Assembly: GCA_038234975.1 (NCBI GenBank)
Contig: JBBSUK010000003.1
Span: 1,678 to 65,677, forward strand
DNA length: 64,000 nucleotides
Source of the DNA: Burkholderiales bacterium
Lineage (GTDB): Bacteria > Pseudomonadota > Gammaproteobacteria > Burkholderiales > Burkholderiaceae_C
Direction of reading: 5' to 3'
Positions 1 through 64,000 of this stretch are shown here, one piece after another. Position numbers and translations under genes: made by a program. How positions within the stretch are numbered: position 1 is the stretch's first letter; the number at the start of each line of letters is the position of its first letter. The notes under the pieces were generated by a model that was given only the letters and a program-made list of their open reading frames with translations, did not search any database and was not told the DNA's origin.

Positions 1-742
1 TGGCCAGCCGCGTCGCCAGCATCACCGTTCGCGCGCCGGTGTGTGCAGACGGCCGCTCGCGTTCGGTCGCCACTTCGTCGAGCAACGGCGGCAAGCGCCA
101 ACGCGAGATCAGCGAGCGCTGCAAGGTCTCGAGGTCGACGCCGAGCACGTCCTCCTGCACCGCTCGCGAACGCTGAGCCGGATCGCGCCGCTGCTGTCGG
201 GCCACCTCCAGGGCGAGATCCGGCGCCACGCACCAGACCAGAAGCTCGGCGAACTCGTGCAGCAGCGCAGCGGCGTGGATCATCGCCGCGTGCGGGTCGG
301 TGCGATGAACCGACAGCGCCAGTGCGAAGTCGGCGCCGCGCGCCGATCGCGCGACGACGGCGTCGAAGCCTGCTCGCGCGCCGTCGACCCGGTCGAGCAG
401 TGCTTCCACCGAAGGCTGCGGGCCGAAGGCGCGAAAGAAGGGCGAGATTCCGAGCATGACGATGGCCGCCGTCACGGTCTCCGCCGCCGTGACCACCCGA
501 CGTCCCCGGTGACCGGACTCGTACGCGAGCACCTTGAGCGTCATCAGCGGGTCGGCGCAGATCCAGTCGCCGAGCCGGTTCGCATCGACGTCGTCTTCGC
601 GGGCGCGCAACGCTTCCAGCTCGAGAGCCGTTCCGCCGAGGACGGGGATGTCCGTAGATTCGATCGTCGCGATCCACGCCTCGAGCGAGCGGCGCGTGGC
701 CGGAGCGGCTGACGAATCGGCGTCGGTGACGAGGTGGTGCAT
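1..742 (-). CDS. HDOD-domain protein (partial, runs off window start)
   Basis: Not in the ORF track. Manual minus-strand translation from ATG at 742 gives MHHLVTD...DIPVL...DPLMTLKVL...ETVTAAIVMLG...AALLHEFAELL...RWRLP, matching the HDOD pattern, and stays open to position 1. Confidence 0.85.
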   Translation of the reverse strand, partial: MHHLVTDADSSAAPATRRSLEAWIATIESTDIPVLGGTALELEALRAREDDVDANRLGDWICADPLMTLKVLAYESGHRGRRVVTAAETVTAAIVMLGISPFFRAFGPQPSVEALLDRVDGARAGFDAVVARSARGADFALALSVHRTDPHAAMIHAAALLHEFAELLVWCVAPDLALEVARQQRRDPAQRSRAVQEDVLGVDLETLQRSLISRWRLPPLLDEVATERERPSAHTGARTVMLATRLA

Positions 743-832
743 GCGATCGCTCGGGAGCTTGACGACGGTATCGGCTTGTCGCGCGCCGTGCTTGAGCCTA
801 CTCTGACGACGCCACCTATGATCGATCGCACG

Positions 833-1696
833 ATGAGTGAGTACACGGCGATGCCGAACGGCGCCTGGAGATGGCCGCGGATCGGGCTCGGCACCTGGCG
901 CATGGGCGAGGCGCCGGCTCGCCGAAGCGCAGAGGTCGCTGCCATGCGAGCGGCGGTCGAGATGGGCTATCGGTTGATCGACACGGCGGAAATGTACGGC
1001 GATGGCGGCGCGGAATCCATAGTCGGCGAGGCCCTGCGAGACGTCATTGCCTCGGGAACGATCCGTCGCGACGACATCGTCATCGTCAGCAAGGTATACC
1101 CGCATCACGCCAGCCGCGAGGGCGTCGTCGCCGCGTGTCGCCGTAGCCTCGACCGGCTCGGACTCGAGCAGCTCGACGCCTATCTGCTGCATTGGCCGGG
1201 CACGGTGCCGCTGGCCGAAACGGTCGCCGGCTTCGAGGCACTCCGCACGAGCGGCGCGATCCGCGACTGGGGCGTCAGCAACTTCGACGTCGCCGACCTC
1301 GAGCAGCTGATCGCGGTGGACGGTGGAGCCGAGTGCGCCGTCAACCAGATCTACTACTCGCTCGGTGCCCGCGCGCCGGCGTTCGATCTGCTGCCGTGGC
1401 ATGCAGCACACCGCATCGCGACGATGGCGTACTCGCCGCTCGACCAAGGCAGATTGCCGCGACACGCCGCCGTGCGGGCCATCGCGGCGAGGAAAGGGTG
1501 CGACCCCGCCCATGTCGCGATCGCCTGGCTCGTGCGTCAGGCCGGGGTCGTGGCGATTCCGAAGTCGGTGTCGGTGGAACGACTGCGCTCCAACCTCGCG
1601 ACCACCGATGCCGCAACCCTCGATGCTGCCGACCTTGCAGAGCTCGACGCGGCGTTCGCGCCGCCGACCAGCAAGCAACCGCTCGCCATGATCTGA
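833..1696 (+). CDS. Aldo/keto reductase
   Basis: GLGTW, IDTAEMYGDG, SKVYP, LLHWPG, GVSNF, AYSPL and IPKS motifs. Start 833 or 851 rather than 734. Confidence 0.92.
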   Translation: MSEYTAMPNGAWRWPRIGLGTWRMGEAPARRSAEVAAMRAAVEMGYRLIDTAEMYGDGGAESIVGEALRDVIASGTIRRDDIVIVSKVYPHHASREGVVAACRRSLDRLGLEQLDAYLLHWPGTVPLAETVAGFEALRTSGAIRDWGVSNFDVADLEQLIAVDGGAECAVNQIYYSLGARAPAFDLLPWHAAHRIATMAYSPLDQGRLPRHAAVRAIAARKGCDPAHVAIAWLVRQAGVVAIPKSVSVERLRSNLATTDAATLDAADLAELDAAFAPPTSKQPLAMI

Positions 1697-1742
1697 GCGC
1701 GAGCCGTGTGCCGCGCGAAGCGGCACACGGAACTCGACATCG

Positions 1743-1994
1743 TCAAAGGCGACTCACGCTCGACAACCAGCCGACGAACTCGCCGTCGACGAAGAGCGCG
1801 CCTTCGGGCGCTCCGGCCTCGGCGTGAAATTCGACCCGTGGGTCGAGGACCTGGCGGTCGGGGACGGCAACCAGCCGCGCCGCGAACGCCGCGAGCGCGC
1901 GGCTCGCGCCGTGCAGCAGCACGGCAGCCAGGTGCCTGGCCGTTTGCGACTCGGAGCCGCGAGGGCTCCACAACATCTGCTTCGAGTGAACCAC
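1743..1994 (-). CDS. Small hypothetical protein (83 aa)
   Basis: AAGGAGA RBS 6 nt before a GTG. 3' part of track ORF 1743..2261; ends ...GALFVDGEFVGWLSSVSRL. Confidence 0.65.
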   Translation of the reverse strand: MVHSKQMLWSPRGSESQTARHLAAVLLHGASRALAAFAARLVAVPDRQVLDPRVEFHAEAGAPEGALFVDGEFVGWLSSVSRL

Positions 1995-2038
1995 GATGGT
2001 TCTCCTTGTGATGATCGAAGCGACGAACGCTTCGAAAT

Positions 2039-2200
2039 TCAGTGCGGATCGTTCTTCATGTCGCGCACTTCGCCTGCCGTGGCGCGGGCCAGGCGCAGGC
2101 GAACGGCGCCGGTGGACCGGCGATGCGAGCCGGCCTTGCGAAGCCGGGCCGCCGCGACGAGCGGATTGCGCGGACGCACGGGTTGAAGGGTGATCTTCAT
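2039..2200 (-). CDS. Small basic protein (53 aa), MKITLQPVRPRNPLVAAARLRKAGSH...
   Basis: Strong AAAGGAG RBS before the ATG at 2200. Arg/Lys-rich. 3' part of track ORF 2039..2332. Confidence 0.7.
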   Translation of the reverse strand: MKITLQPVRPRNPLVAAARLRKAGSHRRSTGAVRLRLARATAGEVRDMKNDPH

Positions 2201-2228
2201 GAGGAGGCTCCTTTCGAAAGTCGAGCAC

Positions 2229-2272
2229 AGAAAACAGAACGGCCCGGGTGCTGTTGCGCAACCCGGGCCGTG
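2229..2272 (-). terminator. Intrinsic terminator (putative attenuator) upstream of the 53-aa ORF
   Basis: 11-bp inverted repeat ACGGCCCGGGT...ACCCGGGCCGT followed on the minus strand by TCTGTTTTCTG. Confidence 0.75.
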
Positions 2273-2306
2273 GCGGAGACGTCGTCGAACGACGTTTCGC
2301 GTGGCG

Positions 2307-2432
2307 CTATCCGGGCGGCGCTCCATCGGCACCGATGCACATCCATGCGGCGACGCTGCCTGCGGGCAGGCGCGGTGCGTGAGGGATGACAGGGGTGCAG
2401 CGGGACATCGGGATGACCAGGGGTTCCAACAT
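2307..2432 (-). CDS. Putative leader peptide (41 aa; alternative start 2408)
   Basis: Manual translation MLEPLVIPMSRCTPVIPHAPRLPAGSVAAWMCIGADGAPPG*. Lies between a promoter-like sequence and the terminator. Confidence 0.5.
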   Translation of the reverse strand: MLEPLVIPMSRCTPVIPHAPRLPAGSVAAWMCIGADGAPPG

Positions 2433-2477
2433 GGGGTTCGTGGGCGACGTCGCCGGAGCAGGCTCCGACTGGCCGCG

Positions 2478-2507
2478 ATGATAAATGACCCTTTACCTGC
2501 CGCGCAA
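2478..2507 (-). promoter_or_regulatory. Sigma70-like promoter
   Basis: TTGCGC-N18-TATCAT on the minus strand, in an AT-richer patch. Confidence 0.5.
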
Positions 2508-2567
2508 GACGAGCGTGTCGCGATTGCGCGACAGGGCCGACCGCGACGTCACGAGTCGTTCCCGTGG

Positions 2568-3092
2568 CTAGCGCTTGCGCCCGAGCTTGAGCGGTGCGAC
2601 GGCCGACCGCGTCTTCGACCACAGGCGCTCGTCGTCAGACGGCGCGATCGATGCGCCATCGGAGGTTGGCTCGTGTTGCGGGCGCAGGGCTTCTCCGATC
2701 AGCTCGAGGAGCCGCGCCCGCGCCCGCGACGGCTCGCGCCGGTAGTAGCTCAGGACGAGACCGACGATGAATCGTTCATCGTCATCGGAAGGTCCGTCCG
2801 CCGTGGGTAGAAGGGTGGCTCTCGCGTCGTCGTGAGGCGCGTCGAGCCAGCCTGGGGGTCGGCCGCAGCGTTGCTCGAACTGACGCGCGAGCCGGTCGCC
2901 GATCTGCCGCGAGCGCGACTTGATCTGGCTCCAGTAGCTCGGCTGGATGAGCAGCTTCTCGGCGAAGAGACCGTCGAGCCCGCGCAGAGGCGACGCTTCG
3001 GGATTCTTGACCGTGGCGCGGATGAACGCATGGAACAAGGCGGTCGCGTTCTCGTAGCGGATCTGCGCCAGACCGGCAGCGCCACTCGTCAT
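2568..3092 (-). CDS. XRE/CI-like helix-turn-helix regulator
   Basis: FAEKLLIQPSYWSQIK...IGDRLARQFEQRCGRPPGWLD resembles the N-terminus of phage repressors. No recognisable S24 peptidase domain. Confidence 0.7.
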   Translation of the reverse strand: MTSGAAGLAQIRYENATALFHAFIRATVKNPEASPLRGLDGLFAEKLLIQPSYWSQIKSRSRQIGDRLARQFEQRCGRPPGWLDAPHDDARATLLPTADGPSDDDERFIVGLVLSYYRREPSRARARLLELIGEALRPQHEPTSDGASIAPSDDERLWSKTRSAVAPLKLGRKR

Positions 3093-3101
3093 GAACAAAG
3101 A

Positions 3102-3120
3102 TGATACGGAATGTTTATCA
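3102..3120. promoter_or_regulatory. Putative operator palindrome TGATA-N9-TATCA
   Basis: Inverted repeat in an AT-rich gap about 10 nt upstream of the HTH start codon. Confidence 0.35.
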
Positions 3121-3152
3121 AACGATGTTGCGGGACGGCATCCGATCCGGCG

Positions 3153-4655
3153 TCACTGGAACGCGACTTCGGCGAAGCTGCGAAGCTTCCGGCTGTGCAG
3201 TCGGTCGATGCCGCCTTCGCGCAGCAGCTCGATCGCGCGCATGCCGATGCGCAGGTGCTGGTCGACTCGCTCGCGATAGAAATGGTTCGCCATGCCGGGC
3301 AGCTTGATCTCGCCGTGCAGCGGCTTGTCGCTCACGCACAGCAGCGTTCCGTAAGGCACCCGGAAGCGAAACCCGTTGGCGGCGATGGTGGCGCTTTCCA
3401 TGTCGAGGGCGATGGCACGGCTCTGACTGAAGCGCCGCTCGGGGGTCGTCTGCGCGTCGTGCGACGGCAGCAGCTCCCAGTTGCGGTTGTCGGTGCTGGC
3501 GACGGTGCCGGTGCGCATGATCCGCTTGAGTTCGTAGCCCTTCAGCTGCGTCACCTCCTCGACGGCGGATTCGAGCGCGACCTGCACCTCGGCGAGCGCC
3601 GGGATGGGTACCCATAGCGGCAGCTCCTCGTCGAGCACGTGGTCCTCGCGGACGTAGCCGTGGGCAAGGATGTAGTCGCCGAGCTGCTGCGTGTTGCGCA
3701 ATCCGGCGCAGTGGCCGAGCATGACCCAGGCGTGCGGGCGCAGGACGGCGATGTGGTCGGTGATCGTCTTCGCGTTGGCCGGGCCGACGCCGATGTTGAC
3801 CATCGTGATGCCGCTGCGGTCGTCGCGCACCAGGTGGTAGGCGGGCATCTGCGGCAGCCGGGGCAGCGGTGCGCCCGCCGCGTCGCCGGCGCGGGCCGCC
3901 GCGCCGGTCGGTCGGGCGACGACATTGCCGGGCTCGACGAAGGCGTCGTAGCGCCGCTCCCCGGGCGCCGCGGCCATGGCCTCGTGGCCGAGGCGCACGA
4001 ACTCGTCGATGTAGAACTGGTAGTTCGTGAAAAGCACGAAGTTCTGGAAGTGCTCGGGGTCGGTGCCGGTGTAGTGGCGCAGCCGATGCAGCGAATAGTC
4101 CACCCTCGGCGCGGTGAACAGTGCGAGCGGATGCGCCACGCCGGGCGCCGTCACGTGGGTGCCGTTGGCGATCCCGTCGTCCATCGCGCCGAGGTCGGGC
4201 AGGTCGAACAGATCGCGCAGCTGCTGCCGCTGGCGCGGGGTGATGCTGCCTTCGACGTGGTCGTTCTCGGCGAACGAGAAGTGCAGCGGGATCGGCTGCG
4301 TGCTGGTGCCGATCTCGAGCGACACGCCGTGGTTCTCCAGCAGGAGGCGGAACTGCTCGTGGTAGTAGCGGGCGAACAGGTCGGGCCGCGTCAGCGTCGT
4401 CTCGTACGTGCCGGGGCCGGCGACGAAGCCATAGCTCAGTCGCGAGTCGGCGCGGGCGACGGTGTCGGTGTGGACGCGCACGAACGGGTAGCAGGCGCGC
4501 ACGTGGCCGCGCCCGCTGCTGCCTTCGATGAACGCCTGCAGCGCCTGTCTCAGGTGGCCGACGCTGCCGTCGTAGATGGTGCGCACCTGCTCGAGCGCGG
4601 CGGCCGCGTTGTCGAAGTGAATCGGGGCGAGAAAGGGCGGGCGGTTGGCGTCCAT
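3153..4655 (-). CDS. amn: AMP nucleosidase
   Basis: LFTNYQFYIDEF, NIGVGPANAKTITDH, GHCAGLR, ALDMESATIAANGFRFRVPYGTLLCVSDKPLHGE. Confidence 0.95.
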   Translation of the reverse strand: MDANRPPFLAPIHFDNAAAALEQVRTIYDGSVGHLRQALQAFIEGSSGRGHVRACYPFVRVHTDTVARADSRLSYGFVAGPGTYETTLTRPDLFARYYHEQFRLLLENHGVSLEIGTSTQPIPLHFSFAENDHVEGSITPRQRQQLRDLFDLPDLGAMDDGIANGTHVTAPGVAHPLALFTAPRVDYSLHRLRHYTGTDPEHFQNFVLFTNYQFYIDEFVRLGHEAMAAAPGERRYDAFVEPGNVVARPTGAAARAGDAAGAPLPRLPQMPAYHLVRDDRSGITMVNIGVGPANAKTITDHIAVLRPHAWVMLGHCAGLRNTQQLGDYILAHGYVREDHVLDEELPLWVPIPALAEVQVALESAVEEVTQLKGYELKRIMRTGTVASTDNRNWELLPSHDAQTTPERRFSQSRAIALDMESATIAANGFRFRVPYGTLLCVSDKPLHGEIKLPGMANHFYRERVDQHLRIGMRAIELLREGGIDRLHSRKLRSFAEVAFQ

Positions 4656-4811
4656 CGTCGGCGGTCGTTCGGGTCGGATTCCATGGGAAGGCAGAATCCT
4701 TGCCTCTCGACGCATGATGCCGCAGCCTGACGACATGCCGAACAGCGCCGGCGCAGCACGGCGAAGTTTCCCGGCCACGCGCCACCGCAGCGGCTTGCTC
4801 GAGGCGTCTGC

Positions 4812-6086
4812 ATGAGGGTGCTCGTGCTCGGCGCCGGCGTGATCGGCGTCACGGCGGCGTGGGAGCTGGCGCAGGCGGGGCACGACGTGACCGTCGTCGA
4901 CCGGCAGGCCGAGCCGGGGCGCGAGACGAGCTACGCCAACGCCGGCGAGGTCTCGCCGGGCTACTCGGCGCCCTGGGCCGGACCGGGCGTGCCGCTGAAG
5001 GCGATCAAGTGGCTGGCGATGCACCACCGGCCGCTCGTCATCCGGCCGCGGATCGACGCCGCGCTCGTTCGCTGGTCGCTCGCGACGTTGCGCAACTGCA
5101 CCGCCGCACGCTACGCGGTCAACAAGTCGCGCATGGTCCGGCTCGCCGAATACAGCCGCGATCGGCTGCGTGTGCTGCGCGACTCGACCGGCATCGCCTA
5201 CGACGAGCGCATGCAGGGCACGCTGCAGCTCTTTCGCACGCGCAAGCAACTCGACGGCGCCGCCTCCGACATCGCCGTGCTGCGCGACAGCGGCGTCGCC
5301 TTCGAGCTGCTCGATCGCGCCGGCTGCATCGGGCCGGAACCGGCGCTGGCCCGTGTCGCCGACAAGTTCATCGGCGGCCTGCGTCTGCCGGGCGACGAGA
5401 CCGGTGACTGCTTCAAGTTCACGCAGGCACTTGCCCGGCTGGCCGTCGAGCGCGGCGTCGCGTTTCGCTACGGCACCCGGATCGACGCCATCGTTCGCAG
5501 CGGCAACCGCGTCGACGGGGTGCAGACGAGCGCCGGCCGGCTCGACGCCGATGCCTGCGTCGTCGCCCTCGGCAGCTACTCGCCGCTGCTGCTCGCGCCG
5601 ATCGGCATCCGCGTGCCGGTCTATCCGGTCAAGGGCTATTCGCTCACGGTGCCGATCCGCGACGCATCCGGCGCACCGGAATCGACCGTGATGGACGAGA
5701 CGCACAAGGTCGCCGTGACGCGCCTGGGCGAGCGCATCCGCGTCGGCGGCACCGCCGAGCTCGCCGGCTACTCGCGCCAGCTGCACGAGGCGCGGCGTGA
5801 CACGCTCGTGCATGTCGTGAGCGATCTGTTCCCCGCCGGCGGCGACGTGTCGCGGGCCGAGTTCTGGTGCGGCCTCAGGCCGATGACGCCCGATGGCACG
5901 CCGGTCGTCGGCGCGACGCCCGTCGTCGGCCTCTTCCTCGCCACCGGCCACGGCACGCTCGGCTGGACGATGGCGGCAGGCACCGCGCGGCTGATCGCCG
6001 ACGTGGTCTCCGGTCGCGAGCCCGAGATCGACCTCGCGGGGCTGACGAGCGCCCGTTACGCCGGCGCCGTGCGCGCGGCGGGTTGA
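4812..6086 (+). CDS. dadA: D-amino acid dehydrogenase
   Basis: GAGVIG FAD motif, [35 protein letters not shown]. Confidence 0.93.
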
Positions 6087-6130
6087 GCCGCACCGGCTCG
6101 AGCGCGAGCGACAACGCCGAAGCGACCGCC

Positions 6131-7963
6131 GTGGCCACCGAGATCCGTTCGCCCCTGTCCGGCAGCGTCGTCGATGTCGTCGTGGCCGTCGGCGAGACCG
6201 TCGAGACAGGCGCGGTGGTCGCCATCGTCGAGTCGATGAAGATGGAGCACGAGGTCCGCGCGGCCGGGCGCGGACGTGTGGCGTCGGTCCGCGTCGCTGC
6301 AGGCGAGGCGGTCGAAGAAGGCCCGGCGATCGTCGTCGTGATCGATGCCGACGCAGCCGCTCCCGAAGGTGGCCGCGCGCCAGCGCAGGCTGCCACCCGC
6401 TCCGAGAGCGTCGCGTCACCGTCGATCCGCCCCGATCTCGCCGAGCTCGACGCCCGCCACGCACTGACGCTCGATGCGAGCCGGCCCGACGCGGTCGCGC
6501 GCCGCCACGCGCTCGGCCTGCGCACGGCACGCGAGAACATCGCCGACCTGTGCGACAACGGCAGCTTCGTCGAGTACGGCGCCCTGGCATACGCGGCCCA
6601 GGCGACGCGTCGCAGCGTCGACGAGCTCGTGCGACTGACACCGGCCGACGGCATGGTCACCGGCATCGGCACCGTCAATGCGAAGTCGTTCGGCGCGCCA
6701 CGGTCGCGCGCCGTGGTGATGGCCTACGACGCCACCGTGCTCGCCGGCACACAGGGCATGCGCAACCACCAGAAGACCGATCGCCTGCTCGGCGTCGCGT
6801 TCGCCGAATCGCTTCCGGTCGTGTTGTTCGCCGAGGGCGGAGGAGGTCGCCCGGGAGATGTCGACATGCCGATCGTCGCCGGCCTGCATGTGCCGACGTT
6901 CGCGGCACTGGCGCGACTGTCGGGTAAGGTGCCGCTGGTCGCCGTCGTCGCCGGTCGCTGCTTCGCCGGCAACGCTGTGCTCGCAGGCTGCTGCGACGTC
7001 GTCATCGCCACGCGCGACAGCTCGATCGGGCTCGGCGGCCCGGCGATGATCGAAGGCGGCGGGCTCGGCCGCCACGCGCCCGAGGCGATCGGGCCGGGCG
7101 ACGTGCAGTCGCGCTCGGGCGTGATCGACGTGCTCGTCGCCGACGAGGCCGAGGCCGTCGCCGTCGCGAAGCGCTACCTGGCGATGTTCCAGGGCCGACT
7201 CGACGCGTGGAGCACGCCCGACGTCTCGGGGTTGCGCGAGGCGATCCCCGTGCAGCGCCAGCGCGCCTACGATGTCCGCGTCGTCGTCGACGGCATCTTC
7301 GATGTCGGCTCGATCGTGGAGTTGCGCGCCGGCTTCGGGTCGGCGGTCGTGACGGCGCTGGCGCGGCTCGAAGGCAGGCCGGTCGGCGTTGTCGCCAGCC
7401 AGCCGTCGCACCTCGGCGGCGCCGTCGATGCCGACGCCGCCGACAAGGTTGCCCGCTTCTTCCAGCTGTGCGATGCGCACGGGCTGCCGGTGGTGTCACT
7501 CATCGACACGCCCGGCTTCATGGTCGGACCGGCGAGCGAGGCACGGGCTCACGTGCGTCATGCGAGCCGCCTGTTCATCGTCGCGGCGCAGTTGTCGGTG
7601 CCGCTCGTCGCGGTCGTGTTGCGCAAGGCCTATGGGCTGGGCGCGATGGCGCTCGCCGGCGGGAGCCTGCATGCGCCGATGGCGACCGTGTCGTGGCCGA
7701 GCGGCGAGTTCGGGGCGATGGGAATCGAGGGCGCGGTCGACCTCGGCTACCGCAAGGAGCTGGAGGCCGCCGGCGACGGCCGCAACGCGCTCCGCACGCG
7801 GCTCGTCGCCGCCGAGTACGAAAAGGGCAAGGCGATCTCGGCTGCCGCGACGCTCGAGATCGATGCCGTGATCGATCCGGCGCTCACACGCGACTGGATC
7901 GTCAGGGTGCTGCCAGACGCCGCATCCACACGGCGGTCCGGACGATTCGTCGACGCCTGGTGA
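6131..7963 (+). CDS. Biotin-carboxyl-carrier plus carboxyltransferase fusion (acyl-CoA carboxylase family)
   Basis: ESMKMEHEV biotinylation motif, then CT motifs AYDATVLAGTQG, FAEGGGGRPGD and DTPGFMVG. GTG start estimated. Confidence 0.85.
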   Translation: MATEIRSPLSGSVVDVVVAVGETVETGAVVAIVESMKMEHEVRAAGRGRVASVRVAAGEAVEEGPAIVVVIDADAAAPEGGRAPAQAATRSESVASPSIRPDLAELDARHALTLDASRPDAVARRHALGLRTARENIADLCDNGSFVEYGALAYAAQATRRSVDELVRLTPADGMVTGIGTVNAKSFGAPRSRAVVMAYDATVLAGTQGMRNHQKTDRLLGVAFAESLPVVLFAEGGGGRPGDVDMPIVAGLHVPTFAALARLSGKVPLVAVVAGRCFAGNAVLAGCCDVVIATRDSSIGLGGPAMIEGGGLGRHAPEAIGPGDVQSRSGVIDVLVADEAEAVAVAKRYLAMFQGRLDAWSTPDVSGLREAIPVQRQRAYDVRVVVDGIFDVGSIVELRAGFGSAVVTALARLEGRPVGVVASQPSHLGGAVDADAADKVARFFQLCDAHGLPVVSLIDTPGFMVGPASEARAHVRHASRLFIVAAQLSVPLVAVVLRKAYGLGAMALAGGSLHAPMATVSWPSGEFGAMGIEGAVDLGYRKELEAAGDGRNALRTRLVAAEYEKGKAISAAATLEIDAVIDPALTRDWIVRVLPDAASTRRSGRFVDAW

Positions 7964-7988
7964 GCGGCCGGGGCACGGCTCGCGGCGC

Positions 7989-8201
7989 TCAGTCGACGGA
8001 GTGGTCGAATCCGCTCGACGGCGGGTCGGCCCAGTGGCCGGCGACGAGCGCCGGGTGAGCCGCTTCGTAGCCGAGCGCGAAGTCGGTGGCCTCGGTGTCG
8101 TAGCTGCCCTGGTTCGCGGCGCGCGGCTTCATCGCGGCCGGTCCACCTCCGGAGAAGTACCAGCGCTTCACGTCGTCGACCCAATCGGAATCGTTGTTCA
8201 T
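7989..8201 (-). CDS. Small acidic hypothetical protein (about 70 aa)
   Basis: MNNDSDWVDDVKRWYF... has protein-like composition unlike the shadow ORFs and fills an otherwise empty gap. Confidence 0.5.
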   Translation of the reverse strand: MNNDSDWVDDVKRWYFSGGGPAAMKPRAANQGSYDTEATDFALGYEAAHPALVAGHWADPPSSGFDHSVD

Positions 8202-8407
8202 GTCGTACCCGATGCTGCTTCGCAAGGCCGCCGGAACTGTCGATGGACCGCCACGAACCCACTATCGACCGCCCGAGGTCGAAGCGGTAGGAACGAACCG
8301 ACAGTCGGCCGCGCGCACCGCTTCGGCAGCTGCCAATCCGTCACGCGCGACCAGCAGCGGCGACGAGCGGTCACGGCGTTATCGTCGCCGGTCGAGGTGA
8401 CCGCACC

Positions 8408-9232
8408 ATGACATCGACTCCAACGAGCATCCGCATCGGCATCGGCGGCTGGACCTTCCCGCCGTGGCGCGACAACTTCTACCCGGCCGGGCTGCCGCCC
8501 GCCAGGGAGCTCGCCTACGCTGCCGAGCGCCTGACGGCGATCGAGATCAACGCGACCTACTACCGGCTGCAGTCGGCCGCGAGCTTCGCCAAGTGGCGCG
8601 ACTGCACGCCCGAAGGCTTCGTGTTCGCCGTGAAGGGCTCGAAGTACGTCACCAACCGGCGCGTGCTCGCCGAGGCGGGCGAATCGCTGCAGCGGTTCAT
8701 GTCAAGCGGCTTGATCGAGCTCGGCGACAAGCTCGGTCCCCTCGTCTGGCAGTTCGCGACGACCAAGGCGTTCGACGCCGAAGACTTCGGCGCCTTTCTT
8801 CGTCTGCTGCCACGCGAACTCGGTGGCCGCGCACTGCGCCATGCGGTGGAGGTGAGGCACCCGTCGTTCGTGTCCGAGGCCTTCGTCGAACTCGCTCGAG
8901 CCCATCGCGTCGCGTGTGTGTTCGCCGACTCCGACAAGTACCCGTCGTTCGCCGACCTGAGCGCCGACTTCGTGTATGCGCGACTGATGAAGACGGTGGC
9001 CGACGAGCCGACCGGCTATGCGCCGGATCGCATCGCGTTCTGGGCTGACGCAGCAGCGCGCTGGTCCGCCGGCGACGACCTAGCCGAGTTGCCGCACGCC
9101 GGCCCAGCCGCCGCCGCGCCTTTGCCGCGCGACGTCTACGCGTTTTTCATCAGCGGGGCGAAGGAGCGAGCGCCGGCTGCCGCGATGGCGACGATCGAAG
9201 CAGTCGAGCGCGGGCGGGCCACCCGCACGTGA
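8408..9232 (+). CDS. DUF72-family protein
   Basis: IGIGGW, EINATYY, FAVK, LGPLVWQF, AVEVRHPSF, YARL. Confidence 0.9.
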   Translation: MTSTPTSIRIGIGGWTFPPWRDNFYPAGLPPARELAYAAERLTAIEINATYYRLQSAASFAKWRDCTPEGFVFAVKGSKYVTNRRVLAEAGESLQRFMSSGLIELGDKLGPLVWQFATTKAFDAEDFGAFLRLLPRELGGRALRHAVEVRHPSFVSEAFVELARAHRVACVFADSDKYPSFADLSADFVYARLMKTVADEPTGYAPDRIAFWADAAARWSAGDDLAELPHAGPAAAAPLPRDVYAFFISGAKERAPAAAMATIEAVERGRATRT

Positions 9233-9233
9233 G

Positions 9234-9276
9234 CAAGCCCCGCGCGACGCCCTGAGAGCGGCGCGTGCGGGGCTTG
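9234..9276. terminator. Hairpin between convergent genes (probable terminator)
   Basis: 10-bp inverted repeat CAAGCCCCGC...GCGGGGCTTG with additional inner pairing. Confidence 0.55.
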
Positions 9277-9316
9277 AATGTTGCCGGGCCGCGGCAGAGT
9301 CGGGCCCGCGCCGAGG

Positions 9317-9481
9317 CTACGAGCCCCTGTTGCGTCCGAACAGGAATGCGGCGATCGCCAGGATGACGAAGACGACGAACAGGATCTTGGCGATGCCGGC
9401 TGCGCCCGCGGCGATGCCACCGAAGCCGAACAGCGCGGCGATCAGGGCGATGACGAAGAAGACGACGGCGTAGTGAAGCAT
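9317..9481 (-). CDS. DUF1328 (UPF0391) small membrane protein
   Basis: [35 protein letters not shown] signature. Confidence 0.93.
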
Positions 9482-9754
9482 GGTGGTGAACTCCTGGCTG
9501 CGCCCGGTTCGGAGGACCGAACGTCCAATGGCGTGCGGGCAATCATCGGCGTGGCGATCGACGCGGCGGATAGGTCGCACAGCAACGACCGTGTCGGTCG
9601 GCGCCGGGCGGCATGTCGGACGCTTCCGACGGGCACGGCATCGGGCCGGCGCAACGAAGTGCGGCAAACCGCGTCAGCCTTCACGCCCGTGGCCGTGTTG
9701 CCACCACGTCGCGGCTGAAGATATGCCGGTGCCTAGCAACGCCGGGAGATGTGA

Positions 9755-10171
9755 GTGAACGCAACGGAGATCGCGATCTACGCCGTCGAGACGAGGGCGA
9801 TCATCCACATCCTGTGGGGGCTGCTGCTCATCACCTCGATCACGCTGGTGAGCGTCGTCGTCATGCACGTGCTGCTGCGCCTGAAGCTGCGAACCGCCAA
9901 GCGACGTGAGGCCCAGTTCGCGCGGCACATCGCGTCGAAGGCGGAGGACGTCGCAAGGCTGGAGGCGCGCGTCGCCGAGCTGGCGACGGTCCAGTCGGGT
10001 CAGGACGAGGCGAAGGCCGAAGCGAAGCGACTCGAGGCGATCCGCGCCAAGACCGAGCAGCGGCTGGTCAAGCAGAACGCCGAGGTCGATCGGCTGCGCG
10101 CCAAGCTCACCGCGCAGGGTGCCGAGCTCGCGCACCTGCGCGCGCTGGTCGAGCACGTCGGCGACGTGTGA
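9755..10171 (+). CDS. Hypothetical protein: one TM helix plus coiled coil
   Basis: GGGAGA RBS, hydrophobic ILWGLLLITSITLVSVVVM segment, heptad-like C-terminus. Confidence 0.7.
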   Translation: MNATEIAIYAVETRAIIHILWGLLLITSITLVSVVVMHVLLRLKLRTAKRREAQFARHIASKAEDVARLEARVAELATVQSGQDEAKAEAKRLEAIRAKTEQRLVKQNAEVDRLRAKLTAQGAELAHLRALVEHVGDV

Positions 10172-10189
10172 GCCTGGCCGGCCGGCGAG

Positions 10190-13100
10190 CTACATGCTCC
10201 TGCGGTACTGCCCGCCGACCTCGAACAGCGCGTCGGTGATCTGGCCGAGCGAGCAGACGCGCACCGCGTCCATCAGCACGGCGAAGACGTTGCCGTTGTC
10301 GATCACGGTCTTTCTGAGCCGCTCGAGCATCGCCGGCGCTTCGCTGGCGTGGTCGGCGTGGAAGTCGGCGAGGCGCGTCAGCTGACTCTGCTTCTCGGCC
10401 TCGGTCGATCGCTGCAGCTCGACGTGTTCGGGTGCCGCGTCGCCCTTGGGGTTGCGGAAGGTGTTGACGCCGACGATCGGGTACTCGCCCGTGTGCTTGA
10501 GCATCTCGTAGTGCATCGACTCTTCCTGGATCTTGCCGCGCTGGTAGCCCGTCTCCATCGCGCCGAGCACGCCACCGCGCTCGGCGATGCGCTCGAACTC
10601 GGACAGCACGGCCTCCTCCACCAGCTCGGTCATCTCGTCGATGATGAACGCGCCCTGGTTCGGGTTCTCGTTCTTCGCCAGCCCCCATTCGCGGTTGATG
10701 ACGAGCTGGATCGCCATCGCCCGGCGCACGCTGTCCTCGGTCGGCGTGGTGATCGCCTCGTCGAAGGCGTTGGTGTGCAGCGAGTTGCAGTTGTCATAGA
10801 TCGCGATCAGGGCCTGCAGGGTGGTGCGGATGTCGTTGAACTGCACCTCCTGCGCATGCAGGCTGCGTCCGCTCGTCTGCACGTGGTACTTGAGCTTTTG
10901 CGAGCGCTCGTTGGCGCCGTAGCGCTCGCGCATCGCCACCGCCCAGATGCGCCGCGCCACCCGGCCCATCACCGTGTATTCCGGGTCCATGCCGTTGGAG
11001 AAGAAGAACGACAGGTTGGGCGCGAAGTCGTCGATCTTCATGCCGCGCGCCAGATACGCCTCGACGAAGGTGAAGCCGTTGGAGAGCGTGAAGGCGAGCT
11101 GGCTGATCGGGTTCGCGCCCGCTTCGGCGATGTGATAGCCCGAGATCGAGACCGAGTAGAAGTTCTTCACGTCGTGTGCGACGAACCACTCGGCGATGTC
11201 GCCCATCACCTTGAGGCTGAATTCGGTCGAGAAGATGCAGGTGTTCTGGCCCTGGTCCTCCTTGAGGATGTCGGCCTGCACGGTGCCGCGCACGTTGGCG
11301 AGCGCCCAGGCGCGGATCTTCGCAGCTTCATCGTCGGTCGGCTGGCGGCCGTTGTCGGCTGCGAACCTGTCGAGGTTCTGGTCGATCGCGGTGTTCATGA
11401 ACATCGCCAGGATCGTCGGCGCAGGGCCGTTGATCGTCATCGACACCGAGGTCGCAGGATTGGTCAGGTCGAACCCGCCGTACAGCACCTCCAGGTCGGC
11501 CAGCGTCGCGATCGACACGCCGGAGTTGCCGACCTTGCCGTAGATGTCGGGACGCACGGCCGGGTCGTGCCCGTAGAGCGTGACCGAGTCGAAAGCCGTC
11601 GACAGGCGCTTGGCGGGCATGCCTTCGGAGAGGAGCTTGAAGCGGCGATTGGTCTTGAACGCGTCGCCCTCGCCGGCGAACATGCGGGTCGGATCCTCGT
11701 TCTCGCGCTTGAAGGCGAAGGTGCCGGCGGTGTAGGGGAAGGAGCCCGGCACGTTGTCGAGCAGCAGCCACTTCAGGATCTCGCCGTCGTCTTCCCACGT
11801 CGGCAGCGCCACCTTGCGGACCTTGCTGCCTGACAGCGTGGTGTGGGTCAGCGCGGTGCGGATCTCCTTGTCGCGGATGCGGACGACGTATTCGTCGCCG
11901 GCGTAGGCCTTCTGCATGTCGGGCCACATCGCGAGCAGCTTCTTCGCACGCGGCGCAAGCCTCGATTCGCGATCGGTGGCGAGCGCTTCGAGTTCGACCG
12001 TGGCGCCGGCGGATTGCGCCTTCGCCTTTTCGAGCATCCGGCCGCTCGCGCGGAGCTGCTGCACCTCTCGCGCCATGCGCGACTGCGCCAGTGCCTCCTG
12101 CTTGTAGTCGCGGACCGTGTCGGCGATCTCGGCAAGGTAGCGTGCCCGCGACGGTGGCACGATCGGAACCTGGTGCGTGCTGTGTCGCGTCGCGACGGTA
12201 GGCAGCGTGGCGGGCTGGAGCGCGAGCCCTAGCGCGGCGAGCCGCGGCACCATCGCCTGGTAGAGCGCGGTCACGCCGTCGTCGTTGAAGCGGCTGGCCA
12301 TCGTGCCGAAGACCGGCATCGCGGCGGGCTTCTCGGCGAATGCGCTGCGGTTGCGCTGTACCTGCTTGGCGACGTCGCGGAGCGCGTCGGCGGCGCCCTT
12401 GCGATCGAACTTGTTGATCGCCACGAACTCCGCGAAGTCGAGCATGTCGATCTTCTCGAGCTGGCTGGCGGCGCCGTACTCCGGTGTCATCACGTAGACC
12501 GGCACGTCGACCAGCGGCACGATCGCCGCGTCGCCCTGGCCGATGCCCGAGGTCTCGACGACGACGAGGTCGAATCCGGCGGCCCTGACCGCGGCGAGCA
12601 CGTCGGGCAGCGCCTGGCTGATCTCGGAGCTCGCGTCGCGCGTGGCGAGCGAGCGCATGAAGACACGTGGCCCGTCGCTCCACGGTCCGATCGCGTTCAT
12701 GCGGATGCGGTCGCCGAGCAGCGCGCCGCCGCTCTTGCGCCGGCTCGGGTCGATCGAGATCACGGCGATCTGCAGCCGGTCGCCCTGGTCGAGGCGCAGG
12801 CGCCGGATCAGCTCGTCGGTCAGGCTCGACTTGCCGGCACCGCCCGTGCCGGTGATGCCGACGACCGGCGTGTTCGCCGCCTTCGCCTCGCTGCGCACCG
12901 CATCGAGCAGCTTCGGCGCGACCGCCCGGTTCTCGATCGCCGTGATCAGCTGCGCCAAGGCGCGGCGGGCCGACGGCGAATCGCCGCGGATCGCCTCGAC
13001 TGTTTCCGGCGCAGCGGGTGACAGGTCGACGTCGCAGCGCATCACCATCTCGCCGATCATTCCCTGCAGGCCCATGCGCTGCCCATCCTCGGGGCTGAAG

Positions 13101-13483
13101 ATGCGCGCCACGCCGGCGGCGTGCAGCTCGGCGATCTCGGTCGGCACGATGACGCCGCCGCCGCCGCCGAACACCTGGATCTCCCCGCCGCCCTGCTCGC
13201 GCAGCCGTTCGAGCATGTACTTGAAGTACTCGACGTGGCCGCCCTGGTAGGAGCTGATGGCGATGCCCTGCACGTCTTCCTGCAGCGCCGCGGTCACCAC
13301 GTCGTCGACCGAACGGTTGTGGCCGAGGTGGATCACCTCGGTGCCCATCCCCTGCAGGATGCGGCGCATGATGTTGATGGCGGCGTCGTGGCCGTCGAAC
13401 AGGCTCGCCGCGGTGACGAAGCGGACCTTGTGCTTCGGGCGGTACTCGGCGAGTGCGCGGTAGTCGGCGGAAAGTTCGGTCAT
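10190..13483 (-). CDS. icmF: Fused isobutyryl-CoA mutase / MeaI GTPase
   Basis: 1097 aa: B12-binding [12 protein letters not shown], GTPase GTGGAGKSS, and mutase domain TRMFAGEG...[11 protein letters not shown]. Confidence 0.95.
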
Positions 13484-13508
13484 GGGGCGATGTCCTTGCG
13501 CTTCGTCG

Positions 13509-14360
13509 TCAGACGATCTTCAGCTTCGCGAGCTTCGGGTCGCCGGGCGGATAGCGCAGCTTCAGCCCGCTCAATGCTTCCTTCACTGCCGTGGCGATCA
13601 TCAGGTTGCGGTGGGTCTTCGAGTCGGCGGGGACGATCGTCCACGGCGCCCACGGCGTTCCGGTGGCGGCGATCGTCTCCGAGTAGGCGCGCTGGTAGGC
13701 GTCCCAGTGTTTGCGCGTGTCGAGGTCACCGCCGGCGAACTTCCAGTGCTTGGTCGGGTCGTCCAGGCGTGCCTGCAGCCGCTCGCGCTGCTCGTCCTTC
13801 GAGATGTGGAGCAGGAACTTGAGGACCAGCGTGCCGGTCTCGGCGAGCATCCGCTCGAAGGCGTTGATATGGGCGTAGCGGCGGATCGTCTCGTCGCGGT
13901 CGATCCAGCCCATGACCGGCGGCACCAGCACGTCCTCGTAGTGGCTGCGGTTGAAGATCGTGATCTCGCCTGCGGCCGGAACCTGGGCGTGGATGCGCCA
14001 GAGAAAGTCATGGGCGCGCTCGACCTCGGTCGGCGCCTTCCATCCCACGGCATGCACGCCGAGCGCGCTGGTGCGGCTGAATACGCCGCGTATGGTGCCG
14101 TCCTTGCCGGCCGTGTCGGTACCCTGCAGCACGACCAGGACCTTGTAGCGCCGGTCGGCGTAGAGCAGGTCCTGCAGCGCGTCGATATCCTCTGCCAGTC
14201 GGTCGACGACCTCCTTGTCGTCGCCCTTGTCGCCGCTCGAGAACGGCTTGGCGCCGGGGTCGAAGCGGGTCAGCTCGAAGGTCGCGTCGGCGGCGATTCC
14301 GGCGGCGCCCGGACCCGACCATCTGAAATCGTCGAGCGTCGGGGCAGGGGTCTTCGGCAC
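13509..14360 (-). CDS. ppk2: Polyphosphate kinase 2 (class III-like)
   Basis: Walker [35 protein letters not shown] start estimated. Confidence 0.9.
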
Positions 14361-14459
14361 GCAGCTTCCTCTTGCAGGGGTTGCGGCAGTGTACGCAGCG
14401 GCGCAGCGAAACACGGCATCATCGAAGCCCGTGCCGAGCGCCGGTCGAGGGAGGCAGCC

Positions 14460-14897
14460 ATGCAGACGATGATCACCCGCGTCCTCACCGCCCTCGCGCT
14501 CGCCGTCGGCCTGGCCGGGCCGGCCGCGGCCGAACCGGTGTCGGCGGCCGACACCGAGGCCGTCCGCAGCCTCGTCGAGGCGCAGCTCGCGGCGTTCGCC
14601 GCCGAAGATTCGGAACGTGCCTTCGGCTACGCCGCGCCGACCATCCGCGAGGCGTTCGGCAACAGCGCCGAGCGCTTCATGACGATGGTGCGCTCGAGCT
14701 ATCCGATGGTGTATCGGCCGTCGGAGGTCGTCTTCCTCCGGCCGGAGTGGGTCGACGGCACGCTGGTCCAGGGCGTGCAGATGACCGACGCGGGCGGGCG
14801 TCTGTGGCTGGCTGTCTACAACCTCGATCGCCAGCCCGACCGAAGCTGGCGCATCGCCGGTTGCTCGGTGCGCCCGCAAACCGGCCGCCTGACCTGA
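14460..14897 (+). CDS. DUF4864-family exported protein
   Basis: Signal peptide ending AAA, then VEAQLAAF...RAFGYA...FMTMVRSSYPMVYRP. Confidence 0.75.
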   Translation: MQTMITRVLTALALAVGLAGPAAAEPVSAADTEAVRSLVEAQLAAFAAEDSERAFGYAAPTIREAFGNSAERFMTMVRSSYPMVYRPSEVVFLRPEWVDGTLVQGVQMTDAGGRLWLAVYNLDRQPDRSWRIAGCSVRPQTGRLT

Positions 14898-14909
14898 ACC
14901 GGGCTCTCG

Positions 14910-15677
14910 ATGCACTTCCTCGCCATCGACGTCGGGAACACGCGCCTCAAGTGGGCGCTGTACGCGGCGCCGCGGCCGGGTGCCGGCCTCATCGCGCAGG
15001 GCGCCGCATTCCTCGAAGCGATCGACGGCCTGGCCGAGACGGCCTGGGCCAAGCTGCCGGCGCCGACCTCGATGCTGGGCTCGATCGTCGCCGGCGAGGG
15101 CGTGCGGCGTCGCACCGAAGAACAGCTCGAGATCTGGGACGTCGAGCCGAGGTGGGTCGTGAGCACCGCGTCGGCCGGCGGGGTCAGCAACGGCTACGAC
15201 CACCCGAATCGGCTCGGCGTCGACCGCTTCGTGGCGATGGTCGGCGCCCGGCAGCGGCTGCTCGCGCGGGGCGACGCGAGGCCGGCGCTGGTGGTCATGG
15301 TCGGCACCGCGGTGACGGTCGATGCGCTCGACACCGACGGCAACTTCCTCGGCGGCGTCATCCTGCCCGGCTTCGGGCTCATGCTGCGAGCGCTCGAGAT
15401 GGGCACCGCCGGGCTCAAGGCGCCAACCGGCGATGCGGTCGAGTTTCCGACCAACACCAGCGACGCGCTGATGAGCGGCGGATCGGACGCGATCGCCGGC
15501 GCCGTCGATCGCATGGCGGCCAAGGTCGCGCGGCGCTGTGGCGCCGAGCCGGCCATCCTCATGGGCGGCGGCGCCGCCACGAAGCTCGCGTCGATCACGG
15601 AGCGACCGGTCGAGATGGTCGACACGCTGATCTTCGACGGTCTCCTGCACCTGCAGAGCAAGCGCCTCGCCCTGTGA
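14910..15677 (+). CDS. coaX: Type III pantothenate kinase
   Basis: [29 protein letters not shown]. Confidence 0.92.
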
Positions 15678-16180
15678 CCGTGCGCAACATCCAGCCGGGC
15701 AAGGCCAGCACGCACACGGCGACGTGCGTCTGGACGCGGCCCGAAGCGACAACGCCCGCCGACTTTCGCGCCGGGCGCTACCCGCGGCGGCACGCGCTGC
15801 GTTTCGACGGTGGCGCCGAGGTGGCGGCGTCGTCGTCGCCGCACAACGTGCCGCTGCCGTGGTCGGACGACGCGGCGGTCGATCCGGAAGAAGCCTTTGT
15901 CGCAGCGCTGTCAAGCTGCCACATGCTGTTCTTTCTGTCGTTCGCCGCGCGCGACGGCTTCATCGTCGATGCGTACGAAGACGCCGCGGAGGGAACGTGC
16001 GAGCGCGCCGCCGACGGGCGCGAGCAGATGACAGTGGTGACGCTGCGCCCTCGGGCGACGTTCTCTGGCGAGCGGGTGCCGACACAGGAGCAAGTCGAGC
16101 GGCTCCATCACCGCTCGCACGACGCCTGCTACATCGCCAGTTCGGTGAAGACCGACGTGCGCGTCGAGCCGCGGGGCTGA
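15674..16180 (+). CDS. OsmC/Ohr-family protein
   Basis: [16 protein letters not shown] and [10 protein letters not shown], giving two conserved Cys. GTGA overlap with coaX. Confidence 0.88.
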
Positions 16181-16184
16181 ACGC

Positions 16185-16943
16185 TCACTGTCGGTAGCCC
16201 GGCAGCTCGCGGTCGAGCACGCGCATCATCGCCTCGAAGTAGAGCCGCTCGCGCTCGGGTCGCCGATGGCTGTCGTCTGGATTCGGCGCCTGGACCCGGG
16301 CCGCCACGGCGTCGGAGAGCACCGAAAGCGCCCGGCCGGTGCCCATCGCCAGCACCTGATTGCGGCACACCCGCTCGAGGCGGTAGAGCGTGCGATAGGC
16401 CTGCGCCACGCTCTCGCCGGTGACGAGCACGCCGTGGTTGCGCATGAAGACGACCGGCTTCGTGCCCATCAACGAGGCCAGTCGCTCGCCTTCCTCGAGC
16501 GTGTCGGCGAGGCCGCTGTAGTCGTCGTCGTAGGCGATCCGTTCGTGGAAGAAGGCGGCCGTCTGGCTGGCCGGCAGCAGCCGGTTGTCCTCGAGCATGT
16601 TGAGCGCCATCGCCCACGTCTGATGCGTGTGCAGGACGACCCGCGCAGCCGTGCGGCGATGGATCGGTACGTGGATGCACCGGGCCGAGAGTTCGAGCGA
16701 GCCCGGTGCGCCCTCGACGACACGGCCATCGTCGTCGAAGACGATCAGGTTGCTCGCGCTCGCTTCGGACCAGTGCAGGCCATAGGGCAGGCCGAGGTAG
16801 TGCCCGTCGCGGCCGGGCAGCGTCATCGTGAAGTGGTTGTCGATGCCCTCTTCGAGTTCGTGCAGCACGGCGAGCCGGTGCGCCGCGGCGAGATGGACGC
16901 GGGCGTCGGCCACGGCGGCCGGGTCGATCGGGTGGACGGACAT
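16185..16943 (-). CDS. Class II aldolase/adducin-family protein
   Basis: NHFT, IHVPIH, VVLHTH, FMRNHGVLV. Confidence 0.88.
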   Translation of the reverse strand: MSVHPIDPAAVADARVHLAAAHRLAVLHELEEGIDNHFTMTLPGRDGHYLGLPYGLHWSEASASNLIVFDDDGRVVEGAPGSLELSARCIHVPIHRRTAARVVLHTHQTWAMALNMLEDNRLLPASQTAAFFHERIAYDDDYSGLADTLEEGERLASLMGTKPVVFMRNHGVLVTGESVAQAYRTLYRLERVCRNQVLAMGTGRALSVLSDAVAARVQAPNPDDSHRRPERERLYFEAMMRVLDRELPGYRQ

Positions 16944-16963
16944 CGGCAGTCTCCACGGCGCAG

Positions 16964-18295
16964 CTACAGGATGTAGCGCGACAGGTCCTCGTTCTTCGCC
17001 AGGTCGGCAAGCTTCGCGTCGACCGCGGCGGCGTCGATCACGACCGTCTGCCCGCTGCGGTTCGGCGCATCGAAGCTGATCTCGTCGAGCAGACGCTCCA
17101 TCACCGTCGCCAGGCGCCGGGCGCCGATGTTCTCGGTGCGCTCGTTGACGTCGAACGAGAGCTGGGCGATGCGGCGGATCGCGTCGGGCGCGATGTCGAG
17201 GGTGACGCCTTCGGTCGCGAGCAGCATGGTGTATTGCTTGACGAGGCTTGCCTGGGTCTGCGTGAGGATGGCCTCGAAGTCGTCGACCGACAGCGGCCCG
17301 AGCTCGACGCGGATCGGGAACCGCCCCTGCAGCTCGGGGATCAGGTCGCTCGGCTTGGCGAAGTGGAACGCGCCCGAGGCGATGAACAGGATGTGGTCCG
17401 TCTTGACCATGCCGTACTTGGTGTTGACGGTGGTGCCCTCCACGAGCGGCAGCAGGTCGCGCTGCACGCCCTGGCGCGACACGTCGGCGCCCTGCGACTC
17501 CGAGCGCGATGCGACCTTGTCGATCTCGTCGAGGAAGACGATGCCGTTCTGCTCGGCGTTGTGCAGCGCGGCGGCCTTGACTTCGTCGTCGTTGACGAGC
17601 TTGTCGGCTTCCTCGTCGACGAGGAGCTTCCTCGCCTCGCCGATCCGGAGCTTGCGAACCTTCTTCTTGCTCGCGCCCCCGACGCTGGCGAACATGCCGC
17701 GCAGCTGCTCGGTCATCTCCTCCATGCCGGCCGGGCCCATGATCTCCATCGACGGCTTGGGCTCGGCGAGCTCGAGCTCGATCTCGCGGTCGTCGAGCGT
17801 GCCCTCGCGCAGGCGCTTGCGCATCACTTGGCGCGCCGTGTTCTCGGCCGAGGGCGACGGCGCGAGGCCGAGCTCGTCGCGCGCGCCGGGAACGAGCACG
17901 GCGAGGATGCGCTCCTCGGCGGCATCCTCGGCGCGGCCGCGATGCTGCTTCACCGCCTGCTCGCGCTCCTGCTTCACGGCGATGTCGACCAGGTCGCGAA
18001 CGATCGAGTCGACGTCCTTGCCGACATAGCCGACCTCGGTGAACTTGGTCGCCTCGACCTTGATGAAGGGCGCGTCGGCGAGCTTGGCCAGGCGGCGCGC
18101 GATCTCGGTCTTGCCGACGCCCGTCGGCCCGATCATGAGGATGTTCTTCGGCGTGATCTCGGCGCGCATCGCGCCGTCGATCTGCCGCCGCCGCCAGCGG
18201 TTGCGCAGGGCGATCGCGACGGCGCGCTTGGCATCGCGCTGGCCGACGATGTGCCGGTCGAGCTCGGACACGATCTCCTGCGGCGTCATGCTCAT
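16964..18295 (-). CDS. hslU: ATP-dependent protease ATPase subunit
   Basis: [40 protein letters not shown]. Confidence 0.97.
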
Positions 18296-18383
18296 GACGG
18301 TGCCCCCACGCTTGCGGCTCGCGCCGCTGCGCTGCCCCCCACGGGGGCGCGGCCGGGCTTGGGAGCGGCCCGGCGCCCGGCCG

Positions 18384-18920
18384 TCATCCGAGCACCTCCA
18401 CGGTGTGGCTCTGGTTCGTGTAGATGCACAGGTCGCCGGCGATCTCGAGCGAGCGCTTGACGATCTCCGCGGGCGCCATCTCGGTGTGCTGCAGCAGCGC
18501 CCGCGCCGCGGCACTGGCGTAGGAGCCGCCCGAGCCGATGGCGACGATGCCGTGCTCGGGCTCGAGCACGTCGCCGTTGCCGGTGATGATGAGCGACGAC
18601 TCGTGGTCGGCGACGGCGAGCATCGCCTCGAGCCGGCGCAGGACGCGATCGGTGCGCCAGTCCTTCGTCAGCTCGATGGCGGAACGCACGAGGTTCCCCT
18701 GGTGTTTCTCGAGCTTGGCCTCGAAGCGCTCGAACAGGGTGAAGGCATCGGCCGTCGCGCCGGCGAAGCCGGCGAGCACCCGGTCGTGGTGAAGCCTGCG
18801 CACCTTGCGAGCCGTCGCCTTGACGACGAGATTGCCGAGCGTGACCTGACCGTCGCCGCCGAGCGCGACGAGGGCGCCGCGCCGGACGCTGACGATCGTC
18901 GTGCCGTGGTAGCTGTCCAT
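18384..18920 (-). CDS. hslV: ATP-dependent protease peptidase subunit
   Basis: TTIVSVRR N-terminal Thr nucleophile, [14 protein letters not shown]. Confidence 0.97.
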
Positions 18921-18977
18921 CGGGCGGAGATTGTGGCTCGGCGCCGCGCCTTCAAGCGCTTGCGCCCCGGACGGTGC

Positions 18978-20714
18978 TCAGACGGTGCGGACCTTGACCG
19001 TCGCGTGCTCGTTGATGCCCATCGCGCCGAAGAAGAGCGCCACCATGCGATGCGCGTCGAGGAAGGTCACGGTGCGGTTCTCGCCGCGCTTGGCGAGGAC
19101 CCAGTTGAGCAGGTCGCCCGCGGCGATGAAGTCGACCCGGATGAGCCGCGCGCACGACACGTTGGCGATGGTCGCCCGGCCGAGCTCGGCGTCCATCTTG
19201 GCGAGCGTCGCGGCGATGTCGCCGACGAGCTGGCCCGACAAGTCGACCGTCGAGACCTGCACCGCTCCCGAATCGTCGTTGAGCTGCGATTCGTGAAAGC
19301 TGGTCGACGCGTCGCTCACGAGCGACAGCGGCGGGACGGTCGTGCCGGCGCCGGAGCCGGAGCCGCTGACGCGCACCACGCAGCGGGCCGGCTCCCACGA
19401 CGGTGGCGACACCTCGTAGGTCACGCAGTAGTCGATTGCCGCCTCGTCGAACTGGTCGGGCCGGTTGGCCATCCGCAACGCGTCGAGGCGCAGCTGCCAG
19501 TACGCCGGATCGGCGTCGCGCACGCCGGTGGGCGCCGCTTCCTGCAGCACGGCCAGCAGCCGGTCGCCGTCGAGCCAGCGCATGTCGAGGTCCTGCGGCA
19601 TCCAGCTTCGGAAAAGCTCGGAGAGCCGGTCGCAGCCCTCGGCGTCGATCGTCTGCAGGGGCGACCAGTCGAACACCCAGGGCAGCGGCATCTGCAGCGC
19701 CAGCGACGCGAGCCGGGCCACGCCGTCGGCGTCGACATGGGCGTCGCAGACCCAGCCGACCTGACCGTCGATGCGTGGCGTCGGCTCGCGCTCCTCGCTG
19801 CTCGCCGCCTCCGCGACGAGCCTGGGCAACGAGAACCACTGCGGCGCCGACCAGCCGAACTGCTGGGCGTAATCGAGCGCCAGGCTCTCGAACTTGTGCT
19901 GCTGGCCGATCGCGCGGTAGAGATCGAACAGCACCAGCCACGTTTCTGCGTGCTGGGCGCGGCTGCCGCCGAGGCCGGTCAGCGACGACAGGGCCTGTTC
20001 GCACTGCTCGAAGTCGGCGTTGGCGAAGGCGATCACGGCCTCGTCGAGGTCGGGGTCGTGCTGGACCTCGGTCGAGGCCGAGGAGCCGAATGCCTTGCCG
20101 AACTCGCTCGCCGGCGCGAGGTCGAGGCTGATGGGCGCCATGGAGCCCGCGCGCGGCTCGGCCGGCGCGGGCGGCGCGGGCAGCGGCGCGGCGGCAGGCG
20201 CCGCGGGCACCGGCGCGAACTCGAATGCCTCGCCTCGACCGACCCGTGTCGCGGCAGGCGAGCTCTGCTGCTTGGCCAGCCCGTCGATCGGCACCGGTTG
20301 CGTCGGCGCGTTGTAGAACTCGGGAGCGCGGGTGCGCTGCGTGTTCGCGTACGTGTCGCCGACCATCTGCTGCTCGATCTCGTCGATCTTCGCCTTCACG
20401 CCGGCGTCCTGGCGGGCCGGCGGATCGGCGTTGCGCGGCACCGAATCGTCGATGCGCGACGAACTGCCGAGCGCTGCGAGCTGCTCGCCGGTGAGGCCTT
20501 CGCGGCGCACCTTGCGCAGCATGTCGAATTCGCGCTTGCGGACGAAGTCGTTGCGGCGCTTGCGCTCGATCATCGCCTTGAGCTCGCCCTTGGCGTAGTC
20601 GCTCTCGCGCGTGTCCTCGAGCGGCGCGTCGAGGTCGGTCCATTCCGTCGTCGGGTTGGCCACGAAGCGGACCACCTTCCGGAAGAAACTCGTTGTGTCC
20701 TTTGATTCCGCCAT
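18978..20714 (-). CDS. Conserved protein with a C-terminal STAS-like domain
   Basis: 578 aa. C-terminal VSCARLIRVDFIAAGDLLNW is STAS-like, and there is a helical middle region. Located between dksA and hslV. Confidence 0.75.
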   Translation of the reverse strand: MAESKDTTSFFRKVVRFVANPTTEWTDLDAPLEDTRESDYAKGELKAMIERKRRNDFVRKREFDMLRKVRREGLTGEQLAALGSSSRIDDSVPRNADPPARQDAGVKAKIDEIEQQMVGDTYANTQRTRAPEFYNAPTQPVPIDGLAKQQSSPAATRVGRGEAFEFAPVPAAPAAAPLPAPPAPAEPRAGSMAPISLDLAPASEFGKAFGSSASTEVQHDPDLDEAVIAFANADFEQCEQALSSLTGLGGSRAQHAETWLVLFDLYRAIGQQHKFESLALDYAQQFGWSAPQWFSLPRLVAEAASSEEREPTPRIDGQVGWVCDAHVDADGVARLASLALQMPLPWVFDWSPLQTIDAEGCDRLSELFRSWMPQDLDMRWLDGDRLLAVLQEAAPTGVRDADPAYWQLRLDALRMANRPDQFDEAAIDYCVTYEVSPPSWEPARCVVRVSGSGSGAGTTVPPLSLVSDASTSFHESQLNDDSGAVQVSTVDLSGQLVGDIAATLAKMDAELGRATIANVSCARLIRVDFIAAGDLLNWVLAKRGENRTVTFLDAHRMVALFFGAMGINEHATVKVRTV

Positions 20715-20776
20715 CGGGGCCTGTCGAACGGGCCGCCGGAGGGCCGGCGGTGAAGGCGGCGAAACGCTGGTGAGAG

Positions 20777-21721
20777 CTAGTCGCCGAACATCTTCTGCTT
20801 CAGCTCGCGCCGCTGCTGCGCTTCGAGCGACAGTGTAGCGGTCGGTCGGGCAATGAGACGCCCCAGGCCGATGGGTTCGCCGGTTTCGTCACAGAAACCG
20901 TACTCGCCGGACTCGACCCTTCCGAGCGACTGCGAGATCTTCTTCAGCAGCTTGCGCTCACGGTCGCGCGTTCGCAGCTCGAGGGCGTGCTCTTCCTCGA
21001 TCGTCGCCCGGTCGGCCGGGTCGGGAACGATCGACGTGTCCTCGCGCAGGTGCTCGGTCGTCTCGCCGGCATTGCTGAGGAGGTCGTTCTTCAGCCCCTG
21101 CAGCTTGAGCTTGAAGAACTCGAGCTGCTTTTCGTTCATGTACTCCGCTTCGGGCATCGCGAGCACCTCGTCGTCGGAGAGGTCGCGGCCGGCCTTGCTC
21201 TTCCACGCATTGGCCAGCTTCGGGTCCGACTTGTGCTTCTGACGGGTGATCTCGTGTTCCTGCTGGTTCATCTGCCGGGTGGGAGGCCGCGGGGGCGCGA
21301 ACCGGTCGGCGAACCGCGACGTGGGCGGCGGAAGCGGCGCCTGGACCGGCGCCACGAAGTACTTCGGGGTGCCCTTGCCCTTGCGTGGCACGACGCCCGG
21401 CGGCATCGCGGGCGGCAGGGCCGGGACGGGCGCCGCGACCTTGGCGACGGCCGGTGCCGGTGCCGGCGCCGACGACGGCGCTGCCTGGGATGCCTTGCCG
21501 GTCGGCTTCGCGCCGGGCGCGCCGGCCTTCACGGCGGGGGCAGCCTTGCCCGTCGCCTTGGCCGGCCCGGCGGGTTTCGCCGGTTTCGCCGGTTTCGCCG
21601 GTTTCGCGGGCGCCGCGGCCGTGGCGGTCTTCGGTGCCGTCGCCGCCTTCCCAGCCACCGCCTTCGCCTTTTTCGCGGGGGCTGCCTTCGATGCTGTCTT
21701 CTTGCCGGCCGATGTGCTCAC
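20777..21721 (-). CDS. dksA: RNA polymerase-binding factor DksA with a long Ala/Lys/Pro-rich N-terminus
   Basis: PDPADRATIEEE tip, RTRDRERKLLKKI, YGFCDETGEPIG...RP.ATL. Confidence 0.95.
   Translation of the reverse strand: MSTSAGKKTASKAAPAKKAKAVAGKAATAPKTATAAAPAKPAKPAKPAKPAGPAKATGKAAPAVKAGAPGAKPTGKASQAAPSSAPAPAPAVAKVAAPVPALPPAMPPGVVPRKGKGTPKYFVAPVQAPLPPPTSRFADRFAPPRPPTRQMNQQEHEITRQKHKSDPKLANAWKSKAGRDLSDDEVLAMPEAEYMNEKQLEFFKLKLQGLKNDLLSNAGETTEHLREDTSIVPDPADRATIEEEHALELRTRDRERKLLKKISQSLGRVESGEYGFCDETGEPIGLGRLIARPTATLSLEAQQRRELKQKMFGD
21573..21608. repeat. 9-bp tandem repeat (GGTTTCGCC, 4 copies, last with one mismatch) encoding (AKP)n in dksA
   Basis: Read directly from the sequence. Confidence 0.9.
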
Positions 21722-21845
21722 GACGGTTTCCTCTGCTCGCCGACGGAACTCCGTCGGCCTGGAGCGACCTGTTCGTCGGGGCCCTTTCGGCCGGCGCGGA
21801 TTGTAGTCACCAGGCGTGTGTTCCTGCCGCGGCGTGTGAAAAGGC

Positions 21846-22895
21846 TCAGGCGAGGCACTGCTGCAGCCCCTGCTCGAGGATCTCGCGCGGCAGCTCGATG
21901 CCGATGAAGACGAGCTTGCTCGTCTTCTTCTCGCCTGCCGCCCATTTCGGGCCGAGGTCGGAGCCCATCAGCTGGTGCACGCCCTGGAAGATCACCTTGC
22001 GGTCAGAGCCCTTCATGTTCAGCACGCCCTTGTAGCGCAGCATGTTCGGGCCGTACACCTGGACGATCGAGCCGAGGAAATCCTCGAGCTTGCCCGGATC
22101 GAACGGCTTCTCGGCGCGGAAGACGAACGACTTCACGTCGTCGTCGTGGGCGTGGTGGTGCGGGTGGTCGCAGTGCTCGCCGGGCGCGTGGTCGTGGCCT
22201 TGGTGGTCGTGATCGTGATCGCCGTTCCCGTGATCGACCTCCTTGAGGAAGTCGGGGTCGATCTCGAGCTTGGCGTTGAGGTTGAAACCCTTCAGGTCGA
22301 ACACGTCGGCGATCGGCACCTCGCCGAAATGCACCTTGGTCTGCTTCGCCCGCGGGTTCATGTGCTTGACGCGGTGAATCAGCGCCTCGACGGTCTCGTC
22401 GTCCACGAGATCGGTCTTGCTGATGAAGATCTGGTCGGCGAAACCGATCTGCTTGCGCGCCTCCTGCCGGGTGTCCAGCGTCTCGTCGGCGTGCTTGGCA
22501 TCGACGAGCGTGAGCACCGAGTCGAGCAGGTAGCTCTCGGCGATCTCGTCGTCCATGAAGAACGTCTGCGCGACCGGGCCGGGGTCGGCCAAACCCGTGG
22601 TCTCGATGACGACGCGCTCGAAGTCGAGCTCGCCCTTGCGCTTTCGCTCGGCCAGGTCGGCGAGCGTGGAGCGCAGATCCTCGCGGATCGTGCAGCACAC
22701 GCAGCCGTTGTTGAGCTGGACGATCTGCTCCTTGGAATCCTGCACGAGGATCTCGTTGTCGATGTTCTCCTCGCCGAACTCGTTCTCGATGACGGCGATC
22801 TTCTGGCCGTGCGCCTCGGTCAGCACGCGCTTGAGCAGCGTCGTCTTTCCGGAGCCGAGGAAGCCGGTGAGGATGGTGGCAGGGATGAGGGCCAT
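21846..22895 (-). CDS. COG0523/CobW-family GTPase (putative metallochaperone)
   Basis: GFLGSGKTT, ENEFG, GCVCC, ETTGLADP and a His-rich insert. Confidence 0.93.
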   Translation of the reverse strand: MALIPATILTGFLGSGKTTLLKRVLTEAHGQKIAVIENEFGEENIDNEILVQDSKEQIVQLNNGCVCCTIREDLRSTLADLAERKRKGELDFERVVIETTGLADPGPVAQTFFMDDEIAESYLLDSVLTLVDAKHADETLDTRQEARKQIGFADQIFISKTDLVDDETVEALIHRVKHMNPRAKQTKVHFGEVPIADVFDLKGFNLNAKLEIDPDFLKEVDHGNGDHDHDHQGHDHAPGEHCDHPHHHAHDDDVKSFVFRAEKPFDPGKLEDFLGSIVQVYGPNMLRYKGVLNMKGSDRKVIFQGVHQLMGSDLGPKWAAGEKKTSKLVFIGIELPREILEQGLQQCLA

Positions 22896-23063
22896 GGCGC
22901 GCTTTCGGTCTGGGGTTCTGCACGGCTGCAGCCGTGGCCGAATCAATTGATGACGAACCGGCAACCTTTCAAGGTAGCAGACGTGTCAAGTGGCGGCGCC
23001 GGTCGCCGGCCTGCGGGCGCGGTCGCTTCGGGTAAGCTCGTCGCAGCGCCACGCGCCCACGCC

Positions 23064-23993
23064 ATGTCAGAACCTCCAGCTGCACGATCATCGCGCGTCG
23101 GCGATGCCCGATCGTCGCGCAGCGGCGAAAGGCCCGCCCAACCGGCTGCCGCCGAGAAGAAAAACCTGTTCCAGAAGCTCGTCGAGTTCGTCGCGCCCGG
23201 GCCCGAGACGCGCCACCTGCTCATGGAGCAGCTCGCCGACGCCGAGCAGAAGGAGCTGATCGAGCCCGAGAGCCGGATGATGCTCGAGGGCGTGCTGCGC
23301 ATGGCCGACATGACCGCCGGCGACGTCATGGTCGCCAGCCGCCACATGGACCTGCTCGACATCGACGCGCCGTACGACGCGATGCTGCAGACCGTCATCA
23401 AGACGGCCCATTCGCGCTTCCCGGTCTACGAAGACAAGCGCGACAACATCATCGGCATCCTGCTCGCCAAGGACCTGCTGAAGCTGCAGCGCTGGCCCGA
23501 GCTCAAGGTCCGTGCGCTGTTGCGGCCGGCGTCGTTCGTTCCGGAGTCGAAGTCGCTCAACGAGCTGCTGCGCGAGTTCCGCTCGAGCCGCAACCACCTC
23601 GCCGTCGTCATCGACGAGTTCGGCAGCACCGCCGGCCTCATCACCATCGAGGACGTGCTCGAGGAGATCGTCGGCGAGATCGAGGACGAATTCGACGAGA
23701 AGCAGAAGGAAGGCGAAACCGGCATCTACACCCTGGCCGACGGCAGCCAGCGTGTGGCGGGCGACACGCCGGTCGAGGCGGTCAAGGTGTTCTACGACGT
23801 CGAGCTGCCGACCGACACGTTCGACACCATCGGCGGTCTCGTCGCCCACGAGGCCGGCCGGGTGCCGAGCCGCGGCGAGTCGGTGACCACGTTCGGGCTG
23901 GTGTTTTCGGTGATGCTCGCGCGCGGCGGCGCCGTCCGCTGGTTCAAGGTGACACGCGCGGCCGAGGAAGCGCTCGGGTCCGACGGCGCTTGA
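23064..23993 (+). CDS. corC: CBS-pair Mg/Co transport-associated protein
   Basis: HSRFPVY, GILLAKDLL, VIDEFG..AGLITIEDVLEEIVGEIEDE, DTIGGLV. Confidence 0.9.
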   Translation: MSEPPAARSSRVGDARSSRSGERPAQPAAAEKKNLFQKLVEFVAPGPETRHLLMEQLADAEQKELIEPESRMMLEGVLRMADMTAGDVMVASRHMDLLDIDAPYDAMLQTVIKTAHSRFPVYEDKRDNIIGILLAKDLLKLQRWPELKVRALLRPASFVPESKSLNELLREFRSSRNHLAVVIDEFGSTAGLITIEDVLEEIVGEIEDEFDEKQKEGETGIYTLADGSQRVAGDTPVEAVKVFYDVELPTDTFDTIGGLVAHEAGRVPSRGESVTTFGLVFSVMLARGGAVRWFKVTRAAEEALGSDGA

Positions 23994-25576
23994 GCCTCGT
24001 CGACGACACCGGCGGGCGTCGATCAGCGGTGCTTCGGGAGCCAGGCGCCCGCACGCTGCCGTGGCCCGTCGACATCGCGGTGGTGGGCCTGGCGGGCGCG
24101 GTTCAGACCGTGGCTTACGTCCATACCGCCTGGTGGCCGCTGCAGCTGTTCGCGCTCGCGCTGCTGGCGTGGCGGGTTCGCGCCGCGTCGCCCGGTCGCG
24201 CAGCGGCGCTCGGCTTCGTCTTCGGCTGCGCGTGGCTGTGCGCCGGCGTGTGGTGGCTCTACGTGAGCCTGCACCGCTACGGCGGATTGCCGGCGTGGAT
24301 GGCCGCGCTCGCCGTGTTCGCGCTGGCGAGTTTCCTCTCGCTCTACCTCGCCGCGGCGATGGCGCTCGCAGCTCGATGCAGGCCGGGGAACACGCTGGCC
24401 TACGCCGCCGTGTTCGCTGCCGCGTTCGTGCTCGCCGAGCTGGCACGCGGCGTGATCTTCACCGGATTTCCATGGGTCGCTGCGGGTTATGCGCACGTCG
24501 ACTCGCCGCTCGGTGGCTGGGCGCCGTGGATCGGCGTCTACGGCATCGGCGCGCTCGTGGCGTTCGTCGGCGGCGCGATCGCCGGCGCGATCGGCGGCGC
24601 CCGCCTGCGCTCGCCCAGGGGCTGGCTCGCGTCGGGCCTGGCGGCGATCGTCGTCGTGCTCGGCGGCGCCGTCGCCGGCAGCGCCGCGTTCACGAAGCCG
24701 ACGTCGACGCTCACCGTCACGCTGCTCCAGGGAAACATTCCCCAGAACGAGAAGTTCGAGGCGCGGTTCATCGACGATGCGCTCGCGCTGCTCGCCTCGC
24801 AGCTCGAACGGTCGAAAGGACAGCTCGTCGTCGGCCCCGAAACGGTGATCCCGCGGCTGCCGGCGCAGCTCGACCCGGCCTGGTGGGGGACCGTGCTCGC
24901 GCACTTTCGCGCCGGCCGGCAGTCGGCGCTGCTCGGCTTGCCGCTCGGCGACGAGACGCTCGGCTACACCAACTCGGTGGCGGGCATCTCGGCGGCGAAC
25001 GCATCGGCGCCCGACGGCTTCTACCGCTACGACAAGCACCACCTCGTGCCGTTCGGCGAATTCATCCCGACCGGCTTTCGCTGGTTCACCGAGCTGATGC
25101 ACATTCCCCTCGGCGATTTCAACCGCGGCCCGCTGGTCGCGCCGTCGTTTGTCGTCGGCGTCGAGCGAGTCGCCCCGAACATCTGCTACGAGGACCTGTT
25201 CGGCGAGGAGCTCGCGGCGCGCTTCTCCGATCCGGCGGCCGCGCCGACGATCCTCGCCAACGTGTCGAACATCGGCTGGTTCGGCGAGACGATCGCGGTG
25301 CCGCAGCACCTGCAGATCTCGCGCATGCGAACGCTGGAGCTGCAGCGGCCGATGCTGCGCGCCACGAACACCGGCACGACGGCGGTGATCGACCACCGCG
25401 GCGTCGTCACCGCCGCGCTGCCACCGTTCACCCGTGGCACGCTGGACGCGACCGTCGAGGGCCGCAGCGGCGTCACGCCGTACACGTGGTGGGCGGCTCG
25501 CTTCGGCCTGTGGCCGCTCGCGCTCGCCGCCTTCGCGGTGCTCGTGCGGGCCTGGGCGCGCAGACCCCGTCCCTAG
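23990..25576 (+). CDS. lnt: Apolipoprotein N-acyltransferase
   Basis: Multiple TM helices, GFPW, LLQGNIPQ, PE, YDKHHLVPFGE, NICYEDLF, RATNTG. Confidence 0.95.
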   Translation: MSLVDDTGGRRSAVLREPGARTLPWPVDIAVVGLAGAVQTVAYVHTAWWPLQLFALALLAWRVRAASPGRAAALGFVFGCAWLCAGVWWLYVSLHRYGGLPAWMAALAVFALASFLSLYLAAAMALAARCRPGNTLAYAAVFAAAFVLAELARGVIFTGFPWVAAGYAHVDSPLGGWAPWIGVYGIGALVAFVGGAIAGAIGGARLRSPRGWLASGLAAIVVVLGGAVAGSAAFTKPTSTLTVTLLQGNIPQNEKFEARFIDDALALLASQLERSKGQLVVGPETVIPRLPAQLDPAWWGTVLAHFRAGRQSALLGLPLGDETLGYTNSVAGISAANASAPDGFYRYDKHHLVPFGEFIPTGFRWFTELMHIPLGDFNRGPLVAPSFVVGVERVAPNICYEDLFGEELAARFSDPAAAPTILANVSNIGWFGETIAVPQHLQISRMRTLELQRPMLRATNTGTTAVIDHRGVVTAALPPFTRGTLDATVEGRSGVTPYTWWAARFGLWPLALAAFAVLVRAWARRPRP

Positions 25577-25600
25577 AATCGCGCGGCTTTCCCATTCGAC

Positions 25601-26532
<932 letters not shown>

Positions 26533-26536
<4 letters not shown>

Positions 26537-28632
26537 GCAGTCGCCATACCCTCCTCGTCGAGCTGTTCGTCGAGGAGCTGCCGCCGAAGTCGCTCGCCAA
26601 GCTCGGGGCGGCGTTCGCGTCGGGCATCGTCGACTCGCTGCGGGCGCAGGGGCTCGCATCGGCGGAGGCCGCAGTCACGCCGTACGCGACGCCGCGCCGG
26701 CTCGCGGTCTCGATCGACCAGGTGGCATCACGGGCCACCGACCGTGCTGTGTCGATCAAGCTGATGCCGGCGAGCGTGGGTCTCACGGCGAACGGCGAAG
26801 CGACGCCGGCGCTGCTGAAGAAGCTCGCTGCGGTGGGCGCCGATGCGTCCGTGCTTCCCGAGCTGCAGCGGCGCGCCGACGGCAAGGCCGAATCGCTCTT
26901 CCTCGACACGGTGGCGCCCGGCGCGGCTCTCGCCGACGGCCTGCAGCGCGCGCTCGACGCCGCGATCGCCGCCCTGCCGATCGCCAAGGTGATGCAGTAC
27001 CAGCTCGCCGACGGCTGGACGAGCGTGAGCTTCGTCCGCCCGGCGCACGGGCTCGTCGCGCTGCACGGCGCCGATGTCGTGCCGGTGCGTGCGCTCGGGC
27101 TGGACGCCGGCCGCGTCACGCGCGGGCACCGCTTCGAGGGCAGCCGCGAGCCGATCGTGCTCGTCGAGGCGTCGCACTACGCGGATCGGCTCGAGCGCGA
27201 AGGCGCGGTGATCGCGTCGTTCGAGACGCGACGCGATCGGGTCGCGAAGCAGCTCGCGGCGGCGGCGGCGGCGTGCGGCCTGCGCGTGCTCGACGACGCC
27301 GACCTGCTCGACGAGGTCACCGCGCTCGTCGAGCAGCCCAACGTCGTCGCCTGCGCGTTCGACGCGTCGTTCCTCGCCGTGCCCCCCGAGTGCCTGATCC
27401 TGACGATGAGGGCCAACCAGAAATACTTTCCGCTCGTCGACGCGTCCGGCGCGCTGACCGAGCGCTTCCTCGTCGTGGCGAACGTGTCGCCGGCCGACCC
27501 GAGGGCGGTGATCGAAGGCAACGAGCGCGTCGTTCGCCCCCGCCTGGCCGATGCGAAGTTCTTCTTCGACCAGGATCGCAGGCGCACGCTGGTGTCGCGC
27601 GTGCCCGAGCTCGACCGCGTGGTCTACCACGCCAGGCTCGGCAGCCAGGGCGACCGGGTGCGGCGCCTGCGCCGCATCGCGCGATGGGTCGCCGACGAGA
27701 TCGGTGCCGACGTCGACCTGGCCGATCGCGCCGCCGAGCTCGCCAAGGCCGACCTGCTGACCGACATGGTCGGCGAGTTCCCGGAGCTGCAGGGCGTGAT
27801 GGGGGGCTACTACGCGGCGCACGATGGCGAGCACGGCACCGTGGCAGCGGCGATCCGCGGCCAGTACATCCACCGCGCCGGCGAAGGCGAGGCCGGCGGC
27901 AACCCGGTCGGCACGGCGCTCGTCATCGCCGATCGCGCCGAGGCGCTGGTCGGCATCTGGGGCAGCGGCTCGAAGCCGACCGGCGAGAAGGACCCGTTCG
28001 CGTTGCGCCGCAGCGCGCTCACCCTGGTGCGCGCGTTCGAGACGAGCGGCGGCGCGCTCGACCTTCGCGCGCTGATCTGGTTCGCTGCGTCGACGTTCGA
28101 GCCTGGCGTCATCACCGACAGCGCGCTCGGCGAGATCGAGGACTTCGTCTACGAGCGCTACGCCAACCTGCTCGCGGCGACGTACGATGCACGCGCCGTC
28201 GACGCGGTGCTGTCGATGCGGCCGCCGCTCGGCGACGTCGCCCGGCGGCTGCACGCCGTCGCCGACTTCCAGCGGCTCGACGAGTCGGTGGCGCTGGCCG
28301 CCGCGAACAAGCGGGTCGGCAACATCCTGCGCAAGGCCGACGCGGCGGTGCCGGCGACGGTCGACGCGTCGCTTCTGGTCGAGCCCGCGGAGGCGGCGCT
28401 GCACGGCGCGCTTGGAAAGGTCGCGCCGGTCGCCGACGCGCGCTACGCCGACGGTGCCTACGTCGACTCGCTGCGGGCGCTCGCTGCGCTGCGCGGCCCT
28501 GTCGATGCGTTCTTCGAGGGCGTCATGGTCAACGCCGACGACGCTGCGCTGCGCGCCAACCGCCTGGCGCTGCTGGCACGGCTGCACGCGGCGATGAATC
28601 GCATCGCCGACTTGTCCCGGCTGGCCGCCTGA
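26533..28632 (+). CDS. glyS: Glycine-tRNA ligase beta subunit
   Basis: [30 protein letters not shown] variant, [17 protein letters not shown]. Confidence 0.95.
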
Positions 28633-28642
28633 GTCGACCACG

Positions 28643-29251
28643 ATGAAGCTCGTCATCCTCGACCGCGACGGCACGATCAACGAGGATCGCGACGACTACG
28701 TCAAGACCGCCGAGGAGTGGGTGGCGGTGCCCGGCGCGCTCGAGGCGATCGCGCGGCTCAACCATGCCGGCTGGCACACCGTGATCGCGACCAACCAGTC
28801 GGGGCTGGCGCGCGGCCTCTTCGACATGGAAGCGCTGACGGCGATCCACGCCCGCATGAACCGCGAGCTGGCGATGGTCGGCGGCCGGATCGACGCCGTC
28901 TTCTTCTGCCCGCACGCGCCCGGCGACGGTTGCCGCTGCCGCAAGCCCTTGCCGGGCCTGTTCGAGACGATCGCCGAGCGCTACGGAAGCGACCTCGCCG
29001 ATGCCCACCTCGTCGGCGACTCGCTGCGCGACCTGCAGGCCGGCGCCGCGGTCGGCTGCCACACCCACTTCGTTCGCAGCGGCAAGGCGGCGCGGCTCGA
29101 CGACGCCGAGGTCGCCGCGGTGCTCGCCCTCGTTCCCGGCGCGCGGGCCCACCGCGGCCTTGCCGCCTTCGCGCAGGAACTGCTGCACGACGAGCGGCGC
29201 GACCGGGGCTTGCCAGCGGGCGAGGACTCGGCTTTCGGAGCGCTCGCATGA
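28643..29251 (+). CDS. gmhB: D-glycero-beta-D-manno-heptose 1,7-bisphosphate phosphatase
   Basis: LDRDGTIN, ATNQSG, CPH...C.CRKP, VGDSLRDL. Confidence 0.92.
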   Translation: MKLVILDRDGTINEDRDDYVKTAEEWVAVPGALEAIARLNHAGWHTVIATNQSGLARGLFDMEALTAIHARMNRELAMVGGRIDAVFFCPHAPGDGCRCRKPLPGLFETIAERYGSDLADAHLVGDSLRDLQAGAAVGCHTHFVRSGKAARLDDAEVAAVLALVPGARAHRGLAAFAQELLHDERRDRGLPAGEDSAFGALA

Positions 29252-30036
29252 GCCGTGCGCTCGCCGTCGTGCGCTCGACGCTGTACGTTGTCTTCCTCGC
29301 CGCGACGGTCGCGCCGTGGGGCACGGCGGCCGTGCTCTATTCGGTGTTCGTGCGCGGCGAGCGGCTGTACTGGATGTGCGCCGGCTGGCTGCGCGTGTCG
29401 GTCTGGGGCGCACGCGTGATCTGCGGCGTTCGCCACCGCATCCACGGCTGGGAGCATGTTCCCGATTCGCCGGTGGTCCTGCTGTCGAAGCACCAGTCGA
29501 CGTGGGAGACGCTGGCCTATCCCACGCTGATGCCGCACCCGCTGTGCTACGTCTTCAAGCGCGAGCTCCTCTACATCCCGTTCTTCGGCTGGGCGATGGC
29601 GCGAATGGACTTGATCCACATCGACCGCAGCCGCCGCACGGAAGCCTGGAACAAGGTGGCCGAGCAGGGTCGCAAGTACATGGCGCAGGGCAACTGGGTG
29701 ATCATGTTTCCCGAAGGCACGCGCACCGCACGTGGCAGCCAGGGAACCTACAAGAACGGTGGCACGCGGCTCGCCGTGCAGACCGGCCGGCCGGTGCTGC
29801 CGGTGGCCGTGACATCTGCGCGCTGCTGGCCGAAGAAGAGTTTCGTGCTCATCCCCGGGACCATCGACATCTCGATCGGCCGGCCGATCGACTCCGCCGG
29901 CCGCGACGCCGACTCGCTGATGCGCGAAGTCGAGACCTGGATCGAGGCGGAGATGCGGCGCCTCGATCCGCTGGCCTACGCGGCGGCCGCCGAGGCGAGG
30001 ACGGGCGAAGGCGCGGCCGGAGCGGGAGCGGCGTGA
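29248..30036 (+). CDS. plsC: 1-acyl-sn-glycerol-3-phosphate acyltransferase
   Basis: KHQSTWET (HX4D-like), FKREL, FPEGTR. Confidence 0.88.
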   Translation: MSRALAVVRSTLYVVFLAATVAPWGTAAVLYSVFVRGERLYWMCAGWLRVSVWGARVICGVRHRIHGWEHVPDSPVVLLSKHQSTWETLAYPTLMPHPLCYVFKRELLYIPFFGWAMARMDLIHIDRSRRTEAWNKVAEQGRKYMAQGNWVIMFPEGTRTARGSQGTYKNGGTRLAVQTGRPVLPVAVTSARCWPKKSFVLIPGTIDISIGRPIDSAGRDADSLMREVETWIEAEMRRLDPLAYAAAAEARTGEGAAGAGAA

Positions 30037-30914
30037 TCGGCGGCGTGGTTCGAGGTTTGCGGCGCGTCGTCGACGTGCTGCAGCGTTCGCTCTTTGATGA
30101 CCACGACCAGGACGCGGCGCCGACCGCGCCGCAGCCGACTCGTTTGCCGCCGTCGTCGGGCGGTCGCGCGTCGTCGCTGGGCGGCCGCCGCGTCGTCTGG
30201 TCGCTGCGCCGCAGCCGTCGACGCAGCATCGGCTTCGTGGTCGGGCCCGCAGGTCTGGTCGTGTCGGCGCCCAACCGCGCCTCGCTGCGGGAGATCGAGT
30301 CGGCGCTGCAGGAGAAGGCGCGCTGGGTCGTCGCGAGGCTGGACGAACAGGCCGAGCGCCGGGTGCGCGCCGACGCGGCGCGCGTCGTCTGGGCCAGTGG
30401 CGCGCTGGTCGCGTTCCTCGGCGAGCCGCTGCGCATCGTCGTCGACCCCGACGGCGCCGAGCCGACGGCATTCAGCGCCGGCGGGGGCGACGGCGCTCCA
30501 GCGCAGCTTCGCCTCGCCCTGCCACGCGACGCCGCTCCCGAGCGCCTGCGCGACGCAGTGCACGGCTGGCTGCAACGCCGGGCGATCGATCATTTCACCG
30601 CCCGTTGCCGGCATTTCGAGGCGGCGCTCGCGGTGCGCGTGCGCAGCGTCAAGCTGTCGTCGGCGAAGACGCGCTGGGGCAGCGCGACGACGCGCGGCGA
30701 TGTCCGCCTGCACTGGCGCCTGATCCAGCACGAGCCGGCGACGATCGACTACGTTGTCGCCCACGAGCTCGCGCACCTGCGCGAGATGAACCACGGGCCC
30801 CGGTTCTGGCAGGCGGTCCGGTCCGTGGTGCCCGACGTGGACCGGGAGGTCGCGCGGCTGCGAGAGGCCGCGCGGGACGCGAGTCTCGCGGACGATGCCG
30901 CGATGGGCAGGTGA
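30033..30914 (+). CDS. M48/YgjP(DUF45)-family metallopeptidase
   Basis: RRSRRRSIG, KTRWGS, DYVVAHELAHLREMNHGPRFW. Confidence 0.88.
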   Translation: MIGGVVRGLRRVVDVLQRSLFDDHDQDAAPTAPQPTRLPPSSGGRASSLGGRRVVWSLRRSRRRSIGFVVGPAGLVVSAPNRASLREIESALQEKARWVVARLDEQAERRVRADAARVVWASGALVAFLGEPLRIVVDPDGAEPTAFSAGGGDGAPAQLRLALPRDAAPERLRDAVHGWLQRRAIDHFTARCRHFEAALAVRVRSVKLSSAKTRWGSATTRGDVRLHWRLIQHEPATIDYVVAHELAHLREMNHGPRFWQAVRSVVPDVDREVARLREAARDASLADDAAMGR

Positions 30915-30915
30915 G

Positions 30916-31995
30916 TCAGCCGGCAGCGACCGCGGCGAACCGCATCACCTTGTCGTCGCCCGGCTGGCGCGACAGACGTCCGGCATGCCACAGCGCGTGC
31001 AGGTGCGCGATCGATTCGCCCATCGCGAAGCTCATCTGGTGCGCGTCGAGCGGGCGACGGAAGATCACGGGAACGAGCTCGTAGGCCGACTGCGGCCCCT
31101 TCTCGCGGATCGCATCCATCACCTCGGCAAAGCGGTCTTCGTGATGCGCCTGCAGCTGGTCGATGCGGGTGTGCAGGCCGCGAAACGGTCGGCCGTGCGA
31201 CGGCAGCACGAGCGTGTCGGCCGGGACCGCGCGCATCCGCTCGAGCGAGTCGAGGTAGAGGCGCAGCGGGTCAGCCTCGGGCTCGATGTCGATCACGCTC
31301 ACGTTGGTGGAGATGCGCGGCAGCACCATGTCGCCGCTGACGAGCACGCCGGCCTCGTCGTCGTGCAGCGACATGTGCTCGGGCGCATGGCCGTAGCCGG
31401 CGATGCAGCGCCAGGCATGGCGCGCGGCGCCGCGACCGATCTCGACGCTGCCGCCGTCGAGCAGGCGCCGGTACTCGGACGGCACCTGCGGCACGAGGCT
31501 GCGGTAGTAGTTGCTGCGCTTGCCGATCTCGGCTGCCTTGGCGTCGGCGGCGAGGCCGTGCTCGACCATGAAGGCGTTCGACACGGGCGCGCTGAAGCCG
31601 CTGGTCGCGCCGGAGGCGATGCGGGCGATGTGGAAATCGGTCGCGCTGATCCAGAGCCGCGCCCCGAATCGCTCGCACAGCCAGTGCGCCGAGCCGATGT
31701 GGTCGGGGTGCATGTGGGTGACGACGACGCGCAGCACCGGTTCGCCTCCGAGCGGACCGGCGAGGACTTGGTCCCAGTCGGCACGGGTGGCGGGGTTGTC
31801 GACGCCGGTGTCGACGAGGGTCCAGCCGGCTCGGCCGTCGGTCTCGTCGCGGAGCGCCCAGACGTTGATGTGGTCGAGCTGGAAGGGCAGCCCCATGCGG
31901 ATCCACACGATGCCCGGGGCCACCTCGATCGCGCTCCCCCGCTCGGGGAGTGCATCACCGAACGGATAGTCGAGCTGGCTTTCGAGAAGGTTCAT
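30916..31995 (-). CDS. MBL-fold metallo-hydrolase
   Basis: LVDTG, THMHPDHIG, GHAPEH, SGDMVLP, LPSHG. Confidence 0.9.
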   Translation of the reverse strand: MNLLESQLDYPFGDALPERGSAIEVAPGIVWIRMGLPFQLDHINVWALRDETDGRAGWTLVDTGVDNPATRADWDQVLAGPLGGEPVLRVVVTHMHPDHIGSAHWLCERFGARLWISATDFHIARIASGATSGFSAPVSNAFMVEHGLAADAKAAEIGKRSNYYRSLVPQVPSEYRRLLDGGSVEIGRGAARHAWRCIAGYGHAPEHMSLHDDEAGVLVSGDMVLPRISTNVSVIDIEPEADPLRLYLDSLERMRAVPADTLVLPSHGRPFRGLHTRIDQLQAHHEDRFAEVMDAIREKGPQSAYELVPVIFRRPLDAHQMSFAMGESIAHLHALWHAGRLSRQPGDDKVMRFAAVAAG

Positions 31996-32008
31996 CGTCG
32001 CATTACAC

Positions 32009-32024
32009 TTTACGTAAACGTCAA
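32009..32024. promoter_or_regulatory. LiuR-type operator TTTACGTAAACGTCAA
   Basis: Near-perfect palindrome in the 48-bp gap between the divergent MBL and MerR genes. Fits the LiuR consensus (TTACGT-N2-ACGTAA-like). Confidence 0.75.
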
Positions 32025-32043
32025 TTGTGGAGTGTAGACGCCG

Positions 32044-32499
32044 ATGTCGAACGCCGTTGCCCTCGCGCGCCGCGAGCCAGCCGGGCCGCCGGGTTCACGG
32101 CCGGCCGCTCGCCCTGCCGTTCGCTACACGATCGGCGAGCTCGCGCGCGAGTTCGGCGTCACCACGCGCACCATCCGCTTCTACGAGGATTGCGGCCTGC
32201 TCGAGCCGTCGCGTTCCGGCCGCAACCGCGTCTACACCGCGCGGGACCGCGCGAGGCTGCTGCTGACGGTGCGCGGCAAGCGGCTCGGCCTCAAGCTCGC
32301 GGAAGTGAAGGAGCTGATCGAGATGTACGACAGCAAGCGCGACACCGGGCCGCAGCTGCGGCGCTTCCTCGCCGTGCTCGCCGCGCACCGGGCGCAGATC
32401 GAGCAGCGCATGGTCGACCTGCAGGCCACGCTCGACGAGGTCGTCGGGCAGCAGTCGGCGGCGCAGCGCGTGCTCGACGCGAAGCGGAGAGCGGCATGA
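32044..32499 (+). CDS. liuR: MerR-family regulator, LiuR-like
   Basis: YTIGELAREFGVTTRTIRFYE, upstream LiuR-like box and acyl-CoA gene neighbours. Confidence 0.8.
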   Translation: MSNAVALARREPAGPPGSRPAARPAVRYTIGELAREFGVTTRTIRFYEDCGLLEPSRSGRNRVYTARDRARLLLTVRGKRLGLKLAEVKELIEMYDSKRDTGPQLRRFLAVLAAHRAQIEQRMVDLQATLDEVVGQQSAAQRVLDAKRRAA

Positions 32500-33197
32500 G
32501 CGAGCAGGACGCCACCGCCGCCGCCGACATGACCCCCTCGCTCGACGAGTTGTTCGTTCGCAACCGCGCCTGGGCGGCCAAGATCGAGGGCCGATCACCC
32601 GGCTTCTTCACCCGGCTCGACCAGCAGCAGAACCCGAGGTATCTCTGGATCGGCTGCGCCGACAGCCGCGTGCCGGCCAACGAGCTGGTCGACCTGCTGC
32701 CGGGCGAGGTGTTCGTGCACCGCAACGTCTCCAACGTCGTCGCCCATGGCGACCTCAACTGCCTCGCGGTGGTCCAGTTCGCGACCGACGTGCTCAAGGT
32801 GCGGCACATCATGGTCGTCGGGCACTCGCGCTGCGGCGGCGTCACCGCGGCGCTCGAGGGCCGCCGCGTCGGCCTCGCCGACAACTGGCTGCGCTACGTG
32901 CAGGATGTGCGTGACCGCCATGCCGACTGGCTCGACAGCGTCGACCCGGAGGTGCGAGTCGATGCGCTCGGCGAGCTCAACGTCGTCGAGCAGGCGCGCC
33001 ACGTCTGCGAGACGACGGTCGTCACCGATGCCTGGGCGCGCGGCCAGCCGGTCGTCGTCCATGGCTGGTTCTACCGGCTGCACAACGGGCTGCTGAAGGA
33101 CCTGCGCATGACGGTCGATTCGCCGGCGTCGCTCGAGGCGACGTACACGGCGGCCATCGGCGGCATCCGCGGCCGCTACGACGCGGGCACGCGGTGA
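32496..33197 (+). CDS. can: Beta-class carbonic anhydrase
   Basis: [25 protein letters not shown]. Confidence 0.92.
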
Positions 33198-34995
33198 CGC
33201 AGACGCGGCACCCGCCGACCGGCCCCTCCGCCTTCCCGGTCGCGCTGACCGATGCGCGCGCACACGCCATCGCGGTGGCGATGCTCGAGGGGTTCGACCG
33301 TCACTACACGCTCTTTCGCGAGGCGAGCGCCGGCGCCAAGGGTCGCTTCGAGCGAGCCGACTGGGCCGGGCAGCAGCGCGCGCAGGCGCAGCGCATCGCC
33401 TACTACGACCGGCGCGTGGTCGAGGCGACCGAGCGGCTGCAGCGCGAGTTCGGCGCCGGCGAGCTGCCGATGGACGTGTGGCAGCAGGTCAAGCTCCACT
33501 ACATCGGCCTGCTCATCGAGCACCACCAGCCCGAGCTCGCCGAGACCTTCTTCAACTCGGTGACGACGAAGATCCTGCACCACAGCTACTTCCACAACGA
33601 CTTCATCTTCGTCCGTCCCGCGGTCTCCACCGAGTACATCGAGAACGACGCGCCGGCGTCGCTGCCGACCTACCGCGCCTACTACCCGACCCGCGAGACA
33701 CTGCGCCGGACCTGGACGCGCATCGTTTCCAACTTCCAGCTCGAGCGCCCCTTCGAGGAGCTCGACCGCGACATTGCCTCCGTGATGCGCGCCGTCGAGG
33801 CGCATCTCGGCGACGCGCGGCTGCGCGCCAACTTCCAGATCCAGGTGCTCGCGTCGCTCTTCTTCCGCAACAAGGGCGCCTACGTCGTCGGCAAGGTGAT
33901 CAACGGCTTCCACGAGACACCGTTCGCGCTGCCGATCGTGCACGGCGAGAGCGGCGGCCTCACGATCGACACCGCGCTCTTCGGCGAGGACGACCTGCTG
34001 CTCGTCTTCAGCTTCGCGCGGGCCTATTTCATGGTCACGATGGAAGTGCCCTCGGCCTACGTGCAGTTCCTGCACTCGCTGATGCCGAGAAAGCCGCGCT
34101 CGGAGATCTACTCCGCGCTCGGCCTGCAGAAGCAGGGCAAGAACCTCTTCTACCGCGACTTCCTCAACCACATCCGCCACTCGTCGGACCGTTTCCGCAT
34201 CGCGCCCGGGATCAAGGGCATGGTGATGCTGGTGTTCGACCTGCCGAGCTTTCCCTATGTGTTCAAGGTGATCAAGGACGCCTTTCCGGCGCAAAAGGAG
34301 ATCACGCGCGAGCAGGTCATGGGCAAGTACCTGCTCGTCAAGCAGCACGACCGTGTCGGCCGCATGGCCGACACGCTGGAATACAGCAACGTTGCCTTCC
34401 CCGTCGCGCGCTTCGACGACGAGCTGCTGGCCGAGCTGCGCGAGCAGTGCGCGAGCCTGGTCGAGGAGGTGGGCGAGAGCTTCGTCATCCACCATGTCTA
34501 CATCGAGCGGCGCATGGTGCCTCTCAACATCTACCTGCAGGACGCCACGCCGCTGCAGGTCGAGGCCGCCGTGGTCGAGTACGGCAACGCGATCAAGGAC
34601 CTGGTGCGCGCCAACATCTTCCCCGGCGACATGCTGTGGAAGAACTTCGGCGTCACCCGCCACGGCAAGGTCGTGTTCTACGACTACGACGAGATCGAAT
34701 ACCTCACCGATTGCCGCTTTCGCAAGGTTCCGGAGCCGCGCAACGAGGAAGAGGAGATGTCGGCCGAGGTCTGGTACGCGGTCGGCCCGAAGGACGTGTT
34801 TCCCGAGACCTTCGAGCCCTTCCTGCTCGGCAACCCGGCCGTGCGCAAGGTGTTCATGGAGCACCATGCCGACCTGCTCGACGCGGGCTTCTGGCAGGGC
34901 CACCAGGCCCTTATCGCCGCCGGATACGTGCATGATGTGTTCCCTTACGACGGGCAGAAGCGCTTCTCTGCCCAGCCACATCGAGGAGCTTGCCC

Positions 34996-34999
<4 letters not shown>
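33194..34999 (+). CDS. aceK: Isocitrate dehydrogenase kinase/phosphatase
   Basis: [47 protein letters not shown]. Confidence 0.96.
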
Positions 35000-36177
<1,178 letters not shown>

Positions 36178-36185
36178 CGCACGGC

Positions 36186-36653
36186 GTGTCGGCGAGCGTG
36201 CTGCCGGCGCGGCCGGGCGATGTCTTCACCCGCCGCGTGCGGCTGACGGAAGACGAGATCCGTACCTTCGCGCGCTCCGTCGACGACCTCAATCCGCTGC
36301 ACCACGATGCCGACTTCGCGCGCGCGGCCGGTTACCCGGGCCTGATCGCGAGCGGCACGCACGTCGCGTCGATCCTGATGGCGATGACGGCGACGCACTA
36401 TTCGCAGCCCCTCGCCGACGGCACGCCGCGTTCCAGCCTCGGCCTGGGTTTCCATATCTCGTTTCGCGCCGGCGTCGTCGCGGACGAGAACATGGACCTG
36501 CGCTGGACGGTGACCGATGTGACGCGCAAGGACAGCCTGCGCGGCTGGATCACGCGGCTCGACGGCGAGGCGCGGTCGGCGCGCGGGCTGCTGCTGCCGG
36601 CCGAAGGCCAGATCCTGCTGCGGCTCGGCGACGAGATCGTCGCGGAGCGATGA
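36186..36653 (+). CDS. MaoC-family hot-dog dehydratase-like protein
   Basis: FARSVDDLNPLHHDADFA...IASG motif. Start estimated. Confidence 0.8.
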   Translation: MSASVLPARPGDVFTRRVRLTEDEIRTFARSVDDLNPLHHDADFARAAGYPGLIASGTHVASILMAMTATHYSQPLADGTPRSSLGLGFHISFRAGVVADENMDLRWTVTDVTRKDSLRGWITRLDGEARSARGLLLPAEGQILLRLGDEIVAER

Positions 36654-36669
36654 CGAGAGGAGCCGGGAC

Positions 36670-37824
36670 ATGCAACTGAGCGACGACCACCGCGCCGTCC
36701 GCGAGGCCGTTCGCGCTTACGTGCAGGACCACGTTGCGCCGAACGCGGCGGCGTGGAGTCGCGCTGCCGAGTTCCCGCGCGACGCGCTGCGCGGCCTCGC
36801 CGAGCTCGGCTGCTACGGCGTCGCGGTTTCCGCCGAGCTCGGCGGCGCCGGCCTCGACTACCTCGCGCTCGCCGTCCTCCTCGAGGAGATCGCCGCCGGC
36901 GACGGTGCCACCTCGACCATCGTCAGCGTCAACAACTGCCCGGTCTGCTCCATCCTGATGGCGTGGGCGAACGACGCCCAGAAGCAGGCCTGGCTGGTGC
37001 CGCTCGCCAGGGGCGAGATGCTCGGTGCGTTCTGCCTCACCGAGCCGCACGTCGGCTCGGAGGCGAGCGGCCTGCGCACGACGGCGCGGCATGTCCACGA
37101 CGACCAGGGCGACGTCTACGTGATCGACGGCGTCAAGCAGTTCATCACGAGCGGCAAGAACGGCGACGTGGCGATCGTCATGGCCGTGACCGACAAGGCG
37201 GCCGGCAAGCGCGGCATCTCGGCGTTCGTCGTGCCGACGGCGACGCCCGGCTACACCGTCGCGCGGCTGGAGGAGAAGGCCGGGCAGCACGCGAGCGACA
37301 CCGCGCAGATCGTCTTCGAGAACTGCCGCGTCCCGGTCGAAAACCGCCTCGGCGACGAAGGCCAGGGGCTGAAGATCGCGCTGTCGGGCCTCGAAGGCGG
37401 GCGCATCGGCATCGGCGCGCAGGCGATCGGCATGGCACGCGCCGCGTTCGAGGCAGCGCTCGCGTACGCGAAGGAACGGGTGGCTTTCGGCAAGCCGATC
37501 TTCGAGCACCAGGCGGTGCAGTTCCGCCTCGCCGGCATGGCGACGCAGATCGAGGCGGCGCGCCAGCTCGTGCACCACGCCGCCAGCCTGAAGGACGCCG
37601 GCGTGCCGTGCCTGAAGGAAGCGGCGATGGGCAAGCTGTTCGCGAGCGAGATGGCCGAGCGCGTCTGCAGCGAGGCGATCCAGGTGCACGGCGGCTACGG
37701 CTACGTTGCCGACTTTCCGGTCGAGCGCATCTGGCGCGACGTGCGTGTGTGCAGCATCTACGAGGGCACCTCCGACGTGCAGAAGATCCTGATCGCGCGG
37801 GCGCTCGCCAGCAGCGTCGGCTGA
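36670..37824 (+). CDS. Short/branched-chain acyl-CoA dehydrogenase
   Basis: FCLTEPHVGSEA, KQFITSG, LEGGRIGIGAQ, QVHGGYGY, IYEGTSDVQK. Confidence 0.93.
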   Translation: MQLSDDHRAVREAVRAYVQDHVAPNAAAWSRAAEFPRDALRGLAELGCYGVAVSAELGGAGLDYLALAVLLEEIAAGDGATSTIVSVNNCPVCSILMAWANDAQKQAWLVPLARGEMLGAFCLTEPHVGSEASGLRTTARHVHDDQGDVYVIDGVKQFITSGKNGDVAIVMAVTDKAAGKRGISAFVVPTATPGYTVARLEEKAGQHASDTAQIVFENCRVPVENRLGDEGQGLKIALSGLEGGRIGIGAQAIGMARAAFEAALAYAKERVAFGKPIFEHQAVQFRLAGMATQIEAARQLVHHAASLKDAGVPCLKEAAMGKLFASEMAERVCSEAIQVHGGYGYVADFPVERIWRDVRVCSIYEGTSDVQKILIARALASSVG

Positions 37825-37831
37825 CCGCACG

Positions 37832-39319
37832 ATGGACGCACGCCGCGCCCGCGATGTCACGCTGCTCGAAGCGTTCGAGACCGCGACGCCCACGAGCCCG
37901 AGCTGGAGCGCCGACGATCGCGCCTGGGCCGATCGCGTGGCCCGCGAGGCATCGGCCGACGGCGACGATCTCGACGCCTTCGTCTCGAAGCGCGCCGTCC
38001 ACGCGATGCACCGGCTCGGCGAGCGCGAGCCGCAGCTCGTGCGGCTCGCCGCCGAGCCGATGCCGCGCGGCGGCGCGCTCGTGGTGGTGCTTGTCGTCGC
38101 CTTCGCGCTCGGCGTCGCCGCCGACACGATCGGCTCGAACCAGCGCATCAACCTGCTCGCGCCGCCGCTGTGGGGCGTCCTGCTGTGGAACGTGATCGTC
38201 TACCTGCTGCTGCTCGTCACGCCGCTGGTGCGGCTGGCGCGCCGTTCATCGTCCTCGGCGCCGGGCCCGATCCTGCGCTTCGCCCAGGCACTCGCGCAGC
38301 GCGGACTCGGCCCGATCCGGCGCGCCGCCAAGGGCGGTTTCGAAGCGCCGCGCCGCTACGCCTCGCTCTGGCTCGCGCGCAGCCGCGGCCTGGCGATGTT
38401 GCGCGGCGAGACGCTGCTGCACGCTGGCGCCGCGGCGATCGGCCTCGGCTTCATCGCCGGCCTTTACCTGCGCGGCCTCGCGCTCGACTACCGCGTCGTC
38501 TGGGAGAGCACGCTGCTCGACGCGCACGCGGCGCACGCGCTGGTCTCGACGGTGTTCGCTCCGGCTTCTTTGCTGTCGGGCATCTCGCTGCCCGACGAAG
38601 CGGCGTTCGCGGCAATGCGCGTGGCAGCCGGGGCGGGCACGGTCGGCGCGCCGGCGGCGCCCTGGCTGCACCTGATCGCGCTGACGCTGGCGATCGTCGT
38701 CGTGGTGCCGCGCGCCGTGCTCGCGCTCGGATGCGGTGCTGCGGCCGCATGGCGCAGCCGATCGTTCCCGATGCCGTTCGGCGATCCCTACTTCGAGCGA
38801 CTGTCGCGCCTGCGCGGGGGCCGCGACGCGCACGTCGTCGTCGTGCCCTACGCCGCGTCGCCGTCGCCGCAGGGCGCGCTCGGCCTGCGCGCATGGCTCG
38901 CCGAAGCATTCGGCGGCGGTGTCGACCTGCGCCTCGAGTCGATCGTCGCGTTCGGTGAGGAAGACGCGCCGCTGCCGACAGTTGCCGAAGCGACGACCCA
39001 TGCGATCGTGCTGTTCGACCTGAGCGCCACGCCCGAGGACGAGCACCACGGCCGGTTCGTGTCGGCGCTGGCCGCCGCACTGCCGGCAGGCGCGGTGATC
39101 GCCGTGGCCGTCGACGCGGGCGCCTTCGCCCGCCGCTTCGCTGGCCTCGACGAGCGGGTCGCACAGCGTCGCGAGGCGTGGCGGCGGTGGGGCGAGGGCA
39201 TGGGCATCGTTCCGATCGTCGTCGACCTCGAGCACGAAACGGCGGCGGTCGATGCGCTCGAGGCGGTGTTCGTTTCGCCGCGTGCCCTGACACCGTCCAC
39301 CGGCAGGCGCGACCCATGA
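37832..39319 (+). CDS. DUF2868-like multi-pass membrane protein
   Basis: Several TM segments and a YRVVWESTLL motif I associate with DUF2868. Coupled (ATGA overlap) to the downstream GTPase. Confidence 0.7.
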   Translation: MDARRARDVTLLEAFETATPTSPSWSADDRAWADRVAREASADGDDLDAFVSKRAVHAMHRLGEREPQLVRLAAEPMPRGGALVVVLVVAFALGVAADTIGSNQRINLLAPPLWGVLLWNVIVYLLLLVTPLVRLARRSSSSAPGPILRFAQALAQRGLGPIRRAAKGGFEAPRRYASLWLARSRGLAMLRGETLLHAGAAAIGLGFIAGLYLRGLALDYRVVWESTLLDAHAAHALVSTVFAPASLLSGISLPDEAAFAAMRVAAGAGTVGAPAAPWLHLIALTLAIVVVVPRAVLALGCGAAAAWRSRSFPMPFGDPYFERLSRLRGGRDAHVVVVPYAASPSPQGALGLRAWLAEAFGGGVDLRLESIVAFGEEDAPLPTVAEATTHAIVLFDLSATPEDEHHGRFVSALAAALPAGAVIAVAVDAGAFARRFAGLDERVAQRREAWRRWGEGMGIVPIVVDLEHETAAVDALEAVFVSPRALTPSTGRRDP

Positions 39320-40905
39320 CGAACGCACCGGTCGGCGACGACGCTCCTGGGGCCGGCCTCGACCGCGACGCGCGCGGCCGCTCGATCTCGCTCGCCCTGG
39401 TCTCGCACACCAACGCCGGCAAGACGACACTCGCGCGCACCTTGCTGGGCCGCGACGTCGGCGAGGTGCGCGACGCCCCGCATGTCACCGAGTTCTCCGA
39501 CGCGCACACGCTGGTCGAGGCCGAAGGCGGCGAGCGCCTCGTCCTCTGGGACACACCGGGCTTCGGCGACAGCGTGCGCCTCGCGAAGCGCCTGCGGCTG
39601 CATGCGAATCCGATCGGCCGCTTCCTCGGCGAGCTGTGGGACCGCTGGCTCGACCGGCCGATGTGGTCGGCGCAGCAGGCACTGCGAACGGTGCGCGACG
39701 ATGCCGACGCACTGCTCTACCTCGTCAACGCCTCGGAGTCGATCGAGTCGGCGGGCTACGTGAAGCCGGAGATGGAGATCCTGGCCTGGGTCGGCAAGCC
39801 GGTCGTCGTGCTGCTCAACCAGCTCGGCGCACCGCGCGAGCGCAGCGTCGAGTCGGCCGAGGTCGAACGCTGGCGGCAGGCGCTGGCCGCGAGCCCGGTG
39901 GTTCGCGCCGTGCTCCCGCTCGACGCCTTTGCGCGCTGCTGGGTGCAAGAACTGACGCTGCTCGCGTCGATCGAGGCGGCGTTGCCCGACGAGAAGCGCG
40001 CGACGATGCAGCGTCTGCGCGCAGCCTGGCGGGCGACCCGCCTGGCGACGTTCGATCGTGCGATGGCGGTGCTCGCCGAGGGGCTTGCGAAGGTCGCCGC
40101 GCAGAGCGAGACCTTGCCGCAGCACGAGAGCTTCGGCGCGCGGCTGCGCAGTGCCGGCGCGGTGCTCGGGCGCACCTTCTCGGGTGCGAAGCGACGTGAC
40201 GAGGGCACGCCGGCCGACATCGACCCGCAAGGCCCGACTGCGCAGGCGCGACGGGCGCTCGTCGACCGCCTCGACACGGAGGTCCGCTCGGGGACCCACG
40301 CGCTGATCGCCATGCACGGCCTCGGCGGCCGCGCCGAGCGCGAGATCCTCGACCGGCTCGCCTCGGGCGTCGACGTGCGCATCAAGGTCGACGAGAAGCA
40401 GGCGGCGGCGTGGGGCGGTGCGGTCACCGGCGCGATCGCCGGGCTGAAGGCCGACATCCTGAGCGGCGGGCTCACCCTCGGCGGCGGCATGCTTGCCGGC
40501 GGCCTCATCGGCGCGCTGGGAGGTGCGGGCGTGGCCCGCGCTGCCAACCTCGTTCGCGGCACCGACCGGTCGACCGTCGCCTGGAACACCGAAGCGCTCG
40601 ACGCGATGGTCGAGGCCGCCGTGCTGCGCTACCTCGCCGTCGCCCACTTCGGGCGCGGCCGGGGCGAGTGGAAGCAGGGCGAGTTCGCGCCGCACTGGAA
40701 GCTGCTCGTGTCACAGGCGATCGTGGGCCGGCACGACGCGCTTGCCGGGGTCTGGGAGCTTCGTGGCCCGGCTGGCGCCGCCGAGGCCGACGCCGCCGCC
40801 GCGATCGCCCGGGCCGTCGAGCCGATCCTGCGCGACGCCACCCTGCGCGTGCTCGGCGAGCTCTACCCCGACGCGCCGCTCGACGGCGCTCAGCCGCCCG
40901 CGTAG
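39316..40905 (+). CDS. TRAFAC GTPase with a DUF3482-like C-terminal domain
   Basis: G1 SHTNAGKTT, G3 DTPGFGD, G4-like LLNQ, Gly-rich hydrophobic hairpin GGAVTGAIAG...GGLTLGGGMLAGGLIG. Confidence 0.8.
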   Translation: MTNAPVGDDAPGAGLDRDARGRSISLALVSHTNAGKTTLARTLLGRDVGEVRDAPHVTEFSDAHTLVEAEGGERLVLWDTPGFGDSVRLAKRLRLHANPIGRFLGELWDRWLDRPMWSAQQALRTVRDDADALLYLVNASESIESAGYVKPEMEILAWVGKPVVVLLNQLGAPRERSVESAEVERWRQALAASPVVRAVLPLDAFARCWVQELTLLASIEAALPDEKRATMQRLRAAWRATRLATFDRAMAVLAEGLAKVAAQSETLPQHESFGARLRSAGAVLGRTFSGAKRRDEGTPADIDPQGPTAQARRALVDRLDTEVRSGTHALIAMHGLGGRAEREILDRLASGVDVRIKVDEKQAAAWGGAVTGAIAGLKADILSGGLTLGGGMLAGGLIGALGGAGVARAANLVRGTDRSTVAWNTEALDAMVEAAVLRYLAVAHFGRGRGEWKQGEFAPHWKLLVSQAIVGRHDALAGVWELRGPAGAAEADAAAAIARAVEPILRDATLRVLGELYPDAPLDGAQPPA

Positions 40906-42260
40906 AACTTGTGCGGAAGCCAGAGCACGATCTGCGGGAAGACCACGCACAGCGCCACGCCGATCGCCTGCAGGCCGATGAACGGAAGGGCCGATCGGAA
41001 GATCGTCGCCATGCTGATCTCGGGCGGGGCCACGCTCTTCAGGTAGAAGAGTGAATAGCCGAAAGGCGGACTGAGGAAGGCCATCTGCATGTTGACCATG
41101 AAGATCACGCCGTACCACAGCGAGATGTCCTTCGGGCTCAGGCCCTCGAAGCCGAACAGGCCGGCGAACTCGACCGACTGCAGGATGGGCACGAAGATGG
41201 GCACCGTCAGCAGCAGGATGCCGACCCAGTCGAGGAACATGCCGAGCACGAACAGCACGACCATCATCAGCAGCAGGATCCCGTAGGGCCCGAGGCCGGT
41301 GCCGATGATCGACTCGGCCACGAACGTCTGACCGCCCTTGATGATGAAGAAGCCGACGAACATCGTCGCGCCGAAGAAGATCCACATCACCATCGCCGTC
41401 GCCTTCAGCGTCGAGATGCCGGCGTCCTGCACGTTGACCCAGTTCAGCCGCCCGTGCAGGGCGCACACGAACAGCGCCCCGAACGTGCCGATCCCGGCCG
41501 CCTCGACCGGCGTGGCGATGCCGACGAAGATGACGCCGAGCACGAGCGTGATGAGCAGGATCGGCGCGATCGTCTTGCGCAGCAGGCGCAGCTTCTCCGG
41601 GAAGTCGACCCGCTCCTCGACCGGCAGCGCCGGCCCGAGCTTCGGGTCGATCGTGCAGCGAACGGTGATGTAGGCGACGTACATCCCGGCCAGCAGCAGC
41701 CCCGGGAAGACCGAGCCGATCAGCAGCTCGCCGAGCGACTGCTGCGCCACCACCGCGTAGACGATGGCCATCACCGAGGGCGGGATGAGGATGCCGAGCG
41801 TGCCGCCGGCGAGCAGCGATCCGCAGGCGATCTTCTGGTCGTAGCCGCGCTTGAGCATCGCCGGCAGCGCGATCATGCCCATCGTGATCTCGGTCGCGCC
41901 GACGACGCCGACCATCGCCGCCAGCGCCGTGCAGGCGATGACGGTGGCCGACGCAAGGCCGCCCTTGAGCGAGCCGAGCCACTTGTAGATGACGTCGAAC
42001 AGCTCCTCGATGATCCCCGCCTTCTCGAGCATCGCCGCCATGAAGATGAACAGCGGCACGGCCGACAGCTGGTAGTCGGTCATGAACGGGAAGATGCGCG
42101 ACGGCATCATGTTCAGCACCGCAGGCGTGCCGAACACGAACAGGAAGATCACGGCCAGGCTGCCGGTGCAGAACGCCATCGGCAGCCCGAGCATCAGCAG
42201 CACGCCGAGCGAGCCGAACAGGAGCAGCGACAGCCAGGCGATCGGGATCTCGAGGCCCAT
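40890..42260 (-). CDS. dctM: TRAP transporter large permease
   Basis: LSAVPLFIFM, GGTLGILIPPS, PVEAAGIG, FLSPPFG. Confidence 0.93.
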   Translation of the reverse strand: MGLEIPIAWLSLLLFGSLGVLLMLGLPMAFCTGSLAVIFLFVFGTPAVLNMMPSRIFPFMTDYQLSAVPLFIFMAAMLEKAGIIEELFDVIYKWLGSLKGGLASATVIACTALAAMVGVVGATEITMGMIALPAMLKRGYDQKIACGSLLAGGTLGILIPPSVMAIVYAVVAQQSLGELLIGSVFPGLLLAGMYVAYITVRCTIDPKLGPALPVEERVDFPEKLRLLRKTIAPILLITLVLGVIFVGIATPVEAAGIGTFGALFVCALHGRLNWVNVQDAGISTLKATAMVMWIFFGATMFVGFFIIKGGQTFVAESIIGTGLGPYGILLLMMVVLFVLGMFLDWVGILLLTVPIFVPILQSVEFAGLFGFEGLSPKDISLWYGVIFMVNMQMAFLSPPFGYSLFYLKSVAPPEISMATIFRSALPFIGLQAIGVALCVVFPQIVLWLPHKFYAGG

Positions 42261-42262
42261 GC

Positions 42263-43393
42263 TCAGGCTTTCCCGTGGCGGGTGACGATGACGATGTCCT
42301 TGACGAGCTTCGACAGGCCCTGCAGCACGATGAGCGCGCCGCCGATCGGGATCGCGAGCTTCACGGGCCAGTACTGGATCCCCCACTCGGTGAACGACGA
42401 CTCGTGGTTGGCGATGGCGTCGCCGGCGAAGCGCCAGCCGGTCCAGAACAGCGTGAGGGTGAAGATGAAGAAGAAGACCGACGTGACAATGTCGGCGATG
42501 GCCTTGCCGCGCGGCGAGAAGCGGGTGTAGAGCACGTCGACCCGCACGTGCTGGTCCTCTCGGTAGGCGTAGGCGCCGCACAGCATGTACTGCATGCCGA
42601 ACATCAGGAACATGCTCTCGTGGACCCAGTTGGTCGGCGAGTTGAAGACGTAGCGCGCGATCACCTCGTAGTAGTAGACGAAGACCGCGATCACGGCCCA
42701 ATAGGCGACGTACTCGCCGACGCGCGTGTTGACGGTGTCGATCCAGTCGGTGAAGCGGGTGCGAACGACCAGCCCGGGATCTTCGGCGGTGCCCTGCGGC
42801 GCGACGTGCGGTTCGTGCGCGACCGGGTCGTCGGCGTAGCCAGCGCCGGCCCAAAGCGCGCGGCGCCGCTTCACCATCGACGGGATCAGCAACGCGTCTG
42901 CCACCAACAGCACGGCGATCACGATGACGAGGATGCGCGCGTAGTCCTTCCAGCGATCCTGCGCGGCGTGCGCCGCGACGGACTCCTTCTCGAGGCCGCG
43001 TGCCTCTTCCTGCGCCGCGGCGAGCGTGCGCGCTTCATCGGTGGTCGGTGCGGCGGCGTCGAGCGGCGCCGCGCGCCGGACCGTGATGTCGGCCCGCTCG
43101 CTGGCGGCGGTCGTTCGAGACACGTCGTCGCGGAGCTCGCGCACCTGCGAGTTGCAGTAGAGAACGGCCAGGAACAGCGGTACGTACAGGAACCCCCACC
43201 CGCTCTTCAGGTACAGCCGGTGCAGGCCCATGAAGCCGCCGAACAGCCAGAACAGGTAGGCGTTGAACATCAGCGGCGCGCGCGGCGCGCCCAGGCGCTT
43301 CTGTCGTGCCACGAAGAACATGGCGACGAACGGAAAGACGACGAGCACGCCCCAGTACAGCCAGTGCGGAAGGACGAACGTGAGCGAGGGCAT
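42263..43393 (-). CDS. TRAP small permease (DctQ) with an N-terminal TM2-like domain
   Basis: N-terminal AYLFWLFGGFMGLHRLYL and C-terminal YEVIARYVFNSPTNW...HVRVDVLY. Confidence 0.85.
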   Translation of the reverse strand: MPSLTFVLPHWLYWGVLVVFPFVAMFFVARQKRLGAPRAPLMFNAYLFWLFGGFMGLHRLYLKSGWGFLYVPLFLAVLYCNSQVRELRDDVSRTTAASERADITVRRAAPLDAAAPTTDEARTLAAAQEEARGLEKESVAAHAAQDRWKDYARILVIVIAVLLVADALLIPSMVKRRRALWAGAGYADDPVAHEPHVAPQGTAEDPGLVVRTRFTDWIDTVNTRVGEYVAYWAVIAVFVYYYEVIARYVFNSPTNWVHESMFLMFGMQYMLCGAYAYREDQHVRVDVLYTRFSPRGKAIADIVTSVFFFIFTLTLFWTGWRFAGDAIANHESSFTEWGIQYWPVKLAIPIGGALIVLQGLSKLVKDIVIVTRHGKA

Positions 43394-43465
43394 CGGTGGG
43401 GGAGTGCAGTTCCGACAGCGTCACGCCGCCCGAAGGCGGCGTGACGGGGCAACAGCGCGCGACGG

Positions 43466-44581
43466 TCAGGCCTTGACCGACAGACCCTTGTACATGTCGG
43501 GGGTGACGTAGCCGACCGTGGGAGACTCCATGACCGCAAGCTGCATCTTGAAGATCTTCGCCGCGTCGGCGTCCTTGTTGGCCCATTTGAACCAGATCGG
43601 CACCGCGACCTTCTGGAACTGCGGCAGGTCCTCGGCCGGCAGCCGGTTGATGGTGACGCCGGCCTTCTCGAACTTGCCCCAGGCTTCCATGTCGGCCTTC
43701 TGGATCGCGCCGAAGTGGATGTTCGAGTAGACCTGGATCTCGTCGTCGAGCCAGACCTTCATCTTCGGCGAGAGCTTGTTCCAGACGTCCATCCTGACGA
43801 CGAAGTCCATCAGGTCGACCGGCTGGTAGATCGACTCGAGCCCCGGGGGCCCGGTCCAGATGTACTTGGTGACCTGCTGGAAGCCGAGGTCCCAGTTGAC
43901 GGCCGGGCCGGTGTAGTCGGCGGCGTCGACGGTGCCCTTCTCCAGGGCCGAGAACACCTCGCTGCCGGGCAGCAGCGTCGTCTTCGCGCCGATCGCCGCA
44001 AAGCCTTCGGCGATCATGCCACCGGGTACGCGCAGCTTGAGGTCCTTGAAGTCGGCGATGCCGCGGATCGGCTTCTTCGAGTGGATGATGTTCGGGCCGT
44101 GGTGGATCCGGTTGACGTAGTAGAGGCCCTGCTTGGCGAACAGGTCGCGCGCTGCCTGCAGGCCGCCCTGGCTGTAGAAGAAGATGTCCCACTCGTGCGG
44201 GTAGCGCAGGCCCATGAGGTAGGAACTGAGGAACGCCGTGGCGGGCATCTTGCCGGCCCAGTAGAGCGTGAACGAGTTCATCGCCTCGAGCACGCCGTTC
44301 TTCACGCCGTCCAGGAGCTCGAAGTCGCCGACGACTTCCTTGGCCGCGAACGGCTTGATCTCGAGCTCGCCGCCGGTCTTCTCCTTCACCGTCGCGGCCC
44401 AGGCCTTGAACGTCGCCAGGCCGATGCCGGCGGGCCATGACGTCTGCACCTTCCAGGTCGTCGTCGTCGCGGCGCGGGCGTTGCCGATGAAAGGCGCGCC
44501 GAGCAGGGCCGTCGCGCCCACGCTGGCGGCCTTGACGAAGCCGCGGCGTTGCGCCAAGGGGGTTTCGGAATCGTTGCGCAT
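43466..44581 (-). CDS. dctP: TRAP substrate-binding protein with a Tat signal
   Basis: QRRGFVK twin-Arg signal, LKLRVPGG, FSALEKGTVDAAD. Confidence 0.92.
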   Translation of the reverse strand: MRNDSETPLAQRRGFVKAASVGATALLGAPFIGNARAATTTTWKVQTSWPAGIGLATFKAWAATVKEKTGGELEIKPFAAKEVVGDFELLDGVKNGVLEAMNSFTLYWAGKMPATAFLSSYLMGLRYPHEWDIFFYSQGGLQAARDLFAKQGLYYVNRIHHGPNIIHSKKPIRGIADFKDLKLRVPGGMIAEGFAAIGAKTTLLPGSEVFSALEKGTVDAADYTGPAVNWDLGFQQVTKYIWTGPPGLESIYQPVDLMDFVVRMDVWNKLSPKMKVWLDDEIQVYSNIHFGAIQKADMEAWGKFEKAGVTINRLPAEDLPQFQKVAVPIWFKWANKDADAAKIFKMQLAVMESPTVGYVTPDMYKGLSVKA

Positions 44582-44600
44582 CGAATCTCCTGGGGGGTGT

Positions 44601-44618
44601 GTTACGGGGCACGGTAAC
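44601..44618. promoter_or_regulatory. Possible operator GTTAC-N8-GTAAC
   Basis: Inverted repeat in the divergent dctP/HAD intergenic gap. Confidence 0.3.
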
Positions 44619-44673
44619 GTCGTCTGGTCGACGGCAACACCGCGTTTACCCGGCGCCACGCTACGCTACACCG

Positions 44674-45408
44674 ATGCCTGCCACTTCCGCTCCGTTCGAA
44701 CCGGCGACCGTCCGCGCGCTCGCGTTCGACGTCTTCGGCACCGTCGTCGACTGGCGCTCGTCGATCATCCGCGACGGCGAGGCGCTGTCGGCTGCCAAAG
44801 GGATCAGGGTCGACTGGGCCGCGTTCGCCGACGCCTGGCGGGCCGGCTACCAGCCGGCGATGCAGCGGGCGCGCAGCGGTGAGATCGCCTGGGCCAACAT
44901 CGACGGCCTGCACCGTTCGATCCTCGACACGTTGCTGCCGCGCTTCGGCCTGCAGGCGCTCTCGGCGGCGGAGTTCGAACACCTGAATTTCGTCTGGCAT
45001 CGGCTCGACCCGTGGCCCGACGCTGTCGCCGGCCTCAAGCGGCTGAAGTCGCGGTTCGTGATCTCGACGCTGTCCAACGGCAACGTCTCGCTCCTCGTGG
45101 ACCTGGCCAGGCATGGTGCGCTGCCATGGGACTGCGTACTCTCTGCCGAGCTGTTTCGCCACTACAAGCCCGATCCCGAGGTCTACCTCGGCGCGGCGCA
45201 GCTGCTCGGCGTAAAGGCCGGGGAGGTGCTCATGGTGGCAGCGCATCCGGGCGATCTCGAGGCGGCGCAGCGGGCGGGCCTCAGGACGGCGTACGTGCCG
45301 AGACCGCTCGAGCACGGGCTGCATCACGCTGCGGAACCGATCGGCGCGCGCACGTTCGACATCACGGCGGAAGACTTCAATGCGCTGGCCAGACAACTCG
45401 GCGTCTGA
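44674..45408 (+). CDS. Haloacid dehalogenase type II-like HAD hydrolase
   Basis: FDVFGTVVDW, TLSNG, YKPDPEVY, VAAHPGDL. Confidence 0.88.
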   Translation: MPATSAPFEPATVRALAFDVFGTVVDWRSSIIRDGEALSAAKGIRVDWAAFADAWRAGYQPAMQRARSGEIAWANIDGLHRSILDTLLPRFGLQALSAAEFEHLNFVWHRLDPWPDAVAGLKRLKSRFVISTLSNGNVSLLVDLARHGALPWDCVLSAELFRHYKPDPEVYLGAAQLLGVKAGEVLMVAAHPGDLEAAQRAGLRTAYVPRPLEHGLHHAAEPIGARTFDITAEDFNALARQLGV

Positions 45409-45463
45409 GGATGAGGCGCAGCGCCGTGTATGATGTGTATAGAGGGCAAAACTCATACATATC

Positions 45464-45769
45464 GTGCGCACCAACATCGACATCGACGACCACGTGCTCG
45501 AACAGGCGATGCGGGCCGGGCCGTACAAGACGAAGAAGGACGCGGTCGAGGCCGGCTTGAAGTTGCTCGCGCGCCAGGCCGCGTATCGCGAGCTCCTCAA
45601 GTGGGAAGGCAAGCTCGAGTGGGACGGCGAGCCGTGGAGCGCGCACGACAAGCGCATCGCGCGGGCGGGGCAGTCCGTTCGTCCTGCCGTGGCCACGGGC
45701 GAATCTTCGTACCGACCGCCGCTGGCGCAGGAGCCCGGTTCAGGCAAGCGCAGCCATGGTCGTCGTTGA
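45464..45769 (+). CDS. vapB: VapB-type antitoxin
   Basis: RTNIDIDD.VL..AM...KTKKDAVE.GL ribbon-helix-helix pattern. Overlaps the PIN gene by 14 nt. Confidence 0.85.
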   Translation: MRTNIDIDDHVLEQAMRAGPYKTKKDAVEAGLKLLARQAAYRELLKWEGKLEWDGEPWSAHDKRIARAGQSVRPAVATGESSYRPPLAQEPGSGKRSHGRR

Positions 45770-46157
45770 CTCGAGTGTCTGGATCGACTTCTTCAACGGC
45801 GCACGCAACCCCGCGCACACCGCCCTGCGCCGCTTGCTCGACGACGGCGACGTCCGCCTGGTCGTTCCCGATCTGGTGCTCTTCGAGGTCTTGCGCGGCT
45901 TTCGCCACGAGCGCGATCTGCGCCAGGCCCGCACGCTGATGGAAAGCCTCGACGTCGAAGACAGCGGCGGCGCCGCGGCGGCGTTCGCGGCGGCGCAGCA
46001 TTACCGCAGCCTGCGCGCAGGCGGCACCACCGTGCGCAGCGCCCTCGACGTGTTGCTCGCGAGCTTCTGCATCGAGCACGACTACGCCTTGCTGCCCAGC
46101 GACCGCGACTTCGACTCCTTCGAGTTGCAGCGCGGCCTGCGCGTCTGGCGGCACTGA
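45756..46157 (+). CDS. vapC: PIN-domain toxin
   Basis: VVDSSVWIDFF, LFEVLRG, LDVLLA, SDRDF (acidic tetrad retained). Confidence 0.9.
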   Translation: MVVVDSSVWIDFFNGARNPAHTALRRLLDDGDVRLVVPDLVLFEVLRGFRHERDLRQARTLMESLDVEDSGGAAAAFAAAQHYRSLRAGGTTVRSALDVLLASFCIEHDYALLPSDRDFDSFELQRGLRVWRH

Positions 46158-46167
46158 GGCTCCTGTC

Positions 46168-47307
46168 GTGGACAACATCTACCTGACCCCCGAGCACGAA
46201 CTGCTGCGCGAGCAGGTCGCGCGCTTCATCGCCCGCGAGGTCGAGCCGCACGCACTGGCCTGGGAAGCCGAAGGTTGCACGCCGCGCGAGGTCATGCGCA
46301 AGCTCGGCGCGGCGGGGCTGCTCGGTCTGATGTACGCGAGCGAACACGGCGGCGCCGACGCCGACGCGCTCGCCAACCTCGTCTTCGCCGAGGCGATGTC
46401 GCAATCGACCTTCGGCGGCTTCATCATCACCGTGCTCGTCCACACCGACATGGCGAGCCCGCACCTGCACCATGCCGGCACGGCCGAGCAGAAGGCGCGC
46501 TGGATGCCCGGCATCACGGCGGGCGAGACGATCACCGCGGTCGGCATCACCGAGCCCGGCGCGGGCTCCGACGTCGCCGGCATCCGCACGACGGCCAGGC
46601 GCTCGGCAGACGGCAGCGAGTGGATCATCGACGGCAGCAAGATCTTCATCACCAACGGTGTGCTCGCGGATCTGTACTTCATCGCCGCCAAGACGGGTGA
46701 AGGCCGGCATGCGATGTCGATGTTCATCGTCGAGAAAGGCACCCCGGGGTTTCGGGTCGGCCGCTCGCTCGACAAGTCGGGCTGGCTCTCGTCCGACACC
46801 GCCGAGCTCTTTCTCGACGGCTGCCGGATCCCGGCCGCCAACCTGCTGGGCGAGGAGAACGGCGGCTTCTACTCGGTGATGAAGAATTTCCAGACCGAGC
46901 GCATCGCCCTCGGTGCGATGGCCGTCGGACACTGCACGCAAGCGCTGGCCCTGACGCTCGACCACGTACGCACGCGCAAGGCGTTCGGCGCGACGCTGTT
47001 CGAGAAGCAGGCGGTGCGCCAGCGCCTGGCGATGCTCGACGCGAAGACGCGGTCGGCCCGCGCCTTCATGTACCACTGTGCCTGGCGCGTGACGCAGGGG
47101 CACGACGTGGTGCAGGAGGTCTCGATGCTGAAGGCGCTCACCGGCGAGCTCGTCAACGAGGTCGTCTCCGGCTGTCAGCAGTTCCACGGCGGCATGGGCT
47201 ACATGCGCGGCACGCCGATCGAGCGGCTCTGGCGCGACGCGCGAGTGCTGGCGATCGGCGGCGGCGCGACCGAGGTGATGCTCGACGAGGTGGCGAAGCG
47301 GTATTGA
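46168..47307 (+). CDS. Acyl-CoA dehydrogenase
   Basis: ITEPGAGSDVA, GSKIFITNG, QQFHGGMGY, IGGGATEVM. Confidence 0.93.
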   Translation: MDNIYLTPEHELLREQVARFIAREVEPHALAWEAEGCTPREVMRKLGAAGLLGLMYASEHGGADADALANLVFAEAMSQSTFGGFIITVLVHTDMASPHLHHAGTAEQKARWMPGITAGETITAVGITEPGAGSDVAGIRTTARRSADGSEWIIDGSKIFITNGVLADLYFIAAKTGEGRHAMSMFIVEKGTPGFRVGRSLDKSGWLSSDTAELFLDGCRIPAANLLGEENGGFYSVMKNFQTERIALGAMAVGHCTQALALTLDHVRTRKAFGATLFEKQAVRQRLAMLDAKTRSARAFMYHCAWRVTQGHDVVQEVSMLKALTGELVNEVVSGCQQFHGGMGYMRGTPIERLWRDARVLAIGGGATEVMLDEVAKRY

Positions 47308-47393
47308 GCTCGGCCTGAGGCGAAGGCCGGGGAACCCCGGTCAGGCGCGGCGCTTGCCTGCAAGGCAGGTTGCCACGACTGGTTTCGCTGCCC

Positions 47394-47891
47394 ATGACCG
47401 CTCCGCCCCGCACCACGCACATCGACGTCGTCCTCAACGGCGACCCTTACGCCGCCGACATCGCGCCCTGGGTGACGCTGCTCGACCTGCTGCGCGAGCG
47501 TGCCGGCTGCAGCGGCGTGAAGAAGGGCTGCGACCACGGCCAGTGCGGCGCCTGCACCGTGATCGTCGACGGGAGGCGCATCAACAGTTGCCTCAAGCTG
47601 GCGGCCTGTGTCGACGGCGCCGAGGTGACGACGATCGAGGGACTGGCCAAGGACGGGCGGCTCGACCCGTTGCAGCAGGCCTTCATCGACCACGACGCAT
47701 TCCAGTGCGGCTACTGCACGCCGGGCCAGATCTGCTCGGCGCGGGCGCTCGTCGACGAAGGCCGGGCGACGACACGCGACGAGGTGCGCGAGTGGATGAG
47801 CGGCAACCTGTGCCGCTGCGGCGCCTACGCCAACATCACCGATGCGGTGATGAGCGTGCTGCAGGCGCAGGACAGCGGGAGCGCCGCATGA
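47394..47891 (+). CDS. Molybdoenzyme 2x[2Fe-2S] subunit (PaoA/YagT-like)
   Basis: KKGCDHGQCGACTV, QCGYCTPGQ, GNLCRCGAY. Confidence 0.92.
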   Translation: MTAPPRTTHIDVVLNGDPYAADIAPWVTLLDLLRERAGCSGVKKGCDHGQCGACTVIVDGRRINSCLKLAACVDGAEVTTIEGLAKDGRLDPLQQAFIDHDAFQCGYCTPGQICSARALVDEGRATTRDEVREWMSGNLCRCGAYANITDAVMSVLQAQDSGSAA

Positions 47892-48901
47892 TCCGCTTCG
47901 ACTTCGAGCGCGTCGCCGACGTCGCCGGGGCCGTTCGGGCCGGGGCCGCGCCCGGCACCCGCTTTCTCGCCGGCGGCACCAACCTAGTCGACCTGATGAA
48001 GGAAAACGTCGAGCGGCCGACGCGGCTGATCGACATCGGCCGGCTGCCGCTGGCCGGCATCGAGGAGGTCGACGGCGGACTGCGTCTCGGCGCGCTCGCG
48101 ACCAATGCCGACACCGCCGACGACCCGCGGGTGCGACAGCGCTACCCGGTGCTCGCCTCGGCCATCCTCGCCGGCGCCAGCCCGCAACTGCGCCACGCCG
48201 CCACCGACGGCGGAAACCTCAACCAGCGCACCCGCTGCTACTACTTCTACGACACCGCCGCGGCGTGCAACAAGCGCGCGCCGGGTTCGGGGTGCGGTGC
48301 GATGGGCGGGCTGACGCGCATCCACGCCATCCTCGGCGCGAGCGACGCCTGCATCGCCACCCACCCGTCTGACATGTGCGTGGCGCTGGCCGTGCTCGAC
48401 GCCAGGGTGCGCGTCAGCGGGCCGGGCGGCGATCGCGTCATCCCCTTCGCCGACTACCACCGCCTGCCGGGCGACACGCCCGAGCGGGACAACACGCTCG
48501 AGCCTGGCGAGCTGGTCACCGCCATCGACCTGCCCGACGAGGACTTCAGCGGCCATCACACCTACCTGAAGCTGCGCGACCGCCTGTCGTACGCTTTCGC
48601 GCTGGTGTCGGTCGCGGTGGTCATGCGCCTCGACGATGACGGTCGCATCGGCGAGGCGCGCGTCGCGCTCGGCGGCGTCGCGCACAAGCCCTGGCGCGTT
48701 GCCGAGGCCGAGGCGTCGCTGCGCGGTGCCGCGGCGTCGCCGCTGGCCTTCGCCGAGGTCGCGGCCGCGATCACCGCCGGCGCCGTCGGCCAGGGCGACA
48801 ACGATTTCAAGATCGAGCTGGCGCGTCGCGCCGTCGTGCGGGCGTTGCAGCAGGCCTACGACGGCACGCCGCAGTCGCAGACCGACAAGCGCGTCGCGTG
48901 A
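47888..48901 (+). CDS. Molybdoenzyme FAD subunit (PaoB/YagS-like)
   Basis: AGGTNLVDLMK, RTRCYYFYD...CNKR.PGSGC, CIATHPSDM (extra Cys cluster typical of PaoB). Confidence 0.9.
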   Translation: MIRFDFERVADVAGAVRAGAAPGTRFLAGGTNLVDLMKENVERPTRLIDIGRLPLAGIEEVDGGLRLGALATNADTADDPRVRQRYPVLASAILAGASPQLRHAATDGGNLNQRTRCYYFYDTAAACNKRAPGSGCGAMGGLTRIHAILGASDACIATHPSDMCVALAVLDARVRVSGPGGDRVIPFADYHRLPGDTPERDNTLEPGELVTAIDLPDEDFSGHHTYLKLRDRLSYAFALVSVAVVMRLDDDGRIGEARVALGGVAHKPWRVAEAEASLRGAAASPLAFAEVAAAITAGAVGQGDNDFKIELARRAVVRALQQAYDGTPQSQTDKRVA

Positions 48902-48924
48902 GCTCCCGAATGGAAGGACCGACC

Positions 48925-51174
48925 ATGTCCAACGTCGCCCGCATCGGCGATCCGCTCAGCCGGGTCGACGGCGTGCTCAAGGTCACGGGCCAGGCGCGCT
49001 ACGCGGCCGAGCACGACGCGCCGGGCCTGCTGTACGGCTGGGTCGTGTCGAGCGCGATCGCCAGGGGCCGGATCGTCGCCATCCGTGAAGACGCTGCGCG
49101 CGCTGTCGCTGGCGTCGTCGAGATCGTCACCCACGCCAACCGGCCGACCACGGCATGGCTCGACACGAGCTACGACGACATGGTGGCGCCGCCCGGCACG
49201 CCGTTCCGGCCGCTCGACAACGACCGCATCCTGTTCAGCCTGCAGCCGGTCGCACTCGTCGTCGCCGAGACGCTCGAGGCGGCGCGTGCCGCGGCGGCGC
49301 TGGTCGAGGTCGACTACGAGAGCGAGCCGCACAACACCGATCTCGAGGTCGCGCTCAAGGACCGGCACGAGCCACGGCGCAAGCGCAGCGGCTTCGCGAT
49401 GCCGACGCCGCGCGGCGACGCGGCGGCGGCGTATGCGAAGGCGGCGGTCCGGCACATGGCGAGCTACCGGATGCCGTCGCACCACCACAACCCGATGGAG
49501 CCGCACGCGACGACCGTCGTCTGGGAGGGCGGTGGCAAGCTCACCGTGTTCGACAAGACGCAGGGCTCGCAGAACGTGCAGCAATACCTCGCGTCGATCT
49601 TTCGCCTGTCGAAGGACGACGTGCGGGTCCGCAACCCGTATGTCGGCGGCGCCTTCGGCTCCGGTCTCAGGCCGCAGTACCAGGTCTTCCTCGCGACGAT
49701 GGCGGCGACGATGCTCGAGCGCTCGGTGCGGGTGGTGCTGACGCGACGGCAGATGTTCAGCCACGTGCATCGGCCGCAGGCCGTGCAGTCGGTGTCGCTC
49801 GGCGCCGACGCGAACGGCCGGTTGCAGGCGATCGTCAACGACGCGACGACGTCGTCGTCGCGCTTCGAGCACTACATGGAGGTCGTCTGCAACTGGGGCC
49901 TCATGAACTACGCCTGCGCCAACGCGTCGGCCGAGTACACGATCGCCGAGATCGACACCTACACGCCGGGCGACATGCGCGCGCCGGGTGCCGCCACCGG
50001 CATGAACCTGTTCGAGATCGCCATCGACGAGATGGCGCACGCGGCCGGTGTCGACCCGCTCGAGTTCCGCCGCCTCAACTACTCCGACAAGGACGCGATG
50101 GCCGACAAGCCGTACACGTCGAAGGCACTGCGCGAGGCCTACGACGCCGGCGCCGAGCGTTTCGGCTGGGCGCGTCGCTCGAGCGAGCCGCGCTCGACGA
50201 AGGACGGCAAGGAGCTCGTCGGCTGGGGCGTCGCCACCGGCATGTGGGACGCGATGTTCATGAAGACGGCGGCGCGCGCCCGGCTGCACGCCGACGGCCG
50301 GCTCGAGGTGGCGAGTGCGACGTCCGACATCGGCACCGGCACCTACACCGTGATGACGCAGGTCGCCTCCGAGACGCTCGACCTCCCGGTCGACCGGATC
50401 ACCGTGCTGCTCGGCGACAGCAGCCTGCCCGCAGCGCCTGTCGAGGGCGGCTCGTGGGCCGCGGCGTCGACCGGCGCGGCGGTTCAGCTCGCCTGCCGCT
50501 CCCTCGGAAAAAAGCTCTTCAAGGCGGCCCGGCGCATCGATGGCCGGCCGCTCGGCGATGCCGCCTACGAGCAGGTGACGTTTCGCGAGGGCCGCATCGT
50601 CGTCCTCGACGACCCCGAGCGCTCCGTGTCGCTCGAGGAATGCGTGCGCGCGAGCGGCGAGCCGATGCTCGAAGCCGAGGAGACCGCAAGCCCCGGGCTG
50701 GCCGGCGTTGCCGGCCTGCTCGGCCTGAACGCCAAGTCGCGCAACACGCACAGTGCCGTGTTCTGCGAGGTCAAGGTCGACGAGGAGCTCGGTGTCGTCC
50801 GGGTGACGCGCATCGTCGTCGCCGTCGCCGCCGGCCGCATCATCAACCCGAAGACGGCGCGCAGCCAGATCCTCGGCGGCGCGGTGATGGGGATCGGCAT
50901 GGCGCTGCACGAGGAGTCGCTCCTCGACCACCGCCTCGGTCGGTTCATGAACCACAACCTCGCCGAGTACCACATCCCGGTCAACGCCGACATCCACGAC
51001 ATCGACGTGATCTTCGTCGACGAACCCGACGCCGAGGTGAGCCCGCTCGGCGTCAAGGGGCTCGGCGAGATCGGCATCGTCGGCGCCGCGGCAGCGGTGG
51101 TCAATGCGATCTTCCACGCCACCGGCAAGCGCGTGCGCGAGCTGCCGGTGACGATCGACAAGCTGCTCGACTGA
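48925..51174 (+). CDS. Molybdoenzyme Mo-binding subunit (PaoC/YagR-like)
   Basis: RVDGVLKVTG.ARYAA, HHNPMEPH, VGGAFGS, MRAPG, SDIGTGTYT, KGLGEIGIVG. Confidence 0.92.
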   Translation: MSNVARIGDPLSRVDGVLKVTGQARYAAEHDAPGLLYGWVVSSAIARGRIVAIREDAARAVAGVVEIVTHANRPTTAWLDTSYDDMVAPPGTPFRPLDNDRILFSLQPVALVVAETLEAARAAAALVEVDYESEPHNTDLEVALKDRHEPRRKRSGFAMPTPRGDAAAAYAKAAVRHMASYRMPSHHHNPMEPHATTVVWEGGGKLTVFDKTQGSQNVQQYLASIFRLSKDDVRVRNPYVGGAFGSGLRPQYQVFLATMAATMLERSVRVVLTRRQMFSHVHRPQAVQSVSLGADANGRLQAIVNDATTSSSRFEHYMEVVCNWGLMNYACANASAEYTIAEIDTYTPGDMRAPGAATGMNLFEIAIDEMAHAAGVDPLEFRRLNYSDKDAMADKPYTSKALREAYDAGAERFGWARRSSEPRSTKDGKELVGWGVATGMWDAMFMKTAARARLHADGRLEVASATSDIGTGTYTVMTQVASETLDLPVDRITVLLGDSSLPAAPVEGGSWAAASTGAAVQLACRSLGKKLFKAARRIDGRPLGDAAYEQVTFREGRIVVLDDPERSVSLEECVRASGEPMLEAEETASPGLAGVAGLLGLNAKSRNTHSAVFCEVKVDEELGVVRVTRIVVAVAAGRIINPKTARSQILGGAVMGIGMALHEESLLDHRLGRFMNHNLAEYHIPVNADIHDIDVIFVDEPDAEVSPLGVKGLGEIGIVGAAAAVVNAIFHATGKRVRELPVTIDKLLD

Positions 51175-51197
51175 GCGGGCGGGGCGCCCGCCGTCGA

Positions 51198-51650
51198 TCA
51201 GGTCGCGAAAAGCTTGCCGATGTCGGCGAACGCCTTGAACTCGAGCGCGTTGCCCGACGGGTCGAGGAAGAACATCGTCGCCTGCTCGCCCGGCTCGCCC
51301 TTGAAGCGGACGTAGGGTTCGATCACGAACTCGGTGTCTTCGGCCGTGAGCCGGTCGGCGAGCGCCTGCCATTCGGCCATCGGCAGGACGATGCCGAAGT
51401 GGCGCACCGGAACGCCGTGGCCGTCGACCGCGTTGCGCTGCGTCGCGCCGGTGTCGTCGGGCGCGAGGTGGGCCACGATCTGGTGGCCGTAGAAGTTGAA
51501 ATCGACCCAGTCGTCGGCGCTGCGTCCTTCAGGGCAACCGAGCAGGTCGCCGTAGAAGCGGCGGGCCTGCGCGATGTCGTGAACCGGAAAGGCGAGGTGA
51601 AAGGGAGAGAGGAGCGCGGGGTTGGTGGCGGGGGCGTGCATGGGGCTCAT
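51198..51650 (-). CDS. VOC/glyoxalase-family protein
   Basis: [36 protein letters not shown]. Confidence 0.88.
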
Positions 51651-51710
51651 GGTAGGGGTGTCCGTGGTTCTCGCAGGCAGGCGCCGCCGCGACGCTGGAC
51701 AATGCCGGGC

Positions 51711-52505
51711 ATGCCGTCCACCGTCCGCATCCAACGCGCCGGCCACGTGGCCCGCGTCTGGCTCGACCGCCCCGAGGTCCGCAATGCGCTCGACGGCACG
51801 CTGATCCGCGAGCTCGCGGCGACCTTCGCCGAGCTCGGCGGCGTCGATTCCGGCGTGCGCGCGATCGTCCTCGGCGGCGGTGGCAAGGCGTTCTGCGCCG
51901 GCGCCGACCTGGCCTTCATGCGCGAGGTCTCCGGCTACACGTGGGAGCAGAACCGGGTCGATGCCGAGGTGCTCGCCGAGATGCTGTGGCAGCTCTACAG
52001 CTGCCCGGTGCCGGTTGTCGCCCGCATCCACGGAGACTGCTACGCCGGCGGCCTCGGCATCGCCGCGGTGTGCGACGTGCGCGTGGCAGCCGTGGGCGTC
52101 ACGTTCTGCCTGAGCGAGGCGCGGCTCGGCCTGCTGCCGGCGACGATCAGCCCCTACGTCGTCCGCGCGATGGGCGAGGCAGCGGCACGCCGCTGGTTCG
52201 TCACCGCCGAGCGCTTCTCGGCCGGCGAGGCGAAGGCGATGGGCTTCGTGCACGAGGTCGTCGACGCCGACGCGCTCGACGACAAGGTCGACGCGATCGT
52301 CGCGGCGCTCGTCGCCAACGGTCCGGCCGCGACGCGGGCCTGCAAGCAGCTCGTGCACGACGTCGCCGGTCACGAGATCACGCCGGCGCTGCGCGCCGAG
52401 ACGGCACGGCGCATCGCCGACATGCGGGCGAGCGACGAGGGCAGGGAAGGCGTCGCGAGCTTTCTCGAGAAGCGCAAGCCGCGCTGGACGGCGAACACGC
52501 CATGA
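51711..52505 (+). CDS. Enoyl-CoA hydratase, methylglutaconyl-CoA hydratase (LiuC)-like
   Basis: [34 protein letters not shown]; near HMG-CoA lyase. Confidence 0.88.
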
Positions 52506-53185
52506 CGACGCTCGACCTGCCGCACCTCGTCGCCATCGCCGCCGCGCTCGGCTGGGCGAGCGGGCTGCGCCTGTATGCGGTCGTCTTTCTCACCGGCGCG
52601 GCCGGGGCGCTCGGCTGGGTCGACCTGCCGTCGGGCCTGCACGTCCTGCAGAGCCCGTGGCTGCTCGGTGCGAGCGCGATCATGTTCGCGGCCGAGTTCT
52701 TCGTCGACAAGATCCCCGGTGCCGACACGCTCTGGGACGCCCTGCATACGCTGATCCGCATTCCGGCCGGCGCCGCGCTCGCCGCCGCGGTGTTCGGCGT
52801 CGACGACGCGACGTGGACGACGATGGCCGCGCTCGTGGGCGGTTCGCTCGCCGCCACCAGCCACGCCACCAAGGCGACCGCGCGCGCGGCGGTCAACACC
52901 TCGCCGGAGCCGTTCTCCAACATCGCCATGTCGCTGCTCGGCGACGGTCTCGTTCCGCTCGCGCTGTGGCTGTCGTGGGCGCATCCGTACGCGTTCTTCG
53001 TGGCGCTGGCGGCGATGCTCGTCGCCATGGCCGTCACCCTGGCCGTGCTGTGGCGTTTCCTGCGCGGCGTGGTGGGCGTCTTCGGCGGGCGCTACCGTCG
53101 GCCGATGGCGCCGCGGCCGTCGCCGTCGCCGACCACCCGGTCGCCGGGGTTGCCGCCGGCCCGCATCGAGGTATCCGAACCATGA
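52502..53185 (+). CDS. DUF4126-family membrane protein
   Basis: [38 protein letters not shown]. Confidence 0.85.
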
Positions 53186-54111
53186 GCCTGCCGACCCGCG
53201 TCACCCTCGTCGACGTCGGCCCGCGCGACGGGCTGCAGAACGAGAAGCAGGCGGTCGACGCCGCCGTCAAGATCGAGCTCGTGCATCGCCTGCAGGCGGC
53301 TGGCCTGCGGGAGATCGAGGTCACCAGCTTCGTCAGCCCGAAGTGGGTGCCGCAGATGGCCGACAACGCCGCCGTGCTCGCCGGCATCGATCGCCAGCCC
53401 GGCGTGCGCTACTCGGTGCTGGTGCCGAACATGAAAGGGCTCGATGCGGCGCTGTCGGCGCCGAAGCACGACTGGCCCGACGAGATCGTCGTCTTCGGTG
53501 CCGCGACCGAGGCCTTTTCGCAGAAGAACATCAACTGCTCGATCGCCGAGAGCGTCGAGCGCTTCCGCCAGGTCGTCGCGGCGGCGAAATCGCACGGCAT
53601 CAAGGTGCGCGCGGCGGTGTCGTGCGCGCTCGGTTGCCCGTACCAGGGCGATGTGAGCGCCGACGAGGTCGAGCGCGTCGTCGTGCTCATGAAAGGCATC
53701 GGCGTCGACCACTGCGGCATCGCCGACACGATCGGCGTCGGCACGCCCAGGCGCGTGCAGGCGGCGATGGAACGGGCGCTGAAGCACTACCCCGTGGCCG
53801 AGGTGAGCGGTCATTTCCACGACACCTACGCGCAGGGCGTCGGCAACGTCTACGCCGCGCTCGAAGTCGGCGTCGCCACCTTCGACGCCAGCATCGCGGG
53901 GTTGGGCGGCTGCCCGTATGCCAAAGGCGCCACCGGCAACGTCGCGACCGAAGACGTGTTGTTCATGCTCGAAGGGCTCGGCATCGAGACGGGCGTCTCG
54001 CTCGACGGGCTGGTCGACGCGGCCGATTTCATCGCGAACGTGCTCGGTCGCAAGCCCGTGTCGCGTTCGGCGAACGCGCTGCTTGCCAAGCGGGCGAGCG
54101 TGGCCGCCTAA
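53182..54111 (+). CDS. liuE: Hydroxymethylglutaryl-CoA lyase
   Basis: VGPRDGLQNE, TSFVSPKWVPQMAD, HFHDTY, GLGGCPYAKGATGNVATED. Confidence 0.93.
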   Translation: MSLPTRVTLVDVGPRDGLQNEKQAVDAAVKIELVHRLQAAGLREIEVTSFVSPKWVPQMADNAAVLAGIDRQPGVRYSVLVPNMKGLDAALSAPKHDWPDEIVVFGAATEAFSQKNINCSIAESVERFRQVVAAAKSHGIKVRAAVSCALGCPYQGDVSADEVERVVVLMKGIGVDHCGIADTIGVGTPRRVQAAMERALKHYPVAEVSGHFHDTYAQGVGNVYAALEVGVATFDASIAGLGGCPYAKGATGNVATEDVLFMLEGLGIETGVSLDGLVDAADFIANVLGRKPVSRSANALLAKRASVAA

Positions 54112-54113
54112 CG

Positions 54114-55376
54114 ATGTCCGCTCCCGTCACCACGGCCCTCCATCCCGGGTCGCTGTCGGTCGACGCGGCGGTGCCGCCTGCTGCGGTCGCCAGGCGGCCA
54201 GCCGCGATGGGGATTCTCGGCGCGCTCAGTGCCTCGCACCTGATCAACGACATGATGCAGTCGCTGATCCTGGCGCTGTACCCGGTGCTCAAGGGCACGT
54301 TCTCGCTGTCGTTCGCGCAGATCGGCCTGATCACGCTCACCTTCCAGCTCACCGCGTCGTTGTTCCAGCCGCTGATCGGCCTCTACACCGATCGACGGCC
54401 GACGCCGTACTCGCTCCCGGTCGGCATGACCTCGACGCTGTGCGGCCTGCTGCTCCTCGCCTACGCACCGAACTACGCGACCTTGCTGCTCGCGGCCGCG
54501 TTCGTCGGCCTCGGCTCCGCCGTGTTCCATCCGGAGTCGTCCCGGGTCGCGCGGCTGGCGTCGGGCGGGCGCCACGGCTTCGCGCAGTCGATGTTCCAGG
54601 TGGGCGGCAACACCGGCAGCGCCGTCGGGCCGCTGATCGCCGCGCTCGTCATCGCGCCGTACGGGCAGCACGCCGTCGCGTGGTTCGCGCTGATCGCCCT
54701 GCTGGGCATCTTCATGCTTTCGCGCGTCAGCCGCTGGTATGCGATCAGCAGCGCGCCGAAGGGGCGAGCGAGACCGCCGCCGGAGGCCTCTCCTTACGAG
54801 CGCAAGACCGTGGTCGGCGCCGTGGCGGTGCTGCTGGTGCTGATCTTCTCGAAGTACTTCTACGTCGCCGGTCTCAGCACGTTCTATACCTTCTACCTGA
54901 TCGAGAAGTTCGGCGTGTCGGTGCGGGACGCGCAACTGCACCTGTTCATGTTCCTGTTCGCGGCCGCACTCGGCACGCTGCTCGGCGGCCCGGTGGGAGA
55001 CCGGATCGGCCGCAAGCCCGTCATCTGGTTCTCGATCCTCGGCATCGCGCCGTTCACCCTGCTGCTGCCGCACGCGAACCTGTACTGGACGACGGTGCTC
55101 ACGGTCGTCATCGGCCTGATCCTGTCGTCCGCGTTCTCGGCGATCCTCGTCTACGCGCAGGAGCTGATGCCGGGCAAGATCGGCATGGTGTCGGGCCTGT
55201 TCTTCGGCTTCGCCTTCGGCATGGGCGGTCTCGGCGCCGCGGTGCTCGGCGTTCTGGCCGACCACACCAGCATCGAGTACGTGTACCGGGCGATCGCCTG
55301 GCTGCCGCTGCTCGGCGTGGTGGCGGTGCTGCTGCCGAAGAGGCGCCAGCCAGCGCCGTCGACCGGCGCCGCCTGA
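54114..55376 (+). CDS. MFS transporter, Fsr-like
   Basis: SHLINDMMQS, QPLIGLYTDRR, FHPESSRVARLASGGRHG.AQS.FQVGGN. Confidence 0.9.
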   Translation: MSAPVTTALHPGSLSVDAAVPPAAVARRPAAMGILGALSASHLINDMMQSLILALYPVLKGTFSLSFAQIGLITLTFQLTASLFQPLIGLYTDRRPTPYSLPVGMTSTLCGLLLLAYAPNYATLLLAAAFVGLGSAVFHPESSRVARLASGGRHGFAQSMFQVGGNTGSAVGPLIAALVIAPYGQHAVAWFALIALLGIFMLSRVSRWYAISSAPKGRARPPPEASPYERKTVVGAVAVLLVLIFSKYFYVAGLSTFYTFYLIEKFGVSVRDAQLHLFMFLFAAALGTLLGGPVGDRIGRKPVIWFSILGIAPFTLLLPHANLYWTTVLTVVIGLILSSAFSAILVYAQELMPGKIGMVSGLFFGFAFGMGGLGAAVLGVLADHTSIEYVYRAIAWLPLLGVVAVLLPKRRQPAPSTGAA

Positions 55377-55383
55377 AGCCGCG

Positions 55384-56160
55384 CTACTTCTCGACGAACG
55401 CCCGCTCGATCACGTAGTCGCCCGCCTGGCCGACGCCGCCGGAGATGGTGAAGCCGGCAGTGTCGAGCACCTCGCGCATGTCCTTGAGCATCGCCGGGCC
55501 GCCGCAGATCATCGCCCGGTCGCTCGCCGGGTCGATCTGCGCGAGGCCGATGTCGCGGCAGAGCTTGCCGTTGGCAATGAGCTCTGGCAATCGCCCCTGG
55601 TTGCGGAACGGCTCGCGCGTGACGGTCGGGTAGTAGACGAGCTTGGCGCGCACCTCGTCGCCGAGGTGGTCGTGCCGCGGCAGCTCGTGGTCGATCAGGT
55701 CGGCGTAGGCGAGCTCGTCGACCTTGCGAACGCCATGCACGAGCACGACCTTGGCGAAGCGCTCGTAGGTGTCGGGGTCGCGGATGATCGACAGGAAGGG
55801 CGCCAGGCCCGTGCCGGTGGCGAACAGGTAGAGGTTGCGGCCCGGCAGCAGGTCGGTGAGCACGAGGGTGCCGGTCGGCTTGCTGCCGACGAGCACGTCG
55901 TCGCCGACCTGCAGGTGCTGCAGGCGCGAGGTGAGCGGCCCGTCGGCCACCTTGATGCTGAAGAACTCGAGGTGCTCCTCGTAATGCGCGCTGGCGATCG
56001 AGTAGGCGCGCAGGAGCGGCTTGCCGTCGACGACGATGCCGACCATCAGGAAGTGACCGCTCTCGAAGCGCAGGCTGGCGCCGCGCGTGCAGGTGAAGGT
56101 GAAGAGCGATTCGTTCCAGTGGTGGACCGAGAGGACTTTCTGAACGTCGTAGGCGGCCAT
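55384..56160 (-). CDS. fpr: Ferredoxin-NADP+ reductase (bacterial subclass I)
   Basis: RAYSIAS, GPLTSRL, TGTGLAPF, MICG, C-terminal ERAFVEK. Confidence 0.95.
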   Translation of the reverse strand: MAAYDVQKVLSVHHWNESLFTFTCTRGASLRFESGHFLMVGIVVDGKPLLRAYSIASAHYEEHLEFFSIKVADGPLTSRLQHLQVGDDVLVGSKPTGTLVLTDLLPGRNLYLFATGTGLAPFLSIIRDPDTYERFAKVVLVHGVRKVDELAYADLIDHELPRHDHLGDEVRAKLVYYPTVTREPFRNQGRLPELIANGKLCRDIGLAQIDPASDRAMICGGPAMLKDMREVLDTAGFTISGGVGQAGDYVIERAFVEK

Positions 56161-56221
56161 GTGCGAGGGTTTGCTGCGAGCGCATATTGTCCGCAAAATG
56201 GCTGCGCAGCCCCTCCAAGCC

Positions 56222-57073
56222 ATGTCGAACGCCGCCGCCAGCCCGCGATACGAGCGACCGCGAACCGTGCCCGACGCGGTCGCGCTGCTCGCCGAAGCCG
56301 CGTTCCTGCCGCTCGCCGGCGGGACCGACGTCTTCCCGGCGCACGTCGGGCGCGCGGTCGGTCGACCGATCCTCGACCTGGGCCGGGTCGAGGGCCTGCG
56401 CGACATCGGCGAGACGGCCGACGGCTGGACGATCGGCGCGACGACGACGTGGACCGACCTGCTGCGAGCCGACCTGCCGCCGCTGTTCGACGGCTTGCGT
56501 GCTGCGGCGCGCGAGGTCGGCGGCGTGCAGATCCAGAACACCGGGACGGTCGCCGGCAACGTGTGCAACGCGTCGCCGGCCGCCGACGGCGTGCCGGTGC
56601 TGCTGGCGCTCGATGCCGAGGTCGTGCTCGCGAGCGCGCGCGGCGAGCGATCGTTGCCGCTCGGCGACTTCGTGCTCGGGCCGCGGCGGACCGCCCGGCT
56701 CGCCGACGAGCTGGTCGTCGCCTTGCGCATCCCCCGTCGAAGTGCCCGTGCCCGCTCCGCGTTCCTCAAGCTCGGCGGACGTCGCTACCTCGTCATCTCG
56801 ATCGCCATGGTCGCCGCGACGGTCGATGTCGATGCGACCGGTCGGGCGACCCACGCAGCGGTCGCGGTGGGCAGCTGCTCGGCGGTCGCCATGCGTCTGC
56901 GGTGTCTCGAGGCGCGACTCCTGGGCTGTCCCGTCGCCGATCTCGCGGCATGCCCCGAGGCGGCCGACCTCGCGCCACTCGGCCCCATCGACGACATCCG
57001 CGCCACCGCCGCCTACCGGCTCGACGCCGCACTTTGCCTCGTGCGCCGCGCGCTGACGCAGGTGGCCCGATGA
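56222..57073 (+). CDS. Mo-hydroxylase FAD subunit (nicotinate dehydrogenase NdhF-like)
   Basis: LAGGTD, QIQNTGTVAGNVCNASPAAD, PIDDIRATAAYR. Confidence 0.88.
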   Translation: MSNAAASPRYERPRTVPDAVALLAEAAFLPLAGGTDVFPAHVGRAVGRPILDLGRVEGLRDIGETADGWTIGATTTWTDLLRADLPPLFDGLRAAAREVGGVQIQNTGTVAGNVCNASPAADGVPVLLALDAEVVLASARGERSLPLGDFVLGPRRTARLADELVVALRIPRRSARARSAFLKLGGRRYLVISIAMVAATVDVDATGRATHAAVAVGSCSAVAMRLRCLEARLLGCPVADLAACPEAADLAPLGPIDDIRATAAYRLDAALCLVRRALTQVAR

Positions 57074-59919
57074 CCGCGCGCGACCTCGAGACCCGGCAGG
57101 TCGTCCGCGTCGCGGTCAACGGCGCGTCGCGCGAGCTCATCGGCGCGCCGTCACGGCGCCTCTCGACGGCGCTGCGCGAGGAGCTGGGTCTCACGGGCAC
57201 CAAGATCGGCTGCCACGCCGGCGACTGCGGCGCCTGCACCGTGCTGCTCGACGCCGCCGCCGTGTGCGCCTGCCTCGTCGCCGTCGGCCAGTGCGACGGC
57301 CGCACGGTGACGACGGTCGAGGGCCTGGCATCGGCCGACGGCGCGCTCTCGGACCTGCAGCGCGCGTTCGTCGCCCACGGCGCGGCGCAGTGCGGCATCT
57401 GCACCCCGGGGATGCTGATGGCGGCCGAGGGTCTGCTGCGCGCGACGCCGCACCCCGACGAGGCGGCGGTGCGCGATGCGCTCGCTGGCGTCCTGTGCCG
57501 CTGCACCGGCTACACGAAGATCGTCGAGGCGGTGCTGGCGGTGGCGAGCGGCAGCGTCGTCGATGCACCGGCGCCGGCGGCGGGCCACGCGGTCGGCGCT
57601 CGCGCGGCGCGACTCGATGCACCGGCGAAAGTGACCGGCCGCGAGCGGTTCGGTGCCGATGCGTGGCCTGCGGCGGCGTCCATCGGCACGACACCCGCGC
57701 TGCCCACGCTGGCGATGCGCGTCGTCCGCTCGCCGTATCCGCACGCCGCCTTTCGCGTCGGCGATCTCGCCGCGTTCGTCGCCGCGCATGCCGGCGTCGT
57801 CGACGTGATCGCGGCGGCCGACGTGCCGCACAACGCCTATGCGATCTTCCCCGACCTGCGCGACCAGCCCGTGCTGGCCGACGGCGTCGTGCGCTTTCGT
57901 GGCGAAGCGGTGCTCGCGGCGGTCGGCGACGAGGCAGCGCTCGCAGCGATCGCCGATGCCGACTGGCCGCTGCAATGGACCGCACTTGCTGCGCACGAGT
58001 CGATCGCATCGGCGCTCGACGCTGCAGCACGTGGCGAGCCGGTGCATGCGCGCTGGCCCGACAACGTGCTCTGCCGCGGTCGGGTCGTCTCCGGCGATGT
58101 CGGGGCGGCGTTCGCCGCGGCGCCGGCGCATGTCGCTTCGATGAGCTTCGAGACGCGCCACGTCGAGCACGCCTACATCGAGCCCGAGGCCGGCTGGGCC
58201 GAAGTCGTCGAAGTCGCGGGCGGCGGGCCGCGTCGCGTCCGAATCTGGGCCTGCACGCAAACCCCCTACATGGACCGCGACGAGATCGCCCACGTCCTCG
58301 ACATCGAGCCCGGGCGCGTGCACATCGTGCCCTCGGCGATCGGCGGCGGCTTCGGCGGCAAGCTCGACCTGTCGGTGCAGCCGTTGCTGGCCGTCGCGGC
58401 ATGGAAACTCGGCCGGCCGGTGCGGCTCGTCTACGAGCGCCCGGACTCGATGCGGTCGACGACGAAGCGGCATCCCGCCTCGATGCGAGCCCGTGCCGCG
58501 TGCGACGGCGAAGGCCGGCTCGTCGCCTACGACTTCGAGGCCGACTTCGACACCGGTCCCTACTCGTCGTGGGGCCCGACCGTCGCCAACCGCGTGCCGA
58601 TCCACGCCTCGGGTCCCTACCGCGTCGACGCGGTTCGCGCACTGACGCGTGCCGTGATCACGAACGACAGCGTCTGCGGCGCCTTTCGCGGCTTCGGCGT
58701 GCCGCAGTCGACACTCGTCGGCGAGGCGCTGCTCGACGCGCTTGCCGCCGAGTCCGGCATCGACGCGCTCGAGTTCCGCTGGCGCAACGCACTCGTCGCC
58801 GGTGACCGCACGCCGACCGGGCAGACGCTCGCCGCGAGCGTCGGCCTGCGTGCCTGCCTCGACGCACTGCGGCCCGCCTGGAGCGCAGCTGGCCACGCGG
58901 CATCCACCTTCAACGCCGCCGCCGCCGCCTCGTGTTCGCCGCACCGCCGCGGCCGCGGCATCGCCTGCATGTGGTACGGCATCGGCAACACGGTGATCGC
59001 CAACCCGTCGACGATGCGGGGCGCGCTGCGCTGGTCGGCCGGGCGCGGCGCGCACCTCTTTCTCTACAACGGCGCTCAGGAGATCGGCCAGGGCACTGCG
59101 ACGATCCTGCCGCAGATGCTCGCCGACGCGGTCGGCTTGCCGCTCGAGTGCGTCGAACAGGTGATGGGCGACACCGACCGAACGGCCGACGCGGGCAAGT
59201 CGTCGGCGTCGCGGCAGACGTTCGTCTCGGGCAATGCGGCTCGCTTCGCCGGCGAGGCACTGCGCCGGCAGCTCGTCGAGCGGCTCGGATTCGCCGTGGC
59301 CGACGCAGGGGCGGTGGCGCTGTCGCTCGACGGTCCGGCGCTGACCGGCAGGTTGCACGGAAGCGAGCGTCACGCCGACCTGCGCGACTGGCCCGCCGAT
59401 GCGAACGGCGACCTCGCCGTCGCCACCGGCCACTTCAACCCGCCGACGGTTCCGCTCGATGCCGACGGCCAGGGCGTCCCCTACGCCACCTACGGCTTCG
59501 CGGCGCAGATCGCCGAGGTCGAGGTCGACACCGAGTTCGGCACCGTGAAGCTGGTGACGATCCACGCCGCGCACGACGTCGGTCGTGCCATCAACCCGAC
59601 GCTGGTCGAAGGCCAGATCCAGGGCGGCATCGCGCAGGGCATCGGCATGGCGCTGATGGAGGAGTACGTCAACGGCCGCACCGACAACCTGCACGACTAC
59701 CTGATCCCGACGGTGGGCGACGTGCCGCCGATCGAGGTGCACCTGATCGAGGACCCGGAGCCGCTCGGCCCGTGGGGCGCGAAGGGCGTCGGCGAGCCGG
59801 CGCTGGTCGCGACCGCGCCGGCGATCCTGGCCGCGATCCGCGACGCGACCGGTGCGGAGCTGTTCGAGGTGCCGGTGACGCCGAGCCGCTTGCGCGCCGC
59901 GATCCTGGCGGTGCGATGA
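57070..59919 (+). CDS. Fused [2Fe-2S] plus Mo-binding hydroxylase subunit (nicotinate dehydrogenase-like)
   Basis: KIGCHAGDCGAC, QCGICTPG, LCRCTGY, then HAYIEPE, GGGFGGK, FRGFGVPQ, EIGQG, KGVGEP. Confidence 0.88.
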   Translation: MTARDLETRQVVRVAVNGASRELIGAPSRRLSTALREELGLTGTKIGCHAGDCGACTVLLDAAAVCACLVAVGQCDGRTVTTVEGLASADGALSDLQRAFVAHGAAQCGICTPGMLMAAEGLLRATPHPDEAAVRDALAGVLCRCTGYTKIVEAVLAVASGSVVDAPAPAAGHAVGARAARLDAPAKVTGRERFGADAWPAAASIGTTPALPTLAMRVVRSPYPHAAFRVGDLAAFVAAHAGVVDVIAAADVPHNAYAIFPDLRDQPVLADGVVRFRGEAVLAAVGDEAALAAIADADWPLQWTALAAHESIASALDAAARGEPVHARWPDNVLCRGRVVSGDVGAAFAAAPAHVASMSFETRHVEHAYIEPEAGWAEVVEVAGGGPRRVRIWACTQTPYMDRDEIAHVLDIEPGRVHIVPSAIGGGFGGKLDLSVQPLLAVAAWKLGRPVRLVYERPDSMRSTTKRHPASMRARAACDGEGRLVAYDFEADFDTGPYSSWGPTVANRVPIHASGPYRVDAVRALTRAVITNDSVCGAFRGFGVPQSTLVGEALLDALAAESGIDALEFRWRNALVAGDRTPTGQTLAASVGLRACLDALRPAWSAAGHAASTFNAAAAASCSPHRRGRGIACMWYGIGNTVIANPSTMRGALRWSAGRGAHLFLYNGAQEIGQGTATILPQMLADAVGLPLECVEQVMGDTDRTADAGKSSASRQTFVSGNAARFAGEALRRQLVERLGFAVADAGAVALSLDGPALTGRLHGSERHADLRDWPADANGDLAVATGHFNPPTVPLDADGQGVPYATYGFAAQIAEVEVDTEFGTVKLVTIHAAHDVGRAINPTLVEGQIQGGIAQGIGMALMEEYVNGRTDNLHDYLIPTVGDVPPIEVHLIEDPEPLGPWGAKGVGEPALVATAPAILAAIRDATGAELFEVPVTPSRLRAAILAVR

Positions 59920-61376
59920 GCGAGGTCGTCGCCGGCAAGGTGCGCTGCGAGGCATGCCCGGTGCTGTGCCAGATCAGCCCCGGCAAGCTCGGCGCGTGCG
60001 ACCGCTACGGCAACGTCGACGGCGAGCTGCGCCGGCTCGACACGCTCGCCCTCGTCACCCGGCCTGGCACCGATCTCGTCGCCTTCGCGTCGGCGGCGAA
60101 GGAATGGTCCTTCGTCTCGGGCGACGCACCGGTCTTCGTCTCCGGCGTCGGCTCGACGACGACCTATCCCGACTACAAGCCGGCGCCGTTCATCGTGTCG
60201 TCGCAGCACGACGGTGTCGACCTCGTCACCGTCGTCACCGAGGGCATCTTCAGCTACTGCAGCTTCAAGGTGAAGGTCGACACCGACCGCTACCTGGGCC
60301 CCGAGCAGGCGACGGTGCGTTGCCGCGGCGAGGCCGTGGGCCACGTCGGCACCATCGAGTACGGCTCGCAGTTCCTGTCGATCGGCGGCGTGCACCACCT
60401 CACCGGCGGCTCGAGGAAGGAAGGGCGGATCGCCTGCGAGACGATGCTCGCGCTGGGCAACCGCGAGCCGGTCGAGCTGCAGGTCGACGGCGGCGCGCGT
60501 GTCGTCGTCTGCGCGAACGAGGCGCCGATCGTCGACGGCGTCGCCGAGTCGCGGATGCGCGTCGGCTGCGGGTCGGCGGCGATCGGCATCTTCGCGCCGC
60601 AGTGGGCCGGCCACGTCGACGAGGTCGTCGTCGTCGACGACCACATCACCGGTGTCCTCTCCGAGCACCAGGCCGGCAAGTTCCTCGACCTGCCGGAGAC
60701 CGGCATCCGCATGCGTGGCCGTCGCTCGACGCCGGGCCGCTACTTCCAGGTCGCCGGGCCGGGCGCGGGCTGGGGCGGCACCGACATCGTCGATCCGCTG
60801 TCGATCGTCGAAGGCTTCGAGGCCGAGCGCGGCGCCCGCCCGGGCCTGCGCCTGCTGATGGTCTCGACGACGGGCGAGGAGTCGGCCTGGTACGTCCTCG
60901 ACGAGAACCTGGTGCCGCGGCCGGCCGAGATGCCGGCGGCCGTGCGCCGCGTCGTCGACCGCATCGGCGAGAACTGCGAGCCGGCGCTGTGCTCGGTGCT
61001 CTATGTCGCCGGCGCGGGCGGCAGCCTGCGCGCCGGTGTCACCGAGAACCCGGTCGCACTGACACGGTCGATCAAGTCGATGCTCACGCGGGTGACGTGC
61101 GGCGGTGCGCCGGCCTACGTGTGGCCCGGCGGCGGCATCACGGTGATGGTCGACGTGGCGAAGATGCCGGCGGCGAGCTTCGACACCGTGCCGACGCCGG
61201 CGATCGTCTCGCCGATCGAATTCACGCTGCGCGCCGACGACTATCGGGCCCTTGGCGGTCACATGGGCCGGGTGCGGCCGTTGGCCGCCGTGCTTGCCGA
61301 AGGGGACTGGCGGCTGGTCGAATCCGGCGCCGACAACCCCTGGCCGCTGCAGCCGATGCAGGCAGGCATGAGGTGA
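59916..61376 (+). CDS. 6-hydroxynicotinate reductase-like Fe-S protein
   Basis: N-terminal CX2CX3CX9C, TYPDYKPAPFIV, VTEGIFSYC, RVGCGSA, VVVVDDHITG. Recognised by family motifs and context. Confidence 0.75.
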   Translation: MSEVVAGKVRCEACPVLCQISPGKLGACDRYGNVDGELRRLDTLALVTRPGTDLVAFASAAKEWSFVSGDAPVFVSGVGSTTTYPDYKPAPFIVSSQHDGVDLVTVVTEGIFSYCSFKVKVDTDRYLGPEQATVRCRGEAVGHVGTIEYGSQFLSIGGVHHLTGGSRKEGRIACETMLALGNREPVELQVDGGARVVVCANEAPIVDGVAESRMRVGCGSAAIGIFAPQWAGHVDEVVVVDDHITGVLSEHQAGKFLDLPETGIRMRGRRSTPGRYFQVAGPGAGWGGTDIVDPLSIVEGFEAERGARPGLRLLMVSTTGEESAWYVLDENLVPRPAEMPAAVRRVVDRIGENCEPALCSVLYVAGAGGSLRAGVTENPVALTRSIKSMLTRVTCGGAPAYVWPGGGITVMVDVAKMPAASFDTVPTPAIVSPIEFTLRADDYRALGGHMGRVRPLAAVLAEGDWRLVESGADNPWPLQPMQAGMR

Positions 61377-62308
61377 CCGGCGCCGAACGCCGCCACCTGC
61401 CCGACGGGCGCTGGCACTTCCACCACGGCCCGATCGACTGCGTCGTGTTCGCCGAGCCACTGACGCCATCGCCCGCCGACGCCGAGATCGTCGAGGCCGC
61501 GACCGCCGCCTGCTGGCAGCGCTTCCAGGGCGTGCTTGAAGCGCTCGTCGACGAGCTGGCGCTGCTGCGCCTGGATCTGTCGTCGCCTGCCGGTGCGGCG
61601 GTCGAACCACGCGGCCCGGTCGCCGTGCGGATGGTCGCCGCATGCCGGCCTCACGCGCGAGGCGGCCGCTTCATCACCGCGATGGCGGCGGTCGCCGGCA
61701 GCGTCGCCGACGCGCTCATCGGCTGCTTCGCCCATCCGCGCATCGCCCGCGCCTGCGTCAACGACGGTGGCGACGTCGCGCTGCATCTCGCGCCCGGAGC
61801 ACGATTCGACGTCGGCGTTGTCGCCGACCTCGGCGCCGCGCTCGCCGGCGGCGCGCCCGAGGGTGCGTTCGTTGTCGACCACGCGTCGTCGGTGCGCGGC
61901 ATCGCGACCTCGGGCTGGCGAGGGCGCAGCCTCTCGCTCGGCATCGCCGACGCCGTCACCGTGCTCGCCCGCGACGCCGCGGCGGCCGATGCTGCGGCGA
62001 CGGTGGTCGCGAACGCCGTCGATGTCGACGTGCCCGACGTCCGTCGCCGCCCGGCCTGCGACGTGCGTGACGACAGCGACCTCGGCGACCTGCTCGTCAC
62101 GGTCGGCGTCGCGCGACTCGCTCCGCACGACGTGAACGCCGCGCTCGACGCCGGCGTCCGAGTGGCCGAAGCCGAGATCGCCGCCGGCCGGATCGTCGCC
62201 GCGGTGCTGCAGTTGCAGGGCGCCGTCCGCGTCTGCGGCACCATCGGGGTCTCGCACCCGTCGCCCGTCTCCGCCTTCACCGCCGCCACCGAGCCCGCGC
62301 CATGCTGA
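61373..62308 (+). CDS. UPF0280 / ApbE-like protein
   Basis: HHGPID, TAMAAVAGSVAD, VNDGGDVAL, GIATSGWRGRSLSLGIADAVTV. Confidence 0.85.
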   Translation: MTGAERRHLPDGRWHFHHGPIDCVVFAEPLTPSPADAEIVEAATAACWQRFQGVLEALVDELALLRLDLSSPAGAAVEPRGPVAVRMVAACRPHARGGRFITAMAAVAGSVADALIGCFAHPRIARACVNDGGDVALHLAPGARFDVGVVADLGAALAGGAPEGAFVVDHASSVRGIATSGWRGRSLSLGIADAVTVLARDAAAADAAATVVANAVDVDVPDVRRRPACDVRDDSDLGDLLVTVGVARLAPHDVNAALDAGVRVAEAEIAAGRIVAAVLQLQGAVRVCGTIGVSHPSPVSAFTAATEPAPC

Positions 62309-62907
62309 TTCCCGCCTCGCCCACGCTGCCCGCCGTCGACGTCCGCAAGCTCGTCGTCTCGACCGAAGACGTCTGGCACGACGGCGGCCCGCGACTCGAA
62401 TCACCGCTGCGCCGCGGCTGGTGCGCCGCCGCGGTGAAGAACCCCTACGCTGGCGGCTACGTCGCCGACATCCAGCCGATGATGGAGGCGCTCAAGCCGC
62501 TCGGCCATGCGATGGCCGAGCGGCTCATCGCCGCGCTCGGCGGCGCCGGCGCGATCCAGGGCTACGGCAAGGGCGCGCTGGTCGGCCTCGGCGGCGAGCT
62601 CGAGCACGGCGCCCTGTGGCACCTGCCCGGCGGCTACGGCATGCGCGACCTGCTCGAGGGCTCGCACGCGATCGTCCCGTCGACGACCAAGATCGGCCCG
62701 GCCGGCACCCCGATCGACATTCCGCTGCACCACCGCGTCGCCGCATACGTGCGCAGCCATTTCGACGGCGTCACGGTGCAGCTCGCCGACTCGCCTCGCC
62801 CGGACGAACTGCTGCTCGTGCTGGCGATGGCGACCGGACCGCGACCGCACGCACGCGTCGGCGGGCTGGCGGCAAACGAGATTGCCAAGTTCGACGGCCA
62901 GCGGTAG
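62302..62907 (+). CDS. Amino acid synthesis family (AA_synth-like) protein of unknown function
   Basis: AAAVKNPYAG, YGKGALVG..GELEHGA, DIPLHH...YVRSHFD, GPRPHARVGGL. Confidence 0.8.
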   Translation: MLIPASPTLPAVDVRKLVVSTEDVWHDGGPRLESPLRRGWCAAAVKNPYAGGYVADIQPMMEALKPLGHAMAERLIAALGGAGAIQGYGKGALVGLGGELEHGALWHLPGGYGMRDLLEGSHAIVPSTTKIGPAGTPIDIPLHHRVAAYVRSHFDGVTVQLADSPRPDELLLVLAMATGPRPHARVGGLAANEIAKFDGQR

Positions 62908-62979
62908 CGTGCGCCGGACGACCCCGCCCCGGCACGATCGGTGCATGGCCTGCCCGCAGTTCCCACGGAGATCACCCGA

Positions 62980-64000
62980 ATGCCGCTTAAGAACACCCTG
63001 AAGACCGGCATTGCGCTGGCCGCGTTCGCACTGACCGGCGCCGTGCACGCGCAGACCACGATCAAGATCGGCGAGATCAACAGCTACAAGGCGCAGCCGG
63101 CGTTCCTCGAGCCGTACAAGAAGGGCTGGGAGCTCGCAGTCGAGCAGGTCAATGCGGCCGGCGGCGTGCTGGGCAAGAAGCTGGAGGTGGTCTCGCGCGA
63201 CGACAACGGCAACCCGGGCGACGCGGTCCGAGTCGCCGAGGAGCTCGTGTCGCGCGAGGGCGTGGCGCTCATCTGCGGCACCTTCCTGTCGAACACCGGG
63301 CTCGCGGTCACCGACTTCGCAAAGCAGAAGAAGGTCTTCTTCCTCGCCGCCGAGCCGCTGACCGACAAGATCACCTGGCAAAACGGCAACCGCTACACGT
63401 TCCGCCTGCGGGCCAACACCTACATGCAGTCGGCGATGCTGGCACCCGAGGCCGCGAAGCTGAAGAAGAAGCGCTGGGCGGTCGTCTACCCGAACTACGA
63501 GTACGGCCAGTCGGCGGCCGCGACGTTCAAGGCACAGCTCAAGCAGTTGCAGCCCGACGTGGAGTTCGTCGCCGAGCAGGCGCCGCCGCTCGGCCGCATC
63601 GACGCCGGAGCCGTGTCGCAGGCGCTCGCCGATGCCAAACCCGACGCGATCTTCAACGTGCTGTTCGGCGCCGACCTCGCCAAGTTCGTTCGCGAGGGCC
63701 ACACGCGCGGCTTGTTCAAGGGCCGCGAGGTGGTGAGCATGCTGACCGGCGAGCCGGAATACATCGAGCCGCTGAAGGCCGAGGCGCCCGTCGGCTGGAT
63801 CGTCACCGGCTATCCGTACTACGGCATCCAGACCGAGGACCACAAGAAGTTCTTCCTCGCCTACTTCCGCAAGTACAACGAGTATCCGAGGCTCGGCTCG
63901 GTCGTCGGCTACTCGACGATCCTGTCGATCGCCGACGGCATCAGGAAGGCGAAGTCGACCGACACCGACAAGCTGATCGCCGCCTTCGAGGGCCTGAACG
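62980..64000 (+). CDS. ABC transporter substrate-binding protein, branched-chain amino-acid type (partial)
   Basis: Not in the ORF track because it runs off the window end. MPLKNTLKTGIALAAFALTGAVHAQ signal, then IKIGEINSY...GGVLGKKLEVVSRDD. Confidence 0.9.
   Translation, partial: MPLKNTLKTGIALAAFALTGAVHAQTTIKIGEINSYKAQPAFLEPYKKGWELAVEQVNAAGGVLGKKLEVVSRDDNGNPGDAVRVAEELVSREGVALICGTFLSNTGLAVTDFAKQKKVFFLAAEPLTDKITWQNGNRYTFRLRANTYMQSAMLAPEAAKLKKKRWAVVYPNYEYGQSAAATFKAQLKQLQPDVEFVAEQAPPLGRIDAGAVSQALADAKPDAIFNVLFGADLAKFVREGHTRGLFKGREVVSMLTGEPEYIEPLKAEAPVGWIVTGYPYYGIQTEDHKKFFLAYFRKYNEYPRLGSVVGYSTILSIADGIRKAKSTDTDKLIAAFEGLN

Follow-up and report, generated by a model that had tools for sequence, protein, structure and literature searches.

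A leader element with a C-terminal Gly-Ala-Pro-Pro-Gly motif, probably a translated transcription attenuator, precedes a pair of small-protein genes across a Burkholderiales family

The window analyzed here is a 64,000-nucleotide stretch of contig JBBSUK010000003.1 from a Burkholderiales bacterium (assembly GCA_038234975.1). Read directly from the sequence, its minus strand carries in succession a promoter, a 41-codon leader ORF, a 7-bp hairpin, a GC-rich terminator, a ribosome-binding site and a 53-aa ORF, each of which lies where a preliminary description of this DNA had placed it. Together with their neighbors the features are as follows, in window coordinates:

2568..3092, minus strand: gene for a 176-aa protein with a Cro/CI-like HTH segment (ORF list)
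2478..2507, minus strand: putative promoter, with the -35 element TTGCGC at 2507-2502, an 18-nt spacer and the -10 element TATCAT at 2483-2478 within TTTATCAT (read from the sequence)
2454..2467, minus strand: 5'-proximal stem-loop of the leader transcript, CGGAGC-CT-GCTCCG (predicted fold)
2307..2432, minus strand: leader ORF of 41 codons, MLEPLVIPMSRCTPVIPHAPRLPAGSVAAWMCIGADGAPPG and then a stop, with ATG at 2432-2430 and TAG at 2309-2307 (ORF list)
2310..2324, minus strand: GGA GCG CCG CCC GGA, encoding G-A-P-P-G and followed by TAG (peptide motif and predicted 5' strand of an antiterminator)
2279..2295, minus strand: hairpin H1, ACGTCGT-TCG-ACGACGT, 7 bp (read from the sequence, and predicted fold)
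2229..2270, minus strand: intrinsic terminator, with a stem at 2270-2240, CGGCCCGGGTTGC..GCACCCGGGCCG, and then the U-rich tail GTTCTGTTTTCTG (read from the sequence, and predicted fold)
2039..2214, minus strand: ORF1, 53 aa, MKITLQPVRPRNPLVAAARLRKAGSHRRS..., with the SD sequence AAAGGAG at 2214-2208 and ATG at 2200 (ORF list)
2015..2035, minus strand: intercistronic hairpin TCGAAGCG-TTCGT-CGCTTCGA, directly after the ORF1 stop (read from the sequence)
1743..2007, minus strand: ORF2, 83 aa, ending ..EFHAEAGAPEGALFVDGEFVGWLSSVSRL, with the SD sequence AAGGAGA at 2007-2001 and a GTG start at 1994 (ORF list)
1704..1730, minus strand: operon-end hairpin CCGTGTGCCGC-TTCG-GCGGCACACGG, common to the convergent aldo/keto reductase gene (read from the sequence)
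734-1696, plus strand: aldo/keto reductase gene (ORF list)

A simple scan for consensus promoters and terminators listed neither the promoter nor the terminator of the leader; this miss was not counted against the feature, because the spacer is 18 nt long, the -35 element is weak and the loop of the perfect stem exceeds 8 nt. Scanning positions 1-8000 with Rfam 15 (E <= 1) recovered no family for the leader, the sole match being a sub-threshold Xoo5 at 3132-3244, outside it, and Pfam and NCBIfam returned nothing for the leader peptide, ORF1, ORF2 or the 176-aa protein. None of the leader, hairpin and small ORFs is represented in Rfam, Pfam or NCBIfam, so genome annotation will probably overlook them or give them no name. 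The literature searched contained no account of this leader element, and the fold energy of the whole leader in the window is unremarkable (RNAfold, z = -1.04).

Homologous loci were obtained from Rubrivivax, Piscinibacter, Rhizobacter, Roseateles and related MAGs, and a leader ORF was counted if it began with ATG, had at least 17 codons, started 40-110 nt past the -10 element and stopped 15-50 nt before the terminator. Such an ORF is found at the matching position in 65 of 70 non-redundant homologous loci, against 4.7 expected from dinucleotide shuffles and 7 loci in the reverse-complement control. The arrangement originally described from a single stretch of DNA, namely promoter, leader ORF, hairpin, terminator and downstream small ORFs, is kept across many genera, and the element is conserved across one Burkholderiales family. 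Among the 30 best covariance-model matches 28 sit immediately 5' of the ORF1/ORF2 pair; the element was not found before rtcB, prfH, arfB or ABC-F genes, which had been named as examples of downstream genes to look for, and the promoter-to-terminator unit is essentially exclusive to the position 5' of ORF1/ORF2. One of the covariance-model matches lacking a nearby ORF2 (E = 1e-5), considered as a leader before other genes, turned out on inspection to be an ordinary convergent-gene terminator.

The -10 box TTTATCAT recurs in the homologous loci, with CTAAGAT or CAAAGAT in three genus-level loci, and so does a -35 element of the TTGC type, mostly TTGCGC or TTGCCA; in most other genera the promoter lies within a palindrome, TTGCGCAAGATAA-N8-TTATC(AT)TTGCGCAA. 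Downstream of it the 5' UTR holds conserved non-coding boxes, including a C-rich box GACACCCCGCC..GATCAACCC. At the position of the 5'-proximal stem-loop, relatives have a hairpin of other sequence, judged by eye. Just 5' of the leader promoter, and on the same strand, 60 of 78 loci encode a homolog of the 176-aa protein, which is marked by the segments ..QPSYWSQIKS..IGDRLARQFE..GWLD. TATCAT stands 8 nt before the ATG of this gene in the window, and in 14 other inspected loci TTTATCAT stands 6-9 nt before it. The HTH gene is the upstream member of a conserved module and, going by these spacings, probably leaderless.

Examination of the leader ORFs revealed peptides of 9-84 aa across loci, with a length that is fixed within clades and N-terminal codons that change roughly neutrally. 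The stop is kept in frame, all three stop codons being used among the loci, and an SD-like sequence is present at just 10 of the 70 leader ATGs; the start position reads CTG in two relatives, and in one the leader frame is cut short. The leader N-termini vary, and by inspection of the listed peptides they share no conserved signal sequence. The conserved part of the peptide is its C-terminal G-A-P-P-G, the remainder drifting, and it is this motif rather than the 'WMCIG-type' one suggested in the preliminary description that is shared by homologous leaders. The absence of a run of any single amino acid, also remarked on there, is borne out on the leader peptides. APPG is present in 44 of 70 leaders, that of the window included, and PPG in 46, and Pro-Gly is absent from 11; the first position of the motif is Gly in 30 of the 44 APPG leaders, or Ala, and [RQH]APP occurs in one leader of the 70 (as R-A-P-P). 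Over the GAPPG codons the first two positions of each codon have an entropy of 0-1.05 bits and the third one of 1.2-1.9 bits, and these free third positions, with their 3-nt periodicity, constitute a coding signature. The first Pro codon is CCG or CCA and never CCC (n = 46); the second is CCC in 34 of 46 cases, with a background usage in ORF2 of 46% CCC. This non-random choice of Pro codons points to an added constraint on the motif at the nucleotide level. On these grounds the leader ORF is probably translated in vivo.

The conserved non-coding boxes of the 5' UTR, the lack of an SD sequence at most leaders and the adjacency of the HTH gene (60 of 78 loci) might instead speak for an RNA switch controlled by a protein or ligand, with an incidental ORF, with the CCCGGG-type segments and the 5' C-rich box serving for binding or pairing, and with the 176-aa protein as a candidate binder. 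We regard this as very improbable, given the 3-nt periodicity of conservation over GAPPG, the maintenance of frame, start and stop, the lack of any Rfam family match, and the presence of a promoter-spanning DNA palindrome, which the HTH protein more plausibly binds than it does the leader RNA.

Pro-Pro-Gly is a known ribosome pause motif, and the motif in the window has the form XPPX, with two adjacent prolines in an A-P-P / P-P-G context; these two contexts, as Peil and colleagues are said to have found in 2013, are strong EF-P-dependent pause contexts. The genome has the corresponding factors, since contig C19 of the same assembly encodes EarP (PF10093, 317 bits) next to EF-P (PF01132). Motifs of the X-A-P-P type near the C-terminus of variable uORF peptides stall ribosomes with the codon of the third residue in the P site (PMC10987492), and Pro-Pro motifs put into the HisL leader alter attenuation in vivo (PMC8129111).

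The core of the terminator, GGCCCGGG/CCCGGGCC (GGCCCGG / CCGGGCC), shows no or almost no variation among 62 aligned loci. In the window the terminator is present in the RNAfold minimum-energy fold, and the full-length minimum-energy fold contains it in 69 of 70 loci, so that read-through must rest on kinetics. A median gap of 46 nt separates it from ORF1, with no apparent room for a separate promoter between the two. Between stop codon and terminator, 68 of 70 loci have a hairpin of 5 bp or more (mean z -1.86 versus shuffles); the sequence of H1 varies from clade to clade, with the stop codon within the H1 stem. The last leader codons had previously been described as complementary to the terminator, and in agreement with this the Pro-Gly codons CCC GGN are predicted to be able to pair with its 5' arm. 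The predicted antiterminator, formed by the motif and the terminator 5' arm, encloses H1. In transcripts that do not yet include the 3' arm, the last 30 nt of the ORF are the predicted partner of the 5' arm, with a summed probability >0.5, in ~50 of 70 loci, and in the proposed antiterminator 72.6% of cells pair, against 30-46% with the partners slid. Covariation of this helix is not above column composition, 60 of 500 shuffles reaching the observed pairing, and the pairing advantage of cognate over non-cognate leader/loop extensions is slight (p = 0.013), making the duplex test only weakly positive. In equilibrium folds the GC-rich terminator arm always finds some partner, even with the motif masked; given such alternative partners in GC-rich RNA the predicted antiterminator helix is not unique, and masking of a ribosome footprint in these folds gave no discrimination between scenarios. 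On the predicted pairings, the antiterminator may form.

With its own conserved promoter, 5' hairpin and strong terminator, the promoter-to-terminator unit could conceivably be a self-contained small gene, for an sRNA of ~230 nt or a functional micropeptide, with ORF1 and ORF2 expressed by unregulated leakage through the terminator; given an efficient terminator, the terminated RNA should be plentiful. We consider this improbable, since the unit is found essentially only before ORF1/ORF2, which have no visible promoter of their own at a median gap of 46 nt, the conserved complementarity of motif and terminator would be left over, and a product of 9-84 aa with an unconstrained N-terminus is unlike a functional peptide.

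The conserved parts support the layout of a ribosome-dependent transcription attenuator, as had been proposed from the window alone, and we conclude that the element is, with high probability, a genuine switch worked by ribosomes and of a type already known. The short promoter-proximal ORF of such attenuators is represented by the leader ORF (65 of 70 loci versus 4.7 expected), with its codon-periodic GAPPG and clade-fixed length, and an intrinsic terminator separates this ORF from the structural genes, no further promoter being apparent in between. On balance we favor, as a likely account, a transcription attenuator with a translated leader peptide and a Pro-Pro pause, in which a parked ribosome leads to termination and which controls a two-gene ORF1/ORF2 operon. 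Transcription would start ~7 nt past TATCAT, and the short ORF would be translated from its weak, mostly SD-less start, its sequence mattering solely at the C-terminal G-A-P-P-G. The codons of this motif (GCN CCN CCC GGN) are complementary both to the 5' arm of the terminator and to its loop, the core of the terminator being the palindrome CCCGGG. On naked RNA the GAPPG codons and the terminator 5' arm would zip up around H1 into the antiterminator, allowing read-through into ORF1/ORF2. A ribosome on the GAPPG codons would hide that strand, so that the terminator forms and transcription stops; such a ribosome may be delayed first by slow Pro-Pro-Gly synthesis and, a few codons on, by translation termination within the H1 stem. 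As long as translation of the leader keeps up with transcription, the operon would accordingly stay off; it would come on if ribosomes are late at the leader end, as under translation stress, ribosome shortage or an upstream stall, with the length of the EF-P/EarP-dependent Pro-Pro pause tuning the threshold.

We infer both the direction of the switch and its signal. As the motif codons are themselves the antiterminator strand, a ribosome stalled there should favor termination rather than read-through. The sensing of ribosome stalling proposed in the preliminary description is plausible, because Pro-Pro-Gly is a known pause motif. The same attenuator might also work with classical polarity, such that a stall at Pro-Pro-Gly, due to low EF-P/EarP activity or to scarce Pro- or Gly-tRNA, induces read-through into ORF1/ORF2, as in mgtL, mgtP and the PP-substituted HisL. 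The motif, reportedly a strong EF-P-dependent pause context in both its PPG and its APP part, is the sole conserved part of the peptide, and efp and earP are present in this genome; further, a competing local hairpin in the motif region (GGUGC/GCGCC in the window, GGUGCCCC/GGGGCGCC in the Rubrivivax type) could be melted by a ribosome. In the known Pro-codon leaders, too, stalling turns genes on (PMC6460261, PMC8129111). However, when the Pro codons occupy the P and A sites, the ribosome footprint reaches from about -15 to +15 nt and takes in the whole predicted pairing segment, there is no consistent complementarity to the terminator 3' of this footprint, and H1 differs between clades; we therefore view classical polarity as somewhat unlikely. 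That stalling turns genes on, not off, in mgtL and in the engineered HisL* Pro-codon leaders is in any event a counterpoint to the polarity proposed here.

Among the closest architectural counterparts of the proposed attenuator are the trpL, hisL, pheL, leuL, thrL and ilv leaders, in which a promoter-proximal short ORF is likewise followed by an intrinsic terminator. As in attenuators of the trp/his type, the alternative helix predicted here would use the 5' arm of the terminator and overlap the end of the ORF, and the position of the ribosome would decide the structure. Unlike the amino-acid-operon attenuators, the present leader has no codon run for a single residue and its downstream genes are not biosynthetic; its conserved codons belong to the predicted antiterminator strand itself instead of preceding it, the predicted antiterminator encloses H1 as an additional hairpin, and there is no sequence homology. 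The Salmonella leaders mgtL (of mgtA) and mgtP (of mgtCBR) provide a parallel in that Pro codons of a leader ORF couple translation speed or EF-P activity to the choice of leader RNA structure and thus to downstream transcription (PMC6460261; review PMC12856214). Nevertheless, mgtA is subject to Rho-dependent termination and stalling turns it on, whereas here the terminator is a canonical intrinsic one and, going by the geometry, a stall would switch the operon off; taxa and target genes are also unrelated, without homology.

Another likeness is to the RAPP/'RQH' arrest peptides SecM, ApdA, ApdP, ApcA and YwcI, which have X-A-P-P/G near the C-terminus of an otherwise unconserved uORF peptide (PMC10987492). 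Their motif is defined as (R/Q/H)-(A/G/D)-(P/G/S)-(P/G) (PMC10987492), whereas the window has G-A-P-P, with Gly or Ala rather than Arg, Gln or His at position 1, and arrest here is putative. Those peptides combine a sec/yidC uORF with an N-terminal export signal and are read out by exposure of a ribosome-binding site; here ORF1/ORF2 lie downstream, no conserved signal sequence was seen on inspection and the read-out would be transcription termination. The engineered HisL* Pro-Pro reporter resembles the element in that an XPPX in the leader shifts the outcome of the attenuator in vivo and the choice of Pro codon matters (PMC8129111); it is synthetic, pauses ribosomes at the former His codons and responds to pausing with read-through, whereas the present leader is natural and has its motif at the antiterminator strand. 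Among the leaders whose ORF reports the state of the translating ribosome and thereby controls downstream genes are also ermCL, the cat/cmlA leaders and toiL of topAI-yjhQ. In antibiotic-sensing leaders drug-bound ribosomes stall at defined codons, and most of these leaders act on translation or Rho. Unlike in ermCL, cat/cmlA and toiL, nothing in the present leader points to a drug.

If the favored model holds, the element would be a natural and widely conserved attenuator that senses through an intrinsic Pro-Pro-Gly pause and not through a run of amino-acid codons. With the same codons acting as antiterminator strand, it would offer a compact system for relating pause length, EF-P/EarP and transcription-translation coupling to terminator read-through. 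It also marks the 176-aa HTH protein, ORF1 and ORF2 as one regulated module, and its tight control through translation may point to a function in translation stress. A bolder proposal, which we hold to be unlikely as it stands, is that the leader reports, across the family, whether ribosomes keep pace with transcription: GAPPG would be a parking brake that holds a healthy leading ribosome on the antiterminator strand and so keeps the operon off, a failure of ribosomes to arrive or an EF-P/EarP-dependent change in Pro-Pro bond formation would induce small proteins acting on stressed ribosomes or on translation, and the HTH repressor, itself leaderless, would exert further control at the palindromic promoter. 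The small proteins of this proposal are a basic one of 52 aa with KPRNPLVA..AGSHR and one of ~85 aa with a helix and a beta-hairpin.

The element precedes one pair of small unannotated proteins, ORF1 with KPRNPLVA..AGSHR and ORF2 with EFHAEAGAPEGALYVDG. A profile search against PDB returned nothing for ORF2 and no chain at E <= 10 for ORF1. ORF1 was also considered as a rescue factor of the ArfA/BrfA/ArfT type, and we rejected this, as no Pfam family, ArfA included, was recovered at E <= 10 with 34 members. The ORF2 protein, of which the genome collection yielded 455 relatives, was found only in this Burkholderiales family; its AlphaFold2 model (pLDDT 73) consists of a long helix and a beta-hairpin, and Foldseek against PDB gave non-significant matches only (E 5-10), three of them T4 fibritin. 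The consensus of ORF1, MKIT..KPRNPLVA..FRRAGSHR..RQ..L.REL...HSP-TGA, is seen in 81 of 90 loci and is preceded by an SD sequence in 63 of 64. Its relatives fill >3386 protein clusters, all hypothetical and without Pfam domains; it has thousands of metagenomic relatives and lacks annotation. Hairpins comparable to the intercistronic one of the window follow the ORF1 stop in relatives, as read from their sequences.

The minus-strand sequence and the ORF list contain every element of the leader-peptide attenuator proposed in the preliminary description, each where it had been placed, and RNAfold includes the terminator in the minimum-energy structure. The layout, which leads into two small-protein genes (ORF1 and ORF2), is as follows:

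3092-2568, minus: 176-aa ORF with a Cro/CI-like HTH segment (sequence reading, ORF list)
2507-2502 and 2483-2478, minus: promoter, TTGCGC and TATCAT with an 18-nt spacer (sequence reading)
2467-2454, minus: small 5' hairpin
2432-2307, minus: leader ORF, 41 codons, ending GGA GCG CCG CCC GGA TAG (G-A-P-P-G-stop)
2295-2279, minus: H1, a 7-bp hairpin
2270-2240 (stem), minus: terminator, GC-rich stem CGGCCCGGGTTGC...GCACCCGGGCCG, then GTTCTGTTTTCTG
2200-2039 (ORF1), minus: AAAGGAG and ORF1, 53 aa
1994-1743 (ORF2), minus: hairpin, then AAGGAGA and ORF2, 83 aa
3' of ORF2: last hairpin, common to the operon end and a convergent aldo/keto reductase gene

A consensus scanner reported neither the promoter nor the terminator of the leader, having missed them for formal reasons, and Pfam and NCBIfam gave no match for any of the four ORFs (leader, ORF1, ORF2 and the 176-aa protein). 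Rfam gave a sub-threshold match to the Xanthomonadaceae sRNA Xoo5 (3132-3244, minus; E = 0.36, 22 bits where the cut-off is 50); it overlaps an AMP nucleosidase-like gene at that gene's 3' end and is probably due to chance.

Genomes of the same genus share this arrangement. A search with an ORF2 alignment, using one genome per species, recovered 455 relatives, of which the best 80 loci were analysed; these come from MAGs and isolates named Rubrivivax, Piscinibacter, Rhizobacter, Roseateles, Ideonella, Caldimonas, Aquabacterium, Methylibium, Rhodoferax and Polaromonas. Seventy non-redundant loci possess both the -10 and the terminator, and 65 of these 70 contain an ATG-initiated ORF of at least 17 codons that starts 40-110 nt past the -10 and stops 15-50 nt ahead of the terminator, as against 4.7 in dinucleotide shuffles and 7 in the reverse complement. 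The encoded peptides are 9-84 aa long (median 40.5, n=70) and end in TGA (59), TAG (7) or TAA (4). Inside clades the ORF length is constant (129, 108, 117 or 126 nt) and substitutions 5' of the motif are spread evenly across codon positions, which indicates that the frame is kept and the N-terminal sequence is not, matching the expectation for a regulatory leader peptide. The residues of the "WMCIG" motif singled out in the preliminary description are not conserved among the leaders of relatives.

The C-terminus presents a different picture: among the 70 leaders, PG is found in 59, PPG in 46, APPG in 44 and GAPPG in 30. When the leaders are anchored at the Pro-Gly codons, the per-nucleotide entropy of G-A-P-P-G shows a clean three-base period, with 0-1.05 bits at codon positions 1 and 2 and 1.2-1.9 bits at position 3; the third positions of the Ala and first Gly codons, which lie outside the anchor, are nearly random. 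H1, in contrast, changes at every position between clades. Judged by these sequence patterns the leader ORF is coding, with constraint at its end only. The first Pro codon is CCG or CCA, being CCC in 0/46, and the second is CCC in 34/46, against a background of 46% CCC and 40% CCG in ORF2 of the same loci; this choice of codons points to an extra constraint at the nucleotide level. In the clade of the window an earlier stop has arisen directly past PPG, with the old ..CGCTGA kept within the H1 flank.

A covariance model spanning the motif to the terminator was run against a 301-genome sample of the family Burkholderiaceae_C and matched 62 genomes; 28 of the best 30 matches have an ORF2 match 25-650 nt downstream on the same strand. 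Since nearly all of these best matches sit ahead of ORF2, the leader is specific to the ORF1/ORF2 operon, and not a general device ahead of rtcB, prfH, arfB or ABC-F genes. One of the matches without a nearby ORF2 (L127, E = 1e-5) was on inspection an ordinary terminator between convergent genes. ORF2 itself was found in 70/301 family genomes and was absent from all genomes beyond the family in a 401-genome sample of Burkholderiales. Across 62 aligned loci the terminator core GGCCCGG...CCGGGCC shows little or no variation, which is unusual among terminators.

There is no apparent space for a separate promoter ahead of ORF1 and ORF2; hence they must, by the logic of this layout, be reached through the terminator, which would make it an attenuator. 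We folded each transcript only up to the terminator loop, leaving out the 3' arm, and under these conditions the predicted partner of the terminator 5' arm is the final 30 nt of the leader ORF in about 50 of the 70 loci. In the predicted helices the terminator 5' arm and loop are paired with the GAPPG codons and a few codons flanking them; H1 is nested within, which makes the entire segment a single long, imperfect hairpin. As CCCGGG is palindromic, the Pro-Gly codons (CCC GGN or CCG GGN) are both a copy and a complement of the terminator core. In the antiterminator alignment 72.6% of cells are paired, against 30-46% with slid partners, but because shuffled column partners reach the observed pairing in 60/500 trials, complementarity is conserved and covariation is absent; the flanking extension is weakly positive for cognate versus non-cognate pairing (p = 0.013). 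H1 is present in 68/70 loci (mean z -1.86) and its stem includes the leader stop codon, the first paired base lying a median of 5 nt before the stop-codon end. The motif region can also form a competing local hairpin (GGUGC/GCGCC in the window, GGUGCCCC/GGGGCGCC in Rubrivivax-type leaders).

The sole sequence-constrained part of the leader peptide is a Pro-Pro-Gly pause motif. X-A-P-P-type motifs at the C-terminus of otherwise variable uORF peptides cause ribosomes to arrest when the codon of the third residue is in the P site (PMC10987492), leader Pro-Pro motifs alter attenuation in vivo (PMC8129111), and loss of EF-P, the factor acting on Pro-Pro pauses, increases premature termination at intrinsic terminators via uncoupling (PMC5021804). 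The organism's own genome encodes EF-P and its modification enzyme EarP in adjacent genes (contig C19, 29829-31304), and its EF-P is therefore of the rhamnosyl-arginine type; Betaproteobacteria typically have EF-P of the EarP type (PMC12856214). With the Pro codons in the P and A sites, a ribosome would occupy about -15 to +15 nt, precisely the strand whose predicted partner is the terminator arm. Hence, a ribosome on GAPPG, or one terminating a few codons on within H1, would block the antiterminator and transcription would stop; on an empty leader H1 could zip down into the antiterminator and transcription would go on. The pause would then be a brake, holding the operon off for as long as translation keeps up, with induction when ribosomes are late or absent. 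The main rival has the opposite polarity, with stalling at the leader causing read-through, as is known from mgtL (PMC6460261) and from HisL*, an engineered Pro-Pro leader reporter. We favour the model in which a parked ribosome leads to termination, because the expected footprint covers the predicted antiterminator strand. Folded in full, the transcript forms the terminator in 69/70 loci, and when ribosome footprints are masked the GC-rich terminator arm still pairs with some distant partner; consequently, any read-through must, on these models, be kinetic, and the polarity lies beyond the reach of equilibrium modelling.

In this form the element would work like classical leader-peptide attenuators and would have proline-based sensing in common with mgtL and mgtP, with the mechanistic twist that the motif codons would double as the antiterminator strand. 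It does not belong to the amino-acid-operon class, as the leader has no codon run, or to the RAPP/RQH arrest peptides, as Gly takes the position reserved for Arg, Gln or His and there is no sec/yidC context or export signal. We found no description of it in the literature and no Rfam match or model.

Of the two genes, ORF2 looks to be the indispensable one. Its N-terminus is variable, it has a helix rich in Arg, and its end, ..EF[HY]AEAGAPEGALYVDG.LVG.L.GV.RL, is invariant; its AlphaFold2 model (pLDDT 73) shows a helix at 14-42 and a beta-hairpin at 66-76. Neither Foldseek nor a PDB profile search gave a significant neighbour. Three of the four non-significant Foldseek matches (E 5-10) are T4 fibritin, a coiled coil with a beta-hairpin "foldon" at its C-terminus, and the ORF2 end APEGALYVDG.FVGWL bears a loose likeness to the foldon sequence, but the PDB profile search gave no match at all. 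ORF1 is strongly conserved in 81/90 loci (consensus MKIT..KPRNPLVA..FRRAGSHR..RQ..L.REL...HSP) and in this set nearly always ends in Pro-TGA. In metagenomes it forms more than 3386 clusters, every one a "hypothetical protein" without Pfam domain; it resembles neither ArfA nor any PDB chain. Some relatives have a shorter ORF1 and a few lack it: the closest relative retains 26 aa after an in-frame internal deletion, a version of 25-26 aa (M.HT.M..SR..IAV....MK..IP) is found in one subclade, and in a few genomes ORF2 directly follows the terminator. Non-intact ORF1 was seen at L021 (2375-2456), L004, L006, L007, L009, G140:C8 and G320:C41 (loci and genome:contig handles of relatives). In most relatives among the 80 loci ORF1 ends ..HSP, ..HIP or ..PSP followed by TGA, with a hairpin 3' of the stop; that of the window ends ..DPH-TGA (2039-2044, minus). 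Termination is poor in a Pro-UGA context, so translation may be controlled at a second point ahead of ORF2.

The 176-aa HTH gene lies immediately upstream on the same strand in 60/78 loci. Its mRNA is probably leaderless, because a -10-like box, TATCAT in the window (3090-3125, minus) or TTTATCAT in 14 other inspected loci, stands just 6-9 nt ahead of the ATG and no SD precedes it in the window or in the L022-L099 homologs. Its promoter probably shares this -10 with the conserved leader promoter, which in most genera lies inside a palindrome, TTGCGCAAGATAA-N8-TTATC(AT)TTGCGCAA, with a degenerate copy in the window (2470-2510). In L023-L100 (e.g. L041, L080) the palindrome covers about 40 nt around the -10 and spans the -35, -10 and start site. 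This resembles the operator of a dimeric repressor, for which the neighbouring HTH protein is a possible candidate.

An SD-like tetramer precedes 10/70 leader ATGs versus 63/64 for ORF1. A C-rich, G-poor box, GACACCCCGCC..GATCAACCC, is conserved in most loci (e.g. L033, L056, L062; window 2436-2452) downstream of the 5' hairpin and ahead of the leader ATG, which has no SD; the box may serve as an initiation enhancer of non-SD type, as a rut-like site or as one more pairing partner for the terminator arm. In one genome (L008 / L039, 1-240) other sequence has replaced the stretch 5' of the GAPPG codons and an in-frame TGA interrupts the leader frame; an ATG ORF in another frame runs across H1 and the terminator to an ATGA that overlaps the start of ORF1. 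Either the locus is a rearranged form with translational coupling, or it is an artefact of assembly close to the end of a contig. Two same-genus relatives (L006, ~455-465; L009, ~2075-2065, minus) have CTG in place of the leader ATG, with a good AGGAG/AGGAA SD ahead of it and a short in-frame MGA.GAPPG ORF left.

Follow-up and report, generated by a model that had tools for sequence, protein, structure and literature searches.

A family of small basic proteins in Betaproteobacteria and the predicted polyproline leader-peptide attenuator that precedes one of its members

Coupling of gene expression to the state of translation takes several forms in bacteria. The ribosome-rescue factor ArfA occupies the empty mRNA channel with a KGKGS-type motif in its C-terminal tail, and its synthesis uses a non-stop mRNA: a hairpin, an RNase III site or a terminator is located inside its open reading frame (ORF). 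Pausing of ribosomes on proline-rich stretches is another such form; the tetrapeptide APPG joins APP and PPG, both of which are established EF-P-dependent pause motifs. Polyproline pausing upstream of intrinsic terminators leads to more termination when EF-P is missing (PMC5021804). A short conserved upstream ORF (uORF) followed by an intrinsic terminator is the design of trp/his-type attenuators, of proline-codon leaders such as Salmonella mgtL/mgtP, and of the EF-P-sensitive terminators just mentioned. In Betaproteobacteria ArfA is a rare factor, present in 37 of 1000 genomes (PMC11633108). Small proteins are often overlooked or left as 'hypothetical'.

The DNA analysed here (the window) is a stretch of 64,000 nucleotides from a Burkholderiales bacterium. 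An earlier note on it had proposed that a 53-codon gene near its start, hereafter small53, encodes a ribosome- or RNA-binding stress factor, perhaps of the ArfA, BrfA or ArfT kind. The gene, its family, its neighbourhood and its leader are described below and compared with these systems.

The small53 gene and its protein family

The small53 gene occupies positions 2039..2200 on the minus strand, with an ATG at 2200, 53 codons and a TGA at 2041..2039, and its translation is MKITLQPVRPRNPLVAAARLRKAGSHRRSTGAVRLRLARATAGEVRDMKNDPH. A Shine-Dalgarno sequence, AAAGGAG, is located at 2208..2214 (minus strand), 7 nt 5′ of the ATG, which agrees with the strong ribosome-binding site (RBS) reported earlier; relatives of small53 keep GAAGGAG at this position. 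The features that the earlier note had read from the protein also hold. It is rich in Arg and Lys (13 of 53 residues), with a pI of 12.0 and a net charge of +10, both equal to the family medians, and it is a polycation with neither a hydrophobic nor an acidic core. Its RPRNPLV and RKAGSH motifs are both present and constitute the conserved core of a protein family, P10 R11 N12 P13 x V15 ... R21 x A23 G24 x H26 ... R34.

Homologues with a conserved reading frame were found at several levels of divergence. In 13 congeneric genomes the gene is full-length and shares frame, start region and length with small53, and one additional congeneric copy is truncated. A word-indexed search gave 16 proteins of 52-57 residues, small53 included, that have in common MKITL...PRNPLVAAAR.R.AGSHR...RQ...ALRREL. 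An exhaustive profile search covering 1.84 billion representatives extended the family to 857 clusters at E<=1e-3, of which 126 reach E<=1e-10; almost without exception they have 50-70 residues and align end to end. Across 73 diverse members, nine positions are invariant (R11, N12, P13, V15, R21, A23, G24, H26 and R34) and two more, P10 and L41, nearly so. Orthologues within the genus have a median dN/dS of 0.30-0.33. As judged from these alignments, small53 is a genuine gene, not a chance ORF, and is under purifying selection.

The distribution of the family was followed in two ways. In named genomes, 80 loci matched a degenerate DNA pattern written for the core of small53; almost all of these loci yield ORFs of 50-70 residues, and all but one are labelled Betaproteobacteria. 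Carriers include Roseateles, Paucibacter, Pelomonas, Mitsuaria, Ideonella, Rubrivivax, Aquabacterium, Methylibium, Rhizobacter, Leptothrix, Ramlibacter, Polaromonas, Hylemonella, Curvibacter, Zoogloea, Propionivibrio and Accumulibacter, as well as Thiobacillaceae and Oxalobacteraceae. Of 397 high-quality genomes sampled evenly across the order, 65 carry small53, in almost every case only once; at genus level the count is 42 of 177. Such a patchy presence (16% of genomes, 24% of genera) means that the family is accessory; as far as sampled, it is confined to Betaproteobacteria. Searches of plasmid and phage collections with tblastn did not find it.

Searches for known relatives gave little. In Pfam, small53 (E<=1) and 38 relatives (E<=0.1) returned only isolated chance-level matches, and in NCBIfam and PHROGs, searched with small53 and 39-73 family members, nothing rose above that level. 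Profile searches of the PDB with the family found no significant relative, the single, non-significant match being the Smr helix of MutS2, and Foldseek comparison of the predicted structure with the PDB gave 0 matches. Identity with a core small ribosomal protein was considered and rejected, given profile similarities of less than 1% probability (hhalign against bL27, bL28, bL32-36, bS21, Sra and RMF); moreover, a family found in only about 16% of the order's genomes (65 of 397 good ones) is not a core ribosomal protein. With hundreds of clusters and nine invariant residues and no Pfam, NCBIfam or PHROGs model, the small53 family merits a database model whatever its function proves to be.

The structure predicted by AF2 from the 73-sequence alignment (mean pLDDT 78.8) contains only two helices. 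An extended N-terminus, holding the invariant PRNP-x-V motif, is followed by a short helix (residues 13-19), a basic loop, RKAGSHRRSTG, that carries the R-x-AG-x-H-R element, and a long, amphipathic, Arg-rich helix (residues 30-49). Since the protein has no hydrophobic core, this predicted layout of extended and Arg-rich helical segments suggests that small53 uses a polyanionic partner on which to fold and through which to act. The partner would most likely be RNA, either the ribosome or a structured mRNA; judged by composition alone, binding of small53 to the ribosome or to RNA is plausible.

Gene neighbourhood and the window's own copy

Two classes of small53 loci can be distinguished. Class A belongs to the window's taxonomic family and comprises the genus itself and, among the 80 named loci, about 44. 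Here up176, an intergenic region of about 350 nt, small53, g83 and a gene for an HDOD protein follow each other on one strand. In the window, up176 (2568..3098, minus strand) encodes 176 residues with an XRE/CI-like helix-turn-helix that was identified by eye (...SYWSQIKSRSRQIGDRLARQFE...GWLD); Pfam and NCBIfam contain no model that matches it, and it is syntenic with small53 in about 40 loci. The second gene of the operon, g83 (1743..1994, minus strand), encodes 83 residues from a GTG start preceded by the RBS AAGGAGA. Its family numbers at least 146 clusters, all annotated as 'hypothetical', and has no Pfam or PDB relative. AF2 predicts for g83 a single long helix and a C-terminal beta-hairpin. 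The C-terminal motif, EFHAEAGAPEGAL-x-VDG...V-x-RL, is absolutely invariant; neither its 13-residue part, EFHAEAGAPEGAL, nor PRNPLV of small53 gave a match in a full-text literature search. The g83 family is limited to the window's taxonomic family and is always located directly downstream of small53, as in each of the 4 genomes of the order (among 401) that carry it. In many relatives the HDOD gene comes directly next. In the window it runs off the start (2..742, minus strand), and a convergent aldo/keto reductase gene (734..1696, plus strand) lies between g83 and HDOD, an insertion also present in most congeners.

A hairpin, UCGAAGCG-UUCGU-CGCUUCGA (2015..2035, minus strand), begins 4 nt past the small53 stop. 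It was seen in 11 of 12 loci (the genus and the Ideonella locus L021), with differing sequences, and is absent in most other genera. The hairpin is stable and has no U-tract, and its sequence differences between loci are compensatory changes. Processing or stabilisation at this element may set the ratio of small53 to g83.

In class B, which comprises the loci of other families, small53 occurs by itself at the end of unrelated operons, and it often abuts or overlaps the stop codon of the gene before it. The upstream neighbours encode an EamA transporter, RnfE, HslU (of HslVU), methylglyoxal synthase (MgsA), EngB or PMM/LemA; each is specific to its lineage, and no common theme was found among them. 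The abutting or overlapping arrangement, with EamA, RnfE, HslU, MgsA or EngB upstream, was observed at loci L041, L045, L064, L065, L030, L048, L050, L077, L080, L026, L075, L070, L081 and L022. This overlap suggests translational coupling of small53 to housekeeping operons.

The contrast between the two classes bears on what kind of unit small53 is. The strict synteny of the four genes, in about 44 loci from about 10 genera, and the presence of HDOD, a signalling-associated domain by its Pfam name, would fit a lineage-specific signalling module of XRE-like regulator, small53, g83 and HDOD, in which small53 is a protein- or DNA-binding part unconnected to translation, for example a nucleoid- or regulator-associated polycation. 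This is an unlikely reading, if one to be taken seriously, as small53 is far more widespread than the module (67 genomes, versus 4 for g83, among 401) and occurs in other families without up176, g83 or HDOD. Because small53 is found alone outside the window's family while g83 is always beside small53, small53 appears to be an old, self-sufficient unit and the cluster a later addition. On the evidence of gene order, its function is independent of its neighbours.

The window's own copy shows a different aspect of the family. It is without Gln35 and Leu41, both near-invariant, and in codons 35-52, which encode the C-terminal helix, dN/dS is 0.73 here versus 0.26 among congeners. In the closest relative (locus L016, G031:C172), in which g83 is 89% and up176 82% identical to the window's genes, a clean in-frame deletion of 81 bp removes residues 20-46 of small53. 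The deletion allele keeps the RBS, start, stop and downstream hairpin, and g83 is intact. L016 is thus a natural near-knockout of small53. In this sublineage small53 may be under relaxed constraint, and either dispensable or decaying. Tolerance of so large a loss by an allele that preserves start, stop, RBS and hairpin, together with the fast evolution of the C-terminal half in the window, is also what would be expected if the small53 ORF had no trans-acting product and served only in cis, for instance in translational coupling to g83 or in the stability of g83 mRNA. Conservation at the level of residues over hundreds of clusters, the nine invariant positions, a dN/dS of about 0.3 and the presence of small53 in genomes that have no g83 speak against such a role, to which we give hardly any credence.

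The leader ahead of small53

Transcription of small53 would start from a sigma-70-like promoter, TTGCGC-N18-TATCAT (2478..2507, minus strand), of which the TTTATCAT block is invariant in all aligned relatives. A simple consensus scan for promoters and terminators flagged neither this promoter, because its −35 element matches the consensus at only 3 of 6 positions, nor the terminator described below. The TATCAT −10 element is common to the up176 and small53 promoters. Between the promoter and small53 lies a leader of about 265 nt.

The leader contains a uORF (2307..2432, minus strand) of 41 codons, or 33 from its second ATG, which ends in ...GADGAPPG-TAG with the APPG codons at 2321..2310; the peptide encoded in the window is MLEPLVIPMSRCTPVIPHAPRLPAGSVAAWMCIGADGAPPG, followed by the stop. 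Congeners have a leader uORF of 35 codons ending in GAxGAPPG, with TGA, TAG and TAA all used at the same stop position and with synonymous changes inside the GAxGAPPG stretch, e.g. GGT/GGC and CCG/CCA. In other genera (at least 14 loci), APPG is kept and is followed by 0-11 variable codons, giving peptides that end, for example, in ...GAPPGAGVR, ...AAPPGAAAG or ...EAPPGRPPR. As APPG is kept while the tails vary, the conserved element of the uORF is the APPG motif.

Two hairpins can be read downstream of the uORF. The first, ACGUCGUUCGACGACGU (2279..2295, minus strand), is small and separates the stop of the uORF from the terminator; the sequence varies among relatives (e.g. GUCUCGAAAGAGAC), and alignments inspected by eye allow a hairpin at this position in each, while a consensus fold of the leader left this stretch unpaired. 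The second is an intrinsic-terminator-like element (2228..2271, minus strand) consisting of the stem-loop ACGGCCCGGGUUGCGCAACAGCACCCGGGCCGU (2271..2239) and then UCUGUUUUCUG. Neither the 10-bp GC stem nor the loop varies within the genus, and a U-rich tract follows; the GGCCCGG/CCGGGCC arms recur in other genera, and the computed energy of the hairpin in relatives is mostly about -21 to -31 kcal/mol. The gene is thus placed as the earlier note had it, first behind a putative attenuator and directly after this GC-rich hairpin and U-tract (2271..2228).

Computed folds link the uORF to the terminator. When the transcript is folded up to the terminator loop, the APPG codons, GCGCCGCCCGG, are base-paired in the minimum free energy (MFE) structure with CCGGGUUGCGC, the stretch that supplies the terminator's 5′ arm and loop. 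When the footprint of a ribosome is masked on Pro-Pro-Gly or on Gly-stop, the terminator forms again in the computed fold. The MFE structure of the full-length leader contains the terminator in every case tried, so any antitermination would be kinetic. When about 200 leader windows were ranked as partners of the terminator 5′ arm, the APPG window took a rank of 0-5 in 14 of 26 class A loci, and the APPG:terminator pairing has co-varying extensions, e.g. GGUGC:GCACC in L046, L061 and L069. No Rfam family matches the leader, the only hit being a sub-threshold match to Xoo5 elsewhere, and a second copy of the leader was not found in the window's genome. Taken as predicted from conservation and folding, with a conserved uORF, an intrinsic terminator and an overlapping antiterminator, the small53 leader is a leader-peptide attenuator. 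Since class A transcription of small53 passes through it, expression of small53 would be tied to translation of the leader. The earlier suggestion that expression depends on the state of translation therefore stands for class A; it does not extend to most family members, which belong to class B and have no such leader.

A mechanism can be proposed on this basis. As the first cistron of a small53-g83 operon, small53 would be read from the sigma-70-like promoter through the leader, in which a peptide of 35-41 codons would present the APPG pause motif to the ribosome. The terminator lies just ahead of the small53 RBS, and its 5′ arm and loop are predicted to pair with the APPG codons. A ribosome on APPG would therefore mask the antiterminator strand and favour termination, and read-through would be favoured when the APPG segment is free. 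The direction of control is provisional: a pause at APPG may switch the operon off, and it may be switched on when ribosomes do not get as far as APPG or are released quickly.

The invariance of the terminator stem and loop across the genus also admits an explanation in which small53 is itself the regulator. An arginine-rich peptide with a long, Arg-rich helix, as predicted for small53, could bind to the 5′ arm and loop of the terminator, the conserved hairpin of its own leader, and so alter termination, in the manner of ribosomal-protein autoregulators or of ARM peptides of the lambda N type, with g83, which always adjoins small53 and whose C-terminal 35 residues carry a net negative charge (median -3), as its acidic-tailed partner or antagonist. 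Autoregulation of this kind is improbable. Most of the family (class B) lacks such a leader and lies directly behind unrelated genes, comparison of the small53 family with lambda N by hhalign gave a probability of 0.5%, and invariance of the loop in one genus may stem from short divergence time alone.

The reading that we tentatively prefer, and that we hold at slightly below an even chance, is that small53 is a polycation of a new family, probably binding RNA or the ribosome, which in this lineage is made depending on translation of its leader. A bolder version, which we consider doubtful, is that small53 is the first of a new class of ribosome-binding translation-stress factors in Betaproteobacteria, unrelated to ArfA. 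Its synthesis would be switched by whether ribosomes arrive at the APPG checkpoint and dwell there, and it would act directly on ribosomes, e.g. paused or uncoupled ones.

Ribosome rescue and other known systems

The closest parallel drawn earlier was with the rescue factors ArfA, BrfA and ArfT. On non-stop ribosomes, a factor of this kind would bind in the vacant mRNA channel and bring in a release factor, and several properties of small53 are in line with it: its size, its charge and its missing core resemble those of ArfA, its expression is predicted to be coupled to leader translation, and the Pfam ArfA family (PF03889) is absent from 41 genomes (the window's and those of 40 relatives), in a class where ArfA is rare (PMC11633108). 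The profile of ArfA itself gives no support. PF03889 matched neither small53 (E<=1) nor 39 family members (E<=0.1), and alignment with E. coli ArfA by hhalign reached a probability of 0.08-0.2%. As the earlier note had itself pointed out, the KGKGS motif is absent from small53, and it is absent from the family consensus as well. For BrfA and ArfT, which were covered by the general searches of Pfam, NCBIfam and PDB, nothing was returned for small53.

The non-stop logic of ArfA is not found either. The in-frame stop of small53 is conserved and the neighbouring hairpin lies beyond it, 4 nt outside the ORF; with its own conserved stop, small53 is not made from a non-stop mRNA. An ArfA-like processing site had been considered for the hairpin at 2015..2035 and was rejected, the hairpin being outside the ORF and specific to the genus.

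The genome of the window also encodes a typical ArfB, with a GGQ motif and a basic C-terminal tail (G000 contig C99:8429-8836, locus L144). Two class-I release factors are present in this genome besides ArfB. Across the order, ArfB is found in 253 of 401 genomes, and a hand cross-tabulation places it in 36 of 67 small53-positive and 217 of 334 small53-negative genomes. The resulting odds ratio of 0.63 (chi-square about 3) is a weak negative trend, short of significance and confounded by phylogeny, so a complementary distribution of small53 and ArfB is not established. Membership of the ArfA, BrfA or ArfT families, or a mechanism like theirs, is thus not supported by these comparisons, and the claim that small53 is a rescue factor of this type has become very unlikely.

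What the preferred reading of small53, an RNA- or ribosome-binding polycation, would mean depends on its partner. If small53 binds ribosomes or RNA, it would be a new lineage-specific translation factor in Betaproteobacteria, where canonical ArfA is rare. If it binds neither, the attenuator would still be a compact natural reporter of polyproline translation or EF-P function.

Several known systems can be set beside small53. In the Smr domain of MutS2 (PDB 2zqe), the HGxG helix is the only PDB sequence match, with H-R-x-S-x-G-A-x-R-Q-x-A-x-x-A-L-R-R aligning with HGKGTGALRQAIREALRR. This match spans 19-20 residues with a non-significant E of 0.45-0.66; the remainder of the Smr fold is missing in small53, and Pfam Smr is not matched. 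Small ribosome-associated polycations (bL34, bL35, bL36, bS21, Sra and RMF) are like small53 in length, in charge and in the predicted lack of an independent fold, but the hhalign probabilities given above, all below 1%, set them apart. ArfA is likewise short, very basic and devoid of a hydrophobic core, is patchy in Proteobacteria and depends on translation events for its expression; small53 differs from it in having no sequence relation, no KGKGS motif and a stop codon of its own, and in co-existing with ArfB.

The leader of small53 comes closest to the known attenuators. With trp/his-type attenuators, the proline-codon leaders and the EF-P-sensitive terminators (PMC5021804) it shares the short conserved uORF and the intrinsic terminator; as in known attenuators, the predicted alternative pairing overlaps the uORF, and the sensing element would be a polyproline pause motif. 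It differs from them in that the genes behind it encode two proteins with no assigned function, and in that the pause motif itself would encode the antiterminator strand. With polyproline pause codons doubling as antiterminator, the small53 leader would be an unusually explicit translation sensor in one lineage.

Follow-up and report, generated by a model that had tools for sequence, protein, structure and literature searches.

A coupled DUF2868 membrane protein and Era/MnmE-class GTPase-DUF3482 gene pair: candidate subunits of a bacterial inner-membrane NTPase complex

Atlastin and Sey1p combine on one chain a G domain, a bundle of helices, a membrane hairpin of two helices and a tail at the C-terminus, and only the hairpin is not cytoplasmic; these eukaryotic proteins have a large GBP-type G domain and form homotypic dimers. 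In FeoB, the membrane domain is regulated by a helical domain and by an Era-class G domain at the N-terminus, which K+ activates, and the polytopic permease with its gate motifs is part of the same chain. The closest described system for the locus analysed here is the pair formed by Pfam DUF2868 (PF11067) and GTPase/DUF3482 (PF01926 and PF11981) in Proteobacteria, from which it shows no structural difference. This pair is among the listed hypothetical proteins of P. aeruginosa (PMC12864544), and no function for the DUF2868/DUF3482 family was found in the literature searched, in agreement with the preliminary description of this DNA, which had regarded the two genes as lacking an assigned function.

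The window, the whole stretch of 64,000 nucleotides that was analysed, comes from a Burkholderiales bacterium. It contains gene 1 (37832-39319), encoding a 495-aa DUF2868 membrane protein, and gene 2 (39316-40905), encoding a 529-aa GTPase-DUF3482 protein, as defined by their open reading frames, Pfam matches and AF2 models; these and all features given below lie on the plus strand. Gene 1 matches PF11067 (E 3.7e-13; 50.1 bits against a Pfam gathering score of 26.8), and gene 2 matches both PF01926 (MMR_HSR1; 39.6 bits, cut-off 21.9) and PF11981 (DUF3482; 47.9 bits, cut-off 29.2), as do 35/35 aligned gene 2 homologues. The ATG of gene 2 lies over the TGA of gene 1 (ATGA, 39316-39319), so the ATGA-coupled two-gene unit first described is confirmed, and this 4-nt overlap for translational coupling is kept as ATGA or GTGA in 53 of 67 related loci. 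A comparison of 80 loci revealed a DUF2868 gene immediately upstream of the GTPase gene, on the same strand, in essentially all of those with upstream DNA; no other neighbour is common to more than 12 of the 80, and the pair remains intact at loci where unrelated genes sit between its members. Homologues of gene 2 number more than 6,500 in a protein collection clustered at 90% identity, and 1,389 clusters match at 50% identity. Given these numbers, the upstream DUF2868 gene at essentially every locus and the frequency of the overlap, the pair is real, far beyond chance, and the pair in the window is an ordinary member of its family, sharing gene adjacency, gene order and the 4-nt overlap with its relatives.

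The AF2 model of gene 1 (pLDDT 90.4, pTM 0.83) begins with a cytoplasmic helical domain (aa 1-75, 37832-38056; helices 3-17, 27-40, 47-65 and 67-74), in which W25, D29-R30, W32, R35, R54 and H57 are invariant. Model, topology and invariant residues define a membrane part in two segments: TM1 (aa 79-99), a short outer loop QRINLLAPP (aa 104-112) and TM2 (aa 111-136) at 38066-38239, and TM3 (aa 185-217), an outer loop (aa 218-274) and TM4 (aa 275-310) at 38384-38761. W119 and N120 are conserved in TM2, the motifs DYRxxWESTxL and PD in the second outward-facing loop, and an invariant P293-R294 lies within the hydrophobic stretch of TM4. By the positive-inside count, the loop at 137-192 (12 K/R against 1 D/E) is inside and that at 217-276 (2 K/R against 5 D/E) is outside, and a topology of four TM helices with both termini in the cytoplasm is predicted. 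The C-terminal cytoplasmic alpha/beta domain (aa 330-482, 38819-39277), delimited by model secondary structure, Foldseek and invariant residues, has the modelled order beta1-alpha1-beta2-beta3-alpha2-beta4-alpha3-beta5-alpha4, which is Ras-like but one beta-alpha unit short. A Pro-rich loop (PYAASPSPQ) occupies the place of the P-loop, and no nucleotide motif, including Walker A, is found in the domain; its conserved features are an invariant T400-P401-E402 after beta3 and a stripe of R442, R446 and W450 along one helix. Foldseek returned Rab, Sec4 and RhoA small GTPases as about 45 of the best 50 matches, all of them weak (E 0.008-0.04, TM 0.4-0.5, about 0.45). The earlier proposal of a degenerate GTPase-like fold is thus backed by the Ras-like order and the small-GTPase matches but tempered by flavodoxins among the Foldseek matches and by hhalign, which detected no sequence similarity to the gene 2 G domain (probability 0.3). 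We consider it moderately likely, on the model, that this is a dead G-like domain.

The gene 2 protein (AF2 model: pLDDT 75.6, pTM 0.77) carries its G domain at aa 23-222 (about 200 aa; 39382-39981), as delimited by model, alignment and fold matches. Its motifs are G1 SHTNAGKT (aa 30-37, 39403-39426), G2 HVT with Thr58, G3 DTPGF (DTPG at aa 79-82; 39550-39564), G4 NQLG (aa 168-171, 39817-39828) and a G5-like LDAFxRCW (39919-39942). The best fold matches are Era (E 1.2e-5), followed by EngB, MnmE and RbgA/YphC, and the domain shares its best fold and profile matches with the Era/MnmE/EngA(Der)/EngB/FeoB class of cation-dependent TRAFAC GTPases with a hydrophobic substitution (HAS). Among 27 diverse representatives of at most 50% identity, the P-loop N33 (in HTNxGKT) is present in 27/27, DTPG is invariant, Phe83 follows it in 24, and the invariant N168 of G4 is followed by Q in 23. 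The Asn at the place of the K+ ligand, the hydrophobic Phe83 after DxxG and the G2 Thr58 are shared with the Era/MnmE class. Unlike members of that class, gene 2 has Ser for the first P-loop Gly, an NQxG in G4 without the Asp, a 45-residue helical insert after switch II (three helices with a WDR motif, aa 86-129) and no KH or RNA domain; it also has a stalk of helices, a membrane hairpin of the Gly-zipper type and the GRGxG loop, and it comes with a membrane partner of its own. The Asp at the fourth G4 position is absent from all 93 P-loop-intact members, so the canonical NKxD is not present and the nucleotide may differ from GTP. No equivalog-level match to Era, Der, EngB or HflX was obtained, the NCBIfam scores being far under the cut-offs (e.g. 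Era 25.2 against 237 bits); judged by its sequence, the G domain belongs to the Era/MnmE class and is a member of no named family. In MnmE-type NTPases the P-loop Asn binds K+ (PMC6310460), and the gene 2 NTPase is probably K+-dependent as well; with this Asn and with Phe in place of the catalytic Gln, its activation should depend on a cation and on contacts with the partner or within a dimer.

Beyond the G domain lies a helical region (aa 225-351, 39988-40368; model helices 225-262, 273-288, 307-333 and 339-351) that includes a 38-residue helix and shows low conservation in the alignment. It is followed by a Gly-zipper hairpin (aa 362-413, 40399-40554), recognised by composition and conservation, with 29% Gly and near-invariant G376, D380, G384-G385, G391 and G395. 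The hairpin is marginally hydrophobic (Kyte-Doolittle maximum 1.45; model pLDDT 39-50) and may be a peripheral wedge instead of a transmembrane hairpin. Model and alignment place a helical domain at the C-terminus (aa 425-516, terminal LYP; 40588-40863), and this tail carries an invariant loop HFGRGRG (HxGRGxG; 40645-40665). Of 93 members with an intact P-loop, 92 also preserve the GRGxG loop, whereas it is degraded in 5/5 members with a dead P-loop, which ties it to the NTPase. The preliminary description had reported a multi-pass gene 1 protein with a soluble C-terminal alpha/beta region and, in gene 2, the G1 with Ser at its first Gly, DTPG, a non-canonical G4, long helices and a Gly-rich hairpin, all of which were recovered here, with four hydrophobic helices in gene 1.

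Fusions of gene 1 and gene 2 arose independently at no fewer than five (>=5) places in the GTPase tree. The full fusions L044 (1002 aa), P0241 and P0286 have the order A-linker-B, where A is the gene 1 part and B the gene 2 part, and this order fits the C-in topology of A. In fusions of about 830 aa (P0244, P0246, P0248, P0249 and L020), the live G domain sits exactly at the place of A's C-terminal domain, and no separate DUF2868 gene was found in the genome of L020. The hairpin pattern is retained in 5/5 P-loop-dead forms, of which P0258 also retains A's N-domain and TM part with the motifs QRVNLLAP, WESTF and PR. P0258 has the same AceK-thiolase-ACAD synteny as the pair in the window, indicating that it took the place of a live pair. 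Only about three lineages account for the P-loop-dead forms, which may be decaying genes. The pair was also transferred across phyla, as a unit and with its overlap preserved, into Agromyces (Actinomycetota). New in this analysis are the substitution of a live G domain for the putative dead G-like domain in fusions, the P-loop-dead fused forms without the GRGxG loop but with the membrane core, and the transfer of the pair as a unit into Agromyces.

We propose, with confidence about evenly balanced, that the products of gene 1 and gene 2, as subunits A and B, form a single NTPase complex of the inner membrane, most likely one with six membrane helices that is switched by GTP. Subunit B would contribute the small Era/MnmE-class G domain, the variable helical stalk, the Gly-zipper hairpin with its conserved acidic residue and the HxGRGxG tail; subunit A would contribute four TM helices with cytoplasmic ends, the N-terminal helical domain and the Ras-like C-domain stripped of nucleotide motifs. 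Two contacts would dock B to A at the membrane: the hairpin of B would pack on the four-helix base of A, possibly with Arg294 of A meeting Asp380 of B, and the dead G-like domain of A would hold the live G domain of B. The GRGxG loop would take part in nucleotide binding and hydrolysis, and the nucleotide cycle would toggle the cytoplasmic assembly, which the stalk would relay to the six-helix membrane core, the putative working part with its conserved outward-facing loops. As the output, we slightly prefer regulated gating or a role in membrane integrity to fission or fusion of the dynamin type, because the membrane core is intact in natural versions with a dead P-loop. Gene context gave no clue to the output in the neighbour comparison of 80 loci.

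A gated channel or transporter of the FeoB kind, formed by the 4 + 2 helices, possibly as a Gly-zipper oligomer, with the Era-class G domain as its gate and regulator, is an unlikely alternative with several observations in its favour. The G domain is of the same K+-type Era/MnmE/FeoB class as that of FeoB, the outward-facing loops of gene 1 are strongly conserved, and the membrane helices contain or adjoin conserved residues that are polar or charged (N120, Y124, H197, Y212, R214 and R294 in gene 1; D380 in gene 2). Retention of the membrane core when the NTPase dies agrees with a regulator whose loss or locking is tolerated, and in a single case a dead fused form (P0258) adjoins TrkA-TrkH. 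However, neither protein matches a transporter family in Pfam or NCBIfam, FeoB_N, FeoB_C and a gate-motif permease domain being absent in both, and the neighbour comparison found no conserved substrate-related neighbour. In contrast to FeoB, there are only six helices per heterodimer, divided between two chains and accompanied by an extra, putatively dead G-like domain, and the two helices from gene 2 belong to the poorly hydrophobic hairpin with its low-confidence model.

The preliminary description had proposed a dynamin-like protein (DLP) pair, and this was not borne out. According to this explanation, gene 2 would be a true DLP made up of a GTPase, a stalk and a paddle, gene 1 would be a degenerate DLP partner, and the two would perform GTP-driven membrane fission, fusion or repair. 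BDLP1, IniA, LeoA/LeoBC, DynA, Cj-DLP1/2 and Fzo1/MFN do resemble the pair in part order (in the gene 2 model, G domain, helices, Gly-rich membrane hairpin, helices), in a stalk region that is poorly conserved, as in DLPs, and in gene pairing, DLP genes being often paired (PMC6104087). Full-length Foldseek matches to mycobacterial IniA (E 5.6e-5) and to dynamin-family GTPases of giant viruses (E 1e-4) point the same way, with a helix order that fits neck and trunk, but the IniA alignment has a TM-score of 0.21 and an rmsd of 30, and the viral matches reach TM 0.22-0.26. A weak PADLOC match of gene 2 to LeoA/LeoBC spans only residues 22-84, the P-loop region. For gene 2, Dynamin_N (PF00350) reaches 13.5 bits where the cut-off is 27, and it is matched by 0/35 homologues at E <= 0.01. 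The G domain, nearest to Era, EngB and MnmE, measures about 200 aa against about 300 aa for the dynamin type, has the P-loop Asn where dynamins carry Ser (PMC6310460), and shows NQLG in G4 instead of (N/T)KxD. In LeoBC the G domain is divided between adjacent genes, with the P-loop and switch 1 in one and switch 2 in the other (PMC4159319), whereas here G1 to G5 all lie in gene 2 and none in gene 1, whose product has four TM helices and a putative dead G-like domain and is not a second DLP. The persistence of natural GTPase-dead single-chain forms with an intact membrane core is also hard to reconcile with a mechanochemical motor. We therefore regard a true DLP pair as very unlikely; as judged from the models, the likeness to dynamins and mitofusins is one of layout only, plus weak full-length fold matches. 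Gene 2 likewise shares the chain layout of atlastin and Sey1p, to which no sequence or fold match was found.

Highly improbable, too, is an anti-phage or abortive-infection module, in which the GTPase would sense infection and cause the hairpin and the membrane partner to make the membrane permeable. In Lautropia an AbiD gene stands between gene 1 and gene 2, a P-loop-dead fused form in one mobile island neighbours the PADLOC candidate PDC-M26A, the G domain matches the phage family phrog_8900 (E 5.7e-11), and the pair occurs patchily, in about 11% of the genomes sampled from the order, with cross-phylum transfer. The full proteins match no PADLOC model, however, the neighbours in the window are metabolic (aceK, thiolase, MaoC, acyl-CoA dehydrogenase, TRAP transporter and HAD), and related genera preserve the synteny with acyl-CoA genes, which is not typical of defence islands; the GTPase tree mostly follows taxonomy and the organism's own genome holds a single copy of the pair. 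Finally, a membrane-tethered Era-like ribosome or translation GTPase, serving for example membrane-protein biogenesis with gene 1 as its anchor, is scarcely credible: its nearest sequence and fold relatives are the ribosome-assembly GTPases Era, Der/EngA, EngB and RbgA/YphC and the Pfam name of the G domain is '50S ribosome-binding GTPase', but gene 2 has no KH or other RNA-binding domain, its NCBIfam scores fall far below the equivalog cut-offs as given above, the pair is accessory and patchy whereas ribosome-assembly GTPases are near-universal, and the conserved features beyond the G domain are membrane elements.

The proposed two-subunit complex can be extended to a bolder reading, which taken jointly and as a whole is tentative and rather unlikely: the family would descend from an Era-type GTPase, with an origin separate from that of dynamins, and form a class of bacterial membrane G-protein machines that has gone unrecognised. 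In these, a six-helix core would be clamped by a live G domain together with its dead paralogue, tethered to the membrane, and the active site would be completed by the arginine loop GRGxG of the protein itself. The family would cycle repeatedly among two-gene, fused and G-dead forms, and the dead domain of the partner would be a fossil of such decay. The output would be a nucleotide-controlled reshaping or gating of the cytoplasmic membrane in both diderm and monoderm cells. Residues suited to mutation are N33, K36, T58, R447/R449 and D380 in gene 2, and R294, T400-E402 and R442/R446/W450 in gene 1. The DUF2868/DUF3482 pair is widespread and by published listing occurs in P. aeruginosa (PMC12864544). 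If the model is true, the pair would represent a second, independently evolved coupling of a GTPase to membrane work, and its live, fused and dead G domains would form a natural series for the origin of pseudo-GTPases.

The preliminary description had reported two reading frames joined by an ATGA coupling, and both are present at the positions it assigned. Gene 1 (37832-39319, + strand) encodes a 495-aa protein with a DUF2868 domain and gene 2 (39316-40905, + strand) a 529-aa protein with MMR_HSR1 and DUF3482 domains, all above the curated Pfam cut-offs, and the ATG of gene 2 shares bases with the TGA of gene 1. The pair is a member of the DUF2868/DUF3482 families; our literature search retrieved no study of the function of either. 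Upstream on the same strand lie ORFs that we label aceK, thiolase, MaoC-like and acyl-CoA dehydrogenase (33194-37824), of which the AceK, thiolase and acyl-CoA dehydrogenase families were confirmed from annotated loci of relatives. The source organism belongs to the Sphaerotilaceae and is Caldimonas-like. As related Sphaerotilaceae share the synteny of this block with the pair, and its acyl-CoA dehydrogenase gene stops 7 nt before the start of gene 1, co-transcription with the pair appears possible; a promoter and terminator scan of 32500-41500 gave no signal exceeding that of shuffled sequence. Downstream, gene 2 overlaps by its last 16 nt the 3' end of a TRAP-transporter gene that converges on it, the last of three ORFs (40890-44659, - strand) that resemble a TRAP-transporter operon by appearance rather than by a family scan and that separate gene 2 from a HAD hydrolase gene (44599-45408). 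Since the HAD gene adjoins the pair directly in related genomes, the TRAP-like genes look like an insertion in the lineage of the window. Two small overlapping ORFs at 45464-46157 (+ strand) resemble a VapB/VapC-type toxin-antitoxin pair; the second starts MVVVDSSVWIDFFNG, as PIN-domain VapC proteins typically do.

Scanning species genomes yielded 80 related loci. Wherever enough upstream DNA is available, L009 excepted, the GTPase gene is preceded on its own strand by a DUF2868 gene; in L009, tblastn (E <= 1e-5) found no gene 1 match within about 3.5 kb of upstream DNA. The 4-nt overlap (ATGA or GTGA) is kept in 53 of the 67 analysable loci. A conserved third gene was sought across the 80 loci, but each neighbour family is limited to 12 of them at most; the recurrent neighbours (acyl-CoA dehydrogenase, HAD hydrolase, a DsbA-like protein and a carboxyltransferase) are confined to related lineages. 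An association with beta-oxidation genes (window, L082 and L084) was considered but attributed to synteny within a lineage whose genomes have many such genes. Unrelated genes are inserted between the two members of the pair in four cases, with both pair genes intact: an AbiD abortive-infection gene in two Lautropia loci, L066 and L072 (4739-5860 in L066; PADLOC AbiD, E 2.7e-64), a cupin gene in L036, and genes for a PLD-like enzyme, a quinone oxidoreductase and a TetR regulator in L003. The distribution among sampled genomes is patchy, with one copy in the genome of the window, none in 14 control genomes, and strong matches in about 22-23 of 201 sampled genomes of the order, across nine families; outside the order, the class-wide sample gave weak partial matches only, at a depth where the alignment profile is too narrow to gauge distribution.

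The pair is also found in six species of Agromyces (Actinomycetota; L031, L037, L060, L070, L073 and L074), on contigs all between 22 kb and 865 kb. In the maximum-likelihood tree these sequences form one clade within the betaproteobacterial Rhodocyclaceae and Casimicrobiaceae sequences (support 100/95), and the 4-nt overlap is preserved in the five loci that could be scored, L060 being unscorable. In L073 the pair has 72-74% GC and the adjoining flank 58-62%. This looks like a cross-phylum transfer into a monoderm, and the nested clade together with the preserved overlap suggests that the pair moved as a unit and was then retained in bacteria that have no outer membrane.

A search with the 1002-aa fused ORF of locus L044, together with a representative search, revealed many single-chain versions, which fall into three types. 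Type (a), a full fusion in the order DUF2868, linker, GTPase-DUF3482, is represented by L044, P0241 and P0286. Type (b), of about 830 aa (P0244, P0246, P0248, P0249 and L020), consists of the DUF2868 N-terminal domain, four TM helices and a 'PYF' helix followed directly by a live G domain, the DUF2868 C-terminal alpha/beta domain being absent; no separate DUF2868 gene was found in the L020 genome. Type (c) comprises chains of type (b) in which the P-loop and G3 are destroyed (P0254, P0258, P0323, P0352 and P0401). Fusions occupy at least five separate places in the tree of the GTPase part, which indicates that fusion arose repeatedly. Repeated gene fusion is a classical sign that the products work in one complex. 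The order of the fused parts also fits the predicted topology, in which the C-terminus of gene 1 and the G domain would both be cytoplasmic.

Among the dead forms, P0258 aligns with residues 1-327 of gene 1 and 56-444 of gene 2 and occupies the same AceK-thiolase-acyl-CoA dehydrogenase synteny as the pair of the window, suggesting that it is a positional replacement of the live pair, not an extra copy. This fused chain is 713 aa long (L084/L085, 5001-7142), and the TrkA and TrkH potassium-uptake genes follow it directly. Another P-loop-dead fused form (L083, 6001-8388) is part of a mobile island that also carries an integrase, transposases and ParB; a 688-aa AAA_5 protein adjoins this form and matches the PADLOC candidate PDC-M26A (E 1.5e-18).

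The AF2 model of gene 1 (67 sequences; pLDDT 90.4, pTM 0.83) is confident. It places four N-terminal helices at aa 3-74, TM helices at about aa 79-99, 111-136, 185-217 and 275-310, a short helix PYFERL, and an alpha/beta domain at aa 333-481. Loop 137-192 holds 12 K/R against one D/E and loop 217-276 two K/R against five D/E, which gives a predicted topology with both termini inside. The most conserved loops (QRINLLAPP, DYRxxWESTxL, PD and AAPW) would then face outward, and an invariant Pro293-Arg294 lies within the hydrophobic stretch of TM4; Arg294 might pair with the conserved Asp380 in the hairpin of gene 2.

The preliminary description had suggested that the C-terminal region of gene 1 could be a degenerate GTPase-like fold. 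In the model its elements run beta1-alpha1-beta2-beta3-alpha2-beta4-alpha3-beta5-alpha4, which is the Ras order minus one beta-alpha unit, unlike the strict beta-alpha alternation of flavodoxin. The four top Foldseek matches are GPCR-flavodoxin fusion constructs, in which an alpha/beta domain is joined to a TM bundle; next come about 45 Rab/Sec4/RhoA small GTPases (E 0.008-0.04, TM about 0.45, about 175 aligned columns). A Pro-rich loop, PYAASPSPQ, occupies the P-loop position and an invariant TPE the DxxG position after beta3, both of which mark the domain as probably nucleotide-dead; R442, R446 and W450 form an invariant stripe along one helix. Against a GTPase origin, flavodoxins match too, although few are among the matches, and hhalign, aligning the profiles of the two genes, gave no similarity, so that sequence offers no demonstration that the C-domain and the G domain are paralogues. 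A PDB sequence search with the gene 1 profile returned nothing, even at E 10. Taking fold order and match list together with the live G domain that replaces this domain in type (b) and the decay of the tethered G domain in type (c), we consider the reading as a dead G domain moderately supported.

The gene 2 model (35 sequences; pLDDT 75.6, pTM 0.77) comprises a G domain spanning aa 23-222, in which an insert of three helices (aa 86-129) follows G3, a stretch of four helices at aa 225-351, one reaching 38 residues, a Gly-rich hairpin at aa 360-413 modelled with low confidence, and four C-terminal helices at aa 425-516. Residues invariant or nearly so among 27 representatives sharing at most 50% identity are H31-T32-N33-x-G35-K36-T37 (G1), T58 (G2), D79-x-P81-G82, usually followed by F83 (G3), D203-A-F and E212 (G5-like), G376, D380, G384-G385, G391 and G395 in the hairpin, H444-x-G446-R447-G448-x-G450 in a tail loop, and P518 at the C-terminus; the helical region aa 213-365 is poorly conserved. 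A Phe after DxxG is the mark of a 'hydrophobic-substituted' GTPase, which has no catalytic Gln. At G4, N168 is followed by Q169 in 23 of the 27 and never by an Asp two residues on, so that the nucleotide may be other than GTP. The hairpin reaches a Kyte-Doolittle maximum of 1.45 (19-residue window) with 29% Gly, values that make bilayer spanning uncertain.

Foldseek against the PDB ranks Era first for gene 2 (E 1.2e-5), followed by RbgA/YphC, EngB and MnmE, all over the G domain only. The preliminary description had proposed that the two genes form a dynamin-like membrane-remodelling pair. A structural match to a dynamin-like protein does exist, M. smegmatis IniA, over about 600 columns at E 5.6e-5, but with a TM-score of 0.21 and an rmsd of 30 A; dynamin-family GTPases of giant viruses (viral models) match at E 1e-4 with TM 0.22-0.26. 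In Pfam, Septin and Dynamin_N fall below the curated cut-offs; NCBIfam gives sub-threshold matches only, to Era, Der, HflX and EngB over residues about 20-90; PADLOC on the pair matches the P-loop region only, to LeoA/LeoBC; and a PDB sequence search with the gene 2 profile finds weak P-loop stretches of Der, Era, GIMAP7 and septin only. The P-loop Asn of gene 2 is the K+ ligand of MnmE-type NTPases, whereas dynamins carry Ser at this cation site (PMC6310460). With Dynamin_N sub-threshold, an Era-type fold and Asn instead of Ser, the dynamin assignment fails the tests that we ran, and the G domain belongs to the Era/MnmE class, in no named family therein. In PHROGs the G domain (aa 26-219, window 39391-39972) has one match, phrog_8900 (E 5.7e-11), a phage family of unknown function with a 466-position profile, suggesting that phages or prophages encode related G domains.

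The tail loop and the nucleotide motifs vary together. Among 98 aligned family members, H[F/Y/H]GRG[R/K/Q]G is kept in 92 of the 93 whose P-loop and G3 are intact, and is degraded in all five dead chains (HYGRGPA, HGLAAE, HAGHMKE, QTGRPQN and HFVRGEN), which represent about three lineages, so the count overstates their independence. Its loss together with the P-loop points to a role of the GRGxG loop in the nucleotide cycle, where it could serve as an arginine finger or a nucleotide-state sensor. The hairpin pattern G..D..GG..G is kept in all five dead chains, and P0258 also keeps the DUF2868-derived membrane motifs QRVNLLAP, WESTF and PR, which suggests that selection continues to act on the membrane core once the NTPase has gone.

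We propose a two-subunit complex in which a cytoplasmic Era-class G domain would dock on the dead G-like domain of its partner, the GRGxG loop would complete the docked G domain, and the latter would serve as the nucleotide-dependent switch of a membrane core of six helices, a model whose chances we consider evenly balanced. The layout of the pair recalls mitofusin or atlastin, and its G-domain class recalls FeoB. As to output, gating or membrane-integrity work is a tentative and rather improbable suggestion on thin evidence; it is ranked slightly above dynamin-like fission or fusion because the G-dead single chains retain the membrane core, unlike a motor. That bacteria lacking an outer membrane have kept the pair is an argument for action at or within the cytoplasmic membrane, and against any need for a diderm-specific partner.
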